A program made the position numbers and the translations under genes. DNA of 64,000 nucleotides from Thermomonas sp. Lineage in GTDB: Bacteria > Pseudomonadota > Gammaproteobacteria > Xanthomonadales > Xanthomonadaceae. Shown here piece after piece: positions 1-64,000 of the stretch. Within the stretch, counting starts at the first letter, position 1. The number at the start of each line of letters is the position of its first letter. The notes under the pieces were generated by a model. That model worked only from the letters and a program-made list of their open reading frames with translations. It was not told the DNA's origin and searched no databases. The stretch spans positions 33,079-97,078 of the forward strand of contig NZ_JAYRTQ010000005.1 of the NCBI RefSeq assembly GCF_041919455.1. The letters are read 5' to 3'.

Positions 1-276
1 CATGCGCTCATTTGCCTGTTGGTAGGCCAGCGCCTGGTCCACGCCGTGCTGGCGTAGCTTCTGCGCGGTGTCCTTGAGTTCCGCGATGAACTTGCGGTCG
101 GCCTCGCGATCGATCTTGAGTTGCTTGGCCTCGGCGATGGCGGCCGTGCCCTTGTTCCAGCGGTGCACGACGTAGCCCGAAAGCCCCGCGCTCAGCGCGA
201 TGGCGATCAGCACCGCGATGCCGATGGCAGGCAACAGCCCGGCTGCGGACGCGGCGGCGTAGCGGGCGCGGATCAT
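1..276 (-). CDS. Rz-like i-spanin (partial; N-terminal TM helix then charged coiled-coil), continues past window start
   Basis: Own translation of minus strand from ATG at 276: MIRARYAAASAAGLLPAIGIAVLIAIALSAGLSGYVVHRWNKGTAAIAEAKQLKIDREADRKFIAELKDTAQKLRQHG... Not in ORF table because there is no stop in the window. ATG overlaps stop of upstream gene (ATGA). Confidence 0.45.
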   Translation of the reverse strand, partial: MIRARYAAASAAGLLPAIGIAVLIAIALSAGLSGYVVHRWNKGTAAIAEAKQLKIDREADRKFIAELKDTAQKLRQHGVDQALAYQQANERM

Positions 277-491
277 GCGACCCACCGCACGAACACCACC
301 ACCAGCCAGATGACCGCAACGACGATACCGATGGCACCGGCCGGCAACAGCCAGCAAAGCAGCGTCCAGTCCAGGTGGAATTTGGTGGAGGGTGCCGGCT
401 GCATCACGCCCGCCAGCAGAACCACCCAACCGATCACGCCAGCGACGATGCTGGCCAGCAACAACATCAACGGCCAGAACCACATCAGCAC
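273..491 (-). CDS. small 2-TM membrane protein of lysis cassette (P2 LysA-like position between endolysin and spanin)
   Basis: 72-aa Trp/Leu-rich hydrophobic ORF with two predicted TM helices. GTG/ATG start overlaps endolysin stop; its stop overlaps the Rz start. Confidence 0.4.
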   Translation of the reverse strand: MLMWFWPLMLLLASIVAGVIGWVVLLAGVMQPAPSTKFHLDWTLLCWLLPAGAIGIVVAVIWLVVVFVRWVA

Positions 492-1150
492 ACCGCCTTG
501 CCGGACCAGCCGGCTTTCAGGTAGGCGGGCTCAAGCGTGAGCATGATGACCCGCGGGTAGTGGGTGTTTTCCTTGTGCGCCCAGGTGGCGCGAAGGCGCA
601 CACGGGCCACCTCGTGCCAGTCGTTGGCATCACCGCCAGCGCGCTGCGTGGCCAGGCGTTCCTTGGTGAGCCAGCCCTCGCCGCCGTTGTAGCCGCGCAG
701 CGCGAAGGCCCGGCGCGAGCACTCCGACATGGCGCGGGCGTGGCGGTAGGGCTTCACCCGCTCATGCAGCCAGGCCATGTAACAGGCCTGCGCGCGGAGC
801 GCCCATTGCGGATCCCACACATCCGGCGCACCCACCGCCGGGCACACCGAGGGCAACCACTTGGCGGTGGCGGGCGTGAACTGCGTCAGGCCCTGCGCAT
901 ACGGACTTTGCGCGGTCGCGCGCCAGGCGCTTTCCTGGTGCACCTGCGCCGCCAGCATGGCGACGTATTCGCTGCCGTGGATGCCGTAGTTGCGCGTGGC
1001 CTCCCGCTCGATCGCCAGGCGATAGGTCACTGCCACCTGCGGAATGCGCGTTTGCGCTCGTGCCGTCTGAGGGAACAGGCAGCCGACGAACAACGCCAGC
1101 AGCACCAGCCCCAGCAGAAAGCTGCTGGCATTGATCAGCCAGCGCTTCAC
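485..1150 (-). CDS. phage endolysin, soluble lytic transglycosylase (SLT-domain)
   Basis: 221 aa. Motif ESAWRATAQSPYAQGLTQFTPATA is typical of family-1 lytic transglycosylases. N-terminal hydrophobic segment (possible signal/SAR anchor). GTG start in GTGA overlap with upstream small ORF. Confidence 0.8.
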   Translation of the reverse strand: MKRWLINASSFLLGLVLLALFVGCLFPQTARAQTRIPQVAVTYRLAIEREATRNYGIHGSEYVAMLAAQVHQESAWRATAQSPYAQGLTQFTPATAKWLPSVCPAVGAPDVWDPQWALRAQACYMAWLHERVKPYRHARAMSECSRRAFALRGYNGGEGWLTKERLATQRAGGDANDWHEVARVRLRATWAHKENTHYPRVIMLTLEPAYLKAGWSGKAVC

Positions 1151-1296
1151 GAGGCCACCACCGATGCGGCCGCAGGCGCCGGCGCGCGATCGCGCGTGCA
1201 GCTGTAGAGCATCGCGCCGATGATGGCGAGCGCGATCACGGTTTCGCAGACCTGCTTCACGATCTTCGCGCGGTCGCTTGGCTTCGGCTCGCTCAC
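1147..1296 (-). CDS. small single-TM protein between holin and endolysin (candidate antiholin or second holin)
   Basis: Own translation: VSEPKPSDRAKIVKQVCETVIALAIIGAMLYSCTRDRAPAPAAASVVAS (49 aa). GTG start overlaps holin stop (GTGA); its TGA overlaps the endolysin GTG. Confidence 0.35.
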   Translation of the reverse strand: MSEPKPSDRAKIVKQVCETVIALAIIGAMLYSCTRDRAPAPAAASVVAS

Positions 1297-1628
1297 GGCA
1301 CGAACGCCAGGGCGACGATGCAGGCGCAGATGATCCAGCCGCAGACCTTCCAGTCCGTGCCGATGGTGATGCCCGAAGGCTCCGGCGGCATGGGGTGGAT
1401 CTGGCGCATGCCCCAGTGCACGACGATGCCCAGCAGGCCGCCCATCAGCACCTTGCCCATGCCGAACACGGCGGGCAGCGCCTTGATCGGCGCTTCGAAC
1501 ATCACGACCACGAAGCACACCAACCACAGCGACCACAGCGGCCAGAGCTTCACCAGCCAGCCGTCCTTGGAGATCGCCGCGGCAAACACGCCGCGGAAGT
1601 ACTGCTTGAGGAATTGGACGTCGAACAT
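1293..1628 (-). CDS. holin (3 predicted TM helices, class-I-like)
   Basis: Probable start MFDVQFLKQYF... preceded by GGAG about 8 nt upstream. Three hydrophobic helices. First gene of the leftward lysis operon. Confidence 0.6.
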   Translation of the reverse strand: MFDVQFLKQYFRGVFAAAISKDGWLVKLWPLWSLWLVCFVVVMFEAPIKALPAVFGMGKVLMGGLLGIVVHWGMRQIHPMPPEPSGITIGTDWKVCGWIICACIVALAFVP

Positions 1629-1746
1629 GGCGCGCTCCGATTGAGAGATCGGACGACGGCGACCCGAGGAGACCGCCGCCGTCCGAGGACCAACCGGGTC
1701 TAGCACCGGTTGACGGGGCGACTTTCCTCGCGTGACCGGGGCGCGT

Positions 1747-1784
1747 CTCGGAACGCGCGTTCCGAGCGTTACGCGCGCGCGCGT
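1747..1784. promoter_or_regulatory. GC-rich palindromic operator pair upstream of lysis operon (candidate late-promoter activator site)
   Basis: Perfect 18-bp palindrome TCGGAACGCGCGTTCCGA (~1747-1764) followed by perfect 14-bp palindrome ACGCGCGCGCGCGT (~1771-1784), ~120-160 bp upstream of the holin start. Confidence 0.4.
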
Positions 1785-1819
1785 GAAACCGTGCGCGCCT
1801 GTCCAGCAGGAACGCCGCT

Positions 1820-2074
1820 ATGGGAATTCGTCGGAGTGTGTTGGCCCACGCGATTGCGGTGGGCTTGGCGTTCGAGGCCGATCAGCGTCAGAACGAGGCT
1901 TTCGACTGGAAGGCGCAGGACGCGGCATTCAGCGCCGCTAACGCCCTGAATGTGGAGCAGCTGGACCGCGCGCGCGAAGCGCTTAGTTCGGCCTTGTCTG
2001 CAGGGGATGCGCCCGACGAAGCTGCTGCGCGACTATCTCAAGCGCTTGGCGGGACGGTGCCGCCGCTTCATTGA
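1820..2074 (+). CDS. hypothetical small protein with signal-peptide-like N-terminus
   Basis: 84 aa, MGIRRSVLAHAIAVGLAFEA|DQ..., AGGAA about 9 nt upstream. Weak support; overlaps a convergent minus-strand ORF. Confidence 0.3.
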   Translation: MGIRRSVLAHAIAVGLAFEADQRQNEAFDWKAQDAAFSAANALNVEQLDRAREALSSALSAGDAPDEAAARLSQALGGTVPPLH

Positions 2075-2357
2075 CCTGCCACGTTGATCGGCTGAAGGTG
2101 GAGCCAGGCATTCGCAGCTTGCCCATGAAGTCCACCAACAATGCAGAGGCGGTGTCTTGTGCCGCCTCACTCGCAGCGCCCCAGCCCGCTACTTTCCCCG
2201 CGGAAAGGTCCAACAGGAATGCGACCGCTTCTGGCTCCGCATGCGCATCCATCCTGACGGGGCGCCCGGTGCTAACCAGCCAGGGCATCGCGCGGAAAAG
2301 TTCGAAGAACAGGCCAAAGGCGGTCTCGGCATCAACTGAGCGGCGGGTGTCGGTCAT
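1983..2357 (-). CDS. hypothetical protein (124 aa)
   Basis: ORF with protein-like composition. No recognisable domain and no clear RBS. Confidence 0.25.
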   Translation of the reverse strand: MTDTRRSVDAETAFGLFFELFRAMPWLVSTGRPVRMDAHAEPEAVAFLLDLSAGKVAGWGAASEAAQDTASALLVDFMGKLRMPGSTFSRSTWQVNEAAAPSRQALEIVAQQLRRAHPLQTRPN

Positions 2358-2371
2358 CGGTTAGCCCGGTG

Positions 2372-2530
2372 TCACCGCCAGCCGCGTCGCCGATCCAAGA
2401 CCAACCCGGCAACCAGTGACGCCGAGGCGCACAGTACGAAACCACCCGCCTCTGGCATCGCGCCGAGGATTGCGTAAACCATGCCGACCACGAAAGCTGC
2501 CGTGGCAAGCGCGTATAGGAACCAAACCAT
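2372..2530 (-). CDS. small membrane peptide (~52 aa), last gene of repressor operon
   Basis: Own translation: MVWFLYALATAAFVVGMVYAILGAMPEAGGFVLCASASLVAGLVLDRRRGWR*. ATG lies 5 nt after the stop of the upstream secreted-protein gene. Below ORF-table length cutoff. Confidence 0.35.
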   Translation of the reverse strand: MVWFLYALATAAFVVGMVYAILGAMPEAGGFVLCASASLVAGLVLDRRRGWR

Positions 2531-2535
2531 TGGGG

Positions 2536-2970
2536 CTATGGGCTGGTCGGGCGCGCGTCCAATTCCGCGCCCAGGTCCGCAATAGCGGCCTCGAACGCCT
2601 CACCCGCACGCCTGTGCTCGTCCTGAGCAAAGGGGTTGCCCAGCGCCTGCAGGTAGTTGAGCCACTTCGCATACATCGCAGTTAGCTGCGGCCTTGAATC
2701 TGGCGCTTGCTCAAGAGTGGACCGATACAGGGGCTTAACCTTTTCCCGCATTTCAGCCTCGCATTTCAGGCCCACTTCGCCGGCTTGTTGAATTCGCTTC
2801 GCGCTGGCATTCGCGGGCACTTCGAGAGCCGCGAGCTGGCCATCAATTGAGCACTTGGCAGCATCCGCGCGCAGCTCTGTGATCAAGCGGGCCTCCGGCG
2901 AATCGGAGGCGGAATCCCCAGCGTGGGTGAGCCCCGGCATCAAGAGAATCACGAACAGCAGCTTATTCAT
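2536..2970 (-). CDS. secreted protein (cleavable signal peptide), moron downstream of repressor
   Basis: 144 aa, MNKLLFVILLMPGLTHA|GDS..., two Cys, helical. Start overlaps repressor stop (ATGA). Confidence 0.55.
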   Translation of the reverse strand: MNKLLFVILLMPGLTHAGDSASDSPEARLITELRADAAKCSIDGQLAALEVPANASAKRIQQAGEVGLKCEAEMREKVKPLYRSTLEQAPDSRPQLTAMYAKWLNYLQALGNPFAQDEHRRAGEAFEAAIADLGAELDARPTSP

Positions 2971-3392
2971 TTCGTCCCCTTATTCGGCGCGAGCCGCGCG
3001 GCGAGGCCACGTATCTGGCTTTGATCTTCCGGCGCGCAGCTCAGGTAGTCATCGAGCAGCTGTTGCGTCTCTTCATCCGCATCATAGGCAGACACGAGGG
3101 TCTCGAAGAAGGCTGTCTGTAGCCTGCCGAACTCCGCTTTGTCACCCGTCACCAATGCCGCCATCTCGGTCGCGGCCTTGATCGCATTTAGACGGCCACG
3201 AAGCTTCTTTGTAGTGCCTGTGACGATGTAATCGACATCTAGTCCGAGCCCCGCCCATGCCGCGAGTGCGGCGGCGTCAGGCGTTCTTTCTCCTGCTTCG
3301 TATCGGATGAGCGTTGTGCGCCCGATACCCAGCCTCTTCGCGAAGTCGACCTGACTCATATCCGCGCGCACTTGGCGGATTCGCTCACCCAT
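2967..3392 (-). CDS. prophage repressor, XRE-family HTH (Mu c / CI-like), no S24 peptidase domain
   Basis: MGERIRQVRADMSQVDFAKRLGIGRTTLIRYEAGERTP is a classic HTH_XRE. ORF table extends start to 3467 (MFPNGN...); the internal ATG at 3392 gives the usual HTH-at-N-terminus layout. Confidence 0.8.
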   Translation of the reverse strand: MGERIRQVRADMSQVDFAKRLGIGRTTLIRYEAGERTPDAAALAAWAGLGLDVDYIVTGTTKKLRGRLNAIKAATEMAALVTGDKAEFGRLQTAFFETLVSAYDADEETQQLLDDYLSCAPEDQSQIRGLAARLAPNKGTK

Positions 3393-3442
3393 CTGACGGT
3401 GGTGCTCTGGAATTGCCACTGAAAATGTCCCCGAACGGGTAT

Positions 3443-3465
3443 TGACAGCGTTCCCATTCGGGAAC
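3443..3465. promoter_or_regulatory. c/ner divergent switch region: perfect -35 TTGACA followed by palindrome GTTCCCATTCGGGAAC
   Basis: TTGACA at ~3443-3448 on the Ner-reading strand. 16-bp inverted repeat with 6-bp arms at ~3450-3465 sits in the promoter spacer. Related half-site CCGAACGGG at ~3431-3439. Confidence 0.4.
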
Positions 3466-3529
3466 ATGATTAGCCCAAGTCGTCACGCGACGGCTCAGCT
3501 AACAAATCAGACCGGAGAGGGTAACAGGC

Positions 3530-3781
3530 ATGCACCCCGAAGAAATCAAGGCTGCGATGCGGATCGCGGGGACTACCCCGGCGATGCTGGCTGACGCGCT
3601 GGATGTGTCGAAGGCGACCGTTAGCACGGTCATCCACGGCCGCGCCGAATCAGCCCGCGTCAAAGCCAGCATCTCCAAACTCATCGGCAAGCCGGTCTCG
3701 GTCATCTGGCCGGGTGCGGCGCGCAAGTCCCTTCAGCGCCCCAAGGGCAGCGTGAAGCCGCGCGCAAGGGCGCACGCGTGA
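3530..3781 (+). CDS. ner: Ner/Nlp-family DNA-binding protein (Mu Ner-like early regulator)
   Basis: 83 aa. ...TTPAMLADALDVSKATVSTVIHG...KPVSVIWP matches the Ner pattern (...TTLANALERHWPKGE...KPEVIWP). Divergent from the repressor. Confidence 0.75.
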   Translation: MHPEEIKAAMRIAGTTPAMLADALDVSKATVSTVIHGRAESARVKASISKLIGKPVSVIWPGAARKSLQRPKGSVKPRARAHA

Positions 3782-3966
3782 GCACCTTCAAGCCCACTCG
3801 CGCTGAACTGCGCCGCATCCAATACCTGGCGCACGAGTGCGAGACCGACGCGCGAGCCACGCAGCAGCAGCCTGGCCGCCGGTGGTACGGCATGCATCGT
3901 CCTGCCCAGCGTTCTGCAGAGGCCTTCGCGCTGTCGGCCCGCGTTGCCGCGAGGGCCGGCGCATGA
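3778..3966 (+). CDS. hypothetical small early protein (62 aa)
   Basis: GTG start overlapping ner stop (GTGA). No domain. Confidence 0.3.
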   Translation: MSTFKPTRAELRRIQYLAHECETDARATQQQPGRRWYGMHRPAQRSAEAFALSARVAARAGA

Positions 3967-4256
3967 GCAAGCAATCCATCACCGCCCGCCTGCTGTTCGG
4001 CCTGGCCGGCCACAGCTACCGCGGCCTGCGCCTGCAGCAGATCGCCGACGGCATCGGCGAGTCCCCCAGCACCGCGCTCCGCAACCTCGAACGCATGGCC
4101 GAAGACGGCCTGGCCGAGAAATCCCCGCATGACGACAAGGCATGGCGCCTGTCCCCGCGCCTGGTGCAGGTCGCCACGGCGCATGCCCAGGAGGTGCTGC
4201 GCGAGCAGCGCGAACTGGACGAATTCAACCAGCGGTTCACCCGCAACCCCAACTAA
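3963..4256 (+). CDS. winged-helix (IclR/MarR-like N-terminal HTH) DNA-binding protein
   Basis: MSKQSITARLLFGLAGHSYRGLRLQQIADGIGESPSTALRNLERMAEDGLAEK..., 97 aa. Confidence 0.5.
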   Translation: MSKQSITARLLFGLAGHSYRGLRLQQIADGIGESPSTALRNLERMAEDGLAEKSPHDDKAWRLSPRLVQVATAHAQEVLREQRELDEFNQRFTRNPN

Positions 4257-4270
4257 CCCGAGGAATCACG

Positions 4271-5212
4271 ATGGCGAAGAAAGAAACACGCGGTGCCAAG
4301 CCGCTGGCACCGGTCACCCTGCAGGGCGACGTGATGGACGGCGAGGCGCTGGCGGAGCGCAGCCAGCAGCTGGCGACCGCCGCAGAAGTCAAAGCGGCCT
4401 ACGGCGCCGACCGTGACCTGATCAATCAACTGCTTGGGCAGGCTCAGATGGCCCAAGCGTTCGGGAAATTTGCTGACGTGTCAGCAGTCTCGAAGATCGC
4501 AAGCGTCAAGGAATCGGGGATTTACAAGGGTTTGGCCGGCATGTTGGGTGCTGACGGTCAGCAATTGGCGGGAACCTGGGCGGAGTTTTGCGGCCTCCTC
4601 GGTCGATCCCACCAGCAAGTGGATGAGGACATCCGGAACTTGCGGGCGCTTGGCTCCGAAGCGCTGGAAGCGATGGGCCGCATGGGCATCGGCTATCGCG
4701 AGCTGCGCCAGTACCGTCAGCTCTCCGCCGACGACCAGACCGCGCTGGCCGAAGTGGCCAAAACCGGCGACAAGGAAGCCGTCCTGGACCTGGCCGAGGA
4801 ACTGATCTCCCGGCAGCGCAACGAGAACGAAAAGCTCGCCGGGCAGCTGGAGAAGAAGGTCGCCGAGTACGACTCGCTGTCCGAACGCCAGGCCAAGCTT
4901 ACCGAAGACCTGGACAAGGCCAAGGCCAAGGCCGCGCTGCTGCCGCGCATGAAGGCAGACAAGAAGGCCGACCACATGCTGGCCGAACTGGAAACCGCGT
5001 TTGCCGAGGCCCGCACCGCGCTGCGCAATGTGGCGCAGGGCGCAGCCCGGTTCCTGGAATACGCAGCTGATAACGGCCTGGACTTCGACGAGGACGTGTC
5101 CGCTCGCACTGTCGAGCTGGACAACATGCTGCTGGCCCTGGTGATGGATCTGCGCCTGCGCGGCATCAACCAGCCGCACGAGAACGCGCTGGTGGTGTTG
5201 GGGGGCGCCTGA
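4271..5212 (+). CDS. hypothetical coiled-coil early phage protein (313 aa)
   Basis: MAKKETRGAKPLAP... with GAGGA RBS. Long heptad-rich central region. Confidence 0.6.
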   Translation: MAKKETRGAKPLAPVTLQGDVMDGEALAERSQQLATAAEVKAAYGADRDLINQLLGQAQMAQAFGKFADVSAVSKIASVKESGIYKGLAGMLGADGQQLAGTWAEFCGLLGRSHQQVDEDIRNLRALGSEALEAMGRMGIGYRELRQYRQLSADDQTALAEVAKTGDKEAVLDLAEELISRQRNENEKLAGQLEKKVAEYDSLSERQAKLTEDLDKAKAKAALLPRMKADKKADHMLAELETAFAEARTALRNVAQGAARFLEYAADNGLDFDEDVSARTVELDNMLLALVMDLRLRGINQPHENALVVLGGA

Positions 5213-5213
5213 C

Positions 5214-5516
5214 ATGTCCGATGCCGCCGACCTTGAGGAGATGGAGAAGGCATTCATTGCCCTGGGTATGCGGGCGATGCATGGCGCGTTCTTCCTGACC
5301 GTTGAATCGCAACCGGAGAGTCCAGACGCGCGCTTGCTGATCAGCAACTGCGACGAGGAAGTGCTTCTGGCGCGAAAGAACACTGCGGGGCGTTTCGAAG
5401 CACTGATGCGCCAGGGTTACACCTTGGCGGAGACCTTTGGCCACATGTTTGCCGAGGGCTGGCTCAACGACATCACCGATCGCCCCGCCCGTGGTTTCCG
5501 TAAGGACGAGCACTGA
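5214..5516 (+). CDS. hypothetical early protein (100 aa)
   Basis: ATG in TGACATG junction with upstream gene. Confidence 0.5.
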   Translation: MSDAADLEEMEKAFIALGMRAMHGAFFLTVESQPESPDARLLISNCDEEVLLARKNTAGRFEALMRQGYTLAETFGHMFAEGWLNDITDRPARGFRKDEH

Positions 5517-5517
5517 C

Positions 5518-7329
5518 ATGTCGGCCGATCCGCGCATCGTTGAAGCAGCGGGCGAGTGGTACCGCGCTGAGCACAACACCAAGACGGAGATTGTGCTGCG
5601 GCTCGCCAGCGAACTTGGCGTGAGCTACAGCACCGCATACCGGCGGATCGGCGAGGTCGCGCCCAAGCGTCCGCGCAAGCGGCGCAGCGATGCCGGCAGC
5701 TGTGCGATGACGGAGCGCGAGGCCGAACTTATCTGGGCAATGGTGCGCGAGACCACTCGCCAGACCGGCACGGGTGCCATGACCGTGATGGACGCGGTGA
5801 ATACGCTGCGCGCCAACGGCCACATCGAAGCCGCGCGGATCGACAAGGCCACGGGCGAGTGGAAGCCCTACAGCGAGTCCGTGATCCGCAAGGCGCTCCG
5901 CGGATTCGGCTACAGCCTGGACGTGATGACAGCGCCGAGCCCGACCACGCGGTTGTCCAGTCCGCACCCCAACTGGTGCTGGCAGATCGACGCCTCCGTG
6001 AGCCGCCAGTTCTACCTGGCCGACAGCAGCGCGGAGGTGATGGACAAGGCCGTGTACTACCGCGGCAAGCCGGGCAATTTCACCAAGATCGCCGAGCGTC
6101 GGATCTGGCGCTACTGCGTGACCGACCACTGCAGCGGCTGCATCGAGGTGTTCTACGTGCAGGGCGCGGAAAGCGGTGCGAATGTCATTGCCAGCCTGAT
6201 CCATGCCATGACACGCCGCACCGGCGGCACCATGCACGGCGTACCGCGCTTCCTGATGACCGACCCTGGCAGCGGCATGATCGCAGCGCCGGTGAAGAAC
6301 TTCCTGGCTGCCTTGGGCGTTGAGCACCTGCCGCATGCGCAGGGCGCGGCCAACGTGACCGGTCAGGTCGAGAACGCGCACTACCTGGTGGAGCGGCACT
6401 TCGAGGCGTTGCTGAAGCTGCAGACGCCCGTGACCAGCATCGCCGAAATCAATGCACTGGCTCAGCAGTGGGCGCGCGCGTTCAACGCGACCCAACCGCA
6501 CTCGCGCCACGGCATGACCCGCCGCGACGGCTGGCTGCGCATCACGCCTGAGCAGCTCGTGCTGGCACCGGAAATCGAGGTGCTGAAGCAGCTCCCAAAC
6601 AGCACCCCGCAGAAATGCAAGGTGCGGAACTGGATGGTGCGCTACGGCGGCGCGACCTACGACCTCCGCGGATTCCCTGGCGGGTTGGGCAATGGCCAGG
6701 AAGTGCTGGTTGTGCGCAACGCGCTGGATGCCGACAAGGCGAGCGTGCGCGTGCTGCTGAAAGACGCGGACGGGAACGTCTCGCACTTCATCGCACCGCG
6801 CGAGAGCTACAAGGACGAGACGTGGGGCTTCCCCACCTATGCGGCCGAAATCGGCACCGAGTTCAAGAGCGCGCCCGAAAGCCCCGCCGACGCCCGCAAC
6901 AAGGCACTGGAACGCTTGGCGATGGACGTAGCCACCGACCAGGACGCCAAGGCGGCACGCAAAGCCAAGCGCGTGTCGTTCGGCGGTGCCATCGACCCGA
7001 TGAAGCACATCCGCGACGTGAATGCCGCCATCCCGGAAGCGCTGCCGCGCGCAGGCACGCAGTCGCAGGTGGAAGCGCCCGCGATTGCCGAGCGGCAGAT
7101 TGCACCGGAGCCCATCCGCGCCGAGCTGCCCGCGCTCAACCACGTCGAAGCCGCGATGCGCCTCAAGCCGCTGGTGGAACGCGCAGGCGCGCAGTGGGAC
7201 GGGAGCATGTACGCGCGCACCGAGCAGCGCTGGCCCGACGGCCTGCCGATCGATGAGGTCGAAGCCTGGGCCGAAGTGCTGGCCACGCCTGAGCGCGGCG
7301 GCCTGCGGATCGTGGGAGGTGCGGCATGA
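5518..7329 (+). CDS. DDE transposase, Mu A-like (rve/integrase core)
   Basis: 603 aa from MSADPRIVEAAGEWY. N-terminal HTH then catalytic core WQIDAS...MTDPGSG...ENAHYLVERHF (D, D, E). AGGA RBS. Confidence 0.85.
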   Translation: MSADPRIVEAAGEWYRAEHNTKTEIVLRLASELGVSYSTAYRRIGEVAPKRPRKRRSDAGSCAMTEREAELIWAMVRETTRQTGTGAMTVMDAVNTLRANGHIEAARIDKATGEWKPYSESVIRKALRGFGYSLDVMTAPSPTTRLSSPHPNWCWQIDASVSRQFYLADSSAEVMDKAVYYRGKPGNFTKIAERRIWRYCVTDHCSGCIEVFYVQGAESGANVIASLIHAMTRRTGGTMHGVPRFLMTDPGSGMIAAPVKNFLAALGVEHLPHAQGAANVTGQVENAHYLVERHFEALLKLQTPVTSIAEINALAQQWARAFNATQPHSRHGMTRRDGWLRITPEQLVLAPEIEVLKQLPNSTPQKCKVRNWMVRYGGATYDLRGFPGGLGNGQEVLVVRNALDADKASVRVLLKDADGNVSHFIAPRESYKDETWGFPTYAAEIGTEFKSAPESPADARNKALERLAMDVATDQDAKAARKAKRVSFGGAIDPMKHIRDVNAAIPEALPRAGTQSQVEAPAIAERQIAPEPIRAELPALNHVEAAMRLKPLVERAGAQWDGSMYARTEQRWPDGLPIDEVEAWAEVLATPERGGLRIVGGAA

Positions 7330-7505
7330 AACCGCCCGTTGACCTGCTGGAGCTGTACGGCAACGACCTGGCGGAATTGATCAGGGGCGCGGACATGCTG
7401 CTCGCTTCTGCGCCGCCCCACATGACGCCTCGGAACGCGAAAGAGCGCGAGGCCTACAAGCGCATTCGCGCGGCTCTCGCCCGCCTCAAAGGCGGTGCGG
7501 CATGA
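7326..7505 (+). CDS. hypothetical 59-aa protein between transposase A and B genes
   Basis: Own translation MKPPVDLLELYGNDLAELIRGADMLLASAPPHMTPRNAKEREAYKRIRAALARLKGGAA. ATGA overlaps on both sides. Confidence 0.5.
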   Translation: MKPPVDLLELYGNDLAELIRGADMLLASAPPHMTPRNAKEREAYKRIRAALARLKGGAA

Positions 7506-8632
7506 CCCTGCAGCTCAAACCCATCATGGCCTCGGCGCGCATCAAGCAGGAAGCGCTAGCCGACGCCGCCGGCATCAGCCGGCCCGCGCTGAGCGGCCTG
7601 ATCAACCACGGCGCGTTGCCGCGCCGCTACGACCGCGCCTCTGTCGAGGCCTGCATCACCAAGCACCTGCGCTTGCACGGCGTTGCCAACGCCGACGACT
7701 GGAAGCGCCCGATCGCCGTACCGCCCCAGGACAAACCCGAGGAGACCCTGGCCATGTTGTTGCGCAAAGTGAACCTGACGCCGCAAGCGAAGCGGCATTT
7801 CAACCTGGCCGGCAATCCGTTTGCCGATCCCACCACCGCGGAGGACGTGTTCCTCAGCCAGGACATCCGCTACGTGCGCGAGACCATGTACCAGGTGGCC
7901 CGCAACGGCGGCTTCATGGCCGTGATCGGCGAGAGCGGCGCGGGCAAGTCCACGCTGCGCGAGGAGCTGCAGGACCGCATCCGGCGCGAGGAACAGTCGG
8001 TGCTGGTGATCGAACCCTACGTGCTGGGCATGGAGGGTTCCGACACCATCGGCAAGACCCTGCGCGCGCAGCATATCGCCGAGGCGATCATGGCCACGGT
8101 CGACCCGCAGGCCAAGACCAAGAGCAGCCCGGAAGCGCGCTTCCGCCAGGTGCACGAGACGCTGCGCAACAGCAGCCGCGCCGGCCAGAGCCACGTGCTG
8201 GTGATCGAGGAAGCGCACAGCCTGCCGCTTGCCACGCTCAAGCACCTGAAGCGCTTCCGCGAACTCAAGGACGGGCTGCGCCCGCTGCTGTCGATCATCC
8301 TGATCGGCCAGCCGGAACTCGCCATCAAATTGAGCGAGCACAACCCGGAAGTGCGCGAGGTCGTGCAGCGCATCGAGATCGTCACGTTGCCGCCGCTGGG
8401 CCCGCACCTGGGCGACTACCTGGCGCACCGCTTCAAGCGCATCGGCATGCCGGTGGACAAGGTGCTGGCCAGCGGGGCGCTGGAAGCACTGCGCACGCGC
8501 CTGGCAGGCCCGCGCGGTGATGTCTCCCTGCTGTACCCGCTGGCCGTGCACAACGCGCTTGCGGCCGCCATGAACCGCGCCGCCGACCTGGGCGTGCCGC
8601 TGGTGAATGCCGACCTGGTCAAGGGAGGCTGA
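7502..8632 (+). CDS. Mu B-like AAA+ ATPase transposition protein
   Basis: 376 aa. Walker A GESGAGKST, Walker B VLVIEEAH. N-terminal HTH-like region. Confidence 0.85.
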   Translation: MTLQLKPIMASARIKQEALADAAGISRPALSGLINHGALPRRYDRASVEACITKHLRLHGVANADDWKRPIAVPPQDKPEETLAMLLRKVNLTPQAKRHFNLAGNPFADPTTAEDVFLSQDIRYVRETMYQVARNGGFMAVIGESGAGKSTLREELQDRIRREEQSVLVIEPYVLGMEGSDTIGKTLRAQHIAEAIMATVDPQAKTKSSPEARFRQVHETLRNSSRAGQSHVLVIEEAHSLPLATLKHLKRFRELKDGLRPLLSIILIGQPELAIKLSEHNPEVREVVQRIEIVTLPPLGPHLGDYLAHRFKRIGMPVDKVLASGALEALRTRLAGPRGDVSLLYPLAVHNALAAAMNRAADLGVPLVNADLVKGG

Positions 8633-8633
8633 C

Positions 8634-8837
8634 ATGCGCGCACAAACCATCCTGTGGTCGACCTTCCTGCTGCTGGTCGCGGTGGTGTCTGGCGTGCTGG
8701 TGGGCCGGCAGCTGTACGCCGGCGCGCTGCCCAGCATGCTGGTCTGGCTGTTGAACTGGTGCATCTGCGTGGCGCTGCTGATCGGCATCAACCAGCGCGT
8801 GCAGCGCGAAGGTGCCTGGTGCGAGGCCCGCCGATGA
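8634..8837 (+). CDS. small 2-TM membrane protein
   Basis: MRAQTILWSTFLLLVAVVSGVLVGRQ...; TGACATG junction with B. Confidence 0.45.
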   Translation: MRAQTILWSTFLLLVAVVSGVLVGRQLYAGALPSMLVWLLNWCICVALLIGINQRVQREGAWCEARR

Positions 8838-9091
8838 GCGCCTCCACCTTCGCGGAGCGCTGCACGCAGCCGCAGCGCGATTTCATCCGCACGCTGCTTG
8901 AACGCGCGGAGCTGTCAATCGACCGCTTCAGCTATTCGCACCGCCCGGTGTTCAAGGCCGCGCGCCTGCCGGAGCCAGCGTTCGGTGAATCCGTCGACCT
9001 GTCCCTGCGCAACATGGACAAGGCCGAAGCCTCCCGCCTGATCGATGCGCTCAAGCAGCACGTGGGCGTCGACGACGAGGACGACGACTGA
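8834..9091 (+). CDS. hypothetical early protein (85 aa, acidic C-terminus)
   Basis: MSASTFAERCTQPQRDFIRTLLERAELSID...DDEDDD; ATGA overlap. Confidence 0.5.
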   Translation: MSASTFAERCTQPQRDFIRTLLERAELSIDRFSYSHRPVFKAARLPEPAFGESVDLSLRNMDKAEASRLIDALKQHVGVDDEDDD

Positions 9092-9324
9092 TGGCCGCGC
9101 AGCCGCGCCTTGCGGTGGGGCAAACCCACTGGCCATCGGAGCGTGTATTCGTGCTGCTCACGCCCACAGGCGCGATTGCGCGCGAGGGGGGGGTGCCAAT
9201 GTTTTTCACGGATCAGAACGCCGCGCTGGACGCACTCAAGCCCGGCTACTTCATCGCCGCCATCGACGTGTTTCGCGTCGTGGTGATCGCGGCGATGGCA
9301 CCCACCACCGGGAGTCCTGACTGA
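9091..9324 (+). CDS. hypothetical early protein (77 aa)
   Basis: TGATG overlap with upstream gene. Confidence 0.45.
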   Translation: MAAQPRLAVGQTHWPSERVFVLLTPTGAIAREGGVPMFFTDQNAALDALKPGYFIAAIDVFRVVVIAAMAPTTGSPD

Positions 9325-9725
9325 TGCAACTGGCCCTGCTCCCGCGCGAGATCACACCTGAAACCGTCACCGAGGCGCTGGAAAAGCGCGTCGGTGCAGT
9401 GAACGGCGCGAGCGTGCGCGAGCTGGCCAGCGAAGTGCTGGGCCGCCCTGCAACGGCCAACGACGAGCGCCGCCTGCGCCTGGTGGTGGTGCAACTGCGC
9501 CGCGCCGGCTACCCGCTCTGCGCAACGCCGGACGAGGGCTACCACAAGGCCGCCAACGCGGCCGATCTGCAACGCACCTGCGTGCACCTGGTGCACCGGC
9601 TTGAAACCACCTCTGAGTGTGTTGCCGCGATGTTGCGCATCGCCGCGCCCGAGCTCTACGGCCAATTCGGCCTGCCGATTCCCGCCGCCAAACCCGAGGA
9701 CACCACCGATGAACACGGCGACTGA
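9324..9725 (+). CDS. hypothetical early protein (133 aa)
   Basis: TGATG overlap. No domain recognised. Confidence 0.5.
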   Translation: MQLALLPREITPETVTEALEKRVGAVNGASVRELASEVLGRPATANDERRLRLVVVQLRRAGYPLCATPDEGYHKAANAADLQRTCVHLVHRLETTSECVAAMLRIAAPELYGQFGLPIPAAKPEDTTDEHGD

Positions 9726-10092
9726 TACCCACAACGTCCTGCGCACGCGCGCGATCGCGGACGCGCTGGCCACCGCCCGCGAGACGATCCGCAACCTGGA
9801 ACAGCAGGGCATCACCGTGTTCGCGGTGAGCGCTACCGGCCGCCAGCCGACGCTGTTCGTCGACCGCATGCCGGAAGGCGTTGCGAGCGTGATCAAGCGC
9901 CACAGCCCAACCGCCGCTGGTCGCGAAGTGATCCGCGCTGCACCGTTCCAGGGCTGCCAGCTGGAAACGATGCGCGAGGAAATGGATAACCGCGTGAATC
10001 ACGCATTCGCGCTTGCGCGTGGGGCGGTGATCGCGGATCGGGTTGTCAGCGAAATCTTCGCGCCGCGCCTGCAGGCGGTGCCCCGTGACTGA
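9709..10092 (+). CDS. hypothetical early protein (127 aa)
   Basis: MNTATDTHNVLRTRAIADALA...; overlaps previous ORF end. Confidence 0.5.
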   Translation: MNTATDTHNVLRTRAIADALATARETIRNLEQQGITVFAVSATGRQPTLFVDRMPEGVASVIKRHSPTAAGREVIRAAPFQGCQLETMREEMDNRVNHAFALARGAVIADRVVSEIFAPRLQAVPRD

Positions 10093-10603
10093 GCCGCGCA
10101 ACCGCATGCTGTCGCACCCCGGCGAGGCCAAGTTACGCAAGGCCTACGGGATGCTGTCCAGCTGGACCACCAAGGGCCTGCAGAACCGATTGCTGGAAGA
10201 GGACATCGGCGTGTCGTCGGTGAACGCGGCCAACAACCTGATCGATGCCGGCATGAACGCTGGCCTGCTGGAACGCACGGGCACGCACGGCAATTACATC
10301 TTCCGCCTCAACACCGACTGGCAGCGGCCCGAGTGGTCGCGCCCGGCCAATGGCTACGAACCGCGCACCCCGTTCGCACCGCGCACGCGTGAGCCCGTGC
10401 AGGCGCAGGAACGGCCGCTTCTGCCGCCATCCGGCACCTATGCCGGCCCAGCGTTCGGCAACGGCCCGCTTGCGCCACACATCGGCCTGCGTTGCGCCGT
10501 GCGCGGCCTGGACAACGACGGCGAACTGCTGCCGTGCATTGGCGGCGCGATCGTCGATGGCCTGAATTCGCAGTTCCACCAAATGTTCGGGCGATTGGAG
10601 TAG
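10085..10603 (+). CDS. hypothetical early protein (~170 aa)
   Basis: GTG at 10085 (GTGA overlap) or ATG at 10106 (MLSHPGEAKLRKAYGMLSSW...). Confidence 0.5.
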   Translation: MTEPRNRMLSHPGEAKLRKAYGMLSSWTTKGLQNRLLEEDIGVSSVNAANNLIDAGMNAGLLERTGTHGNYIFRLNTDWQRPEWSRPANGYEPRTPFAPRTREPVQAQERPLLPPSGTYAGPAFGNGPLAPHIGLRCAVRGLDNDGELLPCIGGAIVDGLNSQFHQMFGRLE

Positions 10604-10606
10604 TCC

Positions 10607-10882
10607 ATGCGCCGGAACGGACGGCCACGTCAGGACCGCTTGCGCGCCATGCGCTTCGCGCTGTGGGCGCAGAACGTCGCGCCGCACCTGCTGACCGTCA
10701 AGCAAGTCAGCGGCCTGCTGGACCTGAGCGAATGCTCCGCGCGCCTCTGGCTGCGCGACTACCAGCTGGCCGCCTCGCCGATGTTCGTGCACGGCATTCC
10801 GCCGTTTCTCACACCGCATTCCGAGACCCCTTTCACCGCACCGGCGGCAATCGGTACGGCGCACACGACCAGCAGGAGTTAG
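10607..10882 (+). CDS. hypothetical protein with HTH-like segment (91 aa)
   Basis: ...LLTVKQVSGLLDLSECSARLWLRDYQ... resembles an excisionase/MerR-type HTH. Confidence 0.4.
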   Translation: MRRNGRPRQDRLRAMRFALWAQNVAPHLLTVKQVSGLLDLSECSARLWLRDYQLAASPMFVHGIPPFLTPHSETPFTAPAAIGTAHTTSRS

Positions 10883-10885
10883 ACC

Positions 10886-11509
10886 ATGCAGCACACCACC
10901 CATGAAATCCCCGCCGGCTACCGCCAGGACGCCCGCGGCCACCTGATCCCTGAAGAGCAGATCAAGCCCATCGACCTGGCACGCGACCAGCTGGTGCTGG
11001 ACATCGTCGGACGCGCCAGCACGCTCGCCACCCAGCTGCAGACGTTCAAGCGCAGCGCCTTCGACGACATCGAAGCCCTGGTCTCGCTCAGCGCCGAGCA
11101 GTACGGCGTGAACATGGGCGGCAAGAAGGGCAACGTGCAGCTGGTCAGTTTCGACGGCCGCTACAAGGTGCTGCGCGCCATCGCCGACCGCATCACCTTC
11201 GACGAGCGTCTGCAGGCCGCCAAGGTGCTGATCGACGAGTGCCTCAACGACTGGACCGACAAGGGGCCGGGCGAGCTGCGCGTGATCGTGCAGGACGCCT
11301 TCGACGTGGACAAGGCCGGCAACATCAACGTCGGCAAGATCCTGAGCCTGCGCCGCCACAAGATCGACGATCCGCGCTGGAAGCGCGCGATGGATGCCAT
11401 CAGCGACGCGGTCCAGGTCATCGGCACCACGCCTTACCTGCGCGTGTACGAGCGCGTGGGCAACAGCGACAAGTACCAGCTGCTCAACCTCGACGTGGCG
11501 GGTGCGTGA
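10886..11509 (+). CDS. DUF3164-like Mu-type phage protein
   Basis: 207 aa. Pattern recalled for DUF3164 proteins of Mu-like prophages (IPAGYR...GHLIPEEQIKPID...VSFDGRYKV...). Recognition from memory only. Confidence 0.55.
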   Translation: MQHTTHEIPAGYRQDARGHLIPEEQIKPIDLARDQLVLDIVGRASTLATQLQTFKRSAFDDIEALVSLSAEQYGVNMGGKKGNVQLVSFDGRYKVLRAIADRITFDERLQAAKVLIDECLNDWTDKGPGELRVIVQDAFDVDKAGNINVGKILSLRRHKIDDPRWKRAMDAISDAVQVIGTTPYLRVYERVGNSDKYQLLNLDVAGA

Positions 11510-11790
11510 TGGCCGCCGTCAAACCCCGCGCGTACCCGGCGAAGGGCGCCGCCGGCAACCGCAAGCAAGAGGCGTTGCCGGGCACGCTGGAAGTGTTGGT
11601 GACCAATGATGCCGACGGCTTCCACGCCTCTGCGCGCAAGAAGGTCGCCAGCGGGCATTCGTCGTCCTGGGCGGTGCGCCGGCTGGCCGGGCTGCTGGGC
11701 TACAGCAAGCACGCCGACGTGGTCTACATCGGCCCGCGCGATGGGCAGATGGTGTTCCGGATCGTGGAGGTGATGCCGTGCACGCAATAA
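11509..11790 (+). CDS. hypothetical early protein (93 aa)
   Basis: TGATG overlap with DUF3164 gene. Confidence 0.5.
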   Translation: MAAVKPRAYPAKGAAGNRKQEALPGTLEVLVTNDADGFHASARKKVASGHSSSWAVRRLAGLLGYSKHADVVYIGPRDGQMVFRIVEVMPCTQ

Positions 11791-12209
11791 CCCCGAGCGC
11801 GGGCCATCCGCGTGAGCCGGACTGCGATGCCGGCACCATCGCCGACTGCGAAGCGCGCTTCACCGGCCCCAACTTCGGCATGCATCCGGTCAACGCGGCC
11901 AACCGCGAGCGCAGCATGCGCACGCTCAATCTGGCGACGGTGATCGCCTGCGATGTGGTCTCCGACGTGATCGCCAACAACGCGGTGTCGATCAAGGTCG
12001 ACGGCTACTACTGGTTCGACATCAACCGGCCGGCACTGGCGGAACCGGACATGGGTGGCTTCTGGACCACAGAGGAAATCGCGGAGTGCAAGCAGCGCAT
12101 CGATCGCGCAGTGCAGTACATCGAGCTGCGCGAACCGGATGCCTTCCCGTCGCGCTTCATCCGCCACCCCGACCAACCGCACCTGGTGCGCTTCGAGGCC
12201 AAGCCATGA
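11778..12209 (+). CDS. hypothetical protein, paralog 1 (C-terminus ...HLVRFEAKP)
   Basis: Start uncertain (GTG 11778 / ATG 11880 / ATG 11916). Confidence 0.45.
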   Translation: MHAITPSAGHPREPDCDAGTIADCEARFTGPNFGMHPVNAANRERSMRTLNLATVIACDVVSDVIANNAVSIKVDGYYWFDINRPALAEPDMGGFWTTEEIAECKQRIDRAVQYIELREPDAFPSRFIRHPDQPHLVRFEAKP

Positions 12210-12463
12210 CCCTGTCCGAGCTGTACGGCAAGCCGCCCGGCGTGAGCGACGATCAAGCCCGCCGCACCATCGAGTTCTGCTGCCCGGTCGCCGTCGAGGA
12301 CGGCACCGAGTGGTACGACATGGAAGCCGTCGCCAACCTCAACCTGGACGACGTGATCGCGGCCTTCCGCTGGCTGGAAGAGCGCGGCGAAGCCACGATC
12401 GGCTTTCGCGTGGTGCGCGATCTCAACCGCCCGAATCTGATTCGGTTCGAGGTGCGGCCGTGA
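12206..12463 (+). CDS. hypothetical protein, paralog 2 (C-terminus ...NLIRFEVRP)
   Basis: 85 aa, MTLSELYGKPPGVSDD...; ATGA overlap. C-terminal third aligns with the preceding gene product. Confidence 0.5.
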   Translation: MTLSELYGKPPGVSDDQARRTIEFCCPVAVEDGTEWYDMEAVANLNLDDVIAAFRWLEERGEATIGFRVVRDLNRPNLIRFEVRP

Positions 12464-12702
12464 AAGAGAAAGACGTGCAACGACTGATCGCGCTCGCGGT
12501 CTACACCGTCATTTTCCTGATCCTTGTTGCGATCTCCGTGATCACCAGCAGCGCCGGCTGCTGGGCGCGGTGGGAAGACAGCGGCATGCGCAGCAAGTGG
12601 GGGCCAATCGCCGGGTGCCGCGTGCAGCGCGCTGACGGCAAGTGGATTCCCAGCGAGAACCTCCGCGATATGGACCTGCAATCGCGCGAGGTGCGGCCGT
12701 GA
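12463..12702 (+). CDS. small membrane protein (79 aa, 1 TM)
   Basis: GTG in GTGA overlap. ...LIALAVYTVIFLILVAISVI... Confidence 0.45.
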   Translation, partial: KEKDVQRLIALAVYTVIFLILVAISVITSSAGCWARWEDSGMRSKWGPIAGCRVQRADGKWIPSENLRDMDLQSREVRP

Positions 12703-12947
12703 ATGCCGGTGAAGTGCTCGCGTTCGTCCTGCTCAGCATCCTGCTTGGCATGGCGGGCGGGATTCTCAAGATGGCAGTCGATGGCTCGAACGCACCACGC
12801 CTGGTCGCATTCGGCGCGCTCGGTGGCCTGATTGCCTCTTCGATGATGGGGCTCCAGTTCATCGGGTTGATCGACATCGTGCTTCTCGTGCTGTGCGGCT
12901 TCCTGGCGGCCGATGTGTTCGAGGCGATGACAGTGGAGCGCCGCTGA
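12699..12947 (+). CDS. small membrane protein (82 aa, 2-3 TM)
   Basis: GTG in GTGA overlap. Hydrophobic throughout. Confidence 0.45.
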   Translation: MNAGEVLAFVLLSILLGMAGGILKMAVDGSNAPRLVAFGALGGLIASSMMGLQFIGLIDIVLLVLCGFLAADVFEAMTVERR

Positions 12948-12948
12948 C

Positions 12949-13854
12949 ATGTTCTTCCGCGCCCTGACCATGTTCCGCTTCCCGTCAACGATGGACCTCA
13001 CCGACCTGGACGCATGCCTGAGCGAATGCGCGCTCAAATCCGTCGGGCCGCTGGAGCTGCACAGCGTCGGCTTCGTGCCGCCGTTCGGCCACCACGGCGA
13101 TGCGATGTCGCACTGGTGCGGGCAAGCCATCTGGCTGACCGTGGGCATGGAGGAACGACTGTTGCCGGCAGCCGTGGTCAACAAGGCGCTGGATGACCGT
13201 CTGCAGGCCATCAAGGAGCGCGAGGGCCGCATGCCTGGCGGCCGCGCGCGCAGGCGCTTGAAGGATGACCTGATCAGTGAGTTGCTGCCGCGTTCGCACG
13301 TGCGCGCCACCCGCGTGGATGCGCTACTGGACACGCACCACAACGTGATCGCCGTGGACACCAGCAGCCGACGCACCGCGGAGATGGTGGTGAGCGAGAT
13401 CCGCCGCGCCTTGGGCAGCTTCCCCGCACTGGCGCTCAATGCCGAGGTCGCGCCGCGCGCCATCCTGACCGGCTGGGTTGCCGGCGAAGCGCGCCCGCAA
13501 GGCCTGGAACTGGCCGAGGACTGCACGCTCCAAGACCCCACCGACACCGGCGCGAAGGTGAAGGTCTACCGCGTCGACCTGGGCAGCGACGAGATCGAGA
13601 AACACCTGGAAACCGGCCGCCAGATCACCTGCCTGTCGCTGGTGCTGCACGACAGCGTGGCCTTCGACATCGACGAGCGCCTGATCGTGCGCAAGTTCAA
13701 GCTGCTGGACGGCGCGATCGACCGGCTGGAAAGCACCGAGCGCAGCGACATCGCCGCCGAGCTGGACGCCCGCTTCGCGCTGATGGCCGGCGAATTCGGC
13801 CGGCTGTTCGACGTGCTGGAAGCGGCGTTCAAGATCAGCAGGGCGGACGCGTGA
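12949..13854 (+). CDS. rdgC: recombination-associated protein RdgC homolog
   Basis: 301 aa. MFFRALTMFRF..., VGFVPPFGHHGDAMSH, ARFALMAGEFGRLFDVL align with E. coli RdgC (MLWFKNLMVYRL..., MGWVPPMGSHSDALTH, ...FILMTGELAALIQNL). Confidence 0.8.
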   Translation: MFFRALTMFRFPSTMDLTDLDACLSECALKSVGPLELHSVGFVPPFGHHGDAMSHWCGQAIWLTVGMEERLLPAAVVNKALDDRLQAIKEREGRMPGGRARRRLKDDLISELLPRSHVRATRVDALLDTHHNVIAVDTSSRRTAEMVVSEIRRALGSFPALALNAEVAPRAILTGWVAGEARPQGLELAEDCTLQDPTDTGAKVKVYRVDLGSDEIEKHLETGRQITCLSLVLHDSVAFDIDERLIVRKFKLLDGAIDRLESTERSDIAAELDARFALMAGEFGRLFDVLEAAFKISRADA

Positions 13855-14156
13855 TGGTCGATAAAGCGCACAGCGACAGCCTCGCCAGCATGCTCGAAGG
13901 CGAGTGGAAGCCGATTCGTCACCTGACCTTTGCCCAAGGCGTCGCGGCCGCTTCCATCCTGCGTGCGTACCTCGTCGACGAACCGCTGCGGGCATTGGAG
14001 GCCGCGACGCGCCTGGTGCAATCCCACCCATCGGCGGACGTCGCAGATTGCTTCTGCGATGGCATCGCAATGGCGCTGAGCCTGAGGCCCGAAGAGCGGC
14101 CAGGGGCACTCGTGCGGATGCACTCGAATTGCCAGTTTGCAGCCGGGGCATCGTGA
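13851..14156 (+). CDS. hypothetical protein (101 aa)
   Basis: GTGATG junction with rdgC. Confidence 0.45.
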   Translation: MMVDKAHSDSLASMLEGEWKPIRHLTFAQGVAAASILRAYLVDEPLRALEAATRLVQSHPSADVADCFCDGIAMALSLRPEERPGALVRMHSNCQFAAGAS

Positions 14157-14509
14157 TGGATCGGACAGCCATGAAAGCGCCTAGCGTCACCGAGCAGATG
14201 AAGGCCGAGGAAGGCACCGAGCGCGTGCAGCGCGCGATGGCCGCGCAGGACTACGATCCTGCCGCGCCGCGGTGCGCCACCTGCGTCTATTTCAAGCACG
14301 AGCCGCTGGTCCGGCTGGTCGAGCGCACGCTGGACAGCCGCCACGGCAAGAAGACCCGCAAGGTCATGGTCCGGCTGCGTCCGCACCCCACCCGCAACCC
14401 GATGGTCGACCGCTGCACCTTCGGCAACTTCCTGGTGAAGCCGGCCGGCGTCTGCAACGAATGGCACAGCCGCAGCGGCGAGCGCATCGCGCTGGAGACC
14501 GCGCCATGA
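14156..14509 (+). CDS. Cys-rich hypothetical protein (117 aa; CxxC...C...C, possible zinc binding)
   Basis: ...PRCATCVYFKHE...DRCTFGNFLVKPAGVCNEWH... Confidence 0.5.
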   Translation: MDRTAMKAPSVTEQMKAEEGTERVQRAMAAQDYDPAAPRCATCVYFKHEPLVRLVERTLDSRHGKKTRKVMVRLRPHPTRNPMVDRCTFGNFLVKPAGVCNEWHSRSGERIALETAP

Positions 14510-14919
14510 AGGCGCTCAGCATCCTGCAGCCTTGGGCGTGGCTGATCGCAAACGGCCACAAGGACATCGAGAACCGCTGCTGGCGGACGCATTTTCGCGG
14601 CCAGTTCCTGGTGCATGCCGGAAAGCGCTGGGGTACTGAACAACGCGAGGATCTGGCGCGCGTCCGAGCTGCCTTCCCGCACATCCCATTGCCGGAGTCG
14701 TTCGACCTTGGCGGCCTTGTTGGGCAAGCCCGCATCGTTGATTGCGTGGATGACCACACGAGCCCGTGGTTCGTGGGTGAGTTCGGTTTCGTCATCGCCG
14801 ATGCGTCTCCGCTGCCGTTCACCCCATGCCGCGGGATGCTGAATTTCTTCACGCCGGCACTGGCCAGGCACCAGATGCCTTGCCTGATGGGGCCATACCT
14901 TTCGAGGCACGGACCATGA
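14506..14919 (+). CDS. ASCH-domain protein (prophage type)
   Basis: MKALSILQPWAWLIANGHKDIENRCWRTHFRGQFLVHAGKRW matches the common prophage ASCH N-terminus. Confidence 0.65.
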   Translation: MKALSILQPWAWLIANGHKDIENRCWRTHFRGQFLVHAGKRWGTEQREDLARVRAAFPHIPLPESFDLGGLVGQARIVDCVDDHTSPWFVGEFGFVIADASPLPFTPCRGMLNFFTPALARHQMPCLMGPYLSRHGP

Positions 14920-15383
14920 CCCGCGCCGCCACCAACGCCGCCAAGACCCGCAAGCGCGTCCTGGGCGCCATCCACATCGCGGCCAAGCAGCTCGGCTTGG
15001 ACGAGGAGACTTATCGCAGCCTGATCGCGCGCGTGAGCGCCGAGCACGGCGCCGAGCAGACCTCGTGCGCCACCTGCACGCCGGCCCAACTGAACGCCGT
15101 TGCCAACGAGCTGCGGCGGATCAGCGGGAAGCCAGCTCACGCCGCGCAGAATGCGCAAAAGTGGGCCGGCAAGCCGAAGGGCGACCTGTCGCCGCAGCTG
15201 GCCAAGATCGAGGCGCTGCTGGCCGATGCGGGCCGGGAATGGGCCTACGCCCACGGCCTGACGAAAAAGCTTTGCAAAGGCGTCGCCCGCGTCGAGTGGT
15301 GCAACCAGGACCAGCTCGCCAAGGTGATCGCCGCGCTCCAGATCGACGCCGACCGACGCGCCCGGAGGGCCGCCACCGAGTGA
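14916..15383 (+). CDS. gemA: GemA-like (Mu gp16 / DUF1018) regulatory protein
   Basis: ...RKRVLGAIHIAAKQLGLDEETYRSLIARVSAEHG... pattern of GemA family. Position immediately before mor, as in Mu. Confidence 0.65.
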   Translation: MTRAATNAAKTRKRVLGAIHIAAKQLGLDEETYRSLIARVSAEHGAEQTSCATCTPAQLNAVANELRRISGKPAHAAQNAQKWAGKPKGDLSPQLAKIEALLADAGREWAYAHGLTKKLCKGVARVEWCNQDQLAKVIAALQIDADRRARRAATE

Positions 15384-15727
15384 GCCGCTACGCCAACCGC
15401 CACGAGTTCTTCGCCTCGGTCGACGAGGTAGTCCAGCGCCTGCTGGAAGAGAACGGCATCGACGCCGCGCTGTGCGAACAGTGCGGCGCCGCCGTGGCGG
15501 ATGGCATTGCGGCCGAGTGGGCGTCGCAGGAGATCTACGTGCCGCAGGACGCCAGCTACAAGCTGAGCAAGCGCGAGGCCGAGGCGCTCCGCCAGATCCG
15601 GGAGGGCACACCGAAGGACCAGGTGCGCCGCAACTTCAACATGTCCCGGCAGGGCTTTGCGCGCCTGCTGAAGCGCGCCCACGCCCGCGATCGCCACCTC
15701 GATCAGGGTAAGCTGTTCGAGGCCTGA
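15380..15727 (+). CDS. mor: Mor/C-family transcriptional activator (middle/late gene activator)
   Basis: 116 aa. C-terminal ...EIYVPQ...EALRQIREGTPKDQVRRNFNMSRQGFARLLKR matches Mu Mor (...QVYIPRG...IRDLRIWNDFNGRNVSELTTRYGVTFNTVYKAIRR). GTGA overlap. Confidence 0.7.
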   Translation: MSRYANRHEFFASVDEVVQRLLEENGIDAALCEQCGAAVADGIAAEWASQEIYVPQDASYKLSKREAEALRQIREGTPKDQVRRNFNMSRQGFARLLKRAHARDRHLDQGKLFEA

Positions 15728-15737
15728 GGAGGGCGCT

Positions 15738-15962
15738 ATGGAACTGGTCAGCTCGAACGAGGCATGGCAGGCCGCCATCAACCAGATGAAGGCCCAGCAC
15801 GGATATCCGCCGCGTAAGGCGAGGGTCGGGATCGACTACGCAAAAGAGTTGTTCCGGCTGGTCTCCCCACAGACCAAGGCCACCGAGGCCGAGTTCCTGG
15901 CCGCGATCGAAAAGGGTGGCGTGAGGTTCAACGAGGTCGAGCTGCAGGCAGGCTGGGTTTGA
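15738..15962 (+). CDS. hypothetical protein (74 aa), last gene of the prophage block
   Basis: Strong RBS GGAGGG before ATG. Confidence 0.55.
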   Translation: MELVSSNEAWQAAINQMKAQHGYPPRKARVGIDYAKELFRLVSPQTKATEAEFLAAIEKGGVRFNEVELQAGWV

Positions 15963-16133
15963 TTGCACCAGCCGCAACTTCATTGCACTGAGAGCCGCCG
16001 ACTTCCGACTTCTTCCGGGTTCTTCCGGCAAGATATCTCAGTGAAAGCCCCTGAATATCTCAATCACAGACAACCACCCACGTGGCGCGGGTCTTCCCTC
16101 CTTCATCCCCTCTCTCACATCCCCCCAAGGCCC

Positions 16134-18755
16134 ATGTCCATTCCTCCCGCGTCCAACGATCACTGGCTGGTGCTGAAGTTCGGTGGCACGTCGGTGTCGA
16201 AACGCGAGCGCTGGGACACCATCGGGCGGTTGGCGGCGGAGCGCGCGGCTAACGAACACGCCCGCGTGCTGGTGGTGGTGTCGGCGCTGTCTGGCGTCAC
16301 CAACGAGCTGACCGCGATCGCCAACGGCGACGATGTGTCGGGCCGTGTCGCGGCGCTGATCGAACGCCATCGCGCGTTCTGCGCGGACGAACTCGGGATC
16401 GATGCCGATGCCGCGCTCGGCGAACGCCTGCGTGCGCTGGAAGCCCTTCGCGATGATCCGCGTTCGGCCACCCGCACGCTGGACTGGCAGGCCGAGGTGC
16501 TGGGGCAGGGCGAGTTGCTCTCGTCCACGCTCGGTGCGGCCTACCTGCGCGAACAGGGCCTGGACTTCGGCTGGTGCGATGCGCGCGACTGGCTGGACGC
16601 GCTGCCGCCGCAGCCCAACCAGACCGACTGGTCGCAGCGGCTGTCGGTGAACTGCCAATGGCAGGCCGACGCCGCATGGCGCGAACGCTTCACCGCCCAG
16701 CCCGCGCGGCTGTTGCTGACCCAGGGTTTCATCTCGCGCCACCAGGACGGCGGCACCGCGATCCTCGGGCGTGGTGGCTCGGATACGTCGGCGTCGTATT
16801 TCGGTGCCTTGCTCGGCGCGCGGCGCGTCGAGATCTGGACCGACGTGCCCGGCATGTTCAGCGCCAATCCGCGCGAGGTGCCCGACGCGCGGCTGCTGAC
16901 CCGCCTCGATTATTACGAGGCGCAGGAAATCGCCACCACCGGCGCCAAGGTGCTGCATCCGCGTTCGATCAAGCCCTGCCGCGACGGCGGCGTGCCGCTG
17001 TGCATCCTCGATACCGGCCGCCCGCACCTGCCGGGCACGCGCATCGACGGCAGCGCGGCGGCGGTGGCCGGGGTCAAGGCGATCAGCCGGCGCAACGGCA
17101 TCGTGCTGGTATCGATGGAAGGCATCGGCATGTGGCAGCAGGTCGGCTTCCTGGCCGACGTGTTCGGCCTGTTCAAGAAGCACGGCCTGTCGGTCGACCT
17201 GATCGGTTCCGCGGAGACCAACGTCACGGTGTCGCTGGATCCGTCCGAGAACCTGGTCAGCACCGACGTGCTCTCGGCGTTGTCGGCCGACCTGTCGAAG
17301 GTGTGCAAGGTCAAGGTCATCGTGCCCTGCGCGGCGATCACCCTGGTCGGCCGCGGCATGCGCTCGCTGCTGCACAAGCTGTCCGAGGTCTGGGCGATGT
17401 TCGGACGAGAACGCGTGCACCTGATCTCGCAATCGTCGAACGACTTGAACCTGACCTTCGTGGTCGATGAAGCCGCTGCCGACGGCATGCTGCCCAAGCT
17501 GCATGCTGCGCTGATCGACAGTGGCGCGATGCCGGTCTACGAGGCCGACGTCTTCGGCCCGCGCTGGCGCGAAATCAACGGTGCCGTTCGCCCGCGCCCC
17601 ACGCCTTGGTGGCATTCGCCGCGCGAGCGCCAGCGCTTGCTCGAACTGGCCGAAGCCGGCACCCCGCGCTACGTCTACCACCTGCCGACGGTGCGCGAAC
17701 GGGCGCGCCAGTTGAAGGCGATCGCCGCGGTCGACCAGCGCTACTACGCGATCAAGGCGAACTCGCATCCCGGGATCCTGCGCACGCTGGCGGAGGAAGG
17801 TTTCGGCCTGGAGTGCGTGTCGCTGGGCGAGTTGCAACGGGTGTTCGCGGCGGTGCCCGGGTTCGATCCTGCACGCGTGTTGTTCACTCCGAATTTTGCG
17901 CCGATCAGCGAGTACGAGGCGGCGTTTTCGCTGGGCGTCAATGTCACCGTCGACAACGTGGAACTGCTGCGCCAGTGGCCGGAGATCTTCCGCGGCCGCA
18001 CGCTGTGGTTGCGCATCGACCTGGGCCACGGCGATGGCCACCATGCCAAGGTCAACACCGGCGGCAAGGAGGCGAAGTTCGGCGTGTCGACCCAGCGCGT
18101 CGAGGAATTCATCGATGTCGCGCGCTCGCTTGGCGTGCGCATCACCGGCCTGCATGCGCACCTGGGCAGCGGCATCGAAACCACCGCGCACTGGAAACTG
18201 GTGGTCGATGAGTTGGCCGGCTTCGCCCGGCGCATCGGCAGCATCGAGGTGCTGGACATCGGCGGTGGCCTGCCGATCGCCTACAGCGCCGACGACGAAC
18301 CGTTCGACCTCGATGCCTGGGCCGAGGGACTCGCGCAGATCAAGGCGGTGCATCCGGCGTTCCGGTTGGCGATCGAGCCGGGTCGTTTCCTGGTCGCGGA
18401 ATCCGGCGTGGTGCTGACGCGCGCCACCCAGGTGGTCGAGAAGGACGGCGTGCGTCGCGTTGGCCTGGATGCCGGCATGAACGTACTGATTCGCCCGGCG
18501 CTTTACGACGCCTGGCACGACATCGTGAACCTGGCGCGGCTGGACCAGGACTTCGATACCGACTTCGACGTGGTCGGCCCGATCTGCGAATCCAGCGATA
18601 TCTTCGGCAACCGGGTGAAGCTGCCGGCCGCAACCGCGCCGGGCGATGCGATGGTGATCGCCGATGCCGGCGCCTACGGTTTCAGCATGGCCAATACCTA
18701 CAACCTGCGCGCGCTGCCCGCAGAGGACCTGCTCGATGAAGGTGTGTCTGAATGA
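16134..18755 (+). CDS. bifunctional aspartate kinase / diaminopimelate decarboxylase (LysC-LysA fusion)
   Basis: 873 aa from MSIPPASNDHWLVLKFGGTSV (aspartokinase N-terminus, ACT region) to PLP-dependent Orn/DAP decarboxylase half (...HAHLGSGIET...). Confidence 0.85.
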   Translation: MSIPPASNDHWLVLKFGGTSVSKRERWDTIGRLAAERAANEHARVLVVVSALSGVTNELTAIANGDDVSGRVAALIERHRAFCADELGIDADAALGERLRALEALRDDPRSATRTLDWQAEVLGQGELLSSTLGAAYLREQGLDFGWCDARDWLDALPPQPNQTDWSQRLSVNCQWQADAAWRERFTAQPARLLLTQGFISRHQDGGTAILGRGGSDTSASYFGALLGARRVEIWTDVPGMFSANPREVPDARLLTRLDYYEAQEIATTGAKVLHPRSIKPCRDGGVPLCILDTGRPHLPGTRIDGSAAAVAGVKAISRRNGIVLVSMEGIGMWQQVGFLADVFGLFKKHGLSVDLIGSAETNVTVSLDPSENLVSTDVLSALSADLSKVCKVKVIVPCAAITLVGRGMRSLLHKLSEVWAMFGRERVHLISQSSNDLNLTFVVDEAAADGMLPKLHAALIDSGAMPVYEADVFGPRWREINGAVRPRPTPWWHSPRERQRLLELAEAGTPRYVYHLPTVRERARQLKAIAAVDQRYYAIKANSHPGILRTLAEEGFGLECVSLGELQRVFAAVPGFDPARVLFTPNFAPISEYEAAFSLGVNVTVDNVELLRQWPEIFRGRTLWLRIDLGHGDGHHAKVNTGGKEAKFGVSTQRVEEFIDVARSLGVRITGLHAHLGSGIETTAHWKLVVDELAGFARRIGSIEVLDIGGGLPIAYSADDEPFDLDAWAEGLAQIKAVHPAFRLAIEPGRFLVAESGVVLTRATQVVEKDGVRRVGLDAGMNVLIRPALYDAWHDIVNLARLDQDFDTDFDVVGPICESSDIFGNRVKLPAATAPGDAMVIADAGAYGFSMANTYNLRALPAEDLLDEGVSE

Positions 18756-20194
18756 CTGACTGGGTGTTCGATCGCGACGCGATCCGCGCGTTCCGCTTCG
18801 TGCGATGCGGCTTCGATGCCGCCACCGGCGTGGCGCGGCTGGTCTACGCCTTCGACGACGGCCCGGAGCTGGTCGAGACGGTGACGTTGCCGGGTGCGCC
18901 GTTCGCACTGGACGATGCACAGGCGGCCGCGGCGACACGCGCATTGCAATTGCTGCACTTGATCGCGGGCGTGAGCTACTACAAAGCGGCGATCCCGCAA
19001 GAAATCCGCATCGACGGTTACGACATCGATGCCGCGACCGCGGCGTTGCTGGAAACGGTGTACCTCAACGGGCTGGGCGAGTTTGCGTATCGCAATGGGT
19101 TGAGCCTGCAGGGGCGGATCAAGTTCCCTGTAGCCCGGGTAAGCGAAGCGCACCCGGGGAATCAGGTTGCCGGAACCCCGGATGCGGCCGTTGGCCTTAT
19201 CCGGGCTACAGAAGCGGCGGCAAAGCCGCTTGGCCTGCGCGTACACGCGCTGGTCGCGATCGGTGGCGGCAAGGATTCGCTGGTCAGCATCGAGGCGCTG
19301 CGTGCCGAAGGGGTGGCGCAGACCGTCACCTGGATCGGCGGTTCGCAGTTGATCGCGGCCTGCGCGGCGCACACCGGGTTGCCGACGCTCAACATCGGCC
19401 GCCAGTTGGCCACGCAGTTGTTCGACTTCAATCGCCAGGGCGCGTGGAACGGGCATATCCCGGTGACCGCGGTGAACTCCGCGATCATGGCCTTCGCCGC
19501 CATCGTGATCGGCGTGGACCAGGTGGTGTTCTCCAACGAACGCTCGGCCAGCTACGGCTCGCTGATCGTGTCCGAGGACGGCACCGCCACCAGTGAAGTC
19601 AACCACCAGTGGTCGAAGGGCTGGGCGTTCGAATCCGCATTCGGCGACCACCTGCAATCGCATGTGGCAGCAGACCTGCAGTACTACTCGCTGCTGCGCC
19701 CGCTCAGCGAGCTCGCGGTGGCCCGTCAGTTCGCGAAGACCGACCGTTACGACGCGCATTTCTCCAGCTGCAATCGCAACTTCCACATCCTCGGCGAACG
19801 GCCCACCAGCCGCTGGTGCGGGGTCTGCCCGAAGTGCCATTTCGTGTTCCTCGCGCTGGCGCCGTTCGTGCCGAAGTTGCGCCTGGTCGGCATCGTCGGC
19901 CGCAACCTGCTGGATGATCCGGCGCAGACCGGCGGCTTCGATGCGCTGCTGGAATACCAGGACCACAAGCCATTCGAATGCGTCGGCGAAGGCCGCGAGT
20001 CGCGCGCGGCGATGGCTGCGCTCGCGCAGCGCCCCGAGTGGCGGGAAGACGCATTGGTTGCCCGTTTCGCCAACGAAATCGCGCCGCAGCTGCAGGCCGA
20101 AGACCTGCGCATCGAGCCGCTGCTGGTGCTGGACGAGGAACAGCGGATTCCCGCGGCGTTGTGGGAGCGGTTGCGTGCGCGCTTCGCCGCCTGA
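18752..20194 (+). CDS. murL: UDP-MurNAc-L-Ala-L-Glu epimerase MurL-like protein
   Basis: 480-aa protein immediately upstream of and coupled to a MurD paralog, as for murL/murD2 reported in Xanthomonas oryzae. Call is by context and family recollection. ATGA overlap with lysAC. Confidence 0.6.
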   Translation: MTDWVFDRDAIRAFRFVRCGFDAATGVARLVYAFDDGPELVETVTLPGAPFALDDAQAAAATRALQLLHLIAGVSYYKAAIPQEIRIDGYDIDAATAALLETVYLNGLGEFAYRNGLSLQGRIKFPVARVSEAHPGNQVAGTPDAAVGLIRATEAAAKPLGLRVHALVAIGGGKDSLVSIEALRAEGVAQTVTWIGGSQLIAACAAHTGLPTLNIGRQLATQLFDFNRQGAWNGHIPVTAVNSAIMAFAAIVIGVDQVVFSNERSASYGSLIVSEDGTATSEVNHQWSKGWAFESAFGDHLQSHVAADLQYYSLLRPLSELAVARQFAKTDRYDAHFSSCNRNFHILGERPTSRWCGVCPKCHFVFLALAPFVPKLRLVGIVGRNLLDDPAQTGGFDALLEYQDHKPFECVGEGRESRAAMAALAQRPEWREDALVARFANEIAPQLQAEDLRIEPLLVLDEEQRIPAALWERLRARFAA

Positions 20195-20200
20195 GCGCGC

Positions 20201-21598
20201 ATGAAGATCGCCGACCTCGCCGGCAAGCGGGTCGCCCTGTGGGGCTGGGGGCGCGAGGGTCGCGCGGCTTACACCGCGTTGCGCGCCCGGCTGCCTGGTC
20301 AATCGCTGGCCCTGTTCTGCAGCGAAGCCGAAGCCGCCGATGCAGTGGCATCGAACGATCCATTGCTCGTCATCGAACACGCAGCGACCGGCGAACGCCT
20401 CGGTACGTTCCACATGGTGGTGAAGTCGCCCGGCATCAGCCCGAACACGCCGGACGCGCTGGAGGCCGCGTCGCACGGCACGCGCTTCATCGGCGGCACC
20501 GCGTTGTGGTTCGGCGAGCGCGCCGATGCCCACGGCGATATCGCCAACGCCATTTGCGTCACAGGCACCAAGGGCAAGAGCACCACGTCATCGCTGCTGG
20601 CGCACCTGCTGCGCGCCGGCGGCCTGCGCACGGCGCTGGCCGGCAACATCGGCCTGCCGTTGCTGGAACTGCTGGATGACCGGGCCGACGCTTGGGCCAT
20701 CGAGTTGTCCAGCTACCAGACCCGGGACGTGGCTGCGTCCGGTGCGCGCCCGCGCATCGCCATCGTCACCAACCTGCATCCCGAGCACCTGGACTGGCAC
20801 GGCAGCGAGGCGCGCTACATCGCCGACAAGCTGGCGCTGGTGACCGAAGCGCGCCCGCACATCGCCGTGCTCAATGCCGCCGATCGTCGCCTGGCCGCAC
20901 TGTCGTTGCCTGATTCGGAAATCCACTGGTACGGCGATGCGCGCGGCTGGCATTTGCGCGATGACGCGCTGTATCGCGCCGATGCCTTGGTGATGGACAC
21001 CACATCGCTGCCGCTGCCGGGCTGGCACAACCGCAGCAACCTGTGCGCGGTGCTCACCGCGCTGGAAGCATTCGGCCTGGATGCGGCTGCGCTGGCAGCG
21101 CATGCGGCGACGTTCCAGCCTTTGCCCAATCGCCTGCAGCCGATCGGCACGCGCGACGGCATCCTCTACGTCAACGATTCGATCAGCACCACGCCGATGG
21201 CCACGCTGGCCGCGCTGGCGTTGTACCGCGATCGCCCGGTCGCGTTGCTGGTGGGTGGGCACGACCGTGGGCTGCCATGGGACGACTTCGCGGAGGCGAT
21301 GCGCACGCAGGCACCGCGCACGATCGTGACGATGGGGCAGAACGGCCCGCGCATTCGCGCGTTGCTGGAGCCGGTTGCGAAGCAGGCGGATTTTGCGCTG
21401 TCGTCGGCCAGCGATCTTTCCGATGCGATGGTGCAGGCGCGTGGTGCGCTGGCCGACGACGGGGTGCTGCTGTTGTCGCCGGGCGCGCCGAGTTTCGGCA
21501 TGTACCGCGACTACGTGGCGCGCGGTCGCCACTTCGCCGAACTCGCCGGCTTCGATCCGGAGATGATTTCCGGGATCTCGGGGATGGGGATCGCCTGA
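20201..21598 (+). CDS. murD2: MurD-paralog ligase (MurD2, UDP-MurNAc-L-Ala:L-Glu ligase)
   Basis: 465 aa. Mur ligase fold with P-loop GTKGKSTT. Paired with murL. Confidence 0.7.
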
Positions 21599-21698
21599 GC
21601 GCGACCGGGTTCGAAGATTCGCGGATCGGCCCCAGGAAGTTCACGCATGTTGAATCCGGTCGGGTTAGCGTATGCGGACTTCCCCCGGAGTTGCCGCC

Positions 21699-22499
21699 AT
21701 GCGCCGTTCCCTGCTGGTCCTCGGATTGTTGCTCGCCACTGCCCCCGCGCTAGCCGCCATGCAGGCGAAACCGATCGAATGGAAGGTCGGCAAGGAGCGT
21801 TTCAGCGGTTACGTGGTCTACGACGATGCCTCGAAGGACAAGCGCCCCGGCCTGGTGATGGTGCCGAACTGGATGGGCGTGACCAAGGACTCGGTCGAAC
21901 GCGCGAAGGCCATTGCCGGAGACGATTACGTGATCCTGATCGCCGACGTATACGGCAAGGGCAACCGGCCGAAGAATGCGAAGCAGGCCGGCGCACTCGC
22001 GGGAAGCTTGCGCGGCGACGACCGTACGCGCCTGCGCGCACGCATGCAGGGCGCGCTGGCCACGCTCAAGGCCCAGGCGGCGAAGGTGCCGCTGGATGCG
22101 GACAGGATCGGGGCATTCGGTTTCTGCTTCGGCGGTTCCGCGGTGCTGGAGCTCGCGCGCGCCGGAGGCGAGCTGGCCGGCGTGGTCAGCCTGCATGGTG
22201 GGCTGGCACCGGGCGTCAAGTCCGCGACCGCCGCAGAAGTGAAAGCACCGGTACTCGTGCTCAATGGTGCCGACGACAAGGCGGTGAGCGACGCCGACAT
22301 CCTCGCGTTCGAACAGGAAATGGACGGGGCCGGCGCGGACTGGCAGTTCGTCGACTTCAGCGGCGCGGTGCATTGCTTCGCCGAGCCGAGTGCCGGCAAC
22401 GATCCGTCCACCAATTGCGCTTACGACGAACGCGCGGCCAAGCGCGCCTATCGGATGATGGACGACTTCTTCGAAGAGCGTTTCGACACTGCGGATTGA
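21699..22499 (+). CDS. dienelactone hydrolase family protein (secreted)
   Basis: Signal peptide MRRSLLVLGLLLATAPALA. DLH fold motifs (...GFCFGG...). GGAG RBS. Confidence 0.7.
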   Translation: MRRSLLVLGLLLATAPALAAMQAKPIEWKVGKERFSGYVVYDDASKDKRPGLVMVPNWMGVTKDSVERAKAIAGDDYVILIADVYGKGNRPKNAKQAGALAGSLRGDDRTRLRARMQGALATLKAQAAKVPLDADRIGAFGFCFGGSAVLELARAGGELAGVVSLHGGLAPGVKSATAAEVKAPVLVLNGADDKAVSDADILAFEQEMDGAGADWQFVDFSGAVHCFAEPSAGNDPSTNCAYDERAAKRAYRMMDDFFEERFDTAD

Positions 22500-22560
22500 T
22501 CGCCGGCCAGTAGCGTGTCGTCGGAAATAGTGCGTTGATGGTTCCCGGGTGCGCTGAGCT

Positions 22561-22706
22561 TACCCGGGCTACGAAATGCTTGCTGTTGTAGCCCGGATAA
22601 GGCCGAAGGCCGCATCCGGGGAATTGCTTACCCGGGCTACGAAAGGCGGCATGACCCGCGGCTTTTGTAGCCCGGATAAGGCCGAAGGCCGCATCCGGGG
22701 AATTGC
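22561..22706. repeat. tandem pair of REP-like palindromic units between convergent genes
   Basis: Two ~70-bp direct copies. Each holds hairpin CCGGGCTAC...GTAGCCCGG and hairpin CCCGGATAAGGCCGAAGGCCGCATCCGGG. The latter resembles the E. coli REP core (GCCGGATAAGGCG...GCATCCGGC). Confidence 0.6.
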
Positions 22707-22711
22707 GCGAC

Positions 22712-23713
22712 TCAGTGGTCGCGGCTGACCGAGTAGTGCGCCAGCCCGCGCAGGGCGGCGACATGGTCGTTGTCACTCAAACCGGACAGTGCGGCTTCCG
22801 CGTCGCGTGCATACCGCAGCGCGCAGTCGCGGCTGTAGTCCAGGCTGCCGCAGGCGTGGATCGCGGCCATGACCTGCGGCAGCGCGCCGGTATCGCCCTG
22901 CTGGATCGCCGCGCGCAACACGGCTTGCGTTGCGGCGTCGCTGTGCTGCATCGCGTGGATGAGCGGCACGGTGGCCTTGCCTTCAGCCAGGTCGTCGCCC
23001 AGGTTCTTGCCCAGCGTTTCCGCGTCGGAGGCGTAGTCGAGCACGTCGTCGGCGATCTGGAAGGCGTAGCCCAGCGCCATGCCGTAGCGATGCATGGCAT
23101 CGCACGTCGCGGCATCGGCACCGGCCAACAACGCGCCCAGTCGCGTCGCAGCGGCGAACAGCACCGCGGTCTTGCGTTCGATCACCCGCAGGTAGGCGGC
23201 CTCATTGGTGTCGGGGTTGCGCACGTGCAGCAGTTGCAGCACCTCGCCCTCGGCGATGGTGTTGGTGGTGTTGGCCAGGAGTTGCTGCACGTCCATGCGT
23301 TCCAGTTCCACCATCAGCTGGAAGCTGCGCGAATACAGGAAGTCGCCGACCAGCACGCTGGCCGCATTGCCCCACACCGCATTCGCGGTCTTGCGGCCGC
23401 GGCGCAGGTCGGACTCGTCGACCACGTCGTCGTGCAGCAGGGTGGAGGTGTGGATGAACTCCACCACCGCCGCCAGCTGGTGGACGTCGGTACTGCGATG
23501 ACCGAGCGCGCCGGCCGTGAGCAGCAGCAGCATCGGCCGCAGCCGCTTGCCGCCGGCGCCGATGATGTACTCGGCCACCTGGTTGATCAGCACCACGTCC
23601 GAAGCCAGCCGCTGGCGGATCAACGCATCCATCGCCGCCATCTCCGGGGCGGCCAGGGCCTGGATCGCGGGCAGGGCGAGTCGACGTGGGGTTTGCGCGG
23701 CGGTGTCGTGCAT
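22712..23713 (-). CDS. ispB: octaprenyl-diphosphate synthase
   Basis: 333 aa from MHDTAAQ. FARM LLHDDVVD and SARM FQIADDVLD motifs. Confidence 0.85.
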   Translation of the reverse strand: MHDTAAQTPRRLALPAIQALAAPEMAAMDALIRQRLASDVVLINQVAEYIIGAGGKRLRPMLLLLTAGALGHRSTDVHQLAAVVEFIHTSTLLHDDVVDESDLRRGRKTANAVWGNAASVLVGDFLYSRSFQLMVELERMDVQQLLANTTNTIAEGEVLQLLHVRNPDTNEAAYLRVIERKTAVLFAAATRLGALLAGADAATCDAMHRYGMALGYAFQIADDVLDYASDAETLGKNLGDDLAEGKATVPLIHAMQHSDAATQAVLRAAIQQGDTGALPQVMAAIHACGSLDYSRDCALRYARDAEAALSGLSDNDHVAALRGLAHYSVSRDH

Positions 23714-23787
23714 GGGCGGTCGCTTCAGCGGATGCCGAATTATAAGCCGCAGCCGCCGTGGCCGGCCCCGGTCGCCGCGTGGCGGGC

Positions 23788-24900
23788 TTATCCCGGCAGC
23801 AGGGCGGCTTCCGAGGCGGTCTGCGACATGCGCTTCTGCACCTCGTCGCGCATCTGCGCCAGTTCGCCGCCGATCTGCTGGCGCTTGGCCATGCCCTCGC
23901 GATGGATCTCGCGCACTTCCTCGACGGTCTGGATCAGCTTGTCGTGGACGTGGCGCAGGGTCTCGATGTCGATCACCGAGCGCTGGTTGGCCTTGGCCGT
24001 GCCCACCGACGTGGCATGCACCAGGTCGGCGTTCTTGCGCATCAGTTCGTTGCTGGCATCGTCGATCGCGTTGGCCAGGTCGACCGCGTTGCGCTGGTCG
24101 GCCAGCGACAGCTGGATCGCGAACTGGTTTCGCCACATCGGGATGGTGATGTCGCGAACCGCGCTGAATTTCTCGATGAGCTGGATCGCGTTGGCCTGGA
24201 TCAGCCGGATCATCGGCAGGGTCTGGTCGGCGGCGTGCTGCAGCACCTGCAGGTCTGAGACGCGCTTGTCGAGCAGGCGCAGCGCGGTGTCCAGTTCGGC
24301 GCGCTGGATCCGGCTCTGCGGATCGTCCTGTCCGGCGAGTGCGGACAGGTCCTGCTGCAGTTCGGCGATGCGCACCCGGCCGGCGGCCACGTGGATACCC
24401 AGTGCGTGGCGTTCCTCAAGCACGATGCCGTGCATCTGGTCGTATTCGCGCACGCGCTGCTGCTGGGTGGCCTGGGTCTGGCCGACGTCGCGCATCAGCT
24501 GGTCGATCTGGCTGTTGGTCGAGCTGTACTTCTGCACCAGGTCGTCGCGCGTGGCCTTCAGCTTGTCGATCAGCGGGCCCAGGATCGGCAGCTTGGAGCG
24601 CTCGCCGAATGAGTCCAGGTTGAGGCTGCGCGCGATGCGCACCACTTCGCCGAGCTTCTCCCCGGAGTTGTCGAGGTCCGCATTGCGCACCTTGTCGAGC
24701 AACTGGGTGGAGAAGCTGCTGGTCTTGCCTGCCGCTTCGCGGCCGTAGCCATGCAGGTTGCCGGGCGTGATGTCCTGCAACGCCCGCGAGGTTTCCTGGA
24801 TCTTGCCGATGTCGGCGCTGGTCAGGCCCAGGTCGAGCAACGCTTTCTCGTCCAGCGCGGCCGGCAGCAGGGACGTGGATTCGGGGTTGTGCGTGGTCAT
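23788..24900 (-). CDS. telA: TelA (toxic anion resistance / YaaN) family protein
   Basis: 370 aa. ...MIRLIQANAIQLIEKF...IPMWRNQFAIQLSLA...VIDIETLRHVHDKLIQTVEEVREIHREGMAKRQQ aligns with B. subtilis YaaN/TelA (...QIRLIQNNDTLMSEKIQ...IPLWKSQMVLALGLE...IVDIETLVHTNNSLISTLDEVAKIQEEGRIKRRE). Confidence 0.8.
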   Translation of the reverse strand: MTTHNPESTSLLPAALDEKALLDLGLTSADIGKIQETSRALQDITPGNLHGYGREAAGKTSSFSTQLLDKVRNADLDNSGEKLGEVVRIARSLNLDSFGERSKLPILGPLIDKLKATRDDLVQKYSSTNSQIDQLMRDVGQTQATQQQRVREYDQMHGIVLEERHALGIHVAAGRVRIAELQQDLSALAGQDDPQSRIQRAELDTALRLLDKRVSDLQVLQHAADQTLPMIRLIQANAIQLIEKFSAVRDITIPMWRNQFAIQLSLADQRNAVDLANAIDDASNELMRKNADLVHATSVGTAKANQRSVIDIETLRHVHDKLIQTVEEVREIHREGMAKRQQIGGELAQMRDEVQKRMSQTASEAALLPG

Positions 24901-25586
24901 GGCGACTCCTGGGCGGCTGCGTGCGTTGGGGTTGCGGTTGGCGATTGCGTGAGGCCGGTGATGCCGGATTCGATCGATGCCACCAGCGTGGCGGCATCGC
25001 GCATCCGTGCTGCATCGTCCCGTCCTGCCAATGCAGCGCGATGCTGGACCAGCAGGCCTTCGACCTGCGGCAGCATGTGCTGATAACGGGCCGACAGTGC
25101 CTGCCCATTCTGCACCAGCACGCCGAGCTGGGTGGCAGTGAGCGTGCAGCCGAGGCGGCTGGATTCGAGCAGGCGCAGGCGCGTGTGATGGGTGGATGGA
25201 TCCGATGTGGTGGAAGCAAGGCCGGCGATGGCCGCATCGAATCCAGCGGCCAGCCCGGACAGGCGATCGCGCAACGAAGCAAGCGTGTGGTTGTGGCGTT
25301 CGAGTGCCTCGCCACGCTGGCGCGCCTGCAACACCAGCAGCGCGAGTTGCTCGCGCAGGGCGGTGGACTGCGCCTGCAGTTCGATGTCCCGGCCGAGCAG
25401 GCGGCCGAAGAAACCCACGCTTTTCCGCAAGGCACCCGCATCGGTCGACAACAGCACGGTGCGCAGGTCGCGCAGGGTCGCCTGGATGTCGTGCGCGGGC
25501 GACTGCAACGAAGCCGCCTCAGCCTGTGCGCGGCGCGCGGCATCGAGCAGGCTGGCGTCGTCGCGTGGAGTCTCCAGCGCGCTCAT
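24897..25586 (-). CDS. coiled-coil protein (229 aa) translationally coupled between giant ATPase and TelA (KlaA-like position?)
   Basis: ATGA overlaps at both ends. Heptad-rich. No recognisable domain. Confidence 0.55.
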   Translation of the reverse strand: MSALETPRDDASLLDAARRAQAEAASLQSPAHDIQATLRDLRTVLLSTDAGALRKSVGFFGRLLGRDIELQAQSTALREQLALLVLQARQRGEALERHNHTLASLRDRLSGLAAGFDAAIAGLASTTSDPSTHHTRLRLLESSRLGCTLTATQLGVLVQNGQALSARYQHMLPQVEGLLVQHRAALAGRDDAARMRDAATLVASIESGITGLTQSPTATPTHAAAQESP

Positions 25587-28500
25587 GACCCGTCGGTTTC
25601 GCCAGGCGGCTTCGCCCCGTCCGCTTTCCTCGCGTCCTCGGCCGCCTTGAACTTCAGCGCGCTGATGGTCCTCTCGAACGCACGTTCCTCTGGCGTGCGG
25701 ATGCGCGGCATGACCCGCTCAGCCGCATCGCGCGGCGCCGCGTTCGGCATGCCGCCGGCCTTCAGCGCCTCGACCAGTTCCAGCAGCGCCGAATGCAGGT
25801 GGTCCTGCCGCGCCAGGGTGCGCTCCAGGCCGTCGAGCAGCGGCTGGTGGGCGCTGCGCAGCAGGTCGCCGACGGGTGGCGCGGACGCTGCAACTGCGGC
25901 AGTGCTGGCCGTCGGCGTGGCGATGCGCGCCAGTGCGTCCAGCAACTCGCTCCAGGGCGGCGGTTGTGGTGAGACGGGCGCGGGTTCATCGCGCAGGCCC
26001 TGCAGGCCACCGGCGATGTCGGCCAGCTGCGCGACCATGCGCCCGCCGACATCGGCATCGTCCGCGCCCATCGCCTTGTTGCGCAGGAAGTCGGCCTTGA
26101 TCTGCGCCCAGCGCGCCTGCTGGTCCGGCGTCATCCGGTCAAGCAGTTCGCCGAGCTTGAGCAGGTTTTCCTCGGCACCTTGGGTGAGCAGTTGCGACTC
26201 GCCGAGGTAATGGTCGGCGATGACCTGGCGGAGCTCGGCATCGTTCATCACCGGCGAGATCTTTTCCGCCAGCTTGTTCATGTTGCGGTAGCTGCCCTGC
26301 AGCTTGAACGGTGGTTCCACGCGGTACTTGTCCGCCTGCGCGGCGCTGGCGATGTATTGCATGTTGACCTTGAACACCACTTCGCGGACCTGCAGCATCT
26401 TCTGCAGCACACCGACGATCTCGTTGATCTCGGCGCCGCTGTAGGCATGCGTCAGTGCATTGGTGGAGACCTCGCGGCCGCGCGCCTTGTCGACCAGCAG
26501 GTAGAGGTCGGCGAGATCGCGCGTGGCCAGCGGCGCGAGCACCGCATTGGAGGTAAGGCTGTTCTCGATGTAGCTGAGCAGGAACGTGTCTTCCATGCCG
26601 CCGAGCACGTCGCCCAAGTTGTAGATGTCGGCGCGGTTGGCCAGCATGTCCGGGATCTTGAAGGCCTCGCCGGACTCGGTGTACGGGTTGCCGGCCATCA
26701 CCACCGCGAACTTGCGTCCGCGCAGGTCGTAGGTGCGGGTGTTGCCGCGCCACACGCCTTCGATGCGACGGGTGCCGTCGCACAGCGAGATGAACTTCTG
26801 CAGGAATTCCGGATGGGTGTGCTGGATGTCGTCGACATACAGCATCACGTTGTTGCCCATCTCCAGCGCGAGATTCAACTTCTCCAATTCCTGGCGCGAG
26901 GTCGCGTCCGGCGCCTGCGCCGGGTCCAGTGAGCGCACCTGGTGGCCCAGCGACGGCCCGTTGATCTTCATGAAGACCAGGCCCAGCCGGTGCGCCACGT
27001 ATTCCATCAGCGTGGTCTTGCCGTAGCCGGGCGGGGAGATCAGCATCAGCAGGCCCATCAGGTCGCTGCGCTTGTCTTCCCCGACCGTGCCCATCTGCTT
27101 GGCGAGGTTGTCGCCGATCACGCGCAGGTAGACGTCGTTGATCAGCTTGTTGCGCACGAAGCTGGTCAGTGGCCGCGCCTTGAATTCCGACAGGCGCATC
27201 GTCTCGCGCTCGCGCTGCACGATGCGCGCGCGCACCTCCTGGTAGCGGCGGAATGCCGGGAGGAAGGTCGCCTGGTGCTGGCGCAGGCGCGATTGCAGGT
27301 CGTCGATGGCCAGGTGCAAGGTGCCGTCGACGATGCGCGCATGCTGCCCGAGCAGGCCGCTCGCATCCGCCATCAGGCGAACGTCAACGATGCGGTGCGG
27401 CAGCTTCGGGCCGTGCAGGTGCAGCGCCGCCGCTTCATGCGCGTAGGCGGCGAGGGCCGCATGTTCCGGACGTGCGACCAGTGCCTGCAGCCACTGCAGC
27501 AGCAACGACCATTGCGCGCCCGGACGATCCTGCAGGCGTTCCAGCGCCTGCTTGAACAAATCTTCGCTGCCGCTGGCGGCCAGTTGCACGCGCAGCGCAT
27601 CGAGCAGGTTCGCCGCGTAGCGCGTAAACGGCAGTTGGTCGGATTCCACGGTGATCGCGGCGATCAGGAACGTGGCGGCTTCGGCCTGGAGTCCATCTGC
27701 CAGTGGCAAGGCCTGTTCGGCGCGGAACTGTGCGACGGCGTCGGCGAGTTCATTCGCCAACGCGGTCGTCGCGGTCGCGTCCTGCAGGTGGCTGCGCACC
27801 GCCTTCGCATTGCGGATGCGTTCCAGCCAGCCGGTTTCAGGCGTGGCTTGGGCGTGCTGCCAGAACGCGGCGGCCAATGCGCGTGCATCGGCGGCATGCA
27901 CCAGCGGACCCGCCGGGCGATAGAGTGGCACCACCGCGCGCAGGATCAACGCGGCATCGTGGTCGTGGATGCCTTTCTCGTAGCCGTCACGATAGCGCGC
28001 GGAGGCGAATTCGCGCACGCGCGTCGCCAACGCGTCGGGATCGCCAACAAGGCGTTCCAGGGTGTCGATATCGAGGCCGTCACGGCCGGCCAGCGCGGCA
28101 TCGAGCAGTTGCCCGGCCAGGTATTCGCCGCGATACAGGTCCGGTGATTCGGATTCAAGCGTGACCTGCCAGAACGCACGCAACGCGGCGAGTTCCGGGT
28201 CGTGCAGCGGCGCCATGTAGTCGGTGCCGGTGAGGTGCACGGCCATGTCCTCGCCGCGCGGCAGCAGGGTCAGGTCGAGTGGCTGGGTGTTGACGCTGAA
28301 GCGGTGGCGCGGGCCCAGCTTGATGACGTTGCCGCCTTCCTCGAACAGGTCGCTGCGGTCGCGCAGCCCGCGCACGGCCTGGTCGCGCGCGGCCTTGATC
28401 CGCGATTCGATGTCGTCGGCCTTGACCGAGTCCTTCAGCGTGCGCAGGCGCTCGGCCAGCTCGCGCAGCTTCATCACCAGCGCATCGCCGGCAAAGAACG

Positions 28501-30922
28501 CATTGAGCTCGTCGGGATTGGTGAAGCGCTCGGTGCGTCGGCCAAGACCGTCGAAGATGCGATTGGCGGCATCGAGCACCGACCGCGCCTTGCGCTGGCG
28601 CTCGTCCATCAGCGCCTGGCGATGGGTCTCGAAGGTTTCCAGCAGTTCCTCGCGCTTGCCGAGGATGTCGCCGAGGAATTGTTCGTGCTCGCCGAACTGG
28701 CCCTCCAGTTCCTCCAGCTGCACCATCAGCCGCGAGAGCTGTTCGTCAGCGCGTTCCGGCGTGGTCGCCATGTCCAGCGCGCTGGCGACCGCCTGTGCGA
28801 ACAGCGAGAACTGCGCACCGAACTGCGCCACCGCCTCGGCGGAGCCCAGGGTCTTGCGCTTCTGCTCGGCGCGCGCGCGCGCCTGGTTCAACCTAGCGTA
28901 CAGGGCGGAGATCGCATCGACCACGCGGGTGCGCTGGGTGGCGTCGTCGACCTTCAGGCTGGCCATCAGCTCGGACAGGCGGTCGAGGTCGGCCGACATC
29001 GCCTGCATGCCGGCGAGTTGCTCGCCGAGCTGGGTGGCGGTCTGCGCTTTCTGCGCCTGTTCGTCCAGCGCCTGCAACGCCTGCTGCAGCGGCAGCAGGG
29101 CCTTGTCGCCGGCCAGGAAGTTGCCGGTCGCCACGCCCACGCGCTCGCTGGCCTGCTGCAGCTCGACACCCATCGCGTCGATCGCGGCGGTATCGATGTA
29201 GCGGTAATCGCGAATCGTCAGCAGGTGGCCGCGCTGCGCGGTGATCTCCGCCAGCGCATCGACGAAGGTCTGGATGCCGGTCCAGCCGTCGGGCTGCAGG
29301 CGACCGAGCAGGGCGCGCTGGGTCGCGCGCGCGCGGGTCATCGCAGCTTCCGACTGGCGCCGGACGTCCTGCACCTTGGCGAATTCGTCGAGCACCGATT
29401 CGCCGGTCGCGGCGATCTCATGGAGCAGGGTGGACAGGCCGCCGCATTGCGCGTCGTCGATCCAGTGGTGGATGTCGAACAGGCGCCGTGTGTTGTGCGC
29501 CAGCAGTTCGTAGCGCGCGGCGGAGACATCCTCGCGCTCGATGTCGCGGCCGAGGTCGAGCAGGTTGGACACTGCGCGCACCAGTTCGGCATTGCCGATC
29601 CGGCCCATGAAGCTGGTGCCCGGCGGACGGGCCGCCACGTATTCGTCGGAGGCGAACGGGGTCTGCCAGACCTGCATCTGGTGGACGCGGGTCGGGTCGT
29701 CGCTCTCGGCGTGGAAGAGCACCATGCGGCCGTCGTGCAGGCGTGCGTAACCGTGCGCGAGCACCGGCGGCTGCAGCCGGCGCTGGATCATGTTGTAGAC
29801 CAGCAGCGCGGACAGGCCGGAGTCGCGCTCGTAGAACACATAGAGCACGTCCTCGCCGTTCGGCGAGCGGATCATCCGCTTGTACTGCATGCCCTGCACG
29901 GCGGCGTCGAAGGCCTTGTGCTCGCCGTTCTGCAGGTAATAGCCGCCGGGAAAAATGATGCCGTGGTCTTCCGGCAACTGGATGCAGGCCTGGACGATCG
30001 CGTCCTGGCGCACCGCCTTGCCGGTCAATGTGTTGTAGACCAGCCCGCGCCAGGTGGTCTCGCGGTAGGGCAGCACCTTCAGCAGGATCAGCGCACCGAC
30101 CCTGGCGAAATGGATCTGCGCATCGTCGAGCGATTGCGTTTCGTCCTCGACCGATTCGCTGTAGATGCCGGCGCCGGTCTCGGTGTTGTTCTCGACCTTG
30201 AGGGTGAGGTCGCCGCCGGTGGTCTCGACGAACAGGGTGTCGAGGATGTTGAGGTGCGGGAAGCGCCCGCTGACTTCCAGCGACTTGGTGGCGCGGATCC
30301 ATTCGAAGTCGAACGGTGGCGGCAGCGCGATGTCGCGTTCGCCGCGCGCGTCGATGTAGCCGACCTCCCCGCTGCTGGCGATCGACCAGCGGAACACGCG
30401 CACGTCGTTCGCGTTGAGGCCGATCTGGAACGCGGCCAGCAGCTTGCCGTCGCGCACGATCAGCTGCAGCAGCCGCGCGTCCTTGTAGTACGCATAGAGT
30501 TCGGTGAAGTCGCGGATGAAGCCGGCATCGCCGAGGAAGCTGCCCGCGTGGTCGACCGGGGTGACGTCGTAGCCATCGCCGACCTCGACCAGGCGGTACA
30601 GGCCGAACACGTCGGACACGCTGGTAGTCGACTTCAGGCCCATGAAGACGTTGAAGCCGAACAGCAGCATGTCGCCGACCTGGACGATGTCGCGGCCCAC
30701 GCAGTTGTGCTCGCTGCGGATGCGCAAGCGGCCGACCAGCTCCATCTTGCTGTCGCCGAATTCCTGCAGGCGCTGCGCATTGATGCCTTGCGCGATCGCC
30801 TGCAGTTTCTGGCCCTGCTCGCCCAGCCGGCGCCGCAGCACTTCGTACGCGCCGCCCTGCGCGACCGCCTGGTCGACCAGCGAGTCGCCGCCCGTCGCCT
30901 GCTTGTCCGTGCCGTCCGTCAT
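25583..30922 (-). CDS. giant (1,779 aa) multidomain protein with embedded MoxR/dynein-class AAA+ ATPase module
   Basis: Walker A LISPPGYGKTTLMEY encoded at ~27.02-27.04 kb. Walker B VMLYVDDIQH. Sensor-1/Arg-finger region AVVMAGNPYTESGEAFKIPDMLANRADIYNL parallels MoxR 'ATQNP...PLPEAQLDRF'. Long coiled-coil middle region. P/A-rich C-terminus. Confidence 0.75.
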   Translation of the reverse strand: MTDGTDKQATGGDSLVDQAVAQGGAYEVLRRRLGEQGQKLQAIAQGINAQRLQEFGDSKMELVGRLRIRSEHNCVGRDIVQVGDMLLFGFNVFMGLKSTTSVSDVFGLYRLVEVGDGYDVTPVDHAGSFLGDAGFIRDFTELYAYYKDARLLQLIVRDGKLLAAFQIGLNANDVRVFRWSIASSGEVGYIDARGERDIALPPPFDFEWIRATKSLEVSGRFPHLNILDTLFVETTGGDLTLKVENNTETGAGIYSESVEDETQSLDDAQIHFARVGALILLKVLPYRETTWRGLVYNTLTGKAVRQDAIVQACIQLPEDHGIIFPGGYYLQNGEHKAFDAAVQGMQYKRMIRSPNGEDVLYVFYERDSGLSALLVYNMIQRRLQPPVLAHGYARLHDGRMVLFHAESDDPTRVHQMQVWQTPFASDEYVAARPPGTSFMGRIGNAELVRAVSNLLDLGRDIEREDVSAARYELLAHNTRRLFDIHHWIDDAQCGGLSTLLHEIAATGESVLDEFAKVQDVRRQSEAAMTRARATQRALLGRLQPDGWTGIQTFVDALAEITAQRGHLLTIRDYRYIDTAAIDAMGVELQQASERVGVATGNFLAGDKALLPLQQALQALDEQAQKAQTATQLGEQLAGMQAMSADLDRLSELMASLKVDDATQRTRVVDAISALYARLNQARARAEQKRKTLGSAEAVAQFGAQFSLFAQAVASALDMATTPERADEQLSRLMVQLEELEGQFGEHEQFLGDILGKREELLETFETHRQALMDERQRKARSVLDAANRIFDGLGRRTERFTNPDELNAFFAGDALVMKLRELAERLRTLKDSVKADDIESRIKAARDQAVRGLRDRSDLFEEGGNVIKLGPRHRFSVNTQPLDLTLLPRGEDMAVHLTGTDYMAPLHDPELAALRAFWQVTLESESPDLYRGEYLAGQLLDAALAGRDGLDIDTLERLVGDPDALATRVREFASARYRDGYEKGIHDHDAALILRAVVPLYRPAGPLVHAADARALAAAFWQHAQATPETGWLERIRNAKAVRSHLQDATATTALANELADAVAQFRAEQALPLADGLQAEAATFLIAAITVESDQLPFTRYAANLLDALRVQLAASGSEDLFKQALERLQDRPGAQWSLLLQWLQALVARPEHAALAAYAHEAAALHLHGPKLPHRIVDVRLMADASGLLGQHARIVDGTLHLAIDDLQSRLRQHQATFLPAFRRYQEVRARIVQRERETMRLSEFKARPLTSFVRNKLINDVYLRVIGDNLAKQMGTVGEDKRSDLMGLLMLISPPGYGKTTLMEYVAHRLGLVFMKINGPSLGHQVRSLDPAQAPDATSRQELEKLNLALEMGNNVMLYVDDIQHTHPEFLQKFISLCDGTRRIEGVWRGNTRTYDLRGRKFAVVMAGNPYTESGEAFKIPDMLANRADIYNLGDVLGGMEDTFLLSYIENSLTSNAVLAPLATRDLADLYLLVDKARGREVSTNALTHAYSGAEINEIVGVLQKMLQVREVVFKVNMQYIASAAQADKYRVEPPFKLQGSYRNMNKLAEKISPVMNDAELRQVIADHYLGESQLLTQGAEENLLKLGELLDRMTPDQQARWAQIKADFLRNKAMGADDADVGGRMVAQLADIAGGLQGLRDEPAPVSPQPPPWSELLDALARIATPTASTAAVAASAPPVGDLLRSAHQPLLDGLERTLARQDHLHSALLELVEALKAGGMPNAAPRDAAERVMPRIRTPEERAFERTISALKFKAAEDARKADGAKPPGETDGS

Positions 30923-30998
30923 CCCTGCATCCTTTCCATGGCGTCGTGTGCCAGCGCTTCAATGCGGGCAATCGCGCCAATGCATGCCCGCAACCGCG

Positions 30999-33002
30999 TC
31001 ACGCGTTGTCTGCGTCGTTGGCCAGCGCCGGACGCAGTTCCACCCCGGCGACCTTGGACAGCAACTGCTGCAGGATGGGGCTGTGCTGCGCCAGGCCCTC
31101 CATCGCCTTGCCCAGCGACACGCCCTTGGTCAGCGCATCGAACACGCCGCCGTCGCCGCCGATCAGTTCGATGTTGGCACCGCGCAGCGCTTCGCCCAGT
31201 ACCTCGGCATTCTCCTTCGACACCTGGCGGCCGGCCTCGATCGATGCCAGTGCCTGCTTCAGCCCGGTCTCCAGCGCCATCCGGAATTCCTCGTGGCTGC
31301 GCGACTCGAGGCTCATCTTGTCCATCGCGTCGAACTTGGACGTCAGGCCCTCGGCTTCCGCGGCCATGCGCTTGCCGATCGAGGTCGCCTCTGCATCGCC
31401 CATCGCCTGCGTGGCATCGGCCTGGGCGCGGCCCATCTGCGCCTTGTTCTCCGCCTCGGCACGGCCCATCTGCGCCTTGCCGTCCGCTTCCGCGGCCAGC
31501 CGTTCGGCCAGCACCTTGGCGTCCGCGCTGCCCTGCTTGTAGTTGGCCTGCGCCTTGGCCTCGATCACCCGCGCCTCGGCCACGCCGACCTTCTCCACCG
31601 CCGCCGCATTCGCTTCGCGCACCTGCGCGTCCGCCAGGCCAGGCGCGGCGCGTTCGGCGCGCACGCCATCGGCCAGCATCTTCTTGGCTTCGGCCTGCTT
31701 GTTGGCGGCCAGCAATTCGGCATCGGCCAGCGTGGTCATCTCGACCGCGCGGTGCTTCGCCGCGGTTTCCGCCGCCTCGGCGGCCTTCACTTCCTTGACC
31801 AGGACTTCCTGCGCGTCGGCTTCCGCCTGCAGGATGGTGACCTGCTTGGCGCGGTCGGCCTCCGCCACCTCGCGGGTTTCCTTGATCTTCTCCTGGGCGA
31901 TGGCGACGGTCTGGTCGATGACCGTGCGCTCGCGGACGATGTTGGCGACCTCCATGCGGCCGTTCTCGACCGCCTTGTCGCGCTCGACGCCCTGCAACTG
32001 CACTTCGCGATCGGTGGTGACCTTCTCCAGTTGCTTGGCGCGCTCGACGCGCTCCTGCTCGATGGTCACCGCGCGCTGGCGGTTCTGCTCGGCCACTTCG
32101 ACCTGGCGCAGCTGTTCCTGCTCGCGGATCTTGATCAGTTCGTCGGACTGCAGGCGTGCGTTCTCGGAGATCAATCGCTGCTCTTCGCGCACGCGCGCGG
32201 TCTCGGCTTCCTCGCGGGCCTGCACGGATTCGATCTCACGCTTCTGGCGGGCTTCCGCCTCGGCCTGCTGACGCTCGAGCGCGAGCAGCGCTTCACGGGC
32301 GCTGACGTTCTTCTGGGTGATCTGCAGCTTCTCGTCCTGCTCCAGTTCGTTGGTCTTGACGTTCTGCAGCGCGGTCAGTTCGGTGATCTTGCGGATGCCT
32401 TCGGCATCCAGGATGTTGTTGTGATCGAGCAGGTTCTTGGGCGTCTGCTCGAGGTAGTCGATGGCCACGTCCTCCAGCACGTAGCCATTGAGGTCGTTGC
32501 CGATGACCTTGACGATCTCGTCGCGGAATTCCTGGCGCTTCTCGAACAGGTCGGTGAACTCGAACTTCTTGCCGACCGTCTTCAGCGCCTCGGAGAACTT
32601 GGCGTTGAACAGTTCATCCACCGCGTTCTTGTCGGAGGCGCGGTCCGCGCCGATCGCCTTGGCCACGCGCAGCACGTCGGCCTGGGTTTCGTTGACGCGC
32701 AGGTAGAACGCCACGGTGATGTCGGCGCGCATGTTGTCCTTGCAGATCAGGCCTTCCTTGCCGCGGCGATCCACCTGCAGGGTGATCAGGCTGATCTTCA
32801 TCAATTCGGCGCGGTAGAGGACCGGCACGATCAGCGCACCGGTGAAGTGCACCTTCGGCTGCGAGCTCATGTCGTTGACGATCAGGGCGGTGCCCTGGTC
32901 GACCTTCTTGTAGAAAGCCTTGAACAGGCCCATCAGGCCGAAAATGAACACCAGCAGGACGCCGAGGCCGACGAGGAAGGGTGCGATTTGAGCGAAGGTC
33001 AT
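30999..33002 (-). CDS. yqiK: flotillin-family SPFH protein (YqiK-like)
   Basis: 667 aa. N-terminal TM, SPFH/band-7 domain, then very long Ala/Glu-rich coiled coil. Confidence 0.85.
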   Translation of the reverse strand: MTFAQIAPFLVGLGVLLVFIFGLMGLFKAFYKKVDQGTALIVNDMSSQPKVHFTGALIVPVLYRAELMKISLITLQVDRRGKEGLICKDNMRADITVAFYLRVNETQADVLRVAKAIGADRASDKNAVDELFNAKFSEALKTVGKKFEFTDLFEKRQEFRDEIVKVIGNDLNGYVLEDVAIDYLEQTPKNLLDHNNILDAEGIRKITELTALQNVKTNELEQDEKLQITQKNVSAREALLALERQQAEAEARQKREIESVQAREEAETARVREEQRLISENARLQSDELIKIREQEQLRQVEVAEQNRQRAVTIEQERVERAKQLEKVTTDREVQLQGVERDKAVENGRMEVANIVRERTVIDQTVAIAQEKIKETREVAEADRAKQVTILQAEADAQEVLVKEVKAAEAAETAAKHRAVEMTTLADAELLAANKQAEAKKMLADGVRAERAAPGLADAQVREANAAAVEKVGVAEARVIEAKAQANYKQGSADAKVLAERLAAEADGKAQMGRAEAENKAQMGRAQADATQAMGDAEATSIGKRMAAEAEGLTSKFDAMDKMSLESRSHEEFRMALETGLKQALASIEAGRQVSKENAEVLGEALRGANIELIGGDGGVFDALTKGVSLGKAMEGLAQHSPILQQLLSKVAGVELRPALANDADNA

Positions 33003-33032
33003 GGAAAGCTCCAGTGGCGTGCTTGATGGTGC

Positions 33033-33674
33033 CTAGTGCGCGTTGAACTGCGATTCGGAAATGACGAGATAGGTATTGGCGTTGGCGTCGTGCTCCAGCA
33101 GGACCACGCGGTCGCCGCGGACGAAGCGTTCCGGCGGCACAACCCGCACTTGCAGGATCAGGCCGGCACCGCCATCGGCGAATTCGGCGCGGCCTTGGTT
33201 GGCGTCGACCTCGGGCGATATCACCGTGCCGGCGCGGCCGAGGAGGCTGGGCGCGACCGGCGGACGCAGCTTGACCAGCAGCTTGCGCACCGGCCGCAGC
33301 AACAGCGAGGTGACGAACACGCCGGGCACCAGGGCGCCGACCAGGGTGGCGATGCCGCCGAGCAGGCGCAGCGGCGCCGGCAGGTGTTGCAGCACCAGCA
33401 GGTGCACGAAGTACGTGGCCATCCAGCCGAAGAACGACAGCACGGTGAGCACGATCATGATCGGCACGCCGCCCAGCCCGAGGCGGGCCAGCAGGCCGGC
33501 GCTGTCGGTGGCATGGTGGCTGTCGCCGCCGCCATCGCCACTCAACAGGCCGTCGATCGCGTCGATGTCGACCAGTCCCGTTGCGGCCAGCAACCAGTAG
33601 ACGACGCAGAACGCCAGCAGGATGCTGTAGGGCAGCGTGGGGAAGGTCAGCGCGGTGTGCAGGAATTCGGTCAT
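33033..33674 (-). CDS. yqiJ: NfeD-like membrane protein (YqiJ-like partner of flotillin)
   Basis: 213 aa. Multi-TM N-terminal half plus C-terminal OB-fold-like beta region. Immediately upstream of the flotillin gene, as in E. coli yqiJK. Confidence 0.7.
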   Translation of the reverse strand: MTEFLHTALTFPTLPYSILLAFCVVYWLLAATGLVDIDAIDGLLSGDGGGDSHHATDSAGLLARLGLGGVPIMIVLTVLSFFGWMATYFVHLLVLQHLPAPLRLLGGIATLVGALVPGVFVTSLLLRPVRKLLVKLRPPVAPSLLGRAGTVISPEVDANQGRAEFADGGAGLILQVRVVPPERFVRGDRVVLLEHDANANTYLVISESQFNAH

Positions 33675-33686
33675 GCGGCGTCCGGG

Positions 33687-34364
33687 TCAGCGCTTGGCGG
33701 TCGAGGGCGAAGGGGCTTTCGGCTTGATGCGTCTGGCGATGCGTTCCAGGACCTGGTCGGCCGCATCGCCCGCCGCCTCCTTCGGGGAAACGGGCGTGGC
33801 ACGGGAATCCGGCCCGCCCGTGGCCTTGCGCTGGCGTGCGCGTTGCGCCGGTGCCAGCGCCGGTTCCGGATGCGCGGTCTCCGTGGATCGGCGCCGCGCC
33901 ACGCTGGCCTGCGCCTGTTGCAGGCTGGCGCTTGCGCGCAGCGTATCGACCTGGTGTTTCAAACGGCGCAGCTGGTGTTCGCCCTGTTCGAGCACGTGCG
34001 CCAGTTCGGTTTCCCTGGCCTGCAGGGATTCCGCACGCTCGCGCTCCTCGTCCCGGTGGGACTGCAACGCCACGATCCGCTCCGCGGCCTCGCGCGCCTG
34101 GGTGCGCTTGCGCGTGTGCAGCGCCTGCTCGGCCTCTGCGGTGAGCGCGGCGATGCGCGTGCGCAGGTCCTGCTCGTGTTGCTCGCCGACGATGCGGGCG
34201 GCCTTGGTACTGGCGATGTCGGCGCGCACCCGATGCAGGGTGTCATCGAGGTCGCGGATGTCCTGGTCCAGCTGGCGCTCGACCTTGTCGCCGAACAGCG
34301 CATCGGAGACGCCGGCGACGTCCTCGCCCAGCCTCGCCAGCCATTGTCCGAGCAGGCCCGACAT
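33687..34364 (-). CDS. PspA/IM30 (phage-shock protein A / YjfJ-like) family protein
   Basis: ~226 aa from MSGLLGQWLARLGEDVAGVSDALFGDKVERQLDQDIRDLDDTLHRV... Pattern of PspA N-terminal helix then coiled coil. Start overlaps stop of upstream gene (TGATG). Confidence 0.8.
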   Translation of the reverse strand: MSGLLGQWLARLGEDVAGVSDALFGDKVERQLDQDIRDLDDTLHRVRADIASTKAARIVGEQHEQDLRTRIAALTAEAEQALHTRKRTQAREAAERIVALQSHRDEERERAESLQARETELAHVLEQGEHQLRRLKHQVDTLRASASLQQAQASVARRRSTETAHPEPALAPAQRARQRKATGGPDSRATPVSPKEAAGDAADQVLERIARRIKPKAPSPSTAKR

Positions 34365-34990
34365 CACGCCGCCGATTCCGCGGGCAGCAGGTAGCCGGCG
34401 AAGGCGTCGGTGGCGCCCAGCACGTTTTCCGCCAGGGTCTCGATTTCGAACATCAGGCTGGCCAGCCGCGAATGCGCGTCGAGCGCGCCGAACATGATGT
34501 AGCCGGGGACGCCGGCGACGGCCTGCACGGCAATGGTGGAGAGCGGCAGCAGCTTCTGCGTGCGCAGCACGTGCAGGTTGAACAGGGCGGGGTCGGCGAC
34601 CATCGCCACCGGCCACAGGTAGGCCTCGACGATGATCTGCCCGCCGACTGCGGCGACGAACAGCGACAGGTCGCCATGTTCGCGGAGGACCAGGTGCAGG
34701 CTCGGCTCCGCGCCCTCGATGGTCTCGATGCCGATCAGCCCGTCGCGGACCGCGCTGGTCTCGCCCAGTGCATGGCGGATCGTGGCGATGGTCCAGCCGG
34801 CCTCGGCGTGCATGGGTGCTGCCGAGTCGCGCTCGGGGTCGCGCATGGACTTTTCGATGGCGGCCAGCTCCGCTGCGTACTCGGGGCGGATCCACACGTC
34901 CTTCTTGACCAGGCCTTGCTCGCGCAGCCGCTCCCGATACCTGCGCTGGTGCTCGGTGGAGGTCTTCGGGGTGGCTTGACCATCTTTCAT
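34364..34990 (-). CDS. fusion protein: RHH-like N-terminal segment + YjfI/DUF2170-like domain, first gene of operon
   Basis: Probable start MKDGQATPKTSTEHQRRYRERLREQGLVKKDVWIRPEYAAELAAIEK (RHH-like). C-terminal ~130 aa resembles E. coli YjfI, which precedes the PspA paralog yjfJ. ORF table starts at a TTG (35026) inside the palindrome. Confidence 0.5.
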   Translation of the reverse strand: MKDGQATPKTSTEHQRRYRERLREQGLVKKDVWIRPEYAAELAAIEKSMRDPERDSAAPMHAEAGWTIATIRHALGETSAVRDGLIGIETIEGAEPSLHLVLREHGDLSLFVAAVGGQIIVEAYLWPVAMVADPALFNLHVLRTQKLLPLSTIAVQAVAGVPGYIMFGALDAHSRLASLMFEIETLAENVLGATDAFAGYLLPAESAA

Positions 34991-35020
34991 GTAATTGAAT
35001 CTATTTCTTACATGAAAGAT
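34982..35020. promoter_or_regulatory. AT-rich perfect inverted repeat operator/promoter at head of the PspA-flotillin-TelA operon
   Basis: ATCTTTCATGTAA-N13-TTACATGAAAGAT: 13-bp perfect arms with 13-bp AT-rich spacer. Left arm contains the ATG of the first gene. Lowest-GC stretch in the locus. Lies between this operon and divergent ssb. Confidence 0.5.
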
Positions 35021-35186
35021 CGTCAAGCGGTTTCTGGCGAGGATCCCGCCAGCTCCGTCGTGGAGGCCTGCCGGGTGTGCGTGGATTTCCTACCTAGTCC
35101 CACGGCGCCGCCCGACTGCGCCGGGGCCGGCCGCTATACTCCACTGTCAGTCGTCCGATCCGGACGAAACCGAGTCGAGGAAGAAC

Positions 35187-35714
35187 ATGGCACGCGGCGT
35201 GAACAAGGTGATCCTGGTCGGCAACCTGGGCAACGACCCCGAGGTGAAGTACACGCAGGGCGGCATGGCGATCACCAAGGTCAGCCTGGCCACCAGTTCG
35301 GTCCGCAAGGACAAGGACGGCAACCAGCAGGAAAAGACAGAGTGGCATCGGGTGACCTTCTTCGGCAAGCTCGGCGAGATCGCCGGCGAGTACCTGAAGA
35401 AGGGCTCGCAGGTCTACGTCGAAGGACGGATCACCTACAGCGAGACGACCGGCGACGACGGCCAGAAGCGCTACTTCACCGACATCGTGGCAGACGAGAT
35501 GCAGATGCTCGGCGGCCGTGAAGGCGGTGCCGCGGGTGGTGGCGGTGGCGCGCCGCGCGAAGGCGGCTTCCAGCGCAGTGGCGGGGGAGGCGGCGGCAGC
35601 TACGGCAGCGGCGGCGATCGCCAGCAGCGCGCACCGGCCCAGCGTCGCGATCCCGCGCCGGCCAAGCCGGCCAACTTCGACGACGTGCCGTTCGACGACG
35701 ACATCCCGTTCTGA
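35187..35714 (+). CDS. ssb: single-stranded DNA-binding protein
   Basis: OB-fold N-terminus [19 protein letters not shown]..., Gly-rich linker, acidic tip DDDIPF. Confidence 0.9.
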
Positions 35715-35772
35715 TGTGCCGCGGCCTGCCTGGCGGGCCTCCTCATCGCCCAACGCAGGGAAGCTGACAAGC

Positions 35773-36831
35773 ATGACGACGTGGCTCGTGACCGGCGGCG
35801 CCGGTTTCATCGGCGGCAATTTCGTATTGGCTGCCGTGCGCGATGGCATCAAGGTGGTGAACCTGGATGCGCTGACGTATGCGGGCAACCGCGACACCCT
35901 GGCCTCGCTGGACGGCGACGACAATCACGTCTTCGTGCATGGCGACATCGGTGACCGTGCCCTGGTCGCACGGCTGCTGGCCGAATATCGCCCCGACGCG
36001 GTGGTGAATTTCGCCGCGGAAAGCCATGTCGATCGTTCCATCGATGGCCCGGCGGCATTCATCCAGACCAACGTGGTCGGCACCCTGGCCTTGCTGGAAG
36101 CCGTGCGCGACCACTGGAAATCGCTGGAAGGCGAGGCGAAGGGGGCATTCCGCTTCCTGCATGTGTCCACCGACGAGGTCTATGGCTCGCTAGGCGAAAC
36201 CGGCGCCTTCAGCGAGACCACGCCGTACGCGCCCAATTCGCCGTACTCCGCGTCGAAGGCCGCGTCCGATCATCTGGTCCGCGCCTTCCATCACACCTAC
36301 GGCCTACCCACGCTCACCACCAACTGCAGCAACAATTACGGGCCGTACCACTTCCCGGAGAAGCTCATCCCGCTGGTGATCGCCAAGGCGCTGGCCGGCG
36401 AACCGTTGCCCGTCTATGGCGACGGCAAGCAGGTGCGCGACTGGCTGTTCGTCGCCGACCACTGCCGGGCGATCCGCACAGTGCTGGCGAACGGTCGGGT
36501 GGGTGAGACCTACAACGTCGGCGGCAATGCCGAGAAGCAGAACATCGAGGTCGTGCACGCGATCTGCGCGCTGCTCGACCAGCGCCGCCCGCGCGAGGAC
36601 GGACAGCCGCGCGCATCGCAGGTGACGTACGTCGCCGATCGCCCGGGCCACGACCGCCGCTACGCGATCGATGCCTCGAAACTGCGCGGCGAGCTGGGTT
36701 GGGCGCCGGAATACACCTTCGAGCGCGGCATCGCCGAAACCGTGGACTGGTATCTCGCCCACCAGGACTGGGTCCGGCGCGTGCTCGACGGCTCGTATCG
36801 GCTGGAACGCATCGGGCGAGGCGGCGCGTGA
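35773..36831 (+). CDS. rmlB: dTDP-glucose 4,6-dehydratase
   Basis: [17 protein letters not shown]..., YxxxK SDR-extended motifs. Confidence 0.9.
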
Positions 36832-36955
36832 CAGCGGACGCCACCAAGGCGTCTGCCGTACCGCCGAGCGCCCTGCCGTGGATGGCCGGGCAGGGTTGTC
36901 GCGAGGCGAATTTGCCACGCCATGGATGGCAACGAATCAATGCGGAGTCGCACTG

Positions 36956-37840
36956 ATGCAACGCAAGGGCATCATCCTGGCCGGTGGTTCCGGCACGCGG
37001 CTGTATCCGATCACCAAGGCGGTCAGCAAGCAGCTGCTGCCGGTGTTCGACAAGCCGATGATCTATTACCCGCTCAGCGTGTTGATGCTGGCCGGCATCC
37101 GCGAGGTGCTGGTCATCAACACCCCGCATGAGCAGGCCCTGTTCCAACACCTGTTGGGCGACGGCTCGCAGTGGGGGATGACGATCGAGTACGCCGCGCA
37201 ACCCAGCCCGGACGGCTTGGCGCAGGCGTTCCTGATCGGCCGCGAGTTCCTCGCCGGCGGCCCCAGTTGCCTGGTGCTGGGCGACAACATCTTCCACGGC
37301 CACGGCCTGACCGAGCTGTTGAAGCGGGCCGATGCACGCGCCGATGGCGCGACCGTGTTCGGCTACTGGGTGCGCGATCCGGAGCGTTACGGTGTGGCCG
37401 AATTCGATGCGGCCGGCAAGGTCGTCGGGCTCGAAGAAAAGCCCGCGCAGCCCAAGTCGAGCTATGCGGTCACCGGCCTGTATTTCTACGACGGCCGTGC
37501 CAGCGATTTCGCGGCGGGCCTGACGCCTTCGCCGCGCGGCGAATTGGAGATCACCGACCTCAATCGCTGCTATCTCGACGATGGCTCGCTGCAACTGGAA
37601 AAGATGGGCCGCGGCTACGCCTGGCTCGACACCGGCACGCACGAGTCGCTGGTCGAGGCCTCGACCTTCATCGAGACCATCGAGAAGCGCCAGGGCCTGC
37701 GGGTGAGCTGCCCGGAGGAAATCGCCTACTTCAACGGCTGGATCGATGCCGACCAGTTGCGCGAACTCGCACGGCCGCTGGCCAAGAACGGCTATGGCCA
37801 GTACCTGCTCGGCCTGCTCGAACACGGGCGCGTCGAATGA
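36956..37840 (+). CDS. rmlA: glucose-1-phosphate thymidylyltransferase
   Basis: [20 protein letters not shown]... 125-bp spacer after rmlB. Confidence 0.9.
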
Positions 37841-38400
37841 AGGTGATCAAGACCAGGCTGCCGGGCTGCGTGGTGATCGAACCGGCGGTGTTCGGCGACG
37901 AACGCGGCTTCTTCTACGAAGGCTGGAATGCCGCACGCTTCGCCGAGCATGGCTTGCCCACGCAGTTCGTCCAGCACAACGTCTCGCGCTCGCAGCGTGG
38001 CGTGCTGCGCGGCCTGCATTACCAGTGGCCCGACAGCGTGCAGGGCAAGCTGGTCAGCGTGCTCGAAGGCGAGGTCTACGACGTCGCCGTCGACATCCGC
38101 CAGGGCTCGCCCACGTTCGGGCAGCACGCGGCGGCACTCCTGAGCGCGGACAACAAGCGTCATTTCTGGATCCCGGAAGGATTCGCGCACGGCTTCCTCA
38201 CGCTCAGCGAGAGCGCCGTGTTCACCTATCTCTGCACTGCGCCCTACGACCGCGCCAGCGACAACTCGCTGCGCTGGGACGACCCGCAACTCGCCATCGA
38301 CTGGCCACTGGCGGAGGCATCGCTGTCGCCCAAGGATGCGGTTGCGCCCCTGCTTGCGGACCTCGCGGCGGAGCGCCTGCCGGTCTACATCGCACCGTGA
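37837..38400 (+). CDS. rmlC: dTDP-4-dehydrorhamnose 3,5-epimerase
   Basis: [26 protein letters not shown]... cupin. ATGA overlap. Confidence 0.9.
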
Positions 38401-39287
38401 AACTGCTGTTGCTCGGCGGCAATGGCCAGGTCGGTCGCGAACTGCGGCGCAGCCTGGCGCCGCTCGGCGAACTCGTCGTCGCCACCCGCGACGGCAAGGA
38501 TGCGGATGTCGCTGCTGATTTCGATGCACCGGCATCACTCGCCGCCGTGATCGCGCAGGTCGCGCCGGACGTGGTGGTGAATGCCGCCGCCTACACCGCC
38601 GTCGACAAGGCCGAGGGCGACATCGAAGCCGCGTTCCGCGCCAATGCCGAAGCGCCTGCGGCCATCGCCGACGCATGCGCCGCGAGCGGTGCGCTGCTGG
38701 TGCATTACTCGACCGACTACGTGTTCGATGGCGGGGCATCGCAGCCGTATCGCGAGGACGACGCCACCGCTCCGCTCGGCGTGTACGGCGCCAGCAAGCT
38801 GGCAGGCGAGGACGCGATCCGCGCCAGCGGCGCGCGCCACGTGATCCTGCGCACGGCCTGGGTGTATGCCTCGCATGGCAGGAATTTCCTGTTGACGATG
38901 CTGCGGCTGGCGAATGAGCGCGACGAACTGCGCGTGGTCGCCGACCAGGTCGGTGCGCCGACGTCCGCCGCGTGGATCGCCGATGCGACCGCGGACCTCA
39001 TTCTTCATGGCGTGACCGAGGCCGGCACCTGGCACCTGGTCGCCGCGGGGCAAACCAGTTGGCATGGGTTCGCCAGCGCGATCATGGAGGACGCGCATGC
39101 GCTCGGGTTGCTCGCGCGCATGCCGAGGGTGGTGCCGATCGCGACCGCGGAATTCCCGACGCCGGCCAAGCGGCCCGCTTACTCGGTGCTGGACACGACG
39201 CAGCTGCGTGAGGATTTCGGCATCGTGCCGCCGGCGTGGCGTGAGGGTTTGCGCGCGACCTTGCGGGGACTCGTCAGGTCCGCGTAG
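38397..39287 (+). CDS. rmlD: dTDP-4-dehydrorhamnose reductase
   Basis: [16 protein letters not shown]... GTGA overlap. Confidence 0.85.
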   Translation: MKLLLLGGNGQVGRELRRSLAPLGELVVATRDGKDADVAADFDAPASLAAVIAQVAPDVVVNAAAYTAVDKAEGDIEAAFRANAEAPAAIADACAASGALLVHYSTDYVFDGGASQPYREDDATAPLGVYGASKLAGEDAIRASGARHVILRTAWVYASHGRNFLLTMLRLANERDELRVVADQVGAPTSAAWIADATADLILHGVTEAGTWHLVAAGQTSWHGFASAIMEDAHALGLLARMPRVVPIATAEFPTPAKRPAYSVLDTTQLREDFGIVPPAWREGLRATLRGLVRSA

Positions 39288-39289
39288 CG

Positions 39290-39425
39290 GAAATGGGGTC
39301 AGAGTGAAGTTTTGCGACCGGCATTCGCGAACGATGCTGACGACATCGACGCAAAATTCACTCTGACCCCATTTCCGGGATGCCCATGTGCTGCGCCCGC
39401 AAAACTCTACTCTGACCCCATTTTT
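39290..39425. repeat. large imperfect palindrome (27-bp arms) plus third direct copy at rml cluster boundary (REP/MITE-like)
   Basis: GGAAATGGGGTCAGAGTGAAGTTTTGCG (39290-39317) and CGCAAAATTCACTCTGACCCCATTTCC (39351-39377) form a 27/28 stem with a 33-nt loop. Third copy GCAAAACTCTACTCTGACCCCATTTTT (39399-39425) overlaps the stop of the convergent acyltransferase gene. Confidence 0.6.
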
Positions 39426-40447
39426 CGCTTCCAACGAAGCGCCGGCTGCTCGATCGCGAACCACGACGCCGCCGCCAACGTACCGGCCAGCAACGTCGCC
39501 CACAGCACGTTGTGCATCGGCCCACCCGGCGAAAACTGCTGCACCAGTTGCGCCGCCGGCCAGCCGTACAGATACAGGCCGTAGGACAGGTCGTTGCGAC
39601 GGATCAGCGGCAGCGTCGGCACGAAGGCCAGCCACAGCGTGCCGTAGCAGGCGATGGCGAAGTAGGGCAGGTGGAACCACGGCGTGCCGCGCGCAAGCAA
39701 GGCGATGCCCAGCAACGCGACCAACGGCCAGGCGCCCAGGCGGATGCGTTCGCGATGCAGCCAGCACAGGGTGCCGGTGATGAAGAAGGCCGTGCACCAG
39801 ACATAATTCGCCAGCCATTCGGGCAGCGGGTTGCGCCACGCGGCGAAGGCATACGCCGCGGCCATCGCGATTGCCCACAACGGCGTGTAGCGACGCGCGG
39901 TGAGGACGCCGAGCAGGCTGGCCACCAGCAAGGCCAGGTAGAGCCGCGCCTCGATCGGCAGTGTCCACAGCGAGCCGTTCACCGCCTGCTGCGGCAGCGC
40001 CTGAAACACGCCGGGCAGCGTGTACCGGCTCGCCCACAGCGAACTGTTCGCCCACAGGTAGTCCCACGTCATCGGATCGCGCCAGTAGTCGTCCGCGGTG
40101 GTCAGCAGCGGCCCGAGCACGAACACGCTGAGCGCCACGCACACCACCAGCGCCGGCAGGATCCGCAGCGCGCGTGAGGCCAGGTAGCTGCGCACATCGT
40201 TGCGGGCGAGGCTCGCCGCGATCAGGAACCCGCTGATGAAGAAGAACACGTCCACCGCCACGCCGCCGGCGAACTTGAACCGGGTGAGGTGCGTGACGAG
40301 GTCGCCTCCCGCGCTGCCGGTGATCGCCCACGCATGGCCGTAGATCACCAGCCACGCCGCGAACAGGCGGATCAGGTTGAAGTTGTTGCGGCCGCTGCTC
40401 CAGGCATCGGCGAGGGCGATCGACCTCATGCCGAGGCGAATCGCCAA
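39407..40447 (-). CDS. acyltransferase family 3 (OafA/YrhL-type O-acyltransferase) membrane protein
   Basis: ~10 TM helices. Motifs ...RLFAAWLVIYGH... Alternative ATG at 40429. Confidence 0.75.
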   Translation of the reverse strand: MAIRLGMRSIALADAWSSGRNNFNLIRLFAAWLVIYGHAWAITGSAGGDLVTHLTRFKFAGGVAVDVFFFISGFLIAASLARNDVRSYLASRALRILPALVVCVALSVFVLGPLLTTADDYWRDPMTWDYLWANSSLWASRYTLPGVFQALPQQAVNGSLWTLPIEARLYLALLVASLLGVLTARRYTPLWAIAMAAAYAFAAWRNPLPEWLANYVWCTAFFITGTLCWLHRERIRLGAWPLVALLGIALLARGTPWFHLPYFAIACYGTLWLAFVPTLPLIRRNDLSYGLYLYGWPAAQLVQQFSPGGPMHNVLWATLLAGTLAAASWFAIEQPALRWKRKMGSE

Positions 40448-41244
40448 TGCCAGGGCTCATGCACGATCCCGTGCGGGTTGCCGCGCGGATAGCTCATGGC
40501 GAACCCGTGGCCGCCGGCATGCGCCTGCAGCCATTCGAATGCGGGTGTTGCCTCGAACGATTCTTCGGCAGGCGGTTCGCCGGGCGTGCCGATGTCGAGC
40601 GCACAACCGCCGTGGTGCTCGGAATAGCCGGGGGCGGCATTCACGGCCAGGATGTCGTCGATCGACAGGCCACGCGCAAGCTTGCGGTCGAAGATGCCCA
40701 GTTGGTAATCGTGGCTGCGGTAGCCGGAGATCGCGTCCAGCAGGACGTCGTCGCGCGCCGCCGCATCGTGCATGCGCAACCACGCGCGGGCGGCATCGAT
40801 GCGCAGCCACAGCGCGCGCCGGTAGCGATCGAACCCGGCGAACGCGAGCCAGTCGGGTTCGGCGACGAGCGCCAGGCCGGTGCGTGCCTCGTAGGCGTCG
40901 GCATCGATGCCGAGCGCGTCCAGTCGTTCCTGCAGGCGGTGCAACGGAAGTTCGCCGACGTGGTCGATGCCGTTGCGCGTACCCAGCGGCGATGCCTCGA
41001 GCGCGTCAAGTGCGGCGTCCAGCCCCGGCTCGCGTTGCAATCCCGGCAGCAGCGGCAGCAGACCTTCGGAAAGATCGGCTGCCAGGTAGGCGCCATCGCG
41101 CTTGCGCCGCAACACATGCCGCGCACGCGACAGCGCCCGTGCATCGTGGTTGCTGCGCGCGCGCAGAAGACCGCCGGGCCAGAGTTCGATGTCCGGCGTG
41201 TTGAGCAGGACGGCCTTCAGCGGAACGGGGGGCGTGCGTGGCAT
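40426..41244 (-). CDS. M15-family D-Ala-D-Ala carboxypeptidase (VanY-like)
   Basis: SEHHGGCALDIG (SxHxxGxAxD zinc-site motif) and C-terminal ...EPWHWRF. Confidence 0.7.
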   Translation of the reverse strand: MPRTPPVPLKAVLLNTPDIELWPGGLLRARSNHDARALSRARHVLRRKRDGAYLAADLSEGLLPLLPGLQREPGLDAALDALEASPLGTRNGIDHVGELPLHRLQERLDALGIDADAYEARTGLALVAEPDWLAFAGFDRYRRALWLRIDAARAWLRMHDAAARDDVLLDAISGYRSHDYQLGIFDRKLARGLSIDDILAVNAAPGYSEHHGGCALDIGTPGEPPAEESFEATPAFEWLQAHAGGHGFAMSYPRGNPHGIVHEPWHWRFASA

Positions 41245-41275
41245 CCGCGAAGCATAGGCCGTGACTGCCCCGGCG

Positions 41276-41824
41276 TCAGCCGCGCGAGGCCTTGAGCGCG
41301 TCCAGGAGTGCCTGCGGCTGCTCCAGGCTGAGCAGCATCTGATCCTTGCCGTCGCGCAGCGGCAGCCACAGCACGCGGTGGCGATCGGTGAGCAGGCAGA
41401 AGGCCCTGCCGAATTTCTCGCGCAGGCGGAAGCGGCCGGCGTGGAAGCCCGGCATCGACATGCCGCCCGTCTTGACGACCGGGCGCAGTTCGGTGCGTTC
41501 GGCGAGGTCGACGACGCGGGCGCGCTCCAGGTCCAGTTGCGCGACGGCGACGCGTTGGCGGAACAGGGCGGCGCGTACCTCCAGCACGCCGTCGTGCAGT
41601 TCGACCACGCGGCGTTTCATCGCGGCCAGGAGCATCGCGAAGACCAACGGCACGATCACCAGCACCGGGACGATCCCGGCCGTCCGCAGCTGCTCGCCGG
41701 AGAGATGCATGCCGACGACGATTCCCAGCGGCAGCAGCACGCCCATTCCGGCCAGCCACAGCCATGCATATGCAGGCGGCGGGGTGACCGCGAACGAACG
41801 TGATGCCGGTGGCGCAGGCTTCAT
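41276..41824 (-). CDS. membrane protein with bacterial PH-like domain (YdbS/YdbT-like)
   Basis: Two N-terminal TM helices, then soluble domain. 182 aa. Confidence 0.45.
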   Translation of the reverse strand: MKPAPPASRSFAVTPPPAYAWLWLAGMGVLLPLGIVVGMHLSGEQLRTAGIVPVLVIVPLVFAMLLAAMKRRVVELHDGVLEVRAALFRQRVAVAQLDLERARVVDLAERTELRPVVKTGGMSMPGFHAGRFRLREKFGRAFCLLTDRHRVLWLPLRDGKDQMLLSLEQPQALLDALKASRG

Positions 41825-41827
41825 GGC

Positions 41828-43222
41828 TCAGCGCGCCTTGATCCACGCGGCCACGTCGTCGATGAGCGTTGCATCGACGTGGTTGGGCTGCTGGTATTCG
41901 GCCAGGGTGCCATCGCCTTCGCCGGGCATGGCGAGGTGGTTGAGCGTCTCGTAGAGCTTGAAGCTGACCTTCGGGTCGGCATGGAACGCACCGCGCCAGC
42001 CCTGCCAGTCGGCATCGACCACCTGGATGTCGCGCGCACCCTGCAGCACCAGCATCGGCAAGCCGACCGACTTCGCTTCGGCGACCGGATCCACGCTGTC
42101 GATGCTGCGCCAGTAACCCGCCGGCAGGCCCATCACGGTCTTCGTCGCGGGGTCGGTCGCGGCATCGCGGGTGATGCGCACCTGCTGGATGATCGCGGTG
42201 ATTGCGTCGCGTTCGGCGTCGCTGGTCTTGCCATCGTCGAGCACGGCGAGGCGGCGGTTCTGTTCGATGACGATGTCGAGCAGCGACCGCGCCGGTGCGG
42301 CCAGCAGCACCAGCCCGGCGACGTGGCCGGAGACCGCGGCGATCCGCGGCGCCATCATCCCGCCCTGGCTGTGGCCGAGCACGAACACGCGCTTCGGGTC
42401 GATGCCGTCGATGCCGCGCAGGGTGGCCACCGCCTGCACCGCGTCGTTGGTGGTTTCCTCGTCCACGCCGAACATGCCGCTGGCAAAGTCCTGGGGACGC
42501 GCCTTGGAGCGCTTCTCGTAGCGCAGCACGGCGATGCCCTGCGCGGCCAGGCCGCGGGCGATGTCGAGGAAGGGCTTGTTCGGGCCGATGGTTTCGTCGC
42601 GGTCGTGCGGACCGGAGCCGTGCACCAGCACCACGGCGGGGAACGAACCATCGCCTTTCGGCAGCGCCAGCGTGGCGGGCAGGGCGCGGTCGTCGCCGCC
42701 GACCATGACCTCGCGCTCGCTGAAGCTCGCATCCTCGGCCACCGGGGGCGCGGAAGCCGGCGCCGCCGCGGCCTGCGCGGGCTGGATCATGAAGCCAACG
42801 ATCTTGCCGCCGCCTTCAATGGCGAATTTCGCCATCAGTTCGGCCTTCTCGAAATGCAACGGCACCTGGACCAGCGTGCTGCCTGCCTGTTCCATCGTTT
42901 GCGCGTCGCCGCGGCCGGTCGCCTTGCCGACCTGCGCCGGCAGCGATTCCCATACCGCCTTCAGCTTGTCTGCAGGCACGGCCTTGGCCATGTCGGCATC
43001 GAACATCGCCTCGACCTGGGCGTATTCGCCGGCATCCATGTGGTCGAGCGCGCGGATGGCGATGGCCTTGCCATCGACCGCCTGTGCACGCGCCGGCAGC
43101 GACATCGCGAGGCCTGCGCCCAGGGCGAGCAGCAACAGCGAGGCGATGGCGATGCGGCCGACCAACTGGCGACCGCGTGCCGGGCCGTAACGGCGTTCGA
43201 TCATGTGGACGATGTGCAGCAT
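41828..43222 (-). CDS. secreted alpha/beta-hydrolase (S9/DLH-like)
   Basis: Signal peptide. GHSQGG nucleophile elbow. ~464 aa from MLHIVHMIERRYG. Confidence 0.7.
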   Translation of the reverse strand: MLHIVHMIERRYGPARGRQLVGRIAIASLLLLALGAGLAMSLPARAQAVDGKAIAIRALDHMDAGEYAQVEAMFDADMAKAVPADKLKAVWESLPAQVGKATGRGDAQTMEQAGSTLVQVPLHFEKAELMAKFAIEGGGKIVGFMIQPAQAAAAPASAPPVAEDASFSEREVMVGGDDRALPATLALPKGDGSFPAVVLVHGSGPHDRDETIGPNKPFLDIARGLAAQGIAVLRYEKRSKARPQDFASGMFGVDEETTNDAVQAVATLRGIDGIDPKRVFVLGHSQGGMMAPRIAAVSGHVAGLVLLAAPARSLLDIVIEQNRRLAVLDDGKTSDAERDAITAIIQQVRITRDAATDPATKTVMGLPAGYWRSIDSVDPVAEAKSVGLPMLVLQGARDIQVVDADWQGWRGAFHADPKVSFKLYETLNHLAMPGEGDGTLAEYQQPNHVDATLIDDVAAWIKAR

Positions 43223-43257
43223 GTGGTTCTCCCCGGATGTGCGTGGATCGTCGGCGC

Positions 43258-43428
43258 TCAGGCCGGCTTCTTGAGGTAGAGGACGGTCGAGGCGGCGACC
43301 TGGGTCACCGAGACCAGTTCCCAGCCCAGTTGCCCGAGCGGTGCGATCAGTTCCTCGATCTTCTTGGGCTTCAGCCCCATCCACTGGGTGATCTCGACCA
43401 CCTTGTAGTGCCAGCGCGTGCTCGTCAT
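43258..43428 (-). CDS. DUF4177-like small protein
   Basis: Own translation [60 protein letters not shown] overlap with upstream Arc-like gene. Confidence 0.45.
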   Translation of the reverse strand: MTSTRWHYKVVEITQWMGLKPKKIEELIAPLGQLGWELVSVTQVAASTVLYLKKPA

Positions 43429-43604
43429 GAGGCGTCTTCCTTCTTCGATGGCGTAGTGGGCAGCCGCCCGGCCTTGCGCAGCGCATCGCGCAGCACGTAT
43501 TCGATCTGCGCGTTGAGGCTGCGGAGTTCGTCGTCGGCCCAGCGCTGCGCCGCCGCCAGGACGTCGGCGTTGATGCGCAGCGGATAGGCCTTCTTCTCGC
43601 TCAC
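43425..43604 (-). CDS. Arc-family ribbon-helix-helix DNA-binding protein
   Basis: [48 protein letters not shown]: beta-strand then two helices, typical Arc/MetJ. Confidence 0.55.
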
Positions 43605-43617
43605 GGTCGTGCCGGGC

Positions 43618-44493
43618 TCAGTACAGCGAGCCGGTGTTGACGATCGGCTGGGTGCTGCGCTCGCCGCAGAGCACGACCAGCAGGTTGCTGACCATCTGCG
43701 CCTTGCGCTCCTCGTCCAGTTGCACGACGCCGTTCTTCTGCAACTCGGCCAGGGCCATCTCGACCATGCCCACCGCGCCGGCGACGATCCGCGTGCGCGC
43801 GGCGATGATCGCGTTGGCCTGCTGGCGCTGCAGCATCGCTTGGGCGATTTCCGGTGCGTAGGCGAGGTGGCTGATGCGTGCGTCCAGCACTTCGATGCCG
43901 GCATCGGCCAGGCGTTCCTGCAGTTCCTGCTTCAGGTGCGCGCCGACTTCATTGGCGTGGCTGCGCAGGGCGAGTTGGCCGTCCTCGTGCTGGTCGTAGG
44001 GATAGCTGGTGGCCATCGCGCGCAGGGCGGACTCGGCCTGGATGTGCACGAAGCTCTCGTAGTCGTCGACGTTGTAGACCGCCTCCGATGCGTCCACCAC
44101 CTGCCACACGATCACCGATGCGATCTCGATCGGGCTGCCGTCCAGCTCGTTGACCTTGAGCTTGCCGCTCTCGAAGTTGCGGATGCGTTGGCTGATCTTC
44201 TTCTTGCCGAAGAACGGGTTGTTCCAGCGCAGGCCGTTTTCCTTGACCGTGCCGACGTACTTGCCGAACAGGCTGATCACCGCGGCCTGGTTGGGCTGCA
44301 CCGTGTACAGGCCGATCAGGCTGAGGAAGGCGATCGTGCCCAGCAGGACCCCGGAGAGGATCTTGACCGGGGACGGCTCGCCGCCGCCCGCGCCCACGCC
44401 GGTCAGGAACAGCCACGCGGCGACGGCGGATGCGGCCAGGACGCCCAGCAGGAACGGAATGCCGGGAAGGGAGTGGATGGGGTTTTCTTTCAT
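43618..44493 (-). CDS. SPFH/band-7 (stomatin/HflC-like) membrane protein
   Basis: N-terminal TM then SPFH domain. 291 aa. Confidence 0.8.
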
Positions 44494-44537
44494 GGCGGCG
44501 TCTCGTCATGGCAGCCCGGAATGGGCGCTTGAGTGAA

Positions 44538-44558
44538 TTGATATCAAATTGATATCAA
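44538..44558. promoter_or_regulatory. two tandem perfect 10-bp palindromes TTGATATCAA upstream of SPFH-Arc-DUF4177 operon
   Basis: TTGATATCAA A TTGATATCAA in an AT-rich patch 45-65 nt upstream of the SPFH start codon. Confidence 0.4.
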
Positions 44559-44650
44559 TCATTCTACTGTGGGCCGACGAACGGCTTGGCATGCTGACCG
44601 AGGCAGTCAGGCGCGCTTGACTGCCTCCGTCCCCATTTCGCCTGCGTCGA

Positions 44651-45559
44651 TCAGCCCTGCGGGCTGAGATAAAACAGCGGTGCCGGCTTGAACTCGCCGC
44701 TGGCGTACAGGCCGGCGCCACCGGTGCTCCAGGCCAGCGCTTCGGCCTGCGGGATCAGCGGTACGTCATGCGCTTCCGGCGCGCGCGCGACCGCCGCGCC
44801 CCAGTCTTCGCCGGGCGTGCGCCGGTAGAACAGCACGCTGCCGTAGGTCAGCACGGCCAGGGTGAGGCCGTCCGGCGAGAGGTCTGCGGCGGTCACCTGC
44901 GGGAACAGCCTGGCCAGTTTCGGGTCGTTGCGATGCAGTTCCGCGCTGGCCTGCGGTACCCCGGCCAGGCGACCGATGCGGCGCGCCTCGCGCACGCCAC
45001 GCGACTTCGCCAACGGCAGCGCGAACAGGTCCGGCGGGCTGCGCTTCTTCGAGACCAGCAGCACCTGCCCGGCGGCGGCATCGACCGCGACCGCCTCGCA
45101 GTCGCGTGGGCCGTCCGCCCAGCGCGCACGGATCGACCATGCCGGCTTGAGTTCGCCACCGGCCAGGGTCACCGGTTCCTCGATAACGTGCAGCACGATG
45201 TCCTTGCGCTTGCCGCCGTTGTCGCCGGTATCGGCGACCAGCAGGTAGTGCTTGCCATCCAGGCTGAAGCTGGCCAGGTCTTCCCAGTCGATGTTGCGCG
45301 CGCCGCGCACGTCGTAGCGGGCAAGCAACCGGCCGCGGCGGTTGATCGCGAAGATCTCCGCGGGATTGCCGCCGTCGTTGATCACCCACAGCACGTCTTC
45401 ATGCACGTGCGATGCCGCCAGGCCGCTGATCTCGCCCAACATCCCGCTGGTGATCACGCCCGCGAGGCGTGCGAACGGCAGCGACGGCGGTGCGCACGCG
45501 ACCACGCACGCCAGCAGCGCGGCGAGCAGCGACAGCCGCGGGAGTGGGCGGATCGACAT
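44651..45559 (-). CDS. lipoprotein, hypothetical (beta-rich)
   Basis: Lipobox LLAC in MSIRPLPRLSLLAALLACVVAC. Confidence 0.55.
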   Translation of the reverse strand: MSIRPLPRLSLLAALLACVVACAPPSLPFARLAGVITSGMLGEISGLAASHVHEDVLWVINDGGNPAEIFAINRRGRLLARYDVRGARNIDWEDLASFSLDGKHYLLVADTGDNGGKRKDIVLHVIEEPVTLAGGELKPAWSIRARWADGPRDCEAVAVDAAAGQVLLVSKKRSPPDLFALPLAKSRGVREARRIGRLAGVPQASAELHRNDPKLARLFPQVTAADLSPDGLTLAVLTYGSVLFYRRTPGEDWGAAVARAPEAHDVPLIPQAEALAWSTGGAGLYASGEFKPAPLFYLSPQG

Positions 45560-45649
45560 GCGTCGAGGATCGCATGTCGGTGCGCGCGGGCGACAGTGTC
45601 CGATGGTCGGCTTCGCTAGAATTGGCGCTTCCCACGATCGGACTTCCGC

Positions 45650-46855
45650 ATGACACGCATCGGCACGCCGCTGTCCCCGCACGCCACCCGCGTGCTCCTG
45701 CTGGGCTCGGGTGAACTGGGCAAGGAAGTGGCGATCGAGCTGCAACGCTTCGGCGTGGAGGTCATCGCCGCGGATCGCTACGCCAACGCACCGGCGATGC
45801 AGGTCGCGCATCGCAGCCATGTGCTGGACATGCTGGATGGCGCCGCGATCCGCGCGCTGGTCGCACTCGAACAACCGCATCTGGTGGTGCCGGAAATCGA
45901 GGCGATCAGCACGCAGACCCTGGTCGAACTGGAAGCCGAAGGCGCCGCGCGCGTCATCCCGACGGCACGCGCCGCGCGGCTGACGATGGACCGCGAGGGC
46001 ATCCGCCGGCTGGCCTCGGAAACGCTGGGGCTGGCGACCTCGCCGTACCGGTTCGTCGACACGGCCGAGGACTATCGGGACGCTGTGACCGCGCTGGGCA
46101 TTCCCTGCGTGGTCAAGCCGGTGATGTCGTCGTCGGGCAAGGGCCAGTCGCTGGTGCGATCCGAGGCCGACATCGACGCCGCCTGGGACTACGCGCAGAC
46201 CGGTGGCCGCGCGGGTGCCGGTCGCTGCATCGTCGAGGGCTTCATCGATTTCGACTACGAGATCACCCTGCTCACCGTGCGCCATGCCGGCGGCACCGAT
46301 TTCTGTGCGCCGATCGGGCACCTGCAGCGCGACGGCGACTACCGCGAGAGCTGGCAGCCGCAGCCGATGTCAGCGCTGGCGTTGCAACGCTCGCGGGACA
46401 TCGCCCGCGCGATCACCGATGACCTGGGTGGCTGGGGCCTGTTCGGCGTCGAATTGTTCATCAAGGGCAACGAGGTCTGGTTCAGCGAGGTCAGCCCGCG
46501 TCCGCACGACACCGGCCTGGTCACCCTGGTATCGCAGGAACTCAGCGAATTCGCCCTGCATGCGCGCGCGATCCTGGGCCTGCCGATCCATGCCGACGCC
46601 GATGGCACGATCCGCCAGTCGGGGCCGTCCGCGTCCTGCGCGGTGCTCGCGCACGGGCATGGCGTACCGGTGTTCGAAGGCGTGGATGCCGCGCTGGCGC
46701 ATCCCGACGTGCAATTGCGGCTGTTCGGAAAGCCGAAGGTGGAAGGGCATCGCCGCGTGGCAGTGACCCTGGCGCGCGCCGACGACATCGATGCCGCCCG
46801 CGCGCTGGCCCGCGATGCCGCGGCGGCGTTGACGGTCGATTTGCGGGCTGGGTGA
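45650..46855 (+). CDS. purT: formate-dependent phosphoribosylglycinamide formyltransferase
   Basis: ATP-grasp. [27 protein letters not shown]... Confidence 0.9.
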
Positions 46856-46867
46856 GAGACTGCAGGC

Positions 46868-47239
46868 ATGAACGAATCCGCCGGATATGCCGTGTTTTTC
46901 TTCCCGCCCGCGCTCGAAGCGTTGGGCGATGCAATCAAGCCCTACCTGCAGGACGGCCCCGCCGGCCCGCATGTGCCCTGCCGCGAAGTCGACACCGGTG
47001 GCGCCTTCATCGAGATGACCCTGGAAGGTCGCACCGTCGACGGCCGGGCGATCGCGCTGGAACTGATGGTGCCGGGGAACATGGTGCGGATGATCGTGTC
47101 CGCGCACAGCGACGAGGAATTCGGCTTCCACAACCGCAATCGCGCGCCGGTCCTGCTGGAGCCCGGCCTGGGGATCATGCCGCAGGCAGACGCGAAACCC
47201 GGCGCCGATGCCGCGCCCACGCCGTCACCGGCGGGCTGA
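46868..47239 (+). CDS. hypothetical protein (123 aa)
   Basis: No domain recognised. Confidence 0.45.
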   Translation: MNESAGYAVFFFPPALEALGDAIKPYLQDGPAGPHVPCREVDTGGAFIEMTLEGRTVDGRAIALELMVPGNMVRMIVSAHSDEEFGFHNRNRAPVLLEPGLGIMPQADAKPGADAAPTPSPAG

Positions 47240-47263
47240 CCGCAGCCGCGCGGTCCAGCGCAC

Positions 47264-48490
47264 TCAGCGCAGGTCGACCCAGACCAGTTGATGGTCGCTG
47301 CCGTCGGCGATCGCCGCATCCGCATCGCCCGGCGCCGGCCAGAACACGCCGCTGCCGGCAAGCGCGAAGCCGCTCGACGGCAACACGTAGTCCAGCCGCA
47401 ATGCACCGACACGCGGGCCGAAGTCGCCGGTGACGTGGGCCGGTGATCCGCGCCGCAGGATGCCGGCAGCCGCGTAGTCGCGCGCCTTGGCTTCGCCACC
47501 GGCGCTGCGCGGCGTGGCCATGCGCAGCACCCGCGGATGTTCGAGCAGTTCCAGGATGGCGTCGTGGTGGCCATCGCCATCGACCGGATCGTTGTTGAGG
47601 TCGCCGGCGATCACGAAGCGCACATCGGCGGCGAGCCCACCGCAACGGCCGGCGTCATCGCACAACCACGGTTTCGCCCCGGGCGAGATGTACTCGCGCC
47701 ACAGCCGGATCTCGTCGGCGTTGCGCTTGCCGTTGCGATCCTCGGGGCCGTCGAAGGTCGGCGGCGTGGGGTGCGATGCGAGCAGGTGCAGGGTGCCCAC
47801 TGGCGTTTCGATCGGCACGTCCCAGTGCGATTTCGACGACAGCCTGAGTTGTTCCCACACCGCATCGGCATGGAACGGTTTGCCGGTGGCGGGATCCATC
47901 GGCCGCCGAGCGCCCGGCATGTCGCGCCATTTCAGCAACTGGAAGGTGCGCACGGCGGCCGCGTCGATCGGGAAGCGCGACAGCACCAGCATGCCGTACT
48001 GGCCGGGATGCAGGCCGTAGCCCCAGGCATCGTTGCCGCGCTCGCGACCGATCCCGCCGGTCTCGCCATTGCCGTCCAGATCGAGGCCGCTGGGCACGCC
48101 GGTGTTGACCGGCGCGAGATAGCGATGCGGGTAATGCAGCGGCGCGCCGCCGCCGGCCTGCGCGACCTCGAGGTAGTCGCGCTGGAACAGGTCGGCGGCG
48201 CGCTGCGCGGCGTCGTAGTCGAACTCGTTGAGCAGGACGATGTCGGGGCGGACCTTCTGCAGCACCGCGGCGATCTTGCGCGCCTGCGCATTGCCCAGTT
48301 GCAGGCGGGCGACCAGGCCACCCGCGTCTTCGTCGTACAGCGAGGCGTTGTAGGTGGCCACGCGCAGCGTGGCGATCGGCGTCGATGCCATCGCGTCCCC
48401 GTCCGTGGAGTGATGCGTGGTGGCTGCGCAGGCGACCAGCAGTGTTGCGGTGCAGGCCGCCAGCCACGATGAGGCGATACGCGCGCTCAC
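47264..48490 (-). CDS. endonuclease/exonuclease/phosphatase (EEP) family protein, secreted/lipoprotein
   Basis: ...[11 protein letters not shown]...LLNEFDY...[14 protein letters not shown] start overlaps bpt stop. Start may instead be the downstream MASTPIA. Confidence 0.65.
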
Positions 48491-49206
48491 GCCTGCAGGC
48501 GCCGCCAGCCGCGGCCGTTGAAGCCTTCCAGCGGCTGGAAGCGGCGCTTGTAATCCATCTTCGGATGCCCGGCGATCCAGTAGCCCAGGTACAGGTGGCT
48601 GCGCCCGTCGCGGCGCGCCCATTCGACCTGTCGCAACACGCCCAGCGTGCCGAGCCCGCGCGTGGCGTGGTCGGGATCGTAGAAGGTATAGACCGCGGAC
48701 AGCGCATCGGCAGCGAGGTCGGTGACTGCCACCGCGAGCAGGGCGTGCGTCCGGTGTTCGCGCAACTCGAGGAAGCGGCCCTCGTTCCACGAACCGATCA
48801 GGAACTGGTCGAATTCGTGCGCGCCGTGGTCGTCCATGCCGCCGCCGGCATGCCGGCTGGCCAGGTATTTGCGGTACAGCGCCAGGTGCTCGTCGCTGCG
48901 GACCGGCGCCACGATGCGTGCGTCGACATCGGCATTGCGCGCCAGGCAACGGCGCTGGCTGCGATCCGGGGTGAAGGCGTCGACCGGGATGCGCACCGCC
49001 ACGCAGGCTTGGCAGCCGCTGCAACTGGGCCGGTAGACGATGTCGCCGGAGCGGCGGAAGCCCCAGTCCAGCGCCATCGGGTAGGCCTGCGCCAGGCGCG
49101 GATCGCGCGGATCCAGGACCAGGTCGCGGGCCTCGCGGTCGTCCCAGTAGCCGCAGGGGTGGGCACCGGTGTGGAACATGCGCAGGTTGTCGGCGTCGGT
49201 GCCCAT
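48487..49206 (-). CDS. bpt: arginyl-/leucyl-tRNA-protein transferase (Bpt/ATE-like)
   Basis: N-terminal Cys cluster CGYWDD...CSGCQAC and GYW...GNAT-like core. Confidence 0.7.
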
Positions 49207-49315
49207 GCCGGCAGGATAGCGCCCTCGTTCAGCTGCGCGCTGCCCTCGCTGTCAACCGCCACGCACCCGCCGCGTTTTCCCTGCAAGCCCGGCGCGTGCC
49301 GGTTGGAGATGAACG

Positions 49316-50044
49316 ATGAAGAAGTTGCACATCCTGGCCCTGGCGGTCGCCGCTGCGCTGGCGTCCACCTTCGCGGTCGCGCAGACCGCCGCACCCGCCA
49401 GCGGCGTGAAGGCCGCACAGCGGATCGACGCCAATGGCGATGGCGTGATCGACCGCGCCGAGGCCGCCAAGGCGCCGAGACTGGCGGCGAAGTTCGACCA
49501 GCTGGACGCCAACAAGGACGGCAAGCTCAGCGCCGGCGAACGCCCGCAGCGCATGCACGGCAAGCGCGGCGGGGGCCGCGGCGGCGACCGCCTGCAGGCG
49601 CTGGACACCGACAAGGACGGCCGCATCAGCCGCACCGAGGCGAATGCCGGCAACGCCGGGTTCGCCGCGCGCTTCACCGAGATGGACGCGAACAAGGACG
49701 GCTACCTGGACCGCAGCGACCGGGAACTGCGCATGACTCGTGAACGTGCGGCGTTCTTCGCCGGCGCGGATGCGAACAGGGACGGCAGGCTCAGCCGCGA
49801 CGAGTTCGCGGTGGAGCAGGGTGCGCGTGGTGCCGAGCGTCGCGCGCAGTTCGCGCAGCGCGCCGAGGCCGCCGGGAAGACGCCCAGGGTGCGTCCGGTC
49901 TCGACCGAGGCCGAGCAGTTGCAGCGCGCCGGCAAGGCCTTCGACCGCATGGACGCGAACAAGGACGGCACGCTGACCAGGGCCGAGTTCGATGCGGCCA
50001 GGTCGTTGCGCGGTGGCGATCGGAGCCATTCGCGCAAGCACTGA
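49316..50044 (+). CDS. periplasmic calcium-binding protein with six EF-hand loops
   Basis: Signal peptide. Six DxNxDGxIxxxE loops (DANGDGVIDRAE, DANKDGKLSAGE, DTDKDGRISRTE, DANKDGYLDRSD, DANRDGRLSRDE, DANKDGTLTRAE). Confidence 0.8.
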   Translation: MKKLHILALAVAAALASTFAVAQTAAPASGVKAAQRIDANGDGVIDRAEAAKAPRLAAKFDQLDANKDGKLSAGERPQRMHGKRGGGRGGDRLQALDTDKDGRISRTEANAGNAGFAARFTEMDANKDGYLDRSDRELRMTRERAAFFAGADANRDGRLSRDEFAVEQGARGAERRAQFAQRAEAAGKTPRVRPVSTEAEQLQRAGKAFDRMDANKDGTLTRAEFDAARSLRGGDRSHSRKH

Positions 50045-50100
50045 CACCGATCCGGTGGTTGCAACGACGCCCGGCATGCCGGGCGTCGTCGTGCCTGCGC

Positions 50101-50907
50101 TCAGCGTGCGTCGAGGATCCGCCAGGCGGTGCCGTCGCGTTCGACGTCGAGGACGCGCGCGGCCTCATCGTCCAGTTGCACCGTGACCTTGCCGGTGCCG
50201 CTGCCGTCGGTCATGTACTCGCCTACCGCGATGCGCAGCGCGGAACCAGCGGGGCACGCGGAACCGGCGAACAGCGCGGTCTTGCCGGCATCCCGCGATT
50301 GCAGCAAGGCGGCTGCCGGATCGGCACCGTCGACCGTGATGCAGGCCTGCGCCGGTTTGCGCGTGGCCAGGGCGTCATCGACCAGCCGCCTGGCCAGCGC
50401 GGTGGGCATGTCGACGCGATAGGCCTCGAGCTCTTCGGCCGACTGCGGAACGATGTCTGCGGGCGGCGGAGCCGGCTTGGCCGCCACTGCCGTGGACGCG
50501 GTGGGCGGTGCCTTGGGTTGGCCGTAGAGCATCACCCCGATCACCGCCAGGATCGCCACCAGCAAGCCCAGCTTGATGTACATCTTGCGCTTGGCCTTCG
50601 CGTGCGGATCCGGCACTGCATCCTTCAGCGCGGACAGCGGCAGGTAGCTGGACGTACCGTCGCGCGAGCTGTCCAGCAGGCCGGCGTCGCGCAGCAACTG
50701 GCGCGCGCGCGGTTGTTCGTCGGCATTGACGATCCACACGGCCGGCTGCGGCGCGGCTTCTTCCTGGTCGCGGTAGCTGAAGCTGCTGCGGCGGTTGCCG
50801 CGGTAGGAGCGATCGTTGGTGATCCGCACCTCGATGCCCTGCTCGCGCAACAGACCGGCGACCGATTCCACGTTTTCCAGTCGTGGGCTGGTGAAGACCT
50901 GGCGCAT
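50101..50907 (-). CDS. hypothetical protein with DUF2007-like N-terminus and one TM
   Basis: 268 aa. Confidence 0.45.
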   Translation of the reverse strand: MRQVFTSPRLENVESVAGLLREQGIEVRITNDRSYRGNRRSSFSYRDQEEAAPQPAVWIVNADEQPRARQLLRDAGLLDSSRDGTSSYLPLSALKDAVPDPHAKAKRKMYIKLGLLVAILAVIGVMLYGQPKAPPTASTAVAAKPAPPPADIVPQSAEELEAYRVDMPTALARRLVDDALATRKPAQACITVDGADPAAALLQSRDAGKTALFAGSACPAGSALRIAVGEYMTDGSGTGKVTVQLDDEAARVLDVERDGTAWRILDAR

Positions 50908-50908
50908 C

Positions 50909-51793
50909 TCAGCCCGCCGCCTGTGGTGGCACGACGCGGATCAGGCCTTCCTGCGCGGTGCTGGCCACCAGCCGGCCGGCGCGGTCGAAGATCTGCCCGC
51001 GTGCAAGCCCGCGCGAACCCTGTGCGCTCGGGCTGTCGATGCTGTAGAGCAGCCAGTCGTCGGCACGGAAATCGCGGTGGAACCACAGGCCGTGGTCGAG
51101 CGAGGCCATCTGCACGTCCGGCTGGTAGTAGCTGATGCCGTGCGGGAAGGTCGCGGTGCCGAGCAGGTGGAAATCGCTGGCATAGGCCAGCAAGGCGCGA
51201 TGCAGTTCCGGTGCATCGCCGACCGGCTCGGACAGGCGGAACCAGACCTGCTGGTAGGGCGGGCGCTTGGGCGGATTCAGTTCGTCGCGCGGGTAGACGT
51301 GACGGAACTCGAATGGTCCCATCCGCGACAGCCAGCGCTGGACCTTGGTCGGCAGCGCTTCCAGCACATCGGTGGCGAGCGCCGGTGCGGGCTGGATATC
51401 CTCGGGCTTGGGCACTTCCGGCATCGTCAGCTGGTGTTCCGCCCCGTCTTCCGCGACCTGGAACGAGGCCGCGCAGAAGAAGATCACCTTGCCGTGCTGG
51501 ATGGCGGTGACCCGGCGCACGGAGAACGTGCCGCCGTCGCGCGTGCGGTCGACGTCGTAGACGATCGGGTGCTCGATGTCGCCTGCACGCAGGAAGTAAG
51601 CATGCAGCGAATGCGCGGCGCGCGCGCCGGTGGCGGGATCGATGGTCGCCTGCGCGGCCGACAGCGCCTGTCCAAGCACCTGCCCGCCGAACACGTAGCG
51701 GGTGCCGATGTCGCGGCTCTGGCCGCGGAACAGGTTGTCTTCCAGCCGCTCCAGCGAGAGCAGTTCGATCAGTTCGGAGACGGGGGAGGTCAT
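50909..51793 (-). CDS. tesB: acyl-CoA thioesterase II
   Basis: Double hot-dog. MTSPVSELIELLSLERLEDNLFRGQSRDIG... Confidence 0.8.
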   Translation of the reverse strand: MTSPVSELIELLSLERLEDNLFRGQSRDIGTRYVFGGQVLGQALSAAQATIDPATGARAAHSLHAYFLRAGDIEHPIVYDVDRTRDGGTFSVRRVTAIQHGKVIFFCAASFQVAEDGAEHQLTMPEVPKPEDIQPAPALATDVLEALPTKVQRWLSRMGPFEFRHVYPRDELNPPKRPPYQQVWFRLSEPVGDAPELHRALLAYASDFHLLGTATFPHGISYYQPDVQMASLDHGLWFHRDFRADDWLLYSIDSPSAQGSRGLARGQIFDRAGRLVASTAQEGLIRVVPPQAAG

Positions 51794-51950
51794 GCGTGAA
51801 TTATAGAGTGGTGGCCAAAGGCCAGGCGGTTCCATCGCTCGACGGCGCCTACCGCGGTGGTGAGCGAGGAATTCGAGCGGCACAGCCGCGAGCTCGCGAA
51901 CGCCTGCCGGCATGCAAGCCGGCAGGCAGGGCTGCGCGGCTCGAATGCCG

Positions 51951-52562
51951 CTACGCGAATCGCCCGACGGTCTCGCCGTCGATGCCGGAATGATCGCTGG
52001 TCATGGCGAAGCGTTGAAGCGGTACGGCCTGCAACACCTCATTCCACGGAAACAGCGGCCCCGGATCGCGCTTGCGTCGCACTTTCACCGCCGGATCGTC
52101 GCTGGCCTCGACCTCGTCCAGGTCCAGGTCCTCGTGGCCGGCGATCTGCACCAGCGACGGGATGCGCGCCTGCAGGTCGGCAAGCAGGGCGACCAGCGAT
52201 TCGACTTGAGCCTCGGTGTAGGGCTCGTCCATCGCCTGCCGGCGTGAATCCAGCCAGTCCGGGAAGCGGCCGATGTTGACCAGTTCGATGCCGATGCTGC
52301 GCGGGTTCCAGCCACGGGTGTGGTGGGCGACGCGTTGCGGCGTCACGTATTCGACGATGCCGCCGTCGCGGTCGATGTAGTAGTGGCCGCTGTTGCCGGT
52401 GCCGCTGGCGGGATACAGGATCCGCTCGCCGTACTCGCGCGCGGTGGCCAGGTCCGGCAGCTCGGTGCAGTGGATCACCACGGTGTCGATGGCCGCCGAT
52501 TCGCGTGCTGCCAGTGCGTCGGCATAGGGCAGCAGGTGACGGCGAATCGGCGGGGCAGGCAT
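51951..52562 (-). CDS. ampD: N-acetylmuramoyl-L-alanine amidase (AmpD-like, amidase_2)
   Basis: ...HYYIDRDGGIVEYV...HTRGWNPRSIGIELVN... Confidence 0.75.
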   Translation of the reverse strand: MPAPPIRRHLLPYADALAARESAAIDTVVIHCTELPDLATAREYGERILYPASGTGNSGHYYIDRDGGIVEYVTPQRVAHHTRGWNPRSIGIELVNIGRFPDWLDSRRQAMDEPYTEAQVESLVALLADLQARIPSLVQIAGHEDLDLDEVEASDDPAVKVRRKRDPGPLFPWNEVLQAVPLQRFAMTSDHSGIDGETVGRFA

Positions 52563-52584
52563 CGGCCGATGCTAGCATTCGCGC

Positions 52585-53079
52585 ATGAAGCAGCCGCCCC
52601 CCGATTCCGAACTCGGCCGCCTGTTCGCGCAGTTCCCGCGCGCGGGGCGGGTGGACTGGATCGGCCTGCGCCCGGCGCGTGACGTGGCGATGCTTCCCGT
52701 TGAGGTGGCAGAAGCGACGGCAGGCAAGGGATTGTCCGGCGACCGCTACGCGAGCGGCAGCGGCAAGCGCGGGATCACCCTGATCCAGGCCGAGCACCTG
52801 CCGGTCATCGCCGCGTTGTCCGGGCATGCGGAGATCGCACCGGCCAGCTTGCGCCGCAACGTGCTGGTGTCGGGGATTCCGCTGGTCGCCCTGAAGGGTC
52901 GGCGCTTCCGCATCGGCCAGCTGCTGCTGGAAGGCACCGACGATTGCGATCCGTGTTCACGCATGGAAGACGCGCTCGGTCCGGGCGGTTACAACGCGAT
53001 GCGCGGGATGGGCGGGCTGTGCGCGCGCATCCTCGAAGGCGGCAGCCTGCGCGTGGGCGATGCGGTGGTTGCCGAATGA
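52585..53079 (+). CDS. MOSC-domain protein
   Basis: 164 aa, conserved C-terminal Cys. Confidence 0.65.
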   Translation: MKQPPPDSELGRLFAQFPRAGRVDWIGLRPARDVAMLPVEVAEATAGKGLSGDRYASGSGKRGITLIQAEHLPVIAALSGHAEIAPASLRRNVLVSGIPLVALKGRRFRIGQLLLEGTDDCDPCSRMEDALGPGGYNAMRGMGGLCARILEGGSLRVGDAVVAE

Positions 53080-53600
53080 TCGGGCATTGCATCCTCTCCC
53101 ACGGCTTCGAGAGCGGCCCGGACGCGACCAAGGTGACCGCGCTGGCGGATGCGGCCGAGCGCCTGGGTTGGACCCATGAACGCCCCGATTTCACCGACCT
53201 GGATGCCCGGCGCGAGGTCAGCGAGCTCGGCGATGTGCCCGCGCGCCTGCAGCGCCTGCTCGCGCTTGCGCAGGCCGCGGCCGCGCGTGGCCCGCTGGTG
53301 CTGGCCGGCTCCAGCCTGGGTGCGTGGATCTCCGGGCAGGTGTCCCTGCAGGTGCCTGCAGCGGGCCTGTTCCTGATGGCGCCACCGATCGCGATGGGGC
53401 GTGCGCCCGCGCTGCAGGCCGCCACGGTGCCGACATCGATCATCCATGGGTGGCACGACGAACTGATTCCCGCGGCGCAGGTGGTCGACTGGGCCGCCAC
53501 GCGCAATGCGCGCCTGCTGCTGGTCGACGACTCGCATCGCCTGTCCGACCATGTGCAAGCAAGTGCGGACGCGTTCGCCCAATTGCTCGCAACGCTTTGA
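53076..53600 (+). CDS. alpha/beta-hydrolase esterase (YqiA-like)
   Basis: ATGA overlap. GSSLG nucleophile elbow. Confidence 0.6.
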
Positions 53601-53614
53601 TCTCGTTCCGGCGC

Positions 53615-55780
53615 ATGCCGGGACGGCCGCAACACACCGATGAGGTCGCTTTGAAATTCTTCGCATCCTGCGGCAAGGGCCTGGAATACCTGCTGGCCGA
53701 CGAACTGGTCGCGCTGGGTTGCGTCCGCGCCACTGCCGCGATCGCAGGCGCGAATGTCGAAGGCAGCCTGCTGGACGCGCAGCGCGCGGTGCTGTGGTCG
53801 CGCCTGGCCAGTCGCGTGGCCTGGCCGATCGCCGAGTTCGACTGCCCCGACGAGCATGCGCTGTACGCGGGTGCTGCAGCGGTGGACTGGACCGAACATC
53901 TCGGTCCGGGGCACAGCATCGCCATCGATGCGCATGTGTCCGGTGATGCGATCACCCACGCACGTTATGCGGCACAGCGGGTGAAGGACGCGATCGTCGA
54001 CACCCTGCGCGCGAAGACGGGCGCGCGTCCCGATGTCGATGTCGAATCGCCCGATGTGCGCATCAGCCTGGTCGTCCGCAAGGGCCGTGCGATCTTGTCG
54101 ATCGACCTCGGCGGCGGGCCGATGCACCGGCGCGGCTGGCGCAAGTTGCAGGGCGAGGCGCCGTTGAAGGAAAACGTGGCGGCCGCGGTCCTGATGCGCG
54201 GTGGCTGGCCGCAGGCGTATGCCGAAAGCGGCGACCTGCTCGATCCGATGTGCGGCAGCGGCACCCTGTTGATCGAAGGCGCACTGATGGCGGCCGACGT
54301 GGCACCCGGCCTGCAGCGGCATGGCGATGCGTTGCCGACGCGCTGGCTGGGTTTCGATGTCGACGGGTGGCGTGGCCTGTGCGTGGAGGCGCTGGAACGC
54401 GAAGCGCGCGGGCGGGCGTCGCTGCGTCCGTGCATCCACGGCAGCGACCTTGATCCGCATGCGATCCGCGCCGCCCGCGAGAACGCGCGCACCGCCGGCG
54501 TGGAAACCGCGATTGCGTTCCGCGAATGCGACATCGCCAACCTGCCTGCGATGGAAAACCCGCGCGGCGTGGTGGTCTGCAATCCGCCGTACGACGCCCG
54601 CCTGGCTGCGGATCCGGCGCTTTACCGCACGCTCGGCGAAGCCCTGAAGCGCAGCGCGCCGGCGTGGCGGGCCAGCCTGCTGTGCGGCGATTTCGAACTG
54701 GCGCGCGCCACCGGCCTGCGTGCGCAGAAGCGCTACCAGGTCTTCAACGGCCCGATCGAGTGCAGCCTGATCACCTGCGAGCCGATCGCGCCGCCGGTGC
54801 GCGAGGGCGCGGAGAAGCGCGAACTCGCCGAAGGCGCGCAGATGGTCGCCAACCGGCTGCGCAAGAATCTGGACAAGCTGAAGCGCTGGCGGCAGCAGGA
54901 ACAGGTCAGCTGCTTCCGCGCCTACGATGCCGACATCCCCGAGTACGCCTGCGCGGTCGACGTGTACACCTCGACTGCGGGCGACACCTGGCTGCACGTG
55001 CAGGAATACGCGGCACCCGACGACATCCCCGAAGCGACCACGCGCAAGCGCCTGAACGACCTGCTGTCCGGCGTGCGTGACGTCTTTGGCGTGCCGAAGG
55101 AGCGGGTCGCGGTGAAGACCCGCAGCACCGGCAAGGGTGGTTCCAAATACGGGCGCTTCGATCACCGTGGCGAATTCCTGCAGGTCGAGGAAGGCGCCGC
55201 GACCTTGCAGGTGAACCTGTTCGACTACCTCGATACCGGCCTGTTCCTCGACCACCGCCCGCTGCGCGCGCGGATGGCGCTGGAGGCGCGCGGCAAGCAT
55301 TTCCTCAACCTGTTCTGCTACACCGGTGCGGCCACCGTGCAGGCCGCGGTCCAGGGTGCGCACGAGACCACCAGCGTCGACCTGTCGGCGACCTACCTGG
55401 AATGGCTGGCCGACAACCTGCGCGGCAATGGCATCGGCGGCACCCGCCACCGCATCGCCCAGGCAGACGCACTGAGGTGGCTGGAGGCGGACCGCGGCAG
55501 CTACGACGTGGTGTTCTGCGACCCGCCGACGTTCTCCAACTCCAAGCGCGCCGACGACTTCGACGTGCAGCGCGACCACGTGCGCCTGCTGCGTGCGGGC
55601 GTGGCGCGGCTGGCGCCGGGCGGCGTGCTGTATTTCTCCAACAATTTCCGCCGCTTCAAGCTCGATGAAGCCGCGATCGGCGAGTTCGCCCGCGTCGAGG
55701 ACATCAGCGCCTCGACCATCCCGCCGGACTTCGCCCGCAATGCGCGCATCCATCGCGCATGGCGGATCACCGCGGCCTGA
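53615..55780 (+). CDS. rlmL: bifunctional 23S rRNA m2G2445/m7G2069 methyltransferase
   Basis: THUMP plus two SAM-MTase domains (...VVVCNPPYD... and ...[12 protein letters not shown]...). Confidence 0.85.
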
Positions 55781-55837
55781 GCGCAACGAAGAAGGGCCGC
55801 ATCGCTGCGGCCCTTCGCACATCAGGACGGGCGCGGA

Positions 55838-56521
55838 TCAGTCCTTGCCCAGCCACTTGTAGACCACGCCGCCCAGCACGCCGCCGATGATCGGCGCAGC
55901 CCAGAACAGCCACAGCTGCGAGAGCGGAGTACCGCCCACCAGCAGCGCCACGCCGGTCGAACGCGCCGGGTTCACCGAGGTATTGGTGACCGGGATGCTG
56001 ATCAGGTGGATCAGGGTCAGGCCCAGGCCGATCGCGATGGGTGCGAAGCCCGGTGCCGCGTTCTTGTGGGTCGCGCCGAGGATGATCACCAGGAACATCG
56101 CGGTCATCACGACTTCGCACAGGAACGCCGCGGTCATGCTGTAGCCGCCGGGGGAGAACGCGTTGAAGCCGTTGGTGGCGAACGCGCCCGCGGCGTTGTT
56201 GTCGATGGCGAAGCCGGCCGCGCCGCTGGCGATCTGGAACAGATCCATGCCGCCAGGATCGCGCCGAGGGTCTGGGCGACGATGTAGGGCAGCAGGTCCT
56301 TCGCGGAGAACCGCCCGCCCACAGGCCGAAGCTCACCGCCGGATTGAAGTGCGCGCCGGAGTGTGGCCCAGCGCATAGGCGCCGGTCAGCACGGTCGGGC
56401 CGAACGCCAGCGACACGCCGAGCAAGCCGATTCCCAGGGGATTGCCGTCGCCGCCGAAGTACGCCGCCAGCACGGCGCTGCCGCAGCCGCCCCCAGCACC
56501 AGCCAGAACGTGCCGATGCAC
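55838..56521 (-). pseudogene. aqpZ: aquaporin Z split over three reading frames (two -1 frameshifts)
   Basis: Frame 1 (56333-56521) encodes [22 protein letters not shown]...AYALGH. It shifts at the expected HISGGHFNPA (reads [10 protein letters not shown]). Frame 2 (56134-56376) gives ...[30 protein letters not shown]. Frame 3 (55838-56248) gives [12 protein letters not shown]...[14 protein letters not shown]... to the C-terminus. Confidence 0.6.
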
Positions 56522-56643
56522 TCGGCACCGAGTCGCTTGATCATCGCGATCTCCCCAGCGAGACGCGCGCGCCAGTCGCGCGCGCCTTCACGTCAGCCGA
56601 AGCGCGGTCGGCAGGCGTGGGAAATGCGTTAAAGCCGGCGCGG

Positions 56644-57732
56644 TCAGCGGCCGCGCATGCGCCCGAACAGGCCTCCAGACGGCTTGTTGGCGGGAGTGTC
56701 CGGTTCCGGCGGTGCGTCGCGGGTCGACTCGGCATAGCCGGTCGCGAGGTTGGCATTGACGAAATCGGCGACGTCTTCCTTCGCCACGCCGCTGGCCTCG
56801 GCGACCTCGGCCACGGTCGCCGGGCCTTTCATCATCGCGGTGGCGATGCGGAAGTGCTTGGGGTATTCGCGTTCGGTCTGCGGCCACTTCAGCAGGCGGT
56901 ACTTGCCGTCCGGATCGAGCCCCGGGAGCAGCGCGCCATGGCCGGCCAGCAGCCCGCCCAGCCATTGCAGGCGGGACAGCGGTTGCGCGGCACCGATCGC
57001 CGCGGCTTCGGATTCCCATGCCGTGGCATCCGGGGTGGCGAAATCCTCGAGCAGCAAGGTGCCGTCGAAATAGCCGACAAGGGGCTTGAGCGTGGCCGGG
57101 CCATGCCATGCCTTCGCCCGTGGATCGATCAGGATCGCGGGGGCATCGCCGCGCTGCAGGCGGACGCGACGTTCCAGTCCACCGGCCATCAACCATTGCG
57201 CCAGGCCACGATCCGGCGGCAACTGGAACACCGGTTCGGGTTCGCGGATCGGTTCCGGGACGGGTTCGGGTTCCGGCGCGGGGATCGCTGCCGGCTCGGG
57301 TTCCGGCGCCGCGATCGATTGCGGCGGCGCGGCCTCGACCTTCGGTGCTTCCGCTTCGGTCTTCGGGGCAGGCGCGGCGACCGGTGCCGCTGCAGCAGCG
57401 GCCTTCGCGGCGGCGGCCTCGACCGGTGCGTCCACCGCGATTTCGCTGAGCAACACAGTGAAATCGTCGGCACTGATCGGGCGCGGCAGGCGGTGATCGG
57501 TCTGGTTGCGATCCACGGACGTCAGGCCGATGACCTTGCGGCCCGCGGCATGCAGGCGCAGCCAGCTCATCGGTCCGTAGAGGCTGTCCATGTCGATGAC
57601 GACGTAATCGGCTTCGTCGCCTTCGACGAGTGTCCACAGGTTGCCGGTTTCCGCATTGGCGGCCTTGAAGGCGGCCTGCACCTCGGCTTTGGTCTTGCTG
57701 TCCATGCCGGTGGTGCCCAGGGTCAGTGCCAT
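56644..57732 (-). CDS. hypothetical protein: receiver-like N-domain, Pro/Ala/Glu-rich linker, conserved C-domain
   Basis: MALTLGTTGMDSKTKAEV...VVIDMDS...; ~60-aa PAPE-rich low-complexity linker. Confidence 0.5.
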   Translation of the reverse strand: MALTLGTTGMDSKTKAEVQAAFKAANAETGNLWTLVEGDEADYVVIDMDSLYGPMSWLRLHAAGRKVIGLTSVDRNQTDHRLPRPISADDFTVLLSEIAVDAPVEAAAAKAAAAAAPVAAPAPKTEAEAPKVEAAPPQSIAAPEPEPAAIPAPEPEPVPEPIREPEPVFQLPPDRGLAQWLMAGGLERRVRLQRGDAPAILIDPRAKAWHGPATLKPLVGYFDGTLLLEDFATPDATAWESEAAAIGAAQPLSRLQWLGGLLAGHGALLPGLDPDGKYRLLKWPQTEREYPKHFRIATAMMKGPATVAEVAEASGVAKEDVADFVNANLATGYAESTRDAPPEPDTPANKPSGGLFGRMRGR

Positions 57733-57861
57733 GGCGGTGATCCGCTGCCGAAAGCATGGAGTGTTTGCCATGTGTGCAGGCGGCGTCAACGGATGCATGG
57801 TCCGGTCGCCGTATTGCGGCGGCATCGCCGCCGGCGCATCCCGATTCAGGTGGGCAGCGCC

Positions 57862-58542
57862 TCAGCCGAAGCGCGTCGACTTCTTCGGCAGCTGCGATTT
57901 CAGGAACGCCATCTGGTCGGCCAAGATGTTGCGGTTGGACAGGATCAGGTGCTCGATCCAGCTTGGCCGGTATGGCACCGCCAGCAGCGGCATCCCCGCC
58001 TGCTGTGGCGTCCGGTTGCCCTTGCGCGAATTGCAGTGGTAGCAGGCGGTGACCACGTTTTCCCAGATGTCGCGCCCGCCCTTGGAGACCGGCTGAACAT
58101 GGTCGCGGGTGAGGGTCGAGCGCGGGTAGGCGTTGCCGCAGTAGAGGCAGAGTTGCTGGTCGCGGGCGAACAGCGCCGGGTTGGTCAGCGCCGGGGTGGG
58201 ATCCAGCGCATGCGGGCGCGCGTGCCCGCGCGCGGCAATGATCGGGTGCAGGTGCATGACGCTGCGCTCCCCGCTGGCGCGATTGATGCCGCCATGCACT
58301 TCCAGGCAGGGCTCACCCAGGGTCCAGGCCACCGCGCCGCGTGCGTAAAGGCAGGTCGCGTCCTGCCAGCTCATCCAGTCCAGCGCACGGCCATGCGCAT
58401 CCAGCGCCAGCAGGCGCAGGCCGGCGAAGGGCGATGCGCCTGCACTGTTGAGGAATTCGGGGGAAAGCGGCCCATCCGCATGACCTGTCGCGGATCGGGT
58501 TCCGGCATGGACCGGGCGTAGCGTTGCGCTAGCGGTTCCCAT
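57862..58542 (-). CDS. HNH endonuclease family protein
   Basis: C-terminal CLYCGN...DHVQPVSKGGRDIWENVVTACYHCNSRKGN (HNH with Cys4). Confidence 0.7.
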   Translation of the reverse strand: MGTASATLRPVHAGTRSATGHADGPLSPEFLNSAGASPFAGLRLLALDAHGRALDWMSWQDATCLYARGAVAWTLGEPCLEVHGGINRASGERSVMHLHPIIAARGHARPHALDPTPALTNPALFARDQQLCLYCGNAYPRSTLTRDHVQPVSKGGRDIWENVVTACYHCNSRKGNRTPQQAGMPLLAVPYRPSWIEHLILSNRNILADQMAFLKSQLPKKSTRFG

Positions 58543-58649
58543 GGGGAAACCAGCTTATACGCCTCCGGTGACGATTTGGGTACAGTCCTGGCCGGTACCG
58601 ACGACGCTTGCCATCGCGCCCGACATCGGCCGGGCGCGATGGGGATCCT

Positions 58650-60443
58650 TCACTCCGCGCCGAAGGCGTCGGCCGGCATCGCCATCAGGGGTGCCGCGCC
58701 GCTTTCGATCGCCGCCTTGTGCGCCAGCGTGCGCGGTAGCAGCCGCGCGAAGTAGAAGCGGGCGGTGTCGCGCTTGGCGTCCTTGAACGCCTGCGGACGA
58801 TCGGAGGCATCGGCAGCGGCCACGCTGCGCGCCCACCAGTAGGCCAGCACGATGTAACCGGAATAGAAGAGGTAGTCGGTGCTGGCGGCGCCGAGTTCTT
58901 CCGGATTGCTTGCCGCACGCTGCAGCACGTCGATGGTCAGTTTGCCCCACTCGGCGGATTTCGCGCGCAGGGGAGCGATGAATTCCGCCAGTGCCTCGTC
59001 GCCTTCTTGCTGCTTCGCGAAGGCTTCCACTTCGGCCAGGAACAACTTCAGGCCCGCACCCTGGGTGGCGGCAGTCTTGCGGCCGATCAGGTCCAGCGAC
59101 TGGATGCCGGTGGTGCCTTCGTACAAGGTCGTAATGCGCGCATCGCGTGCCAGCTGTTCGATGCCGTGTTCGGCGATGTAGCCGTGGCCGCCGAAGCACT
59201 GCACCGCGTTGTAGGTGTTCTCGATGCTCCATTCGGTCAGGCAGGCCTTGGAGATCGGGGTCAGGAAGCCGGCCAGGATGTCCGCACGTTCGCGCTCGGC
59301 GGGATCGTCCGACTTCTCGGCGATGTCGAGCTGCGAATAGGCATGCAGGCTGAGCAGGCGGCCGCCTTCGACCAGCGCCTTCTGCGACAGCAGCATGCGG
59401 CGCACGTCGGGGTGGACGATGATCGGATCGGCCGGCTTGTCGGGCAGCTTCGCGCCGGACAGCGAACGCGACTGCAGGCGCTCGCGGGCGTAACGCAACG
59501 CATTCTGGTAGGCGCGCTCCGACAGGCCCAGGCCCTGCACGCCAACGCCGAGCCGCGCGGAATTCATCATCACGAACATCGCCTGCAGGCCCTTGTGCGG
59601 CTGGCCGACCAGGTAGCCTTCCGCACCATCGAAATTCATCACGCAGGTGGCGGAGCCGTGGATGCCCATCTTGTGTTCGATCGCGCCGCAGCGGAGTGAA
59701 TTGCGTTCGCCGACGCTGCCGTCGCGGCCGACCTTGAACTTCGGTACCACGAACAGCGAGATGCCCTTGGCGCCGGCGGGCGCGTCGGGCAGCTTGGCCA
59801 GCACCAGGTGGACGATGTTCGGTACCAGGTCATGCTCGCCGGCGGTGATGAAGATCTTGGTGCCGGTGACCGAGTACTTGCCGTCGTCGATCGGTTCCGC
59901 GCGGGTCTTGAGCAGGCCCAGGTCGGTGCCGCAATGCGGCTCGGTCAGGCACATCGTGCCGGTCCAGGTGCCGGCCACCAAGGGTTCCAGGAACACCTTC
60001 TTCTGCCAGTCCTCGCCGTAGGTCTCCAGCGCCTTGACCGCGCCGTGCGACAGCATCGGGAAATTGCCCCATGCGAGGTTGGCGGCATCGACCATCTCGG
60101 TCAGGACCGCGCCGACCACCGCCGGCATGCCCTGGCCGCCGTGCTCGGGCGCATTGGTCAGGCCGGTCCAGCCGCCTTCCACGAACTGGTCGAAGGCCTG
60201 CTTGAAGCCGGGCGGTGCGGTGACGTCACCGGTCGCCTTGTCGTAGCTGCAGCCGATCTCGTCGCCGACCTTGTTGAGCGGTGCCAGCACGGCTTCGGAG
60301 AAGCGCGCGGCTTCGTCGAGGACGGCGTCGACCAGTTCGCGGTTGGCGTCGACGTGGCCGAGGCGGGCGAACAGCGCTTCCGCGCCGAGGACGTCGTAAA
60401 GGGCGAAGCGCAAATCGTCCAGCGGGGCCTTGTAGGTGCTCAT
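58650..60443 (-). CDS. long-chain acyl-CoA dehydrogenase (FadE-like, ~600 aa)
   Basis: ACAD N/M/C domains plus C-terminal extension. Confidence 0.85.
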   Translation of the reverse strand: MSTYKAPLDDLRFALYDVLGAEALFARLGHVDANRELVDAVLDEAARFSEAVLAPLNKVGDEIGCSYDKATGDVTAPPGFKQAFDQFVEGGWTGLTNAPEHGGQGMPAVVGAVLTEMVDAANLAWGNFPMLSHGAVKALETYGEDWQKKVFLEPLVAGTWTGTMCLTEPHCGTDLGLLKTRAEPIDDGKYSVTGTKIFITAGEHDLVPNIVHLVLAKLPDAPAGAKGISLFVVPKFKVGRDGSVGERNSLRCGAIEHKMGIHGSATCVMNFDGAEGYLVGQPHKGLQAMFVMMNSARLGVGVQGLGLSERAYQNALRYARERLQSRSLSGAKLPDKPADPIIVHPDVRRMLLSQKALVEGGRLLSLHAYSQLDIAEKSDDPAERERADILAGFLTPISKACLTEWSIENTYNAVQCFGGHGYIAEHGIEQLARDARITTLYEGTTGIQSLDLIGRKTAATQGAGLKLFLAEVEAFAKQQEGDEALAEFIAPLRAKSAEWGKLTIDVLQRAASNPEELGAASTDYLFYSGYIVLAYWWARSVAAADASDRPQAFKDAKRDTARFYFARLLPRTLAHKAAIESGAAPLMAMPADAFGAE

Positions 60444-60547
60444 GCGGCGTTACCAGTCGTGACGGACCGCCGGTCGGCCCGTGGAAACGCAAGCATACTA
60501 CGGCGTATGGTTTGCCGGAATCCTCCCGGAAAACGCGCTCCGCATCC

Positions 60548-61018
60548 TCAGCGCAGTACGCCTGGCAGGCCGGGCACTGGCGCCAGCGCGCTCTTGCGCT
60601 CGATCTTGTAACTGCGCGGCTTGCCGTCTTCCGGGCCGGCTTCCACCGTGCCCCCCAGCGTGTAATTCAAGCCCTGGCCATCGGCGAGGGCATTGGCCAG
60701 CCGCGCGCGGCCCGCTGGCAGCGGGGTCAGCGTGGCGGTGAACACATCGGCCGATTCCGGGCCGATGCTGATGCCCGGCTGCGCCTGCAGTTTCGCCGCC
60801 GCGCCGTTGTCGAAGGCGATATCCAGGTTGGCGTCGCTGAAACGCATCGGCACGCTGCTGAAATTGTCCAGCCGCACCACCACGTCCCAGCGGCCATCGG
60901 CGCGCACGCTCAGCTGCTGGATGCCGGCTGCAGGCTCGGAAACCCGCTTCACCGGCCCGCCGCCGCAGGAGGCAAGCGCAAGGACGGCGGTGGCGATCAG
61001 TGCGTGGCGGAGCTTCAT
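60548..61018 (-). CDS. lipoprotein (LEA14/NDR1-like beta-sandwich)
   Basis: MKLRHALIATAVLALASCGGG lipobox. Confidence 0.5.
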   Translation of the reverse strand: MKLRHALIATAVLALASCGGGPVKRVSEPAAGIQQLSVRADGRWDVVVRLDNFSSVPMRFSDANLDIAFDNGAAAKLQAQPGISIGPESADVFTATLTPLPAGRARLANALADGQGLNYTLGGTVEAGPEDGKPRSYKIERKSALAPVPGLPGVLR

Positions 61019-61074
61019 GGCGGTTCCTTCGGCGGTTTGCCCGAGGATAGCCGCAATCCCGACCGCCTTACGCG

Positions 61075-61263
61075 TCAGTAACCGGCCTCGACATTGGCGA
61101 CCGGCAATTCGCGGATATAGATGTCCTTGGCCGCGATGAAGGCTTCCGCGTAGCGGTAGGCCTCGCGCCCCAGCTCGATCCGCGCGGCCTCGCTGACCAA
61201 ATCGACGCGGTTGGCGGACACCAGTTCGGCGAACAACCTCAGGGCGATGTCGTGGATGTCCAT
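61075..61263 (-). CDS. hypothetical small protein (62 aa)
   Basis: ORF only. Confidence 0.35.
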   Translation of the reverse strand: MDIHDIALRLFAELVSANRVDLVSEAARIELGREAYRYAEAFIAAKDIYIRELPVANVEAGY

Positions 61264-61348
61264 GCGGGTTTCCTCGGGCGATGGCGGCGACCATACACCG
61301 CGCCTGCGCGCGGCGCGATATCGGGGATCATCGAAGCTCCTGAAAGCG

Positions 61349-61374
61349 AAAACCCCGCGCGAGGCGGGGTTTGC
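61349..61374 (-). terminator. rho-independent terminator hairpin immediately 3' of the tRNA/tmRNA-like fragment
   Basis: AAACCCCGCCTCGCGCGGGGTTTTCGCTTT on the minus strand: 8-bp GC stem, 4-nt loop, T-tract. Confidence 0.5.
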
Positions 61375-61392
61375 GGCATCGTCTTCCGGAGT

Positions 61393-61440
61393 GGTGGCCG
61401 GGGAGGGAATCGAACCCCCGACACGGGGGGATATGTGGGG
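61393..61440 (-). other. tRNA/tmRNA-like 3'-terminal fragment (T-arm + acceptor 3' strand + CCA): attachment-site remnant
   Basis: Minus strand reads ...GTGTC GGGGG TTCGATT CCCTC CCCGGCC A CCA-3'. Upstream sequence does not fold into D/anticodon arms and no tmRNA tag frame was found, so the gene is not complete. Confidence 0.45.
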
Positions 61441-61564
61441 TTCGCTGGTGTTCGGCTACGTCCGGATACCTCGGAAAATCAAGCATTCGTAGTCCGCTAC
61501 GGTTCGCTTGCGTTCGCTGTAGTCTTTCCGTACTGTGTCCGTACGGAAATCGCAGACTGAATCG

Positions 61565-62734
61565 ATGCCACGTTTCCAGATCGACAAAACCACCGTGCGT
61601 AACAAGCTTCCTCAACGCAGGGAGCCTTACTGGGGTGCGCCTGTTGAACGGGGGCTCTTTGTCGGGTTTCGGAGGCTTGCGATTGGCGGCAACTGGATCG
61701 CCCGTTTCAGAACCGCGGACGGCAAGCAGGCGTACCAGTCCCTGGGGGCGGTCACGGCCGAGAACGACTACGAGAGGGCCAAACAGGAAGCCCGGCGTTG
61801 GCGTAAGGGCTTGGAGGCTGGAATCCGACAGTCAGATGTCGTCACCGTGGCTGACGCTTGCCGGTTCTATGTCACCGAGCTTCAGCGAGAGAAGCGAGAC
61901 AACACGGCCAAGGCTGCCCAGCAGACCCTCGCCAGGACCGTACTGGGCGACTCCCTCGGCGATATCAAGCTCGACCAGCTACGGGAACGCCATTTGGTCG
62001 AATGGCGCGAGCGCCTGGAGTCGGGAGAGTTCACGCCCAGCCCAGTAAAGGGGGGCAAGGCGGTCAAGGCTTTGTCTCCGCCGGTCTTCAAGCGAACCCT
62101 CTCCACCCTCAAGGCAGCCCTCAATCTGGCCGTGCGCAAGCGCTACGTGAGCCCGGATCGGGCCATCGAGTGGAAGGAGATCAAGCCCGAAAAGGACGCT
62201 GATGGGCGTCGGGATCTGTATCTGGATCGAAACCAGCGTAGGGCGCTTCTGGAAGCCGCCGACGAGCCTACTAGGGCCCTTATGGAATGCATCGCCCTGA
62301 CCGGCTGCCGGCCCGGCGACCCCGCAGCAGCGCTCAGGAAGCATTACGACGCCAAGACTGGGTCTGTCACGTTCATCACCAAGGGTCGGAACCGCACCAT
62401 CCCTGTGTCTCCGACGGCCAAAGCGCTGTTGGACAAGATGGCAAAAGGCAAGCTGCCAATGGCATACCTGTTCACTCAGGCGGACGGGTCACCGTGGGAT
62501 TCGAGGACTTGGTACGACCACGTGCGCGCCGCAGTTGAAAAAGCGGGGCTACCGCGTGAGACCGTTCTCTACAACCTGCGCCACTCATGGATAACTGACG
62601 CGATCATTGGCGGCATGGACTTGTTGACCGTAGCAAAGCTAACGGGCACGTCCTTGGCGATGATCGAAAAGCATTACGGACACCTCGTACAAGGAGCCGC
62701 AAGAGACAAGCTGGCGAAGTTAGATTTCGTCTAG
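61565..62734 (+). CDS. int: tyrosine-type phage integrase
   Basis: 389 aa. C-terminal catalytic region ...LYNLRHSWITDAIIGGMDLLTVAKLTGTSLAMIEKHYGHL (R...H-x-x-R...Y). Two hairpins downstream (ATCCCCgaaGGGGAT; CCGGGGAttgcagTCCCCGG). Confidence 0.85.
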   Translation: MPRFQIDKTTVRNKLPQRREPYWGAPVERGLFVGFRRLAIGGNWIARFRTADGKQAYQSLGAVTAENDYERAKQEARRWRKGLEAGIRQSDVVTVADACRFYVTELQREKRDNTAKAAQQTLARTVLGDSLGDIKLDQLRERHLVEWRERLESGEFTPSPVKGGKAVKALSPPVFKRTLSTLKAALNLAVRKRYVSPDRAIEWKEIKPEKDADGRRDLYLDRNQRRALLEAADEPTRALMECIALTGCRPGDPAAALRKHYDAKTGSVTFITKGRNRTIPVSPTAKALLDKMAKGKLPMAYLFTQADGSPWDSRTWYDHVRAAVEKAGLPRETVLYNLRHSWITDAIIGGMDLLTVAKLTGTSLAMIEKHYGHLVQGAARDKLAKLDFV

Positions 62735-62821
62735 CGTCAAATCCCCGAAGGGGATAAGCGGCGCGACCGGGGATTGCAGTCCCCGGCCACGCCTTCCACA
62801 ACCGTTGTAGGAGCAACAGTC

Positions 62822-63223
62822 ATGGCATCGCAGATTGTAGATGAGGGCGGCTCACGCCCGGAAATCAGCACCAACTCCCCCCGAGACACTCGACCGTCAA
62901 CCCTCGCAGAAGCGTTGGGTGCGCTGAGTTACGTCCAGCGAAGCTGGGCGGCAACCCGTCTGCCTTTCCCCTCCGAATGGATCGGCTTGCGCCACAAGCT
63001 TGAAAGCGCAGAAGAAGCTGTCAGCGCGTTATGGGGCTTGCATCTCCTACTCCGGAGGCATCATTTCGCCCGCCAAGTCGCGGAAGACAGCGCGGTTGAG
63101 TACGTTGGCCTCAATGACTCCGATGCGGAATCCCTCGGGTCGGCTATCGGCTTCCTCGCGAAGTCTGCGTCGAATGCGCTAGAGACTGTCCGTGTAGTGG
63201 TCTCCACGAAGGAGGGCGCGTAA
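62822..63223 (+). CDS. hypothetical phage-island protein (134 aa)
   Basis: ORF following int. Confidence 0.45.
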   Translation: MASQIVDEGGSRPEISTNSPRDTRPSTLAEALGALSYVQRSWAATRLPFPSEWIGLRHKLESAEEAVSALWGLHLLLRRHHFARQVAEDSAVEYVGLNDSDAESLGSAIGFLAKSASNALETVRVVVSTKEGA

Positions 63224-63663
63224 TGGCCGCCCTCCGAATGCAATTCCCGATGTACCCCCGTCAATGCGACCGGTGCGACGCCGAGGGCCAAGTGTTCCGC
63301 TGCGAGTTCGACAATGCCGCCGGCTCATTCGTGCGCTGCCTGTGTGGCGCTTGTTCGGACAAGCTTCGGAAGATGAGCAAGGCTCGCCGCTGGCAGGCCA
63401 ACATCCGCGCCATGGTTCGGCATGCGTCCCGCTACTCGCCTGCTTTCGGCGAGTTCGTTGCGCAGTGGTACGGCGTGAAGACAAAGCCCCGCAAGCGCTC
63501 CATCGGTGAAGTCATCGCGGACGCCTACGAGCTGGCAGGCAAGGACATGGCCGTGGTCGAAGGCTTCCTGCGCGCCCATCGTGTCAGCGGCCTGGACATG
63601 GACTTGGACAGCCTGAGAGCGGCTGAGGACGCGACTCTGCGCGCAATGTGGGGTGGCAAATGA
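63223..63663 (+). CDS. hypothetical protein with Cys4 zinc-ribbon-like N-terminus
   Basis: CDRCDAEGQVFRCEFDNAAGSFVRCLCGACSDKL. TAATG overlap. Confidence 0.5.
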   Translation: MAALRMQFPMYPRQCDRCDAEGQVFRCEFDNAAGSFVRCLCGACSDKLRKMSKARRWQANIRAMVRHASRYSPAFGEFVAQWYGVKTKPRKRSIGEVIADAYELAGKDMAVVEGFLRAHRVSGLDMDLDSLRAAEDATLRAMWGGK

Positions 63664-63977
63664 CTGCGCCCGCCGGCTCTGTCGCGGAGAGCTATGTGCA
63701 GAGCATCCTCCAAGTCGTGGAGCTGCTGGATAACGGCGAGACGGTCGAAAGCCTGACCCGACGCGCAGAGTCGCTTCCGATCGAACAAAGGGGGCCGTTC
63801 CTCGGAGTACTCGACATTGCGGCCATCCTTGCCCAATGCGTGTCAAACGCCGCGCCGTTGGATTCCCCGGTCTTGCCCTTGGTGAGCCGGCCTGCCTACC
63901 GGAAAGGAACCGCGCGCAAGCCGATACCGTGGAACAAATGCCTCTGGCAGCCGACGCCAGAAGGAACGCAGCCATGA
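63660..63977 (+). CDS. hypothetical protein (105 aa)
   Basis: ATGA overlap. Confidence 0.45.
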   Translation: MTAPAGSVAESYVQSILQVVELLDNGETVESLTRRAESLPIEQRGPFLGVLDIAAILAQCVSNAAPLDSPVLPLVSRPAYRKGTARKPIPWNKCLWQPTPEGTQP

Positions 63978-64000
63978 CCGCCATCATCATCCCGTTCCCC
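63974..64000 (+). CDS. hypothetical protein, 5' end only (runs off window)
   Basis: ATGACCGCCATCATCATCCCG... starting in ATGA overlap. Confidence 0.3.

Follow-up and report, generated by a model that had tools for sequence, protein, structure and literature searches.

A two-box promoter/operator and a putative self-repressing regulator at the head of a PspA-flotillin operon in Thermomonas

The operon and its first protein

The window, that is, the whole 64-kb stretch of Thermomonas DNA analysed here, contains a membrane-stress operon, probably of five genes, encoded on the minus strand. Its order is bacA, pspA-like yjfJ, a gene for a membrane protein that takes the yqiJ position, then the flotillin-like and AAA+ genes. 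The first gene (bacA, or long-form yjfI; 34364..34990) encodes a protein of 208 aa composed of an N-terminal DNA-binding-like domain, a linker and a DUF2170 domain. Its stop codon overlaps the start (TGATG) of the PspA/IM30-family gene (yjfJ or bacB-like, 33687..34364; Pfam PspA_IM30, E=5e-13), and a PspA-family gene is adjacent in 78 of 80 loci, the other two contigs ending just after the first gene. The membrane protein (213 aa, 33033..33674, bacC position) has no Pfam or NCBIfam match and occupies the slot of the YqiJ/YuaF-type protein of Ravi et al.; the flotillin-like SPFH/Band-7 protein (667 aa, 30999..33002, bacD position) matches Pfam Band_7 over its N-terminal 267 aa (E=7e-6). Both positions are conserved in 70 of the 80 loci. 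A 1779-aa DUF3686 and AAA+ ATPase protein (25583..30922; Pfam DUF3686, E=4e-191, with DUF7902 and AAA_5) is encoded 76 nt downstream of the flotillin gene on the same strand and is probably the last gene product of the operon; it fits the 'novel AAA+-ATPase' partner described for this operon type (Ravi et al., 10.1101/2020.09.24.301986). On the other side of bacA lies ssb (35187-35714, plus strand; Pfam SSB, E=1e-36), the divergent gene named in an earlier note on this DNA. The gene is indeed present, but as an incidental neighbour, shared only with the closest relative (L001).

The DUF2170-like domain recognised in the earlier note is confirmed by Pfam (PF09938), which matches residues 66-201 (34388..34795, minus strand) with E=2e-40 and 138 bits against a cutoff of 27. 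This domain has a type III secretion chaperone-like fold and is presumed to bind a partner or to act as a sensor. Its sequence matches P. aeruginosa BacA (PDB 8q8o) with a phmmer E of 6e-33, while its predicted model finds the same structure in Foldseek (E=7e-16, TM 0.93-0.95), followed by AmyR/YbjN, ExsC and SicP. In the AlphaFold2 model, pLDDT is 81-91 in 10 of the 13 ten-residue blocks of residues 71-200, and 62-73 in the blocks at 61-70 and 141-150.

Over most of its length the protein also aligns to the NCBIfam model 'biofilm formation regulator BacA' (NF050185), residues 9-201 corresponding to positions 4-202 of 206. It scores 246 bits, below the equivalog cutoff of 300, and the 206-aa ORF of P. 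aeruginosa scores 339. The window protein is of the same architecture as P. aeruginosa BacA but a more distant orthologue. Homologues number 964 and, among the matches listed, are mostly 206-220 aa long; an alignment of 19 of them shows a conserved 'MK' start and N-terminal segment. The N-terminal domain has a GC3 of 0.90 and DUF2170 one of 0.93.

The paired palindromes and the promoter

The start of bacA is embedded in an inverted repeat (34974-35028, assigned to no strand) with 21-nt arms (34974-34994 and 35008-35028) that contain one mismatch and flank a 13-nt spacer. Direct reading and a repeat finder agree on the perfect 13-13-13 palindrome claimed in the earlier note as its core (34982-35020), with arms ATCTTTCATGTAA at 34982-34994 and TTACATGAAAGAT at 35008-35020. 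Chance would hardly produce it: only two inverted repeats in the window are perfect over 13 nt or more with a loop no longer than 30 nt, compared with a mean of 0.21 in 100 dinucleotide-preserving shuffles. It also lies, as had been claimed, in a patch of lowest GC content (0.38 at 34970-35029 versus ~0.65-0.75 around it). Each arm had been said to contain an M-K-D sequence, in opposite directions. The ATG of bacA (34990-34988, minus strand) does fall in the left arm, but the plus-strand ATGAAAGAT is a mere by-product of the symmetry, and the mirror ORF that would begin there was rejected as a spurious frame running out of frame through ssb.

The reading of this element as an operator is upheld by the analysis, but its functional unit is not the 13-13-13 repeat and consists instead of two 10-bp palindromic boxes ~23 bp apart. 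The core 10-mer TTACATGTAA is self-palindromic, and two imperfect copies of it make up the working unit of the palindrome. With at most one mismatch it occurs exactly twice in the 64 kb, at 34985 and 35008, where 0.08 occurrences are expected. The box consensus is T[T/C]ACATGT[A/G]A, and the two copies are 23 bp apart from centre to centre. Box 1 (35008..35017, minus strand; TTTCATGTAA in gene sense) has the consensus TT[T/A]CATGTAAG at -27 from the ATG, with flanks that are not conserved. Box 2 (34985..34994, minus strand; TTACATGAAA in gene sense) spans the predicted transcription start, contains the ATG and takes position -4 among type-A orthologues. Of the long palindrome, the outermost 8 nt on each side are conserved no further than the closest relative.

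The boxes interlock with a sigma-70-type promoter on the minus strand in the order -35 hexamer TTGACG (35021..35026), box 1 within the spacer, -10 hexamer TAGATT (34998..35003) and box 2 with the ATG. This is the sole sigma-70-like site between 34700 and 35400 (9/12 matches, 17-nt spacer, 0.1 expected), and TTGACA is conserved at the -35 in 42 type-A orthologues. The -10 is separated by 7 nt from the A of the ATG, and no Shine-Dalgarno motif was found in the 20 nt upstream of this codon. The layout of -10, box 2 and ATG suggests a leaderless mRNA, which is predicted to start at the ATG or 1-2 nt before it. In 65 of 83 loci the distance from the end of a TAnnnT -10 to the ATG is 5-9 nt, and a Shine-Dalgarno-like motif of any kind is seen in only 9 of the 83. 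Experimental knowledge of the leaderless start comes from the PA14 orthologue only. The start of the PA14_16140-16150 transcription unit has been mapped to 1374599 (PMC3460626, Table S3), a position that precedes the annotated short start by 177 nt (59 codons) and falls exactly on the ATG of the 206-aa ORF.

Comparison of orthologous upstream regions, proposed in the earlier note as a check and as a possible refutation, bears out the conservation of the element. At one-mismatch stringency, at least one box is present in 80 of 83 loci: at least two in 64, one in 16 and none in 3. The spacing between boxes is 21-24 bp in 59 of the 64 loci with at least two. Strict boxes are concentrated at the gene, 88 of 91 falling within 110 nt upstream of it in a search of 80 genome loci (769 kb). 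The loci range over Lysobacteraceae, Pseudomonas, Chromatiales, Thiotrichaceae, Rhodospirillales and a deltaproteobacterial group. In the type-A set (42 non-identical upstream regions), conservation is confined to the -35, box 1, the -10 region and box 2, and the flanks carry no information. Type-B loci follow another order, namely box, TTGACA, box, -10, six nt and ATG. The second box is degenerate in the Pseudoxanthomonas group.

The N-terminal domain and its association with the boxes

The putative DNA-binding module corresponds to residues ~9-50 of the protein (KTSTEHQRRYRERLREQGLVKKDVWIRPEYAAELAAIEKSMR; 34841..34966, minus strand). It is the most conserved part of the protein and contains the majority of the invariant columns (R16, R19, R21, R23, G26, V28-I34 and P36). 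Monomer models by AlphaFold2 (mean pLDDT 75, pTM 0.35) predict a helix at 10-24, an extended segment at 25-35 and a helix at 36-49, followed by the linker. The domain is rich in arginine and lysine and resembles small dimeric repressors in size and secondary structure.

The earlier note had called this segment ribbon-helix-helix-like, a label that the analysis does not confirm. The canonical ribbon-helix-helix order is an N-terminal strand, helix A and helix B, whereas the order predicted here is helix, extended segment, helix; no ribbon-helix-helix family scores above threshold, and free-standing homologues of 46 aa stop after the second helix. A permuted or ribbon-helix-helix-like arrangement is possible. 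Palindromic 10-bp boxes are compatible with a ribbon-helix-helix dimer that inserts an antiparallel ribbon in the major groove, without being proof of one.

No family matches the domain above its curated threshold. Among 16 N-domains, 14 match PF11455 ('Antitoxin MazE-like', former DUF3018), all below threshold (17.5 bits versus 22). No toxin gene lies beside the locus, whose neighbours are the fused DUF2170 and the pspA-like gene; membership of PF11455 was rejected on both grounds. Other weak sub-threshold matches point to NCBIfam UrfF ('plasmid repression protein F') and to phrog_536 ('transcriptional regulator'), and one free-standing homologue weakly matches the 'LexA regulated protein' PRK11675. 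A Foldseek search of the PDB with a 58-aa model gave no match, a profile search of PDB sequences gave noise only, and the literature on 'UrfF', 'plasmid repression protein' and DUF3018/PF11455 held nothing useful for the fold or the operator.

The domain also occurs free-standing, as proteins of 46-78 aa encoded in four unrelated small-ORF contexts. These genes have one ACATGT- or ACGCGT-centred palindrome in the promoter of their operon, which in three of the four contexts lies between -35 and -10: TTGACG-GTTACGCGTAAC-TATAGT (L083), TTGACG-TTACATGTAA-TAGTAT (L084/L085) and TTGATG-TGACATGTCA-TATAAT (L094). In the fourth (L093), a TCACATGTGA box is located ~80 nt upstream of the gene. E. coli yjfI, which encodes 133 aa without the N-domain and served as a negative control, shows no box over 12 kb. 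Since most of the loci are orthologues, shared descent explains part of the correlation between domain and box, and the free-standing cases are few. A further candidate (P0145) was left out of the stand-alone count; on its 3x-coverage contig the N-domain, DUF2170 and PspA appear in fragments, probably as a result of frameshifts. Searches by tblastn with a free-standing homologue against phage genomes found nothing; with the N-domain as query, plasmids yielded only YjfI-family genes, on Pseudomonas megaplasmids. It is most likely the N-domain of the operon's first protein that would bind the boxes.

The type of box tracks the clade of the protein, TTACATGTAA-type boxes occurring with the motif KKDVWI and TCACATGTGA with KKELWV. 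A simple residue-to-base specificity code (KKDVWI versus KKELWV for TTA versus TCA) was considered and set aside as confounded by phylogeny.

A self-repression model and related systems

Several explanations of the element other than self-repression deserve attention. Another trans-acting regulator might use the operator, the N-domain of BacA/YjfI then being devoted to oligomerisation or to RNA or protein binding; the domain has no above-threshold match to a DNA-binding family, and box and gene were perhaps co-inherited simply as neighbours. This explanation is unlikely in view of the palindromes of the same type in promoters of free-standing N-domain genes, where the context is unrelated, and of the missing box upstream of E. 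coli yjfI, which has no such domain. The basic composition and repressor-like size and structure of the domain also speak against it, as does the variation of box sequence with protein clade. A shared bidirectional control region that would also regulate divergent ssb in this lineage is suggested by the TTGACC that the long palindrome places on the plus strand (34976-34981), mirroring the -35, and by the start of ssb 160 nt away. However, no plus-strand promoter passes the scan of 34700-35400, the mirrored -10 position reads ATCTAT, the outer arms of the palindrome are not conserved, and the boxes are conserved beside neighbours other than ssb, which makes joint control quite unlikely.

The other two explanations are further from what was found. 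If transcribed, the segment 34960-35040 (minus strand) would fold at -29.7 kcal/mol (z = -9) with the AUG in a stem, as might be expected of a hairpin in a longer 5′ leader that hides the start codon and controls translation or stability. Yet the predicted transcript begins inside the 3′ arm, because the 5′ arm overlaps the -35 and box 1 precedes the -10, and in PA14 the start was mapped to the ATG itself. One of the boxes stands upstream of the -35 in type-B loci; conservation concerns sequence, each box being its own palindrome, rather than compensatory pairing, and promoter hexamers occupy the spacer. No Rfam family was recognised in 34700-35300, where the only matches were miRNA hairpins below threshold, and control by a hairpin is considered highly improbable. 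The same degree of doubt applies to a sigma-54 promoter served by an enhancer-binding protein, as in classical psp operons, for which the palindrome would be irrelevant. A putative RpoN site has been proposed upstream of the short pA3732 ORF (PMC2587700, PMC10948618), and an 8/11 match (CGGCAGCACCCATGCA) is found in the window just 5′ of the internal Met60. The latter site, however, lies in conserved sequence that encodes the N-domain and linker, and no well-scoring GG-N10-GC site is present upstream of the true start. In PA14, transcription begins 177 nt upstream of the short ORF, beside a sigma-70-type -10, and the genes identified beside the locus (ssb upstream, the operon downstream) include no PspF-like activator.

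The reading that is preferred, and that we regard as likely, is a two-box promoter/operator through which the five-gene membrane-stress operon would repress itself by the N-domain of its first protein, with DUF2170 coupling this activity to the PspA-like partner. The earlier note had already suggested autoregulation by the fused protein through the palindrome, and the suggestion gains support from the conserved element, its overlap with the promoter, the co-occurrence of domain and box, the PA14 start and the protein levels of a bacA mutant. The ~45-residue helix-strand-helix domain would bind both boxes, probably as one dimer per box, and their occupation would block RNA polymerase; as the block is exerted by the product of the first gene, the operon would repress itself. 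The DUF2170 domain most likely binds the PspA-like protein of the adjoining gene, and the free pool of this membrane-repair protein would thereby be coupled to repressor activity, in what would be a one-protein counterpart of PspA-PspF or ExsC-type partner switching. The analysis shows the anatomy of the sequence, its conservation, the pairing of domain with box, the transcription start of the P. aeruginosa orthologue and the fold of the C-terminal domain; from these we infer that the N-domain binds DNA, in which direction it regulates, the partner switch, and that the Thermomonas gene acts as its orthologues do. In the bacA::MAR2xT7 mutant of P. aeruginosa, BacB-F are over-produced 6-13 fold, from which negative control by BacA was deduced by proteomics (PMC10948618); the mutation is a transposon insertion, and transcription reading out of the transposon could on its own increase the amounts of these proteins. 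The partner-switch step would rest on one predicted and one unpublished interaction: contact between BacA and BacB has been predicted by AlphaFold2 with a probability of 0.981 (PMC13092808) and reported as unpublished work.

A wider proposal, to which about even weight can be given for and against, is that the N-domain would represent an undescribed DNA-binding family that reads ACATGT-centred 10-bp palindromes, and that fused BacA/long-YjfI would act as a sigma-54-independent feedback regulator on a leaderless promoter, released or strengthened by the PspA-like ESCRT-III protein. Operons that, like this one, combine PspA/ESCRT-III and flotillin genes are widely distributed among Proteobacteria; what is known of their regulation is the PspF/sigma-54 paradigm. 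The P. aeruginosa bac operon affects biofilm formation, swarming, rhamnolipid secretion and virulence, and BacA has been termed 'a possible regulator', without a mechanism. In the same species PA3731 is induced by osmotic shock. What can be offered here is a concrete candidate mechanism, comprising an operator sequence, a 45-residue module that may bind DNA, a promoter of the sigma-70 type whose mRNA would be leaderless, and the PspA-like partner as the possible signal. If true, it would provide the missing regulator of a widespread PspA-flotillin membrane-repair operon, along with a small, apparently uncharacterised family of candidate repressor domains having a common, recognisable operator.

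The closest known system is the bacABCDEF 'biofilm-associated cluster' of P. aeruginosa, whose first gene (bacA; PA3732 / PA14_16140) is orthologous to that of the window (PMC2587700, PMC10948618; PDB 8q8o). Both operons share the order DUF2170 protein, PspA-like protein, membrane protein, flotillin-like protein and large downstream genes, and the DUF2170 parts are 48% identical with a TM-score of 0.93. Like the window gene, the 206-aa ORF of P. aeruginosa has the N-domain, two TTACATGTGA boxes, sigma-70-like -35 and -10 hexamers, and its ATG follows the -10 by 6 nt. Pseudomonas has both boxes upstream, whereas in the clade of the window box 2 lies on the start codon. Published work on BacA used a 147-aa annotation without the N-domain, and the crystal chain (146 aa in PDB 8q8o) is DUF2170 only. 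In the P. aeruginosa studies a sigma-54 promoter was put forward (PMC2587700, PMC10948618), and regulation was taken to act through protein-protein contacts only. The words 'DNA-binding', 'palindrom' and 'helix' are absent from the main text of PMC10948618, and the further papers on this locus that the analysis covered mention neither a DNA-binding domain nor an operator. The 147-aa reference annotation, on which the crystal structure and promoter analysis are based, omits the part of BacA that probably regulates; if the proposal is true, the published structure and promoter model describe a truncated protein.

Other systems resemble the locus in part. The E. coli YjfI-YjfJ pair (yjfIJKLMC operon) likewise consists of a DUF2170 protein followed by a PspA-family protein, the CesT/Tir-PspA dyad of Ravi et al. 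(10.1101/2020.09.24.301986). E. coli YjfI differs in its 133 aa without the N-domain and in its downstream genes (DUF2491, DUF350, DUF1190 and GSP-synthetase-like). The small dimeric beta-ribbon repressors and antitoxins (Arc, Mnt, CopG, PF11455 and UrfF) share with the proposal a module of ~45 residues and short palindromes over their own -35/-10, often with a fused or paired partner-binding part; their canonical order is strand, helix, helix, in contrast to the helix, extended segment and helix predicted for the window N-domain. Unlike the classical Psp regulon, the locus shows no enhancer-binding activator of the AAA+ type among the genes identified beside it, and no good sigma-54 site ahead of the true start. 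The PspA-PspF and ExsC-ExsE-ExsD-ExsA circuits are alike in principle, in that the free pool of an effector or chaperone-type protein feeds back on its own operon, and the fold of ExsC is among those matched by the window's DUF2170 in Foldseek. They differ from the window protein, in which the presumed DNA-binding domain and the chaperone-like domain are joined in one chain and for which repression of a sigma-70 promoter is predicted.

Two boxes within the bacA promoter

The first gene of the putative membrane-stress operon, bacA or long yjfI (208 aa; minus strand, ATG at 34990, stop at 34364), begins where GC content drops to 0.38 over 60 nt (34970-35029) against ~0.65-0.75 in the surrounding region; ssb, on the plus strand, adjoins the 5′ end of the operon and starts at 35187. 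This low-GC setting and divergent neighbor are as the earlier note described them, and its perfect 13-13-13 palindrome is exact: the arms ATCTTTCATGTAA (34982-34994) and TTACATGAAAGAT (35008-35020) are separated by 13 nt, the former contains the start codon, and both lengthen to 21 nt with one mismatch. The 64-kb window has just two perfect inverted repeats with arms of 13 nt or more and a loop no longer than 30 nt, compared with a mean of 0.21 in dinucleotide-preserving shuffles. The other (50064-50089) is loop-free and GC-rich, with halves ACGACGCCCGGCA and TGCCGGGCGTCGT.

Real as the repeat is, the functional unit appears to be not one palindrome but two boxes within a promoter. Allowing one mismatch, the self-complementary 10-mer TTACATGTAA occurs once in each arm and nowhere else in the window, two copies against an expected 0.08. 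Scanning 34700-35400 revealed one sigma-70-like promoter (9/12 matches, 0.1 expected), on the minus strand, with a -35 TTGACG (35026-35021), a 17-nt spacer and a -10 TAGATT (35003-34998), and none on the plus strand. Box 1 (35017-35008, minus) lies within the spacer, while box 2 (34994-34985, minus) starts 3 nt past the -10 and includes the ATG; in gene sense the site reads GC-TTGACG-ATC-TTTCATGTAA-GAAA-TAGATT-CAA-TTACATGAAA-GATGG. The perfect 13-mer symmetry results from mirror-wise departures of the two boxes from the consensus (TTTCAT… and …ATGAAA), the second being dictated by the Met-Lys with which the protein conservedly starts. The mirrored start seen earlier in both arms exists on the plus strand as ATGAAAGAT, but was rejected as a gene start since it opens only a spurious frame and has no promoter. 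The A of the bacA ATG is the eighth base past the -10, no Shine-Dalgarno motif was found upstream of it, and the mRNA is predicted to be leaderless or to carry a 1-2-nt leader.

Conservation of operon, operator and N-terminal domain

In 80 loci, sampled as one genome per species, the order DUF2170 protein, PspA-like protein, membrane protein and flotillin-like protein is retained in 70, and a Thermomonas MAG (87% identity), the closest relative, is the only one with ssb alongside. In the window, the 213-aa membrane protein (33033-33674, minus), in its conserved-order position, and the flotillin-like protein (30999-33002, minus) gave no Pfam or NCBIfam matches at full length under default settings; Band_7 emerged only when the N-terminal 267 aa of the latter were scanned alone, presumably because its long coiled-coil biases the score. 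The gene directly downstream (25583-30922, minus; 1779 aa, DUF3686, DUF7902 and AAA+) is probably the last of the operon and would correspond to the ‘novel AAA+ ATPase’ partner in the operon class (CesT/Tir-like, PspA, Band-7/flotillin, YqiJ, AAA+) described by Ravi et al. (10.1101/2020.09.24.301986), whose account of this class, in the portions available, makes no mention of a DNA-binding extension. The 76-nt gap before it contains a GC-rich hairpin without a T-run (~30960-31000).

The 769 kb of the 80 loci contain 91 strict boxes, T[TC]ACATGT[AG]A, 88 of them at most 110 nt upstream of the gene. When the window, a locus from P. aeruginosa and a low-GC metagenomic one are included (83 loci), boxes at one mismatch number at least two in 64, one in 16 and none in three; absence from orthologous loci had been proposed as a refutation, and at least one box is found in 80/83. 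Of the 64 loci with at least two boxes, 59 have them spaced 21-24 bp apart; in 65/83, the end of a TAnnnT hexamer lies 5-9 nt ahead of the ATG, and only 9/83 show any SD-like motif. Type A, the clade of the window (…GLVKKDVWI…), has the consensus cTTGacaa..TTtCATGTAAg..ata...T.gaTTaCATGAAAGC over 42 sequences, the remainder being unconserved; in type B (…KKELWV…), to which Pseudomonas belongs among others, the order is box, N3-4, TTGACA, N3-4, box, C, -10, N6, ATG. In both, the spacer holds one box, with the other over +1 or just upstream of the -35, geometries that would both suit promoter occlusion.

Variant geometries occur upstream in L066, L074, L075, L080 and L082 (homologous loci): L066:1-94 contains TTACATGTAA three times, the boxes of Rhodospirillales-type loci are just 14 bp apart, start to start, and in L082 long YjfI has E. 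coli-like surroundings (yjfK/L/M and GSP-synthetase). In L091 (2582-2700), a low-GC distant homologue with 36% identity to BacA, TTACATGTAA boxes persist upstream despite a linker of ~80 residues between N-domain and DUF2170. A second conserved motif, CCGTTCGTCGGA, is found in a single copy in each of 16 loci (including L026-L029, L031, L037, L039, L041, L049, L052, L054, L055, L060, L062 and L065; e.g. L026:4921-4932), 55-75 nt upstream of the gene start and in every case immediately 5′ of the operator region; in 15/16 it lies on the same strand. Variants are found in further type-B loci, and the window promoter lacks the motif.

The fusion of an N-terminal segment to a YjfI/DUF2170 domain holds (residues 66-201, E=2e-40); the predicted DUF2170 model superposes on P. 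aeruginosa BacA (PDB 8q8o, TM 0.93), with weaker matches to YbjN/AmyR, ExsC, SicP and other type III secretion chaperones. The best-conserved part is the N-domain (residues ~9-50), encoded in 80/80 loci and invariant at R16, R19, R21, R23, G26, V28-I34 and P36 in 19 aligned homologues; its third-position GC (0.90) resembles that of the remaining gene. In the AF2 prediction, residues 10-24 and 36-49 form helices on either side of an extended segment (25-35), whereas the canonical ribbon-helix-helix is strand, helix, helix, and neither sequence nor fold searches matched a solved structure; the ribbon-helix-helix label is therefore treated as unproven. Matches to PF11455 ‘Antitoxin MazE-like’ (14/16 members, all sub-threshold) and weak ones to NCBIfam UrfF ‘plasmid repression protein F’ and phrog_536 ‘transcriptional regulator’ make it look like a small dimeric repressor module.

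Profile searches of 1.84 billion representative proteins gave 319 N-domain relatives: DUF2170 fusions, many complete domain-only proteins of 46-70 aa and one nucleotidyltransferase fusion. The latter (P0299, 151 aa; an N-domain-like segment with NTP_transf_2/Polbeta), whose architecture recalls toxin-antitoxin systems, suggests that the N-domain may be a mobile DNA-binding module. Four free-standing genes with sufficient upstream DNA, in unrelated contexts (chiefly runs of small ORFs), carry TTGACG-GTTACGCGTAAC-…TATAGT (L083), TTGACG-TTACATGTAA-…TAGTAT (L084/L085), TTGATG-TGACATGTCA-…TATAAT (L094) and TCACATGTGA ~80 nt upstream (L093). E. coli yjfI lacks the N-domain, and no box was found within 12 kb. 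This co-occurrence of box and domain is the strongest argument that the N-domain, rather than another factor, would read the boxes.

The P. aeruginosa bac cluster

The same operon is the ‘biofilm-associated cluster’ bacA-F of P. aeruginosa (PMC2587700, PMC10948618). BacA has 147 aa in the PAO1/PA14 reference annotations, and RefSeq additionally holds a 206-aa form. This longer ORF starts MQRKSSAHYQRVFRQRLREQGLVKKEVWILPEN…; ahead of it stand two boxes flanking TTGAAA, TTACATGTGA-N12-TTACATGTGA, followed by TAGTGT and, six nt later, the ATG (L087:2757-2808 and 2806-3426; in the 138 residues compared, this P. aeruginosa metagenomic contig shows 100% identity to BacA). The 147-aa annotation, which begins at internal Met60, is the form used for the crystal structure 8q8o, spanning the DUF2170 part only, and for the proposed sigma-54 promoter. 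According to the mapping of Wurtzel et al. (PMC3460626, Table S3), PA14_16140-16150 transcription starts at 1374599, which leaves a 177-nt ‘5′ UTR’ before the annotated ORF at 1374776. As 177 nt is exactly 59 codons, transcription begins with the first base of the start codon of the 206-aa ORF, which confirms, for the PA14 orthologue, the leaderless mRNA and sigma-70-type promoter.

Autorepression and its alternatives

The N-domain, probably as dimers held in pairs by a DUF2170 dimer, would occupy both boxes and occlude the promoter; such autorepression of the operon is the probable reading. The 6-13-fold accumulation of BacB-F in a bacA::MAR2xT7 mutant (PMC10948618) fits loss of a repressor, transposon read-out being an alternative. 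By binding the PspA-like protein, DUF2170 might link repressor activity, in either direction, to how much of that protein is free. This coupling is more tentative; a BacA-BacB contact is reported as unpublished work and predicted at a probability of 0.981 (PMC13092808).

Recognition of the boxes by a different factor is unlikely, given that they accompany the N-domain in unrelated contexts. An element common to the operon and ssb is about as improbable, and would be compatible with autorepression. An RNA hairpin at the inverted repeat is very improbable: the repeat would fold stably (-29.7 kcal/mol), but the predicted transcription start comes after the 5′ arm. Just as remote is a sigma-54 promoter, proposed for bac together with chaperone-type regulation by the BacA authors (PMC2587700, PMC10948618; ‘DNA-binding’, ‘palindrom’ and ‘helix’ are absent from the main text of the latter). 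Its 8/11 consensus match in the window, CGGCAGCACCCATGCA (34809-34824, minus), falls within the bacA coding sequence, just 5′ of the internal Met60, and probably corresponds to the ‘RpoN site’ that has been reported ahead of the short ORF in P. aeruginosa.

The gene family, its ‘possible regulator’ role and the RefSeq annotation of the long form are already known; the accessible parts of the bac/yjfI-locus literature yielded no description of a DNA-binding domain, an operator or a leaderless sigma-70 promoter, nor, as far as found, of the free-standing homologue family with the same operator. Judged from sequence, the system would be classed as an autoregulated operon whose repressor has two parts, a small DNA-binding module and a domain that binds a partner.
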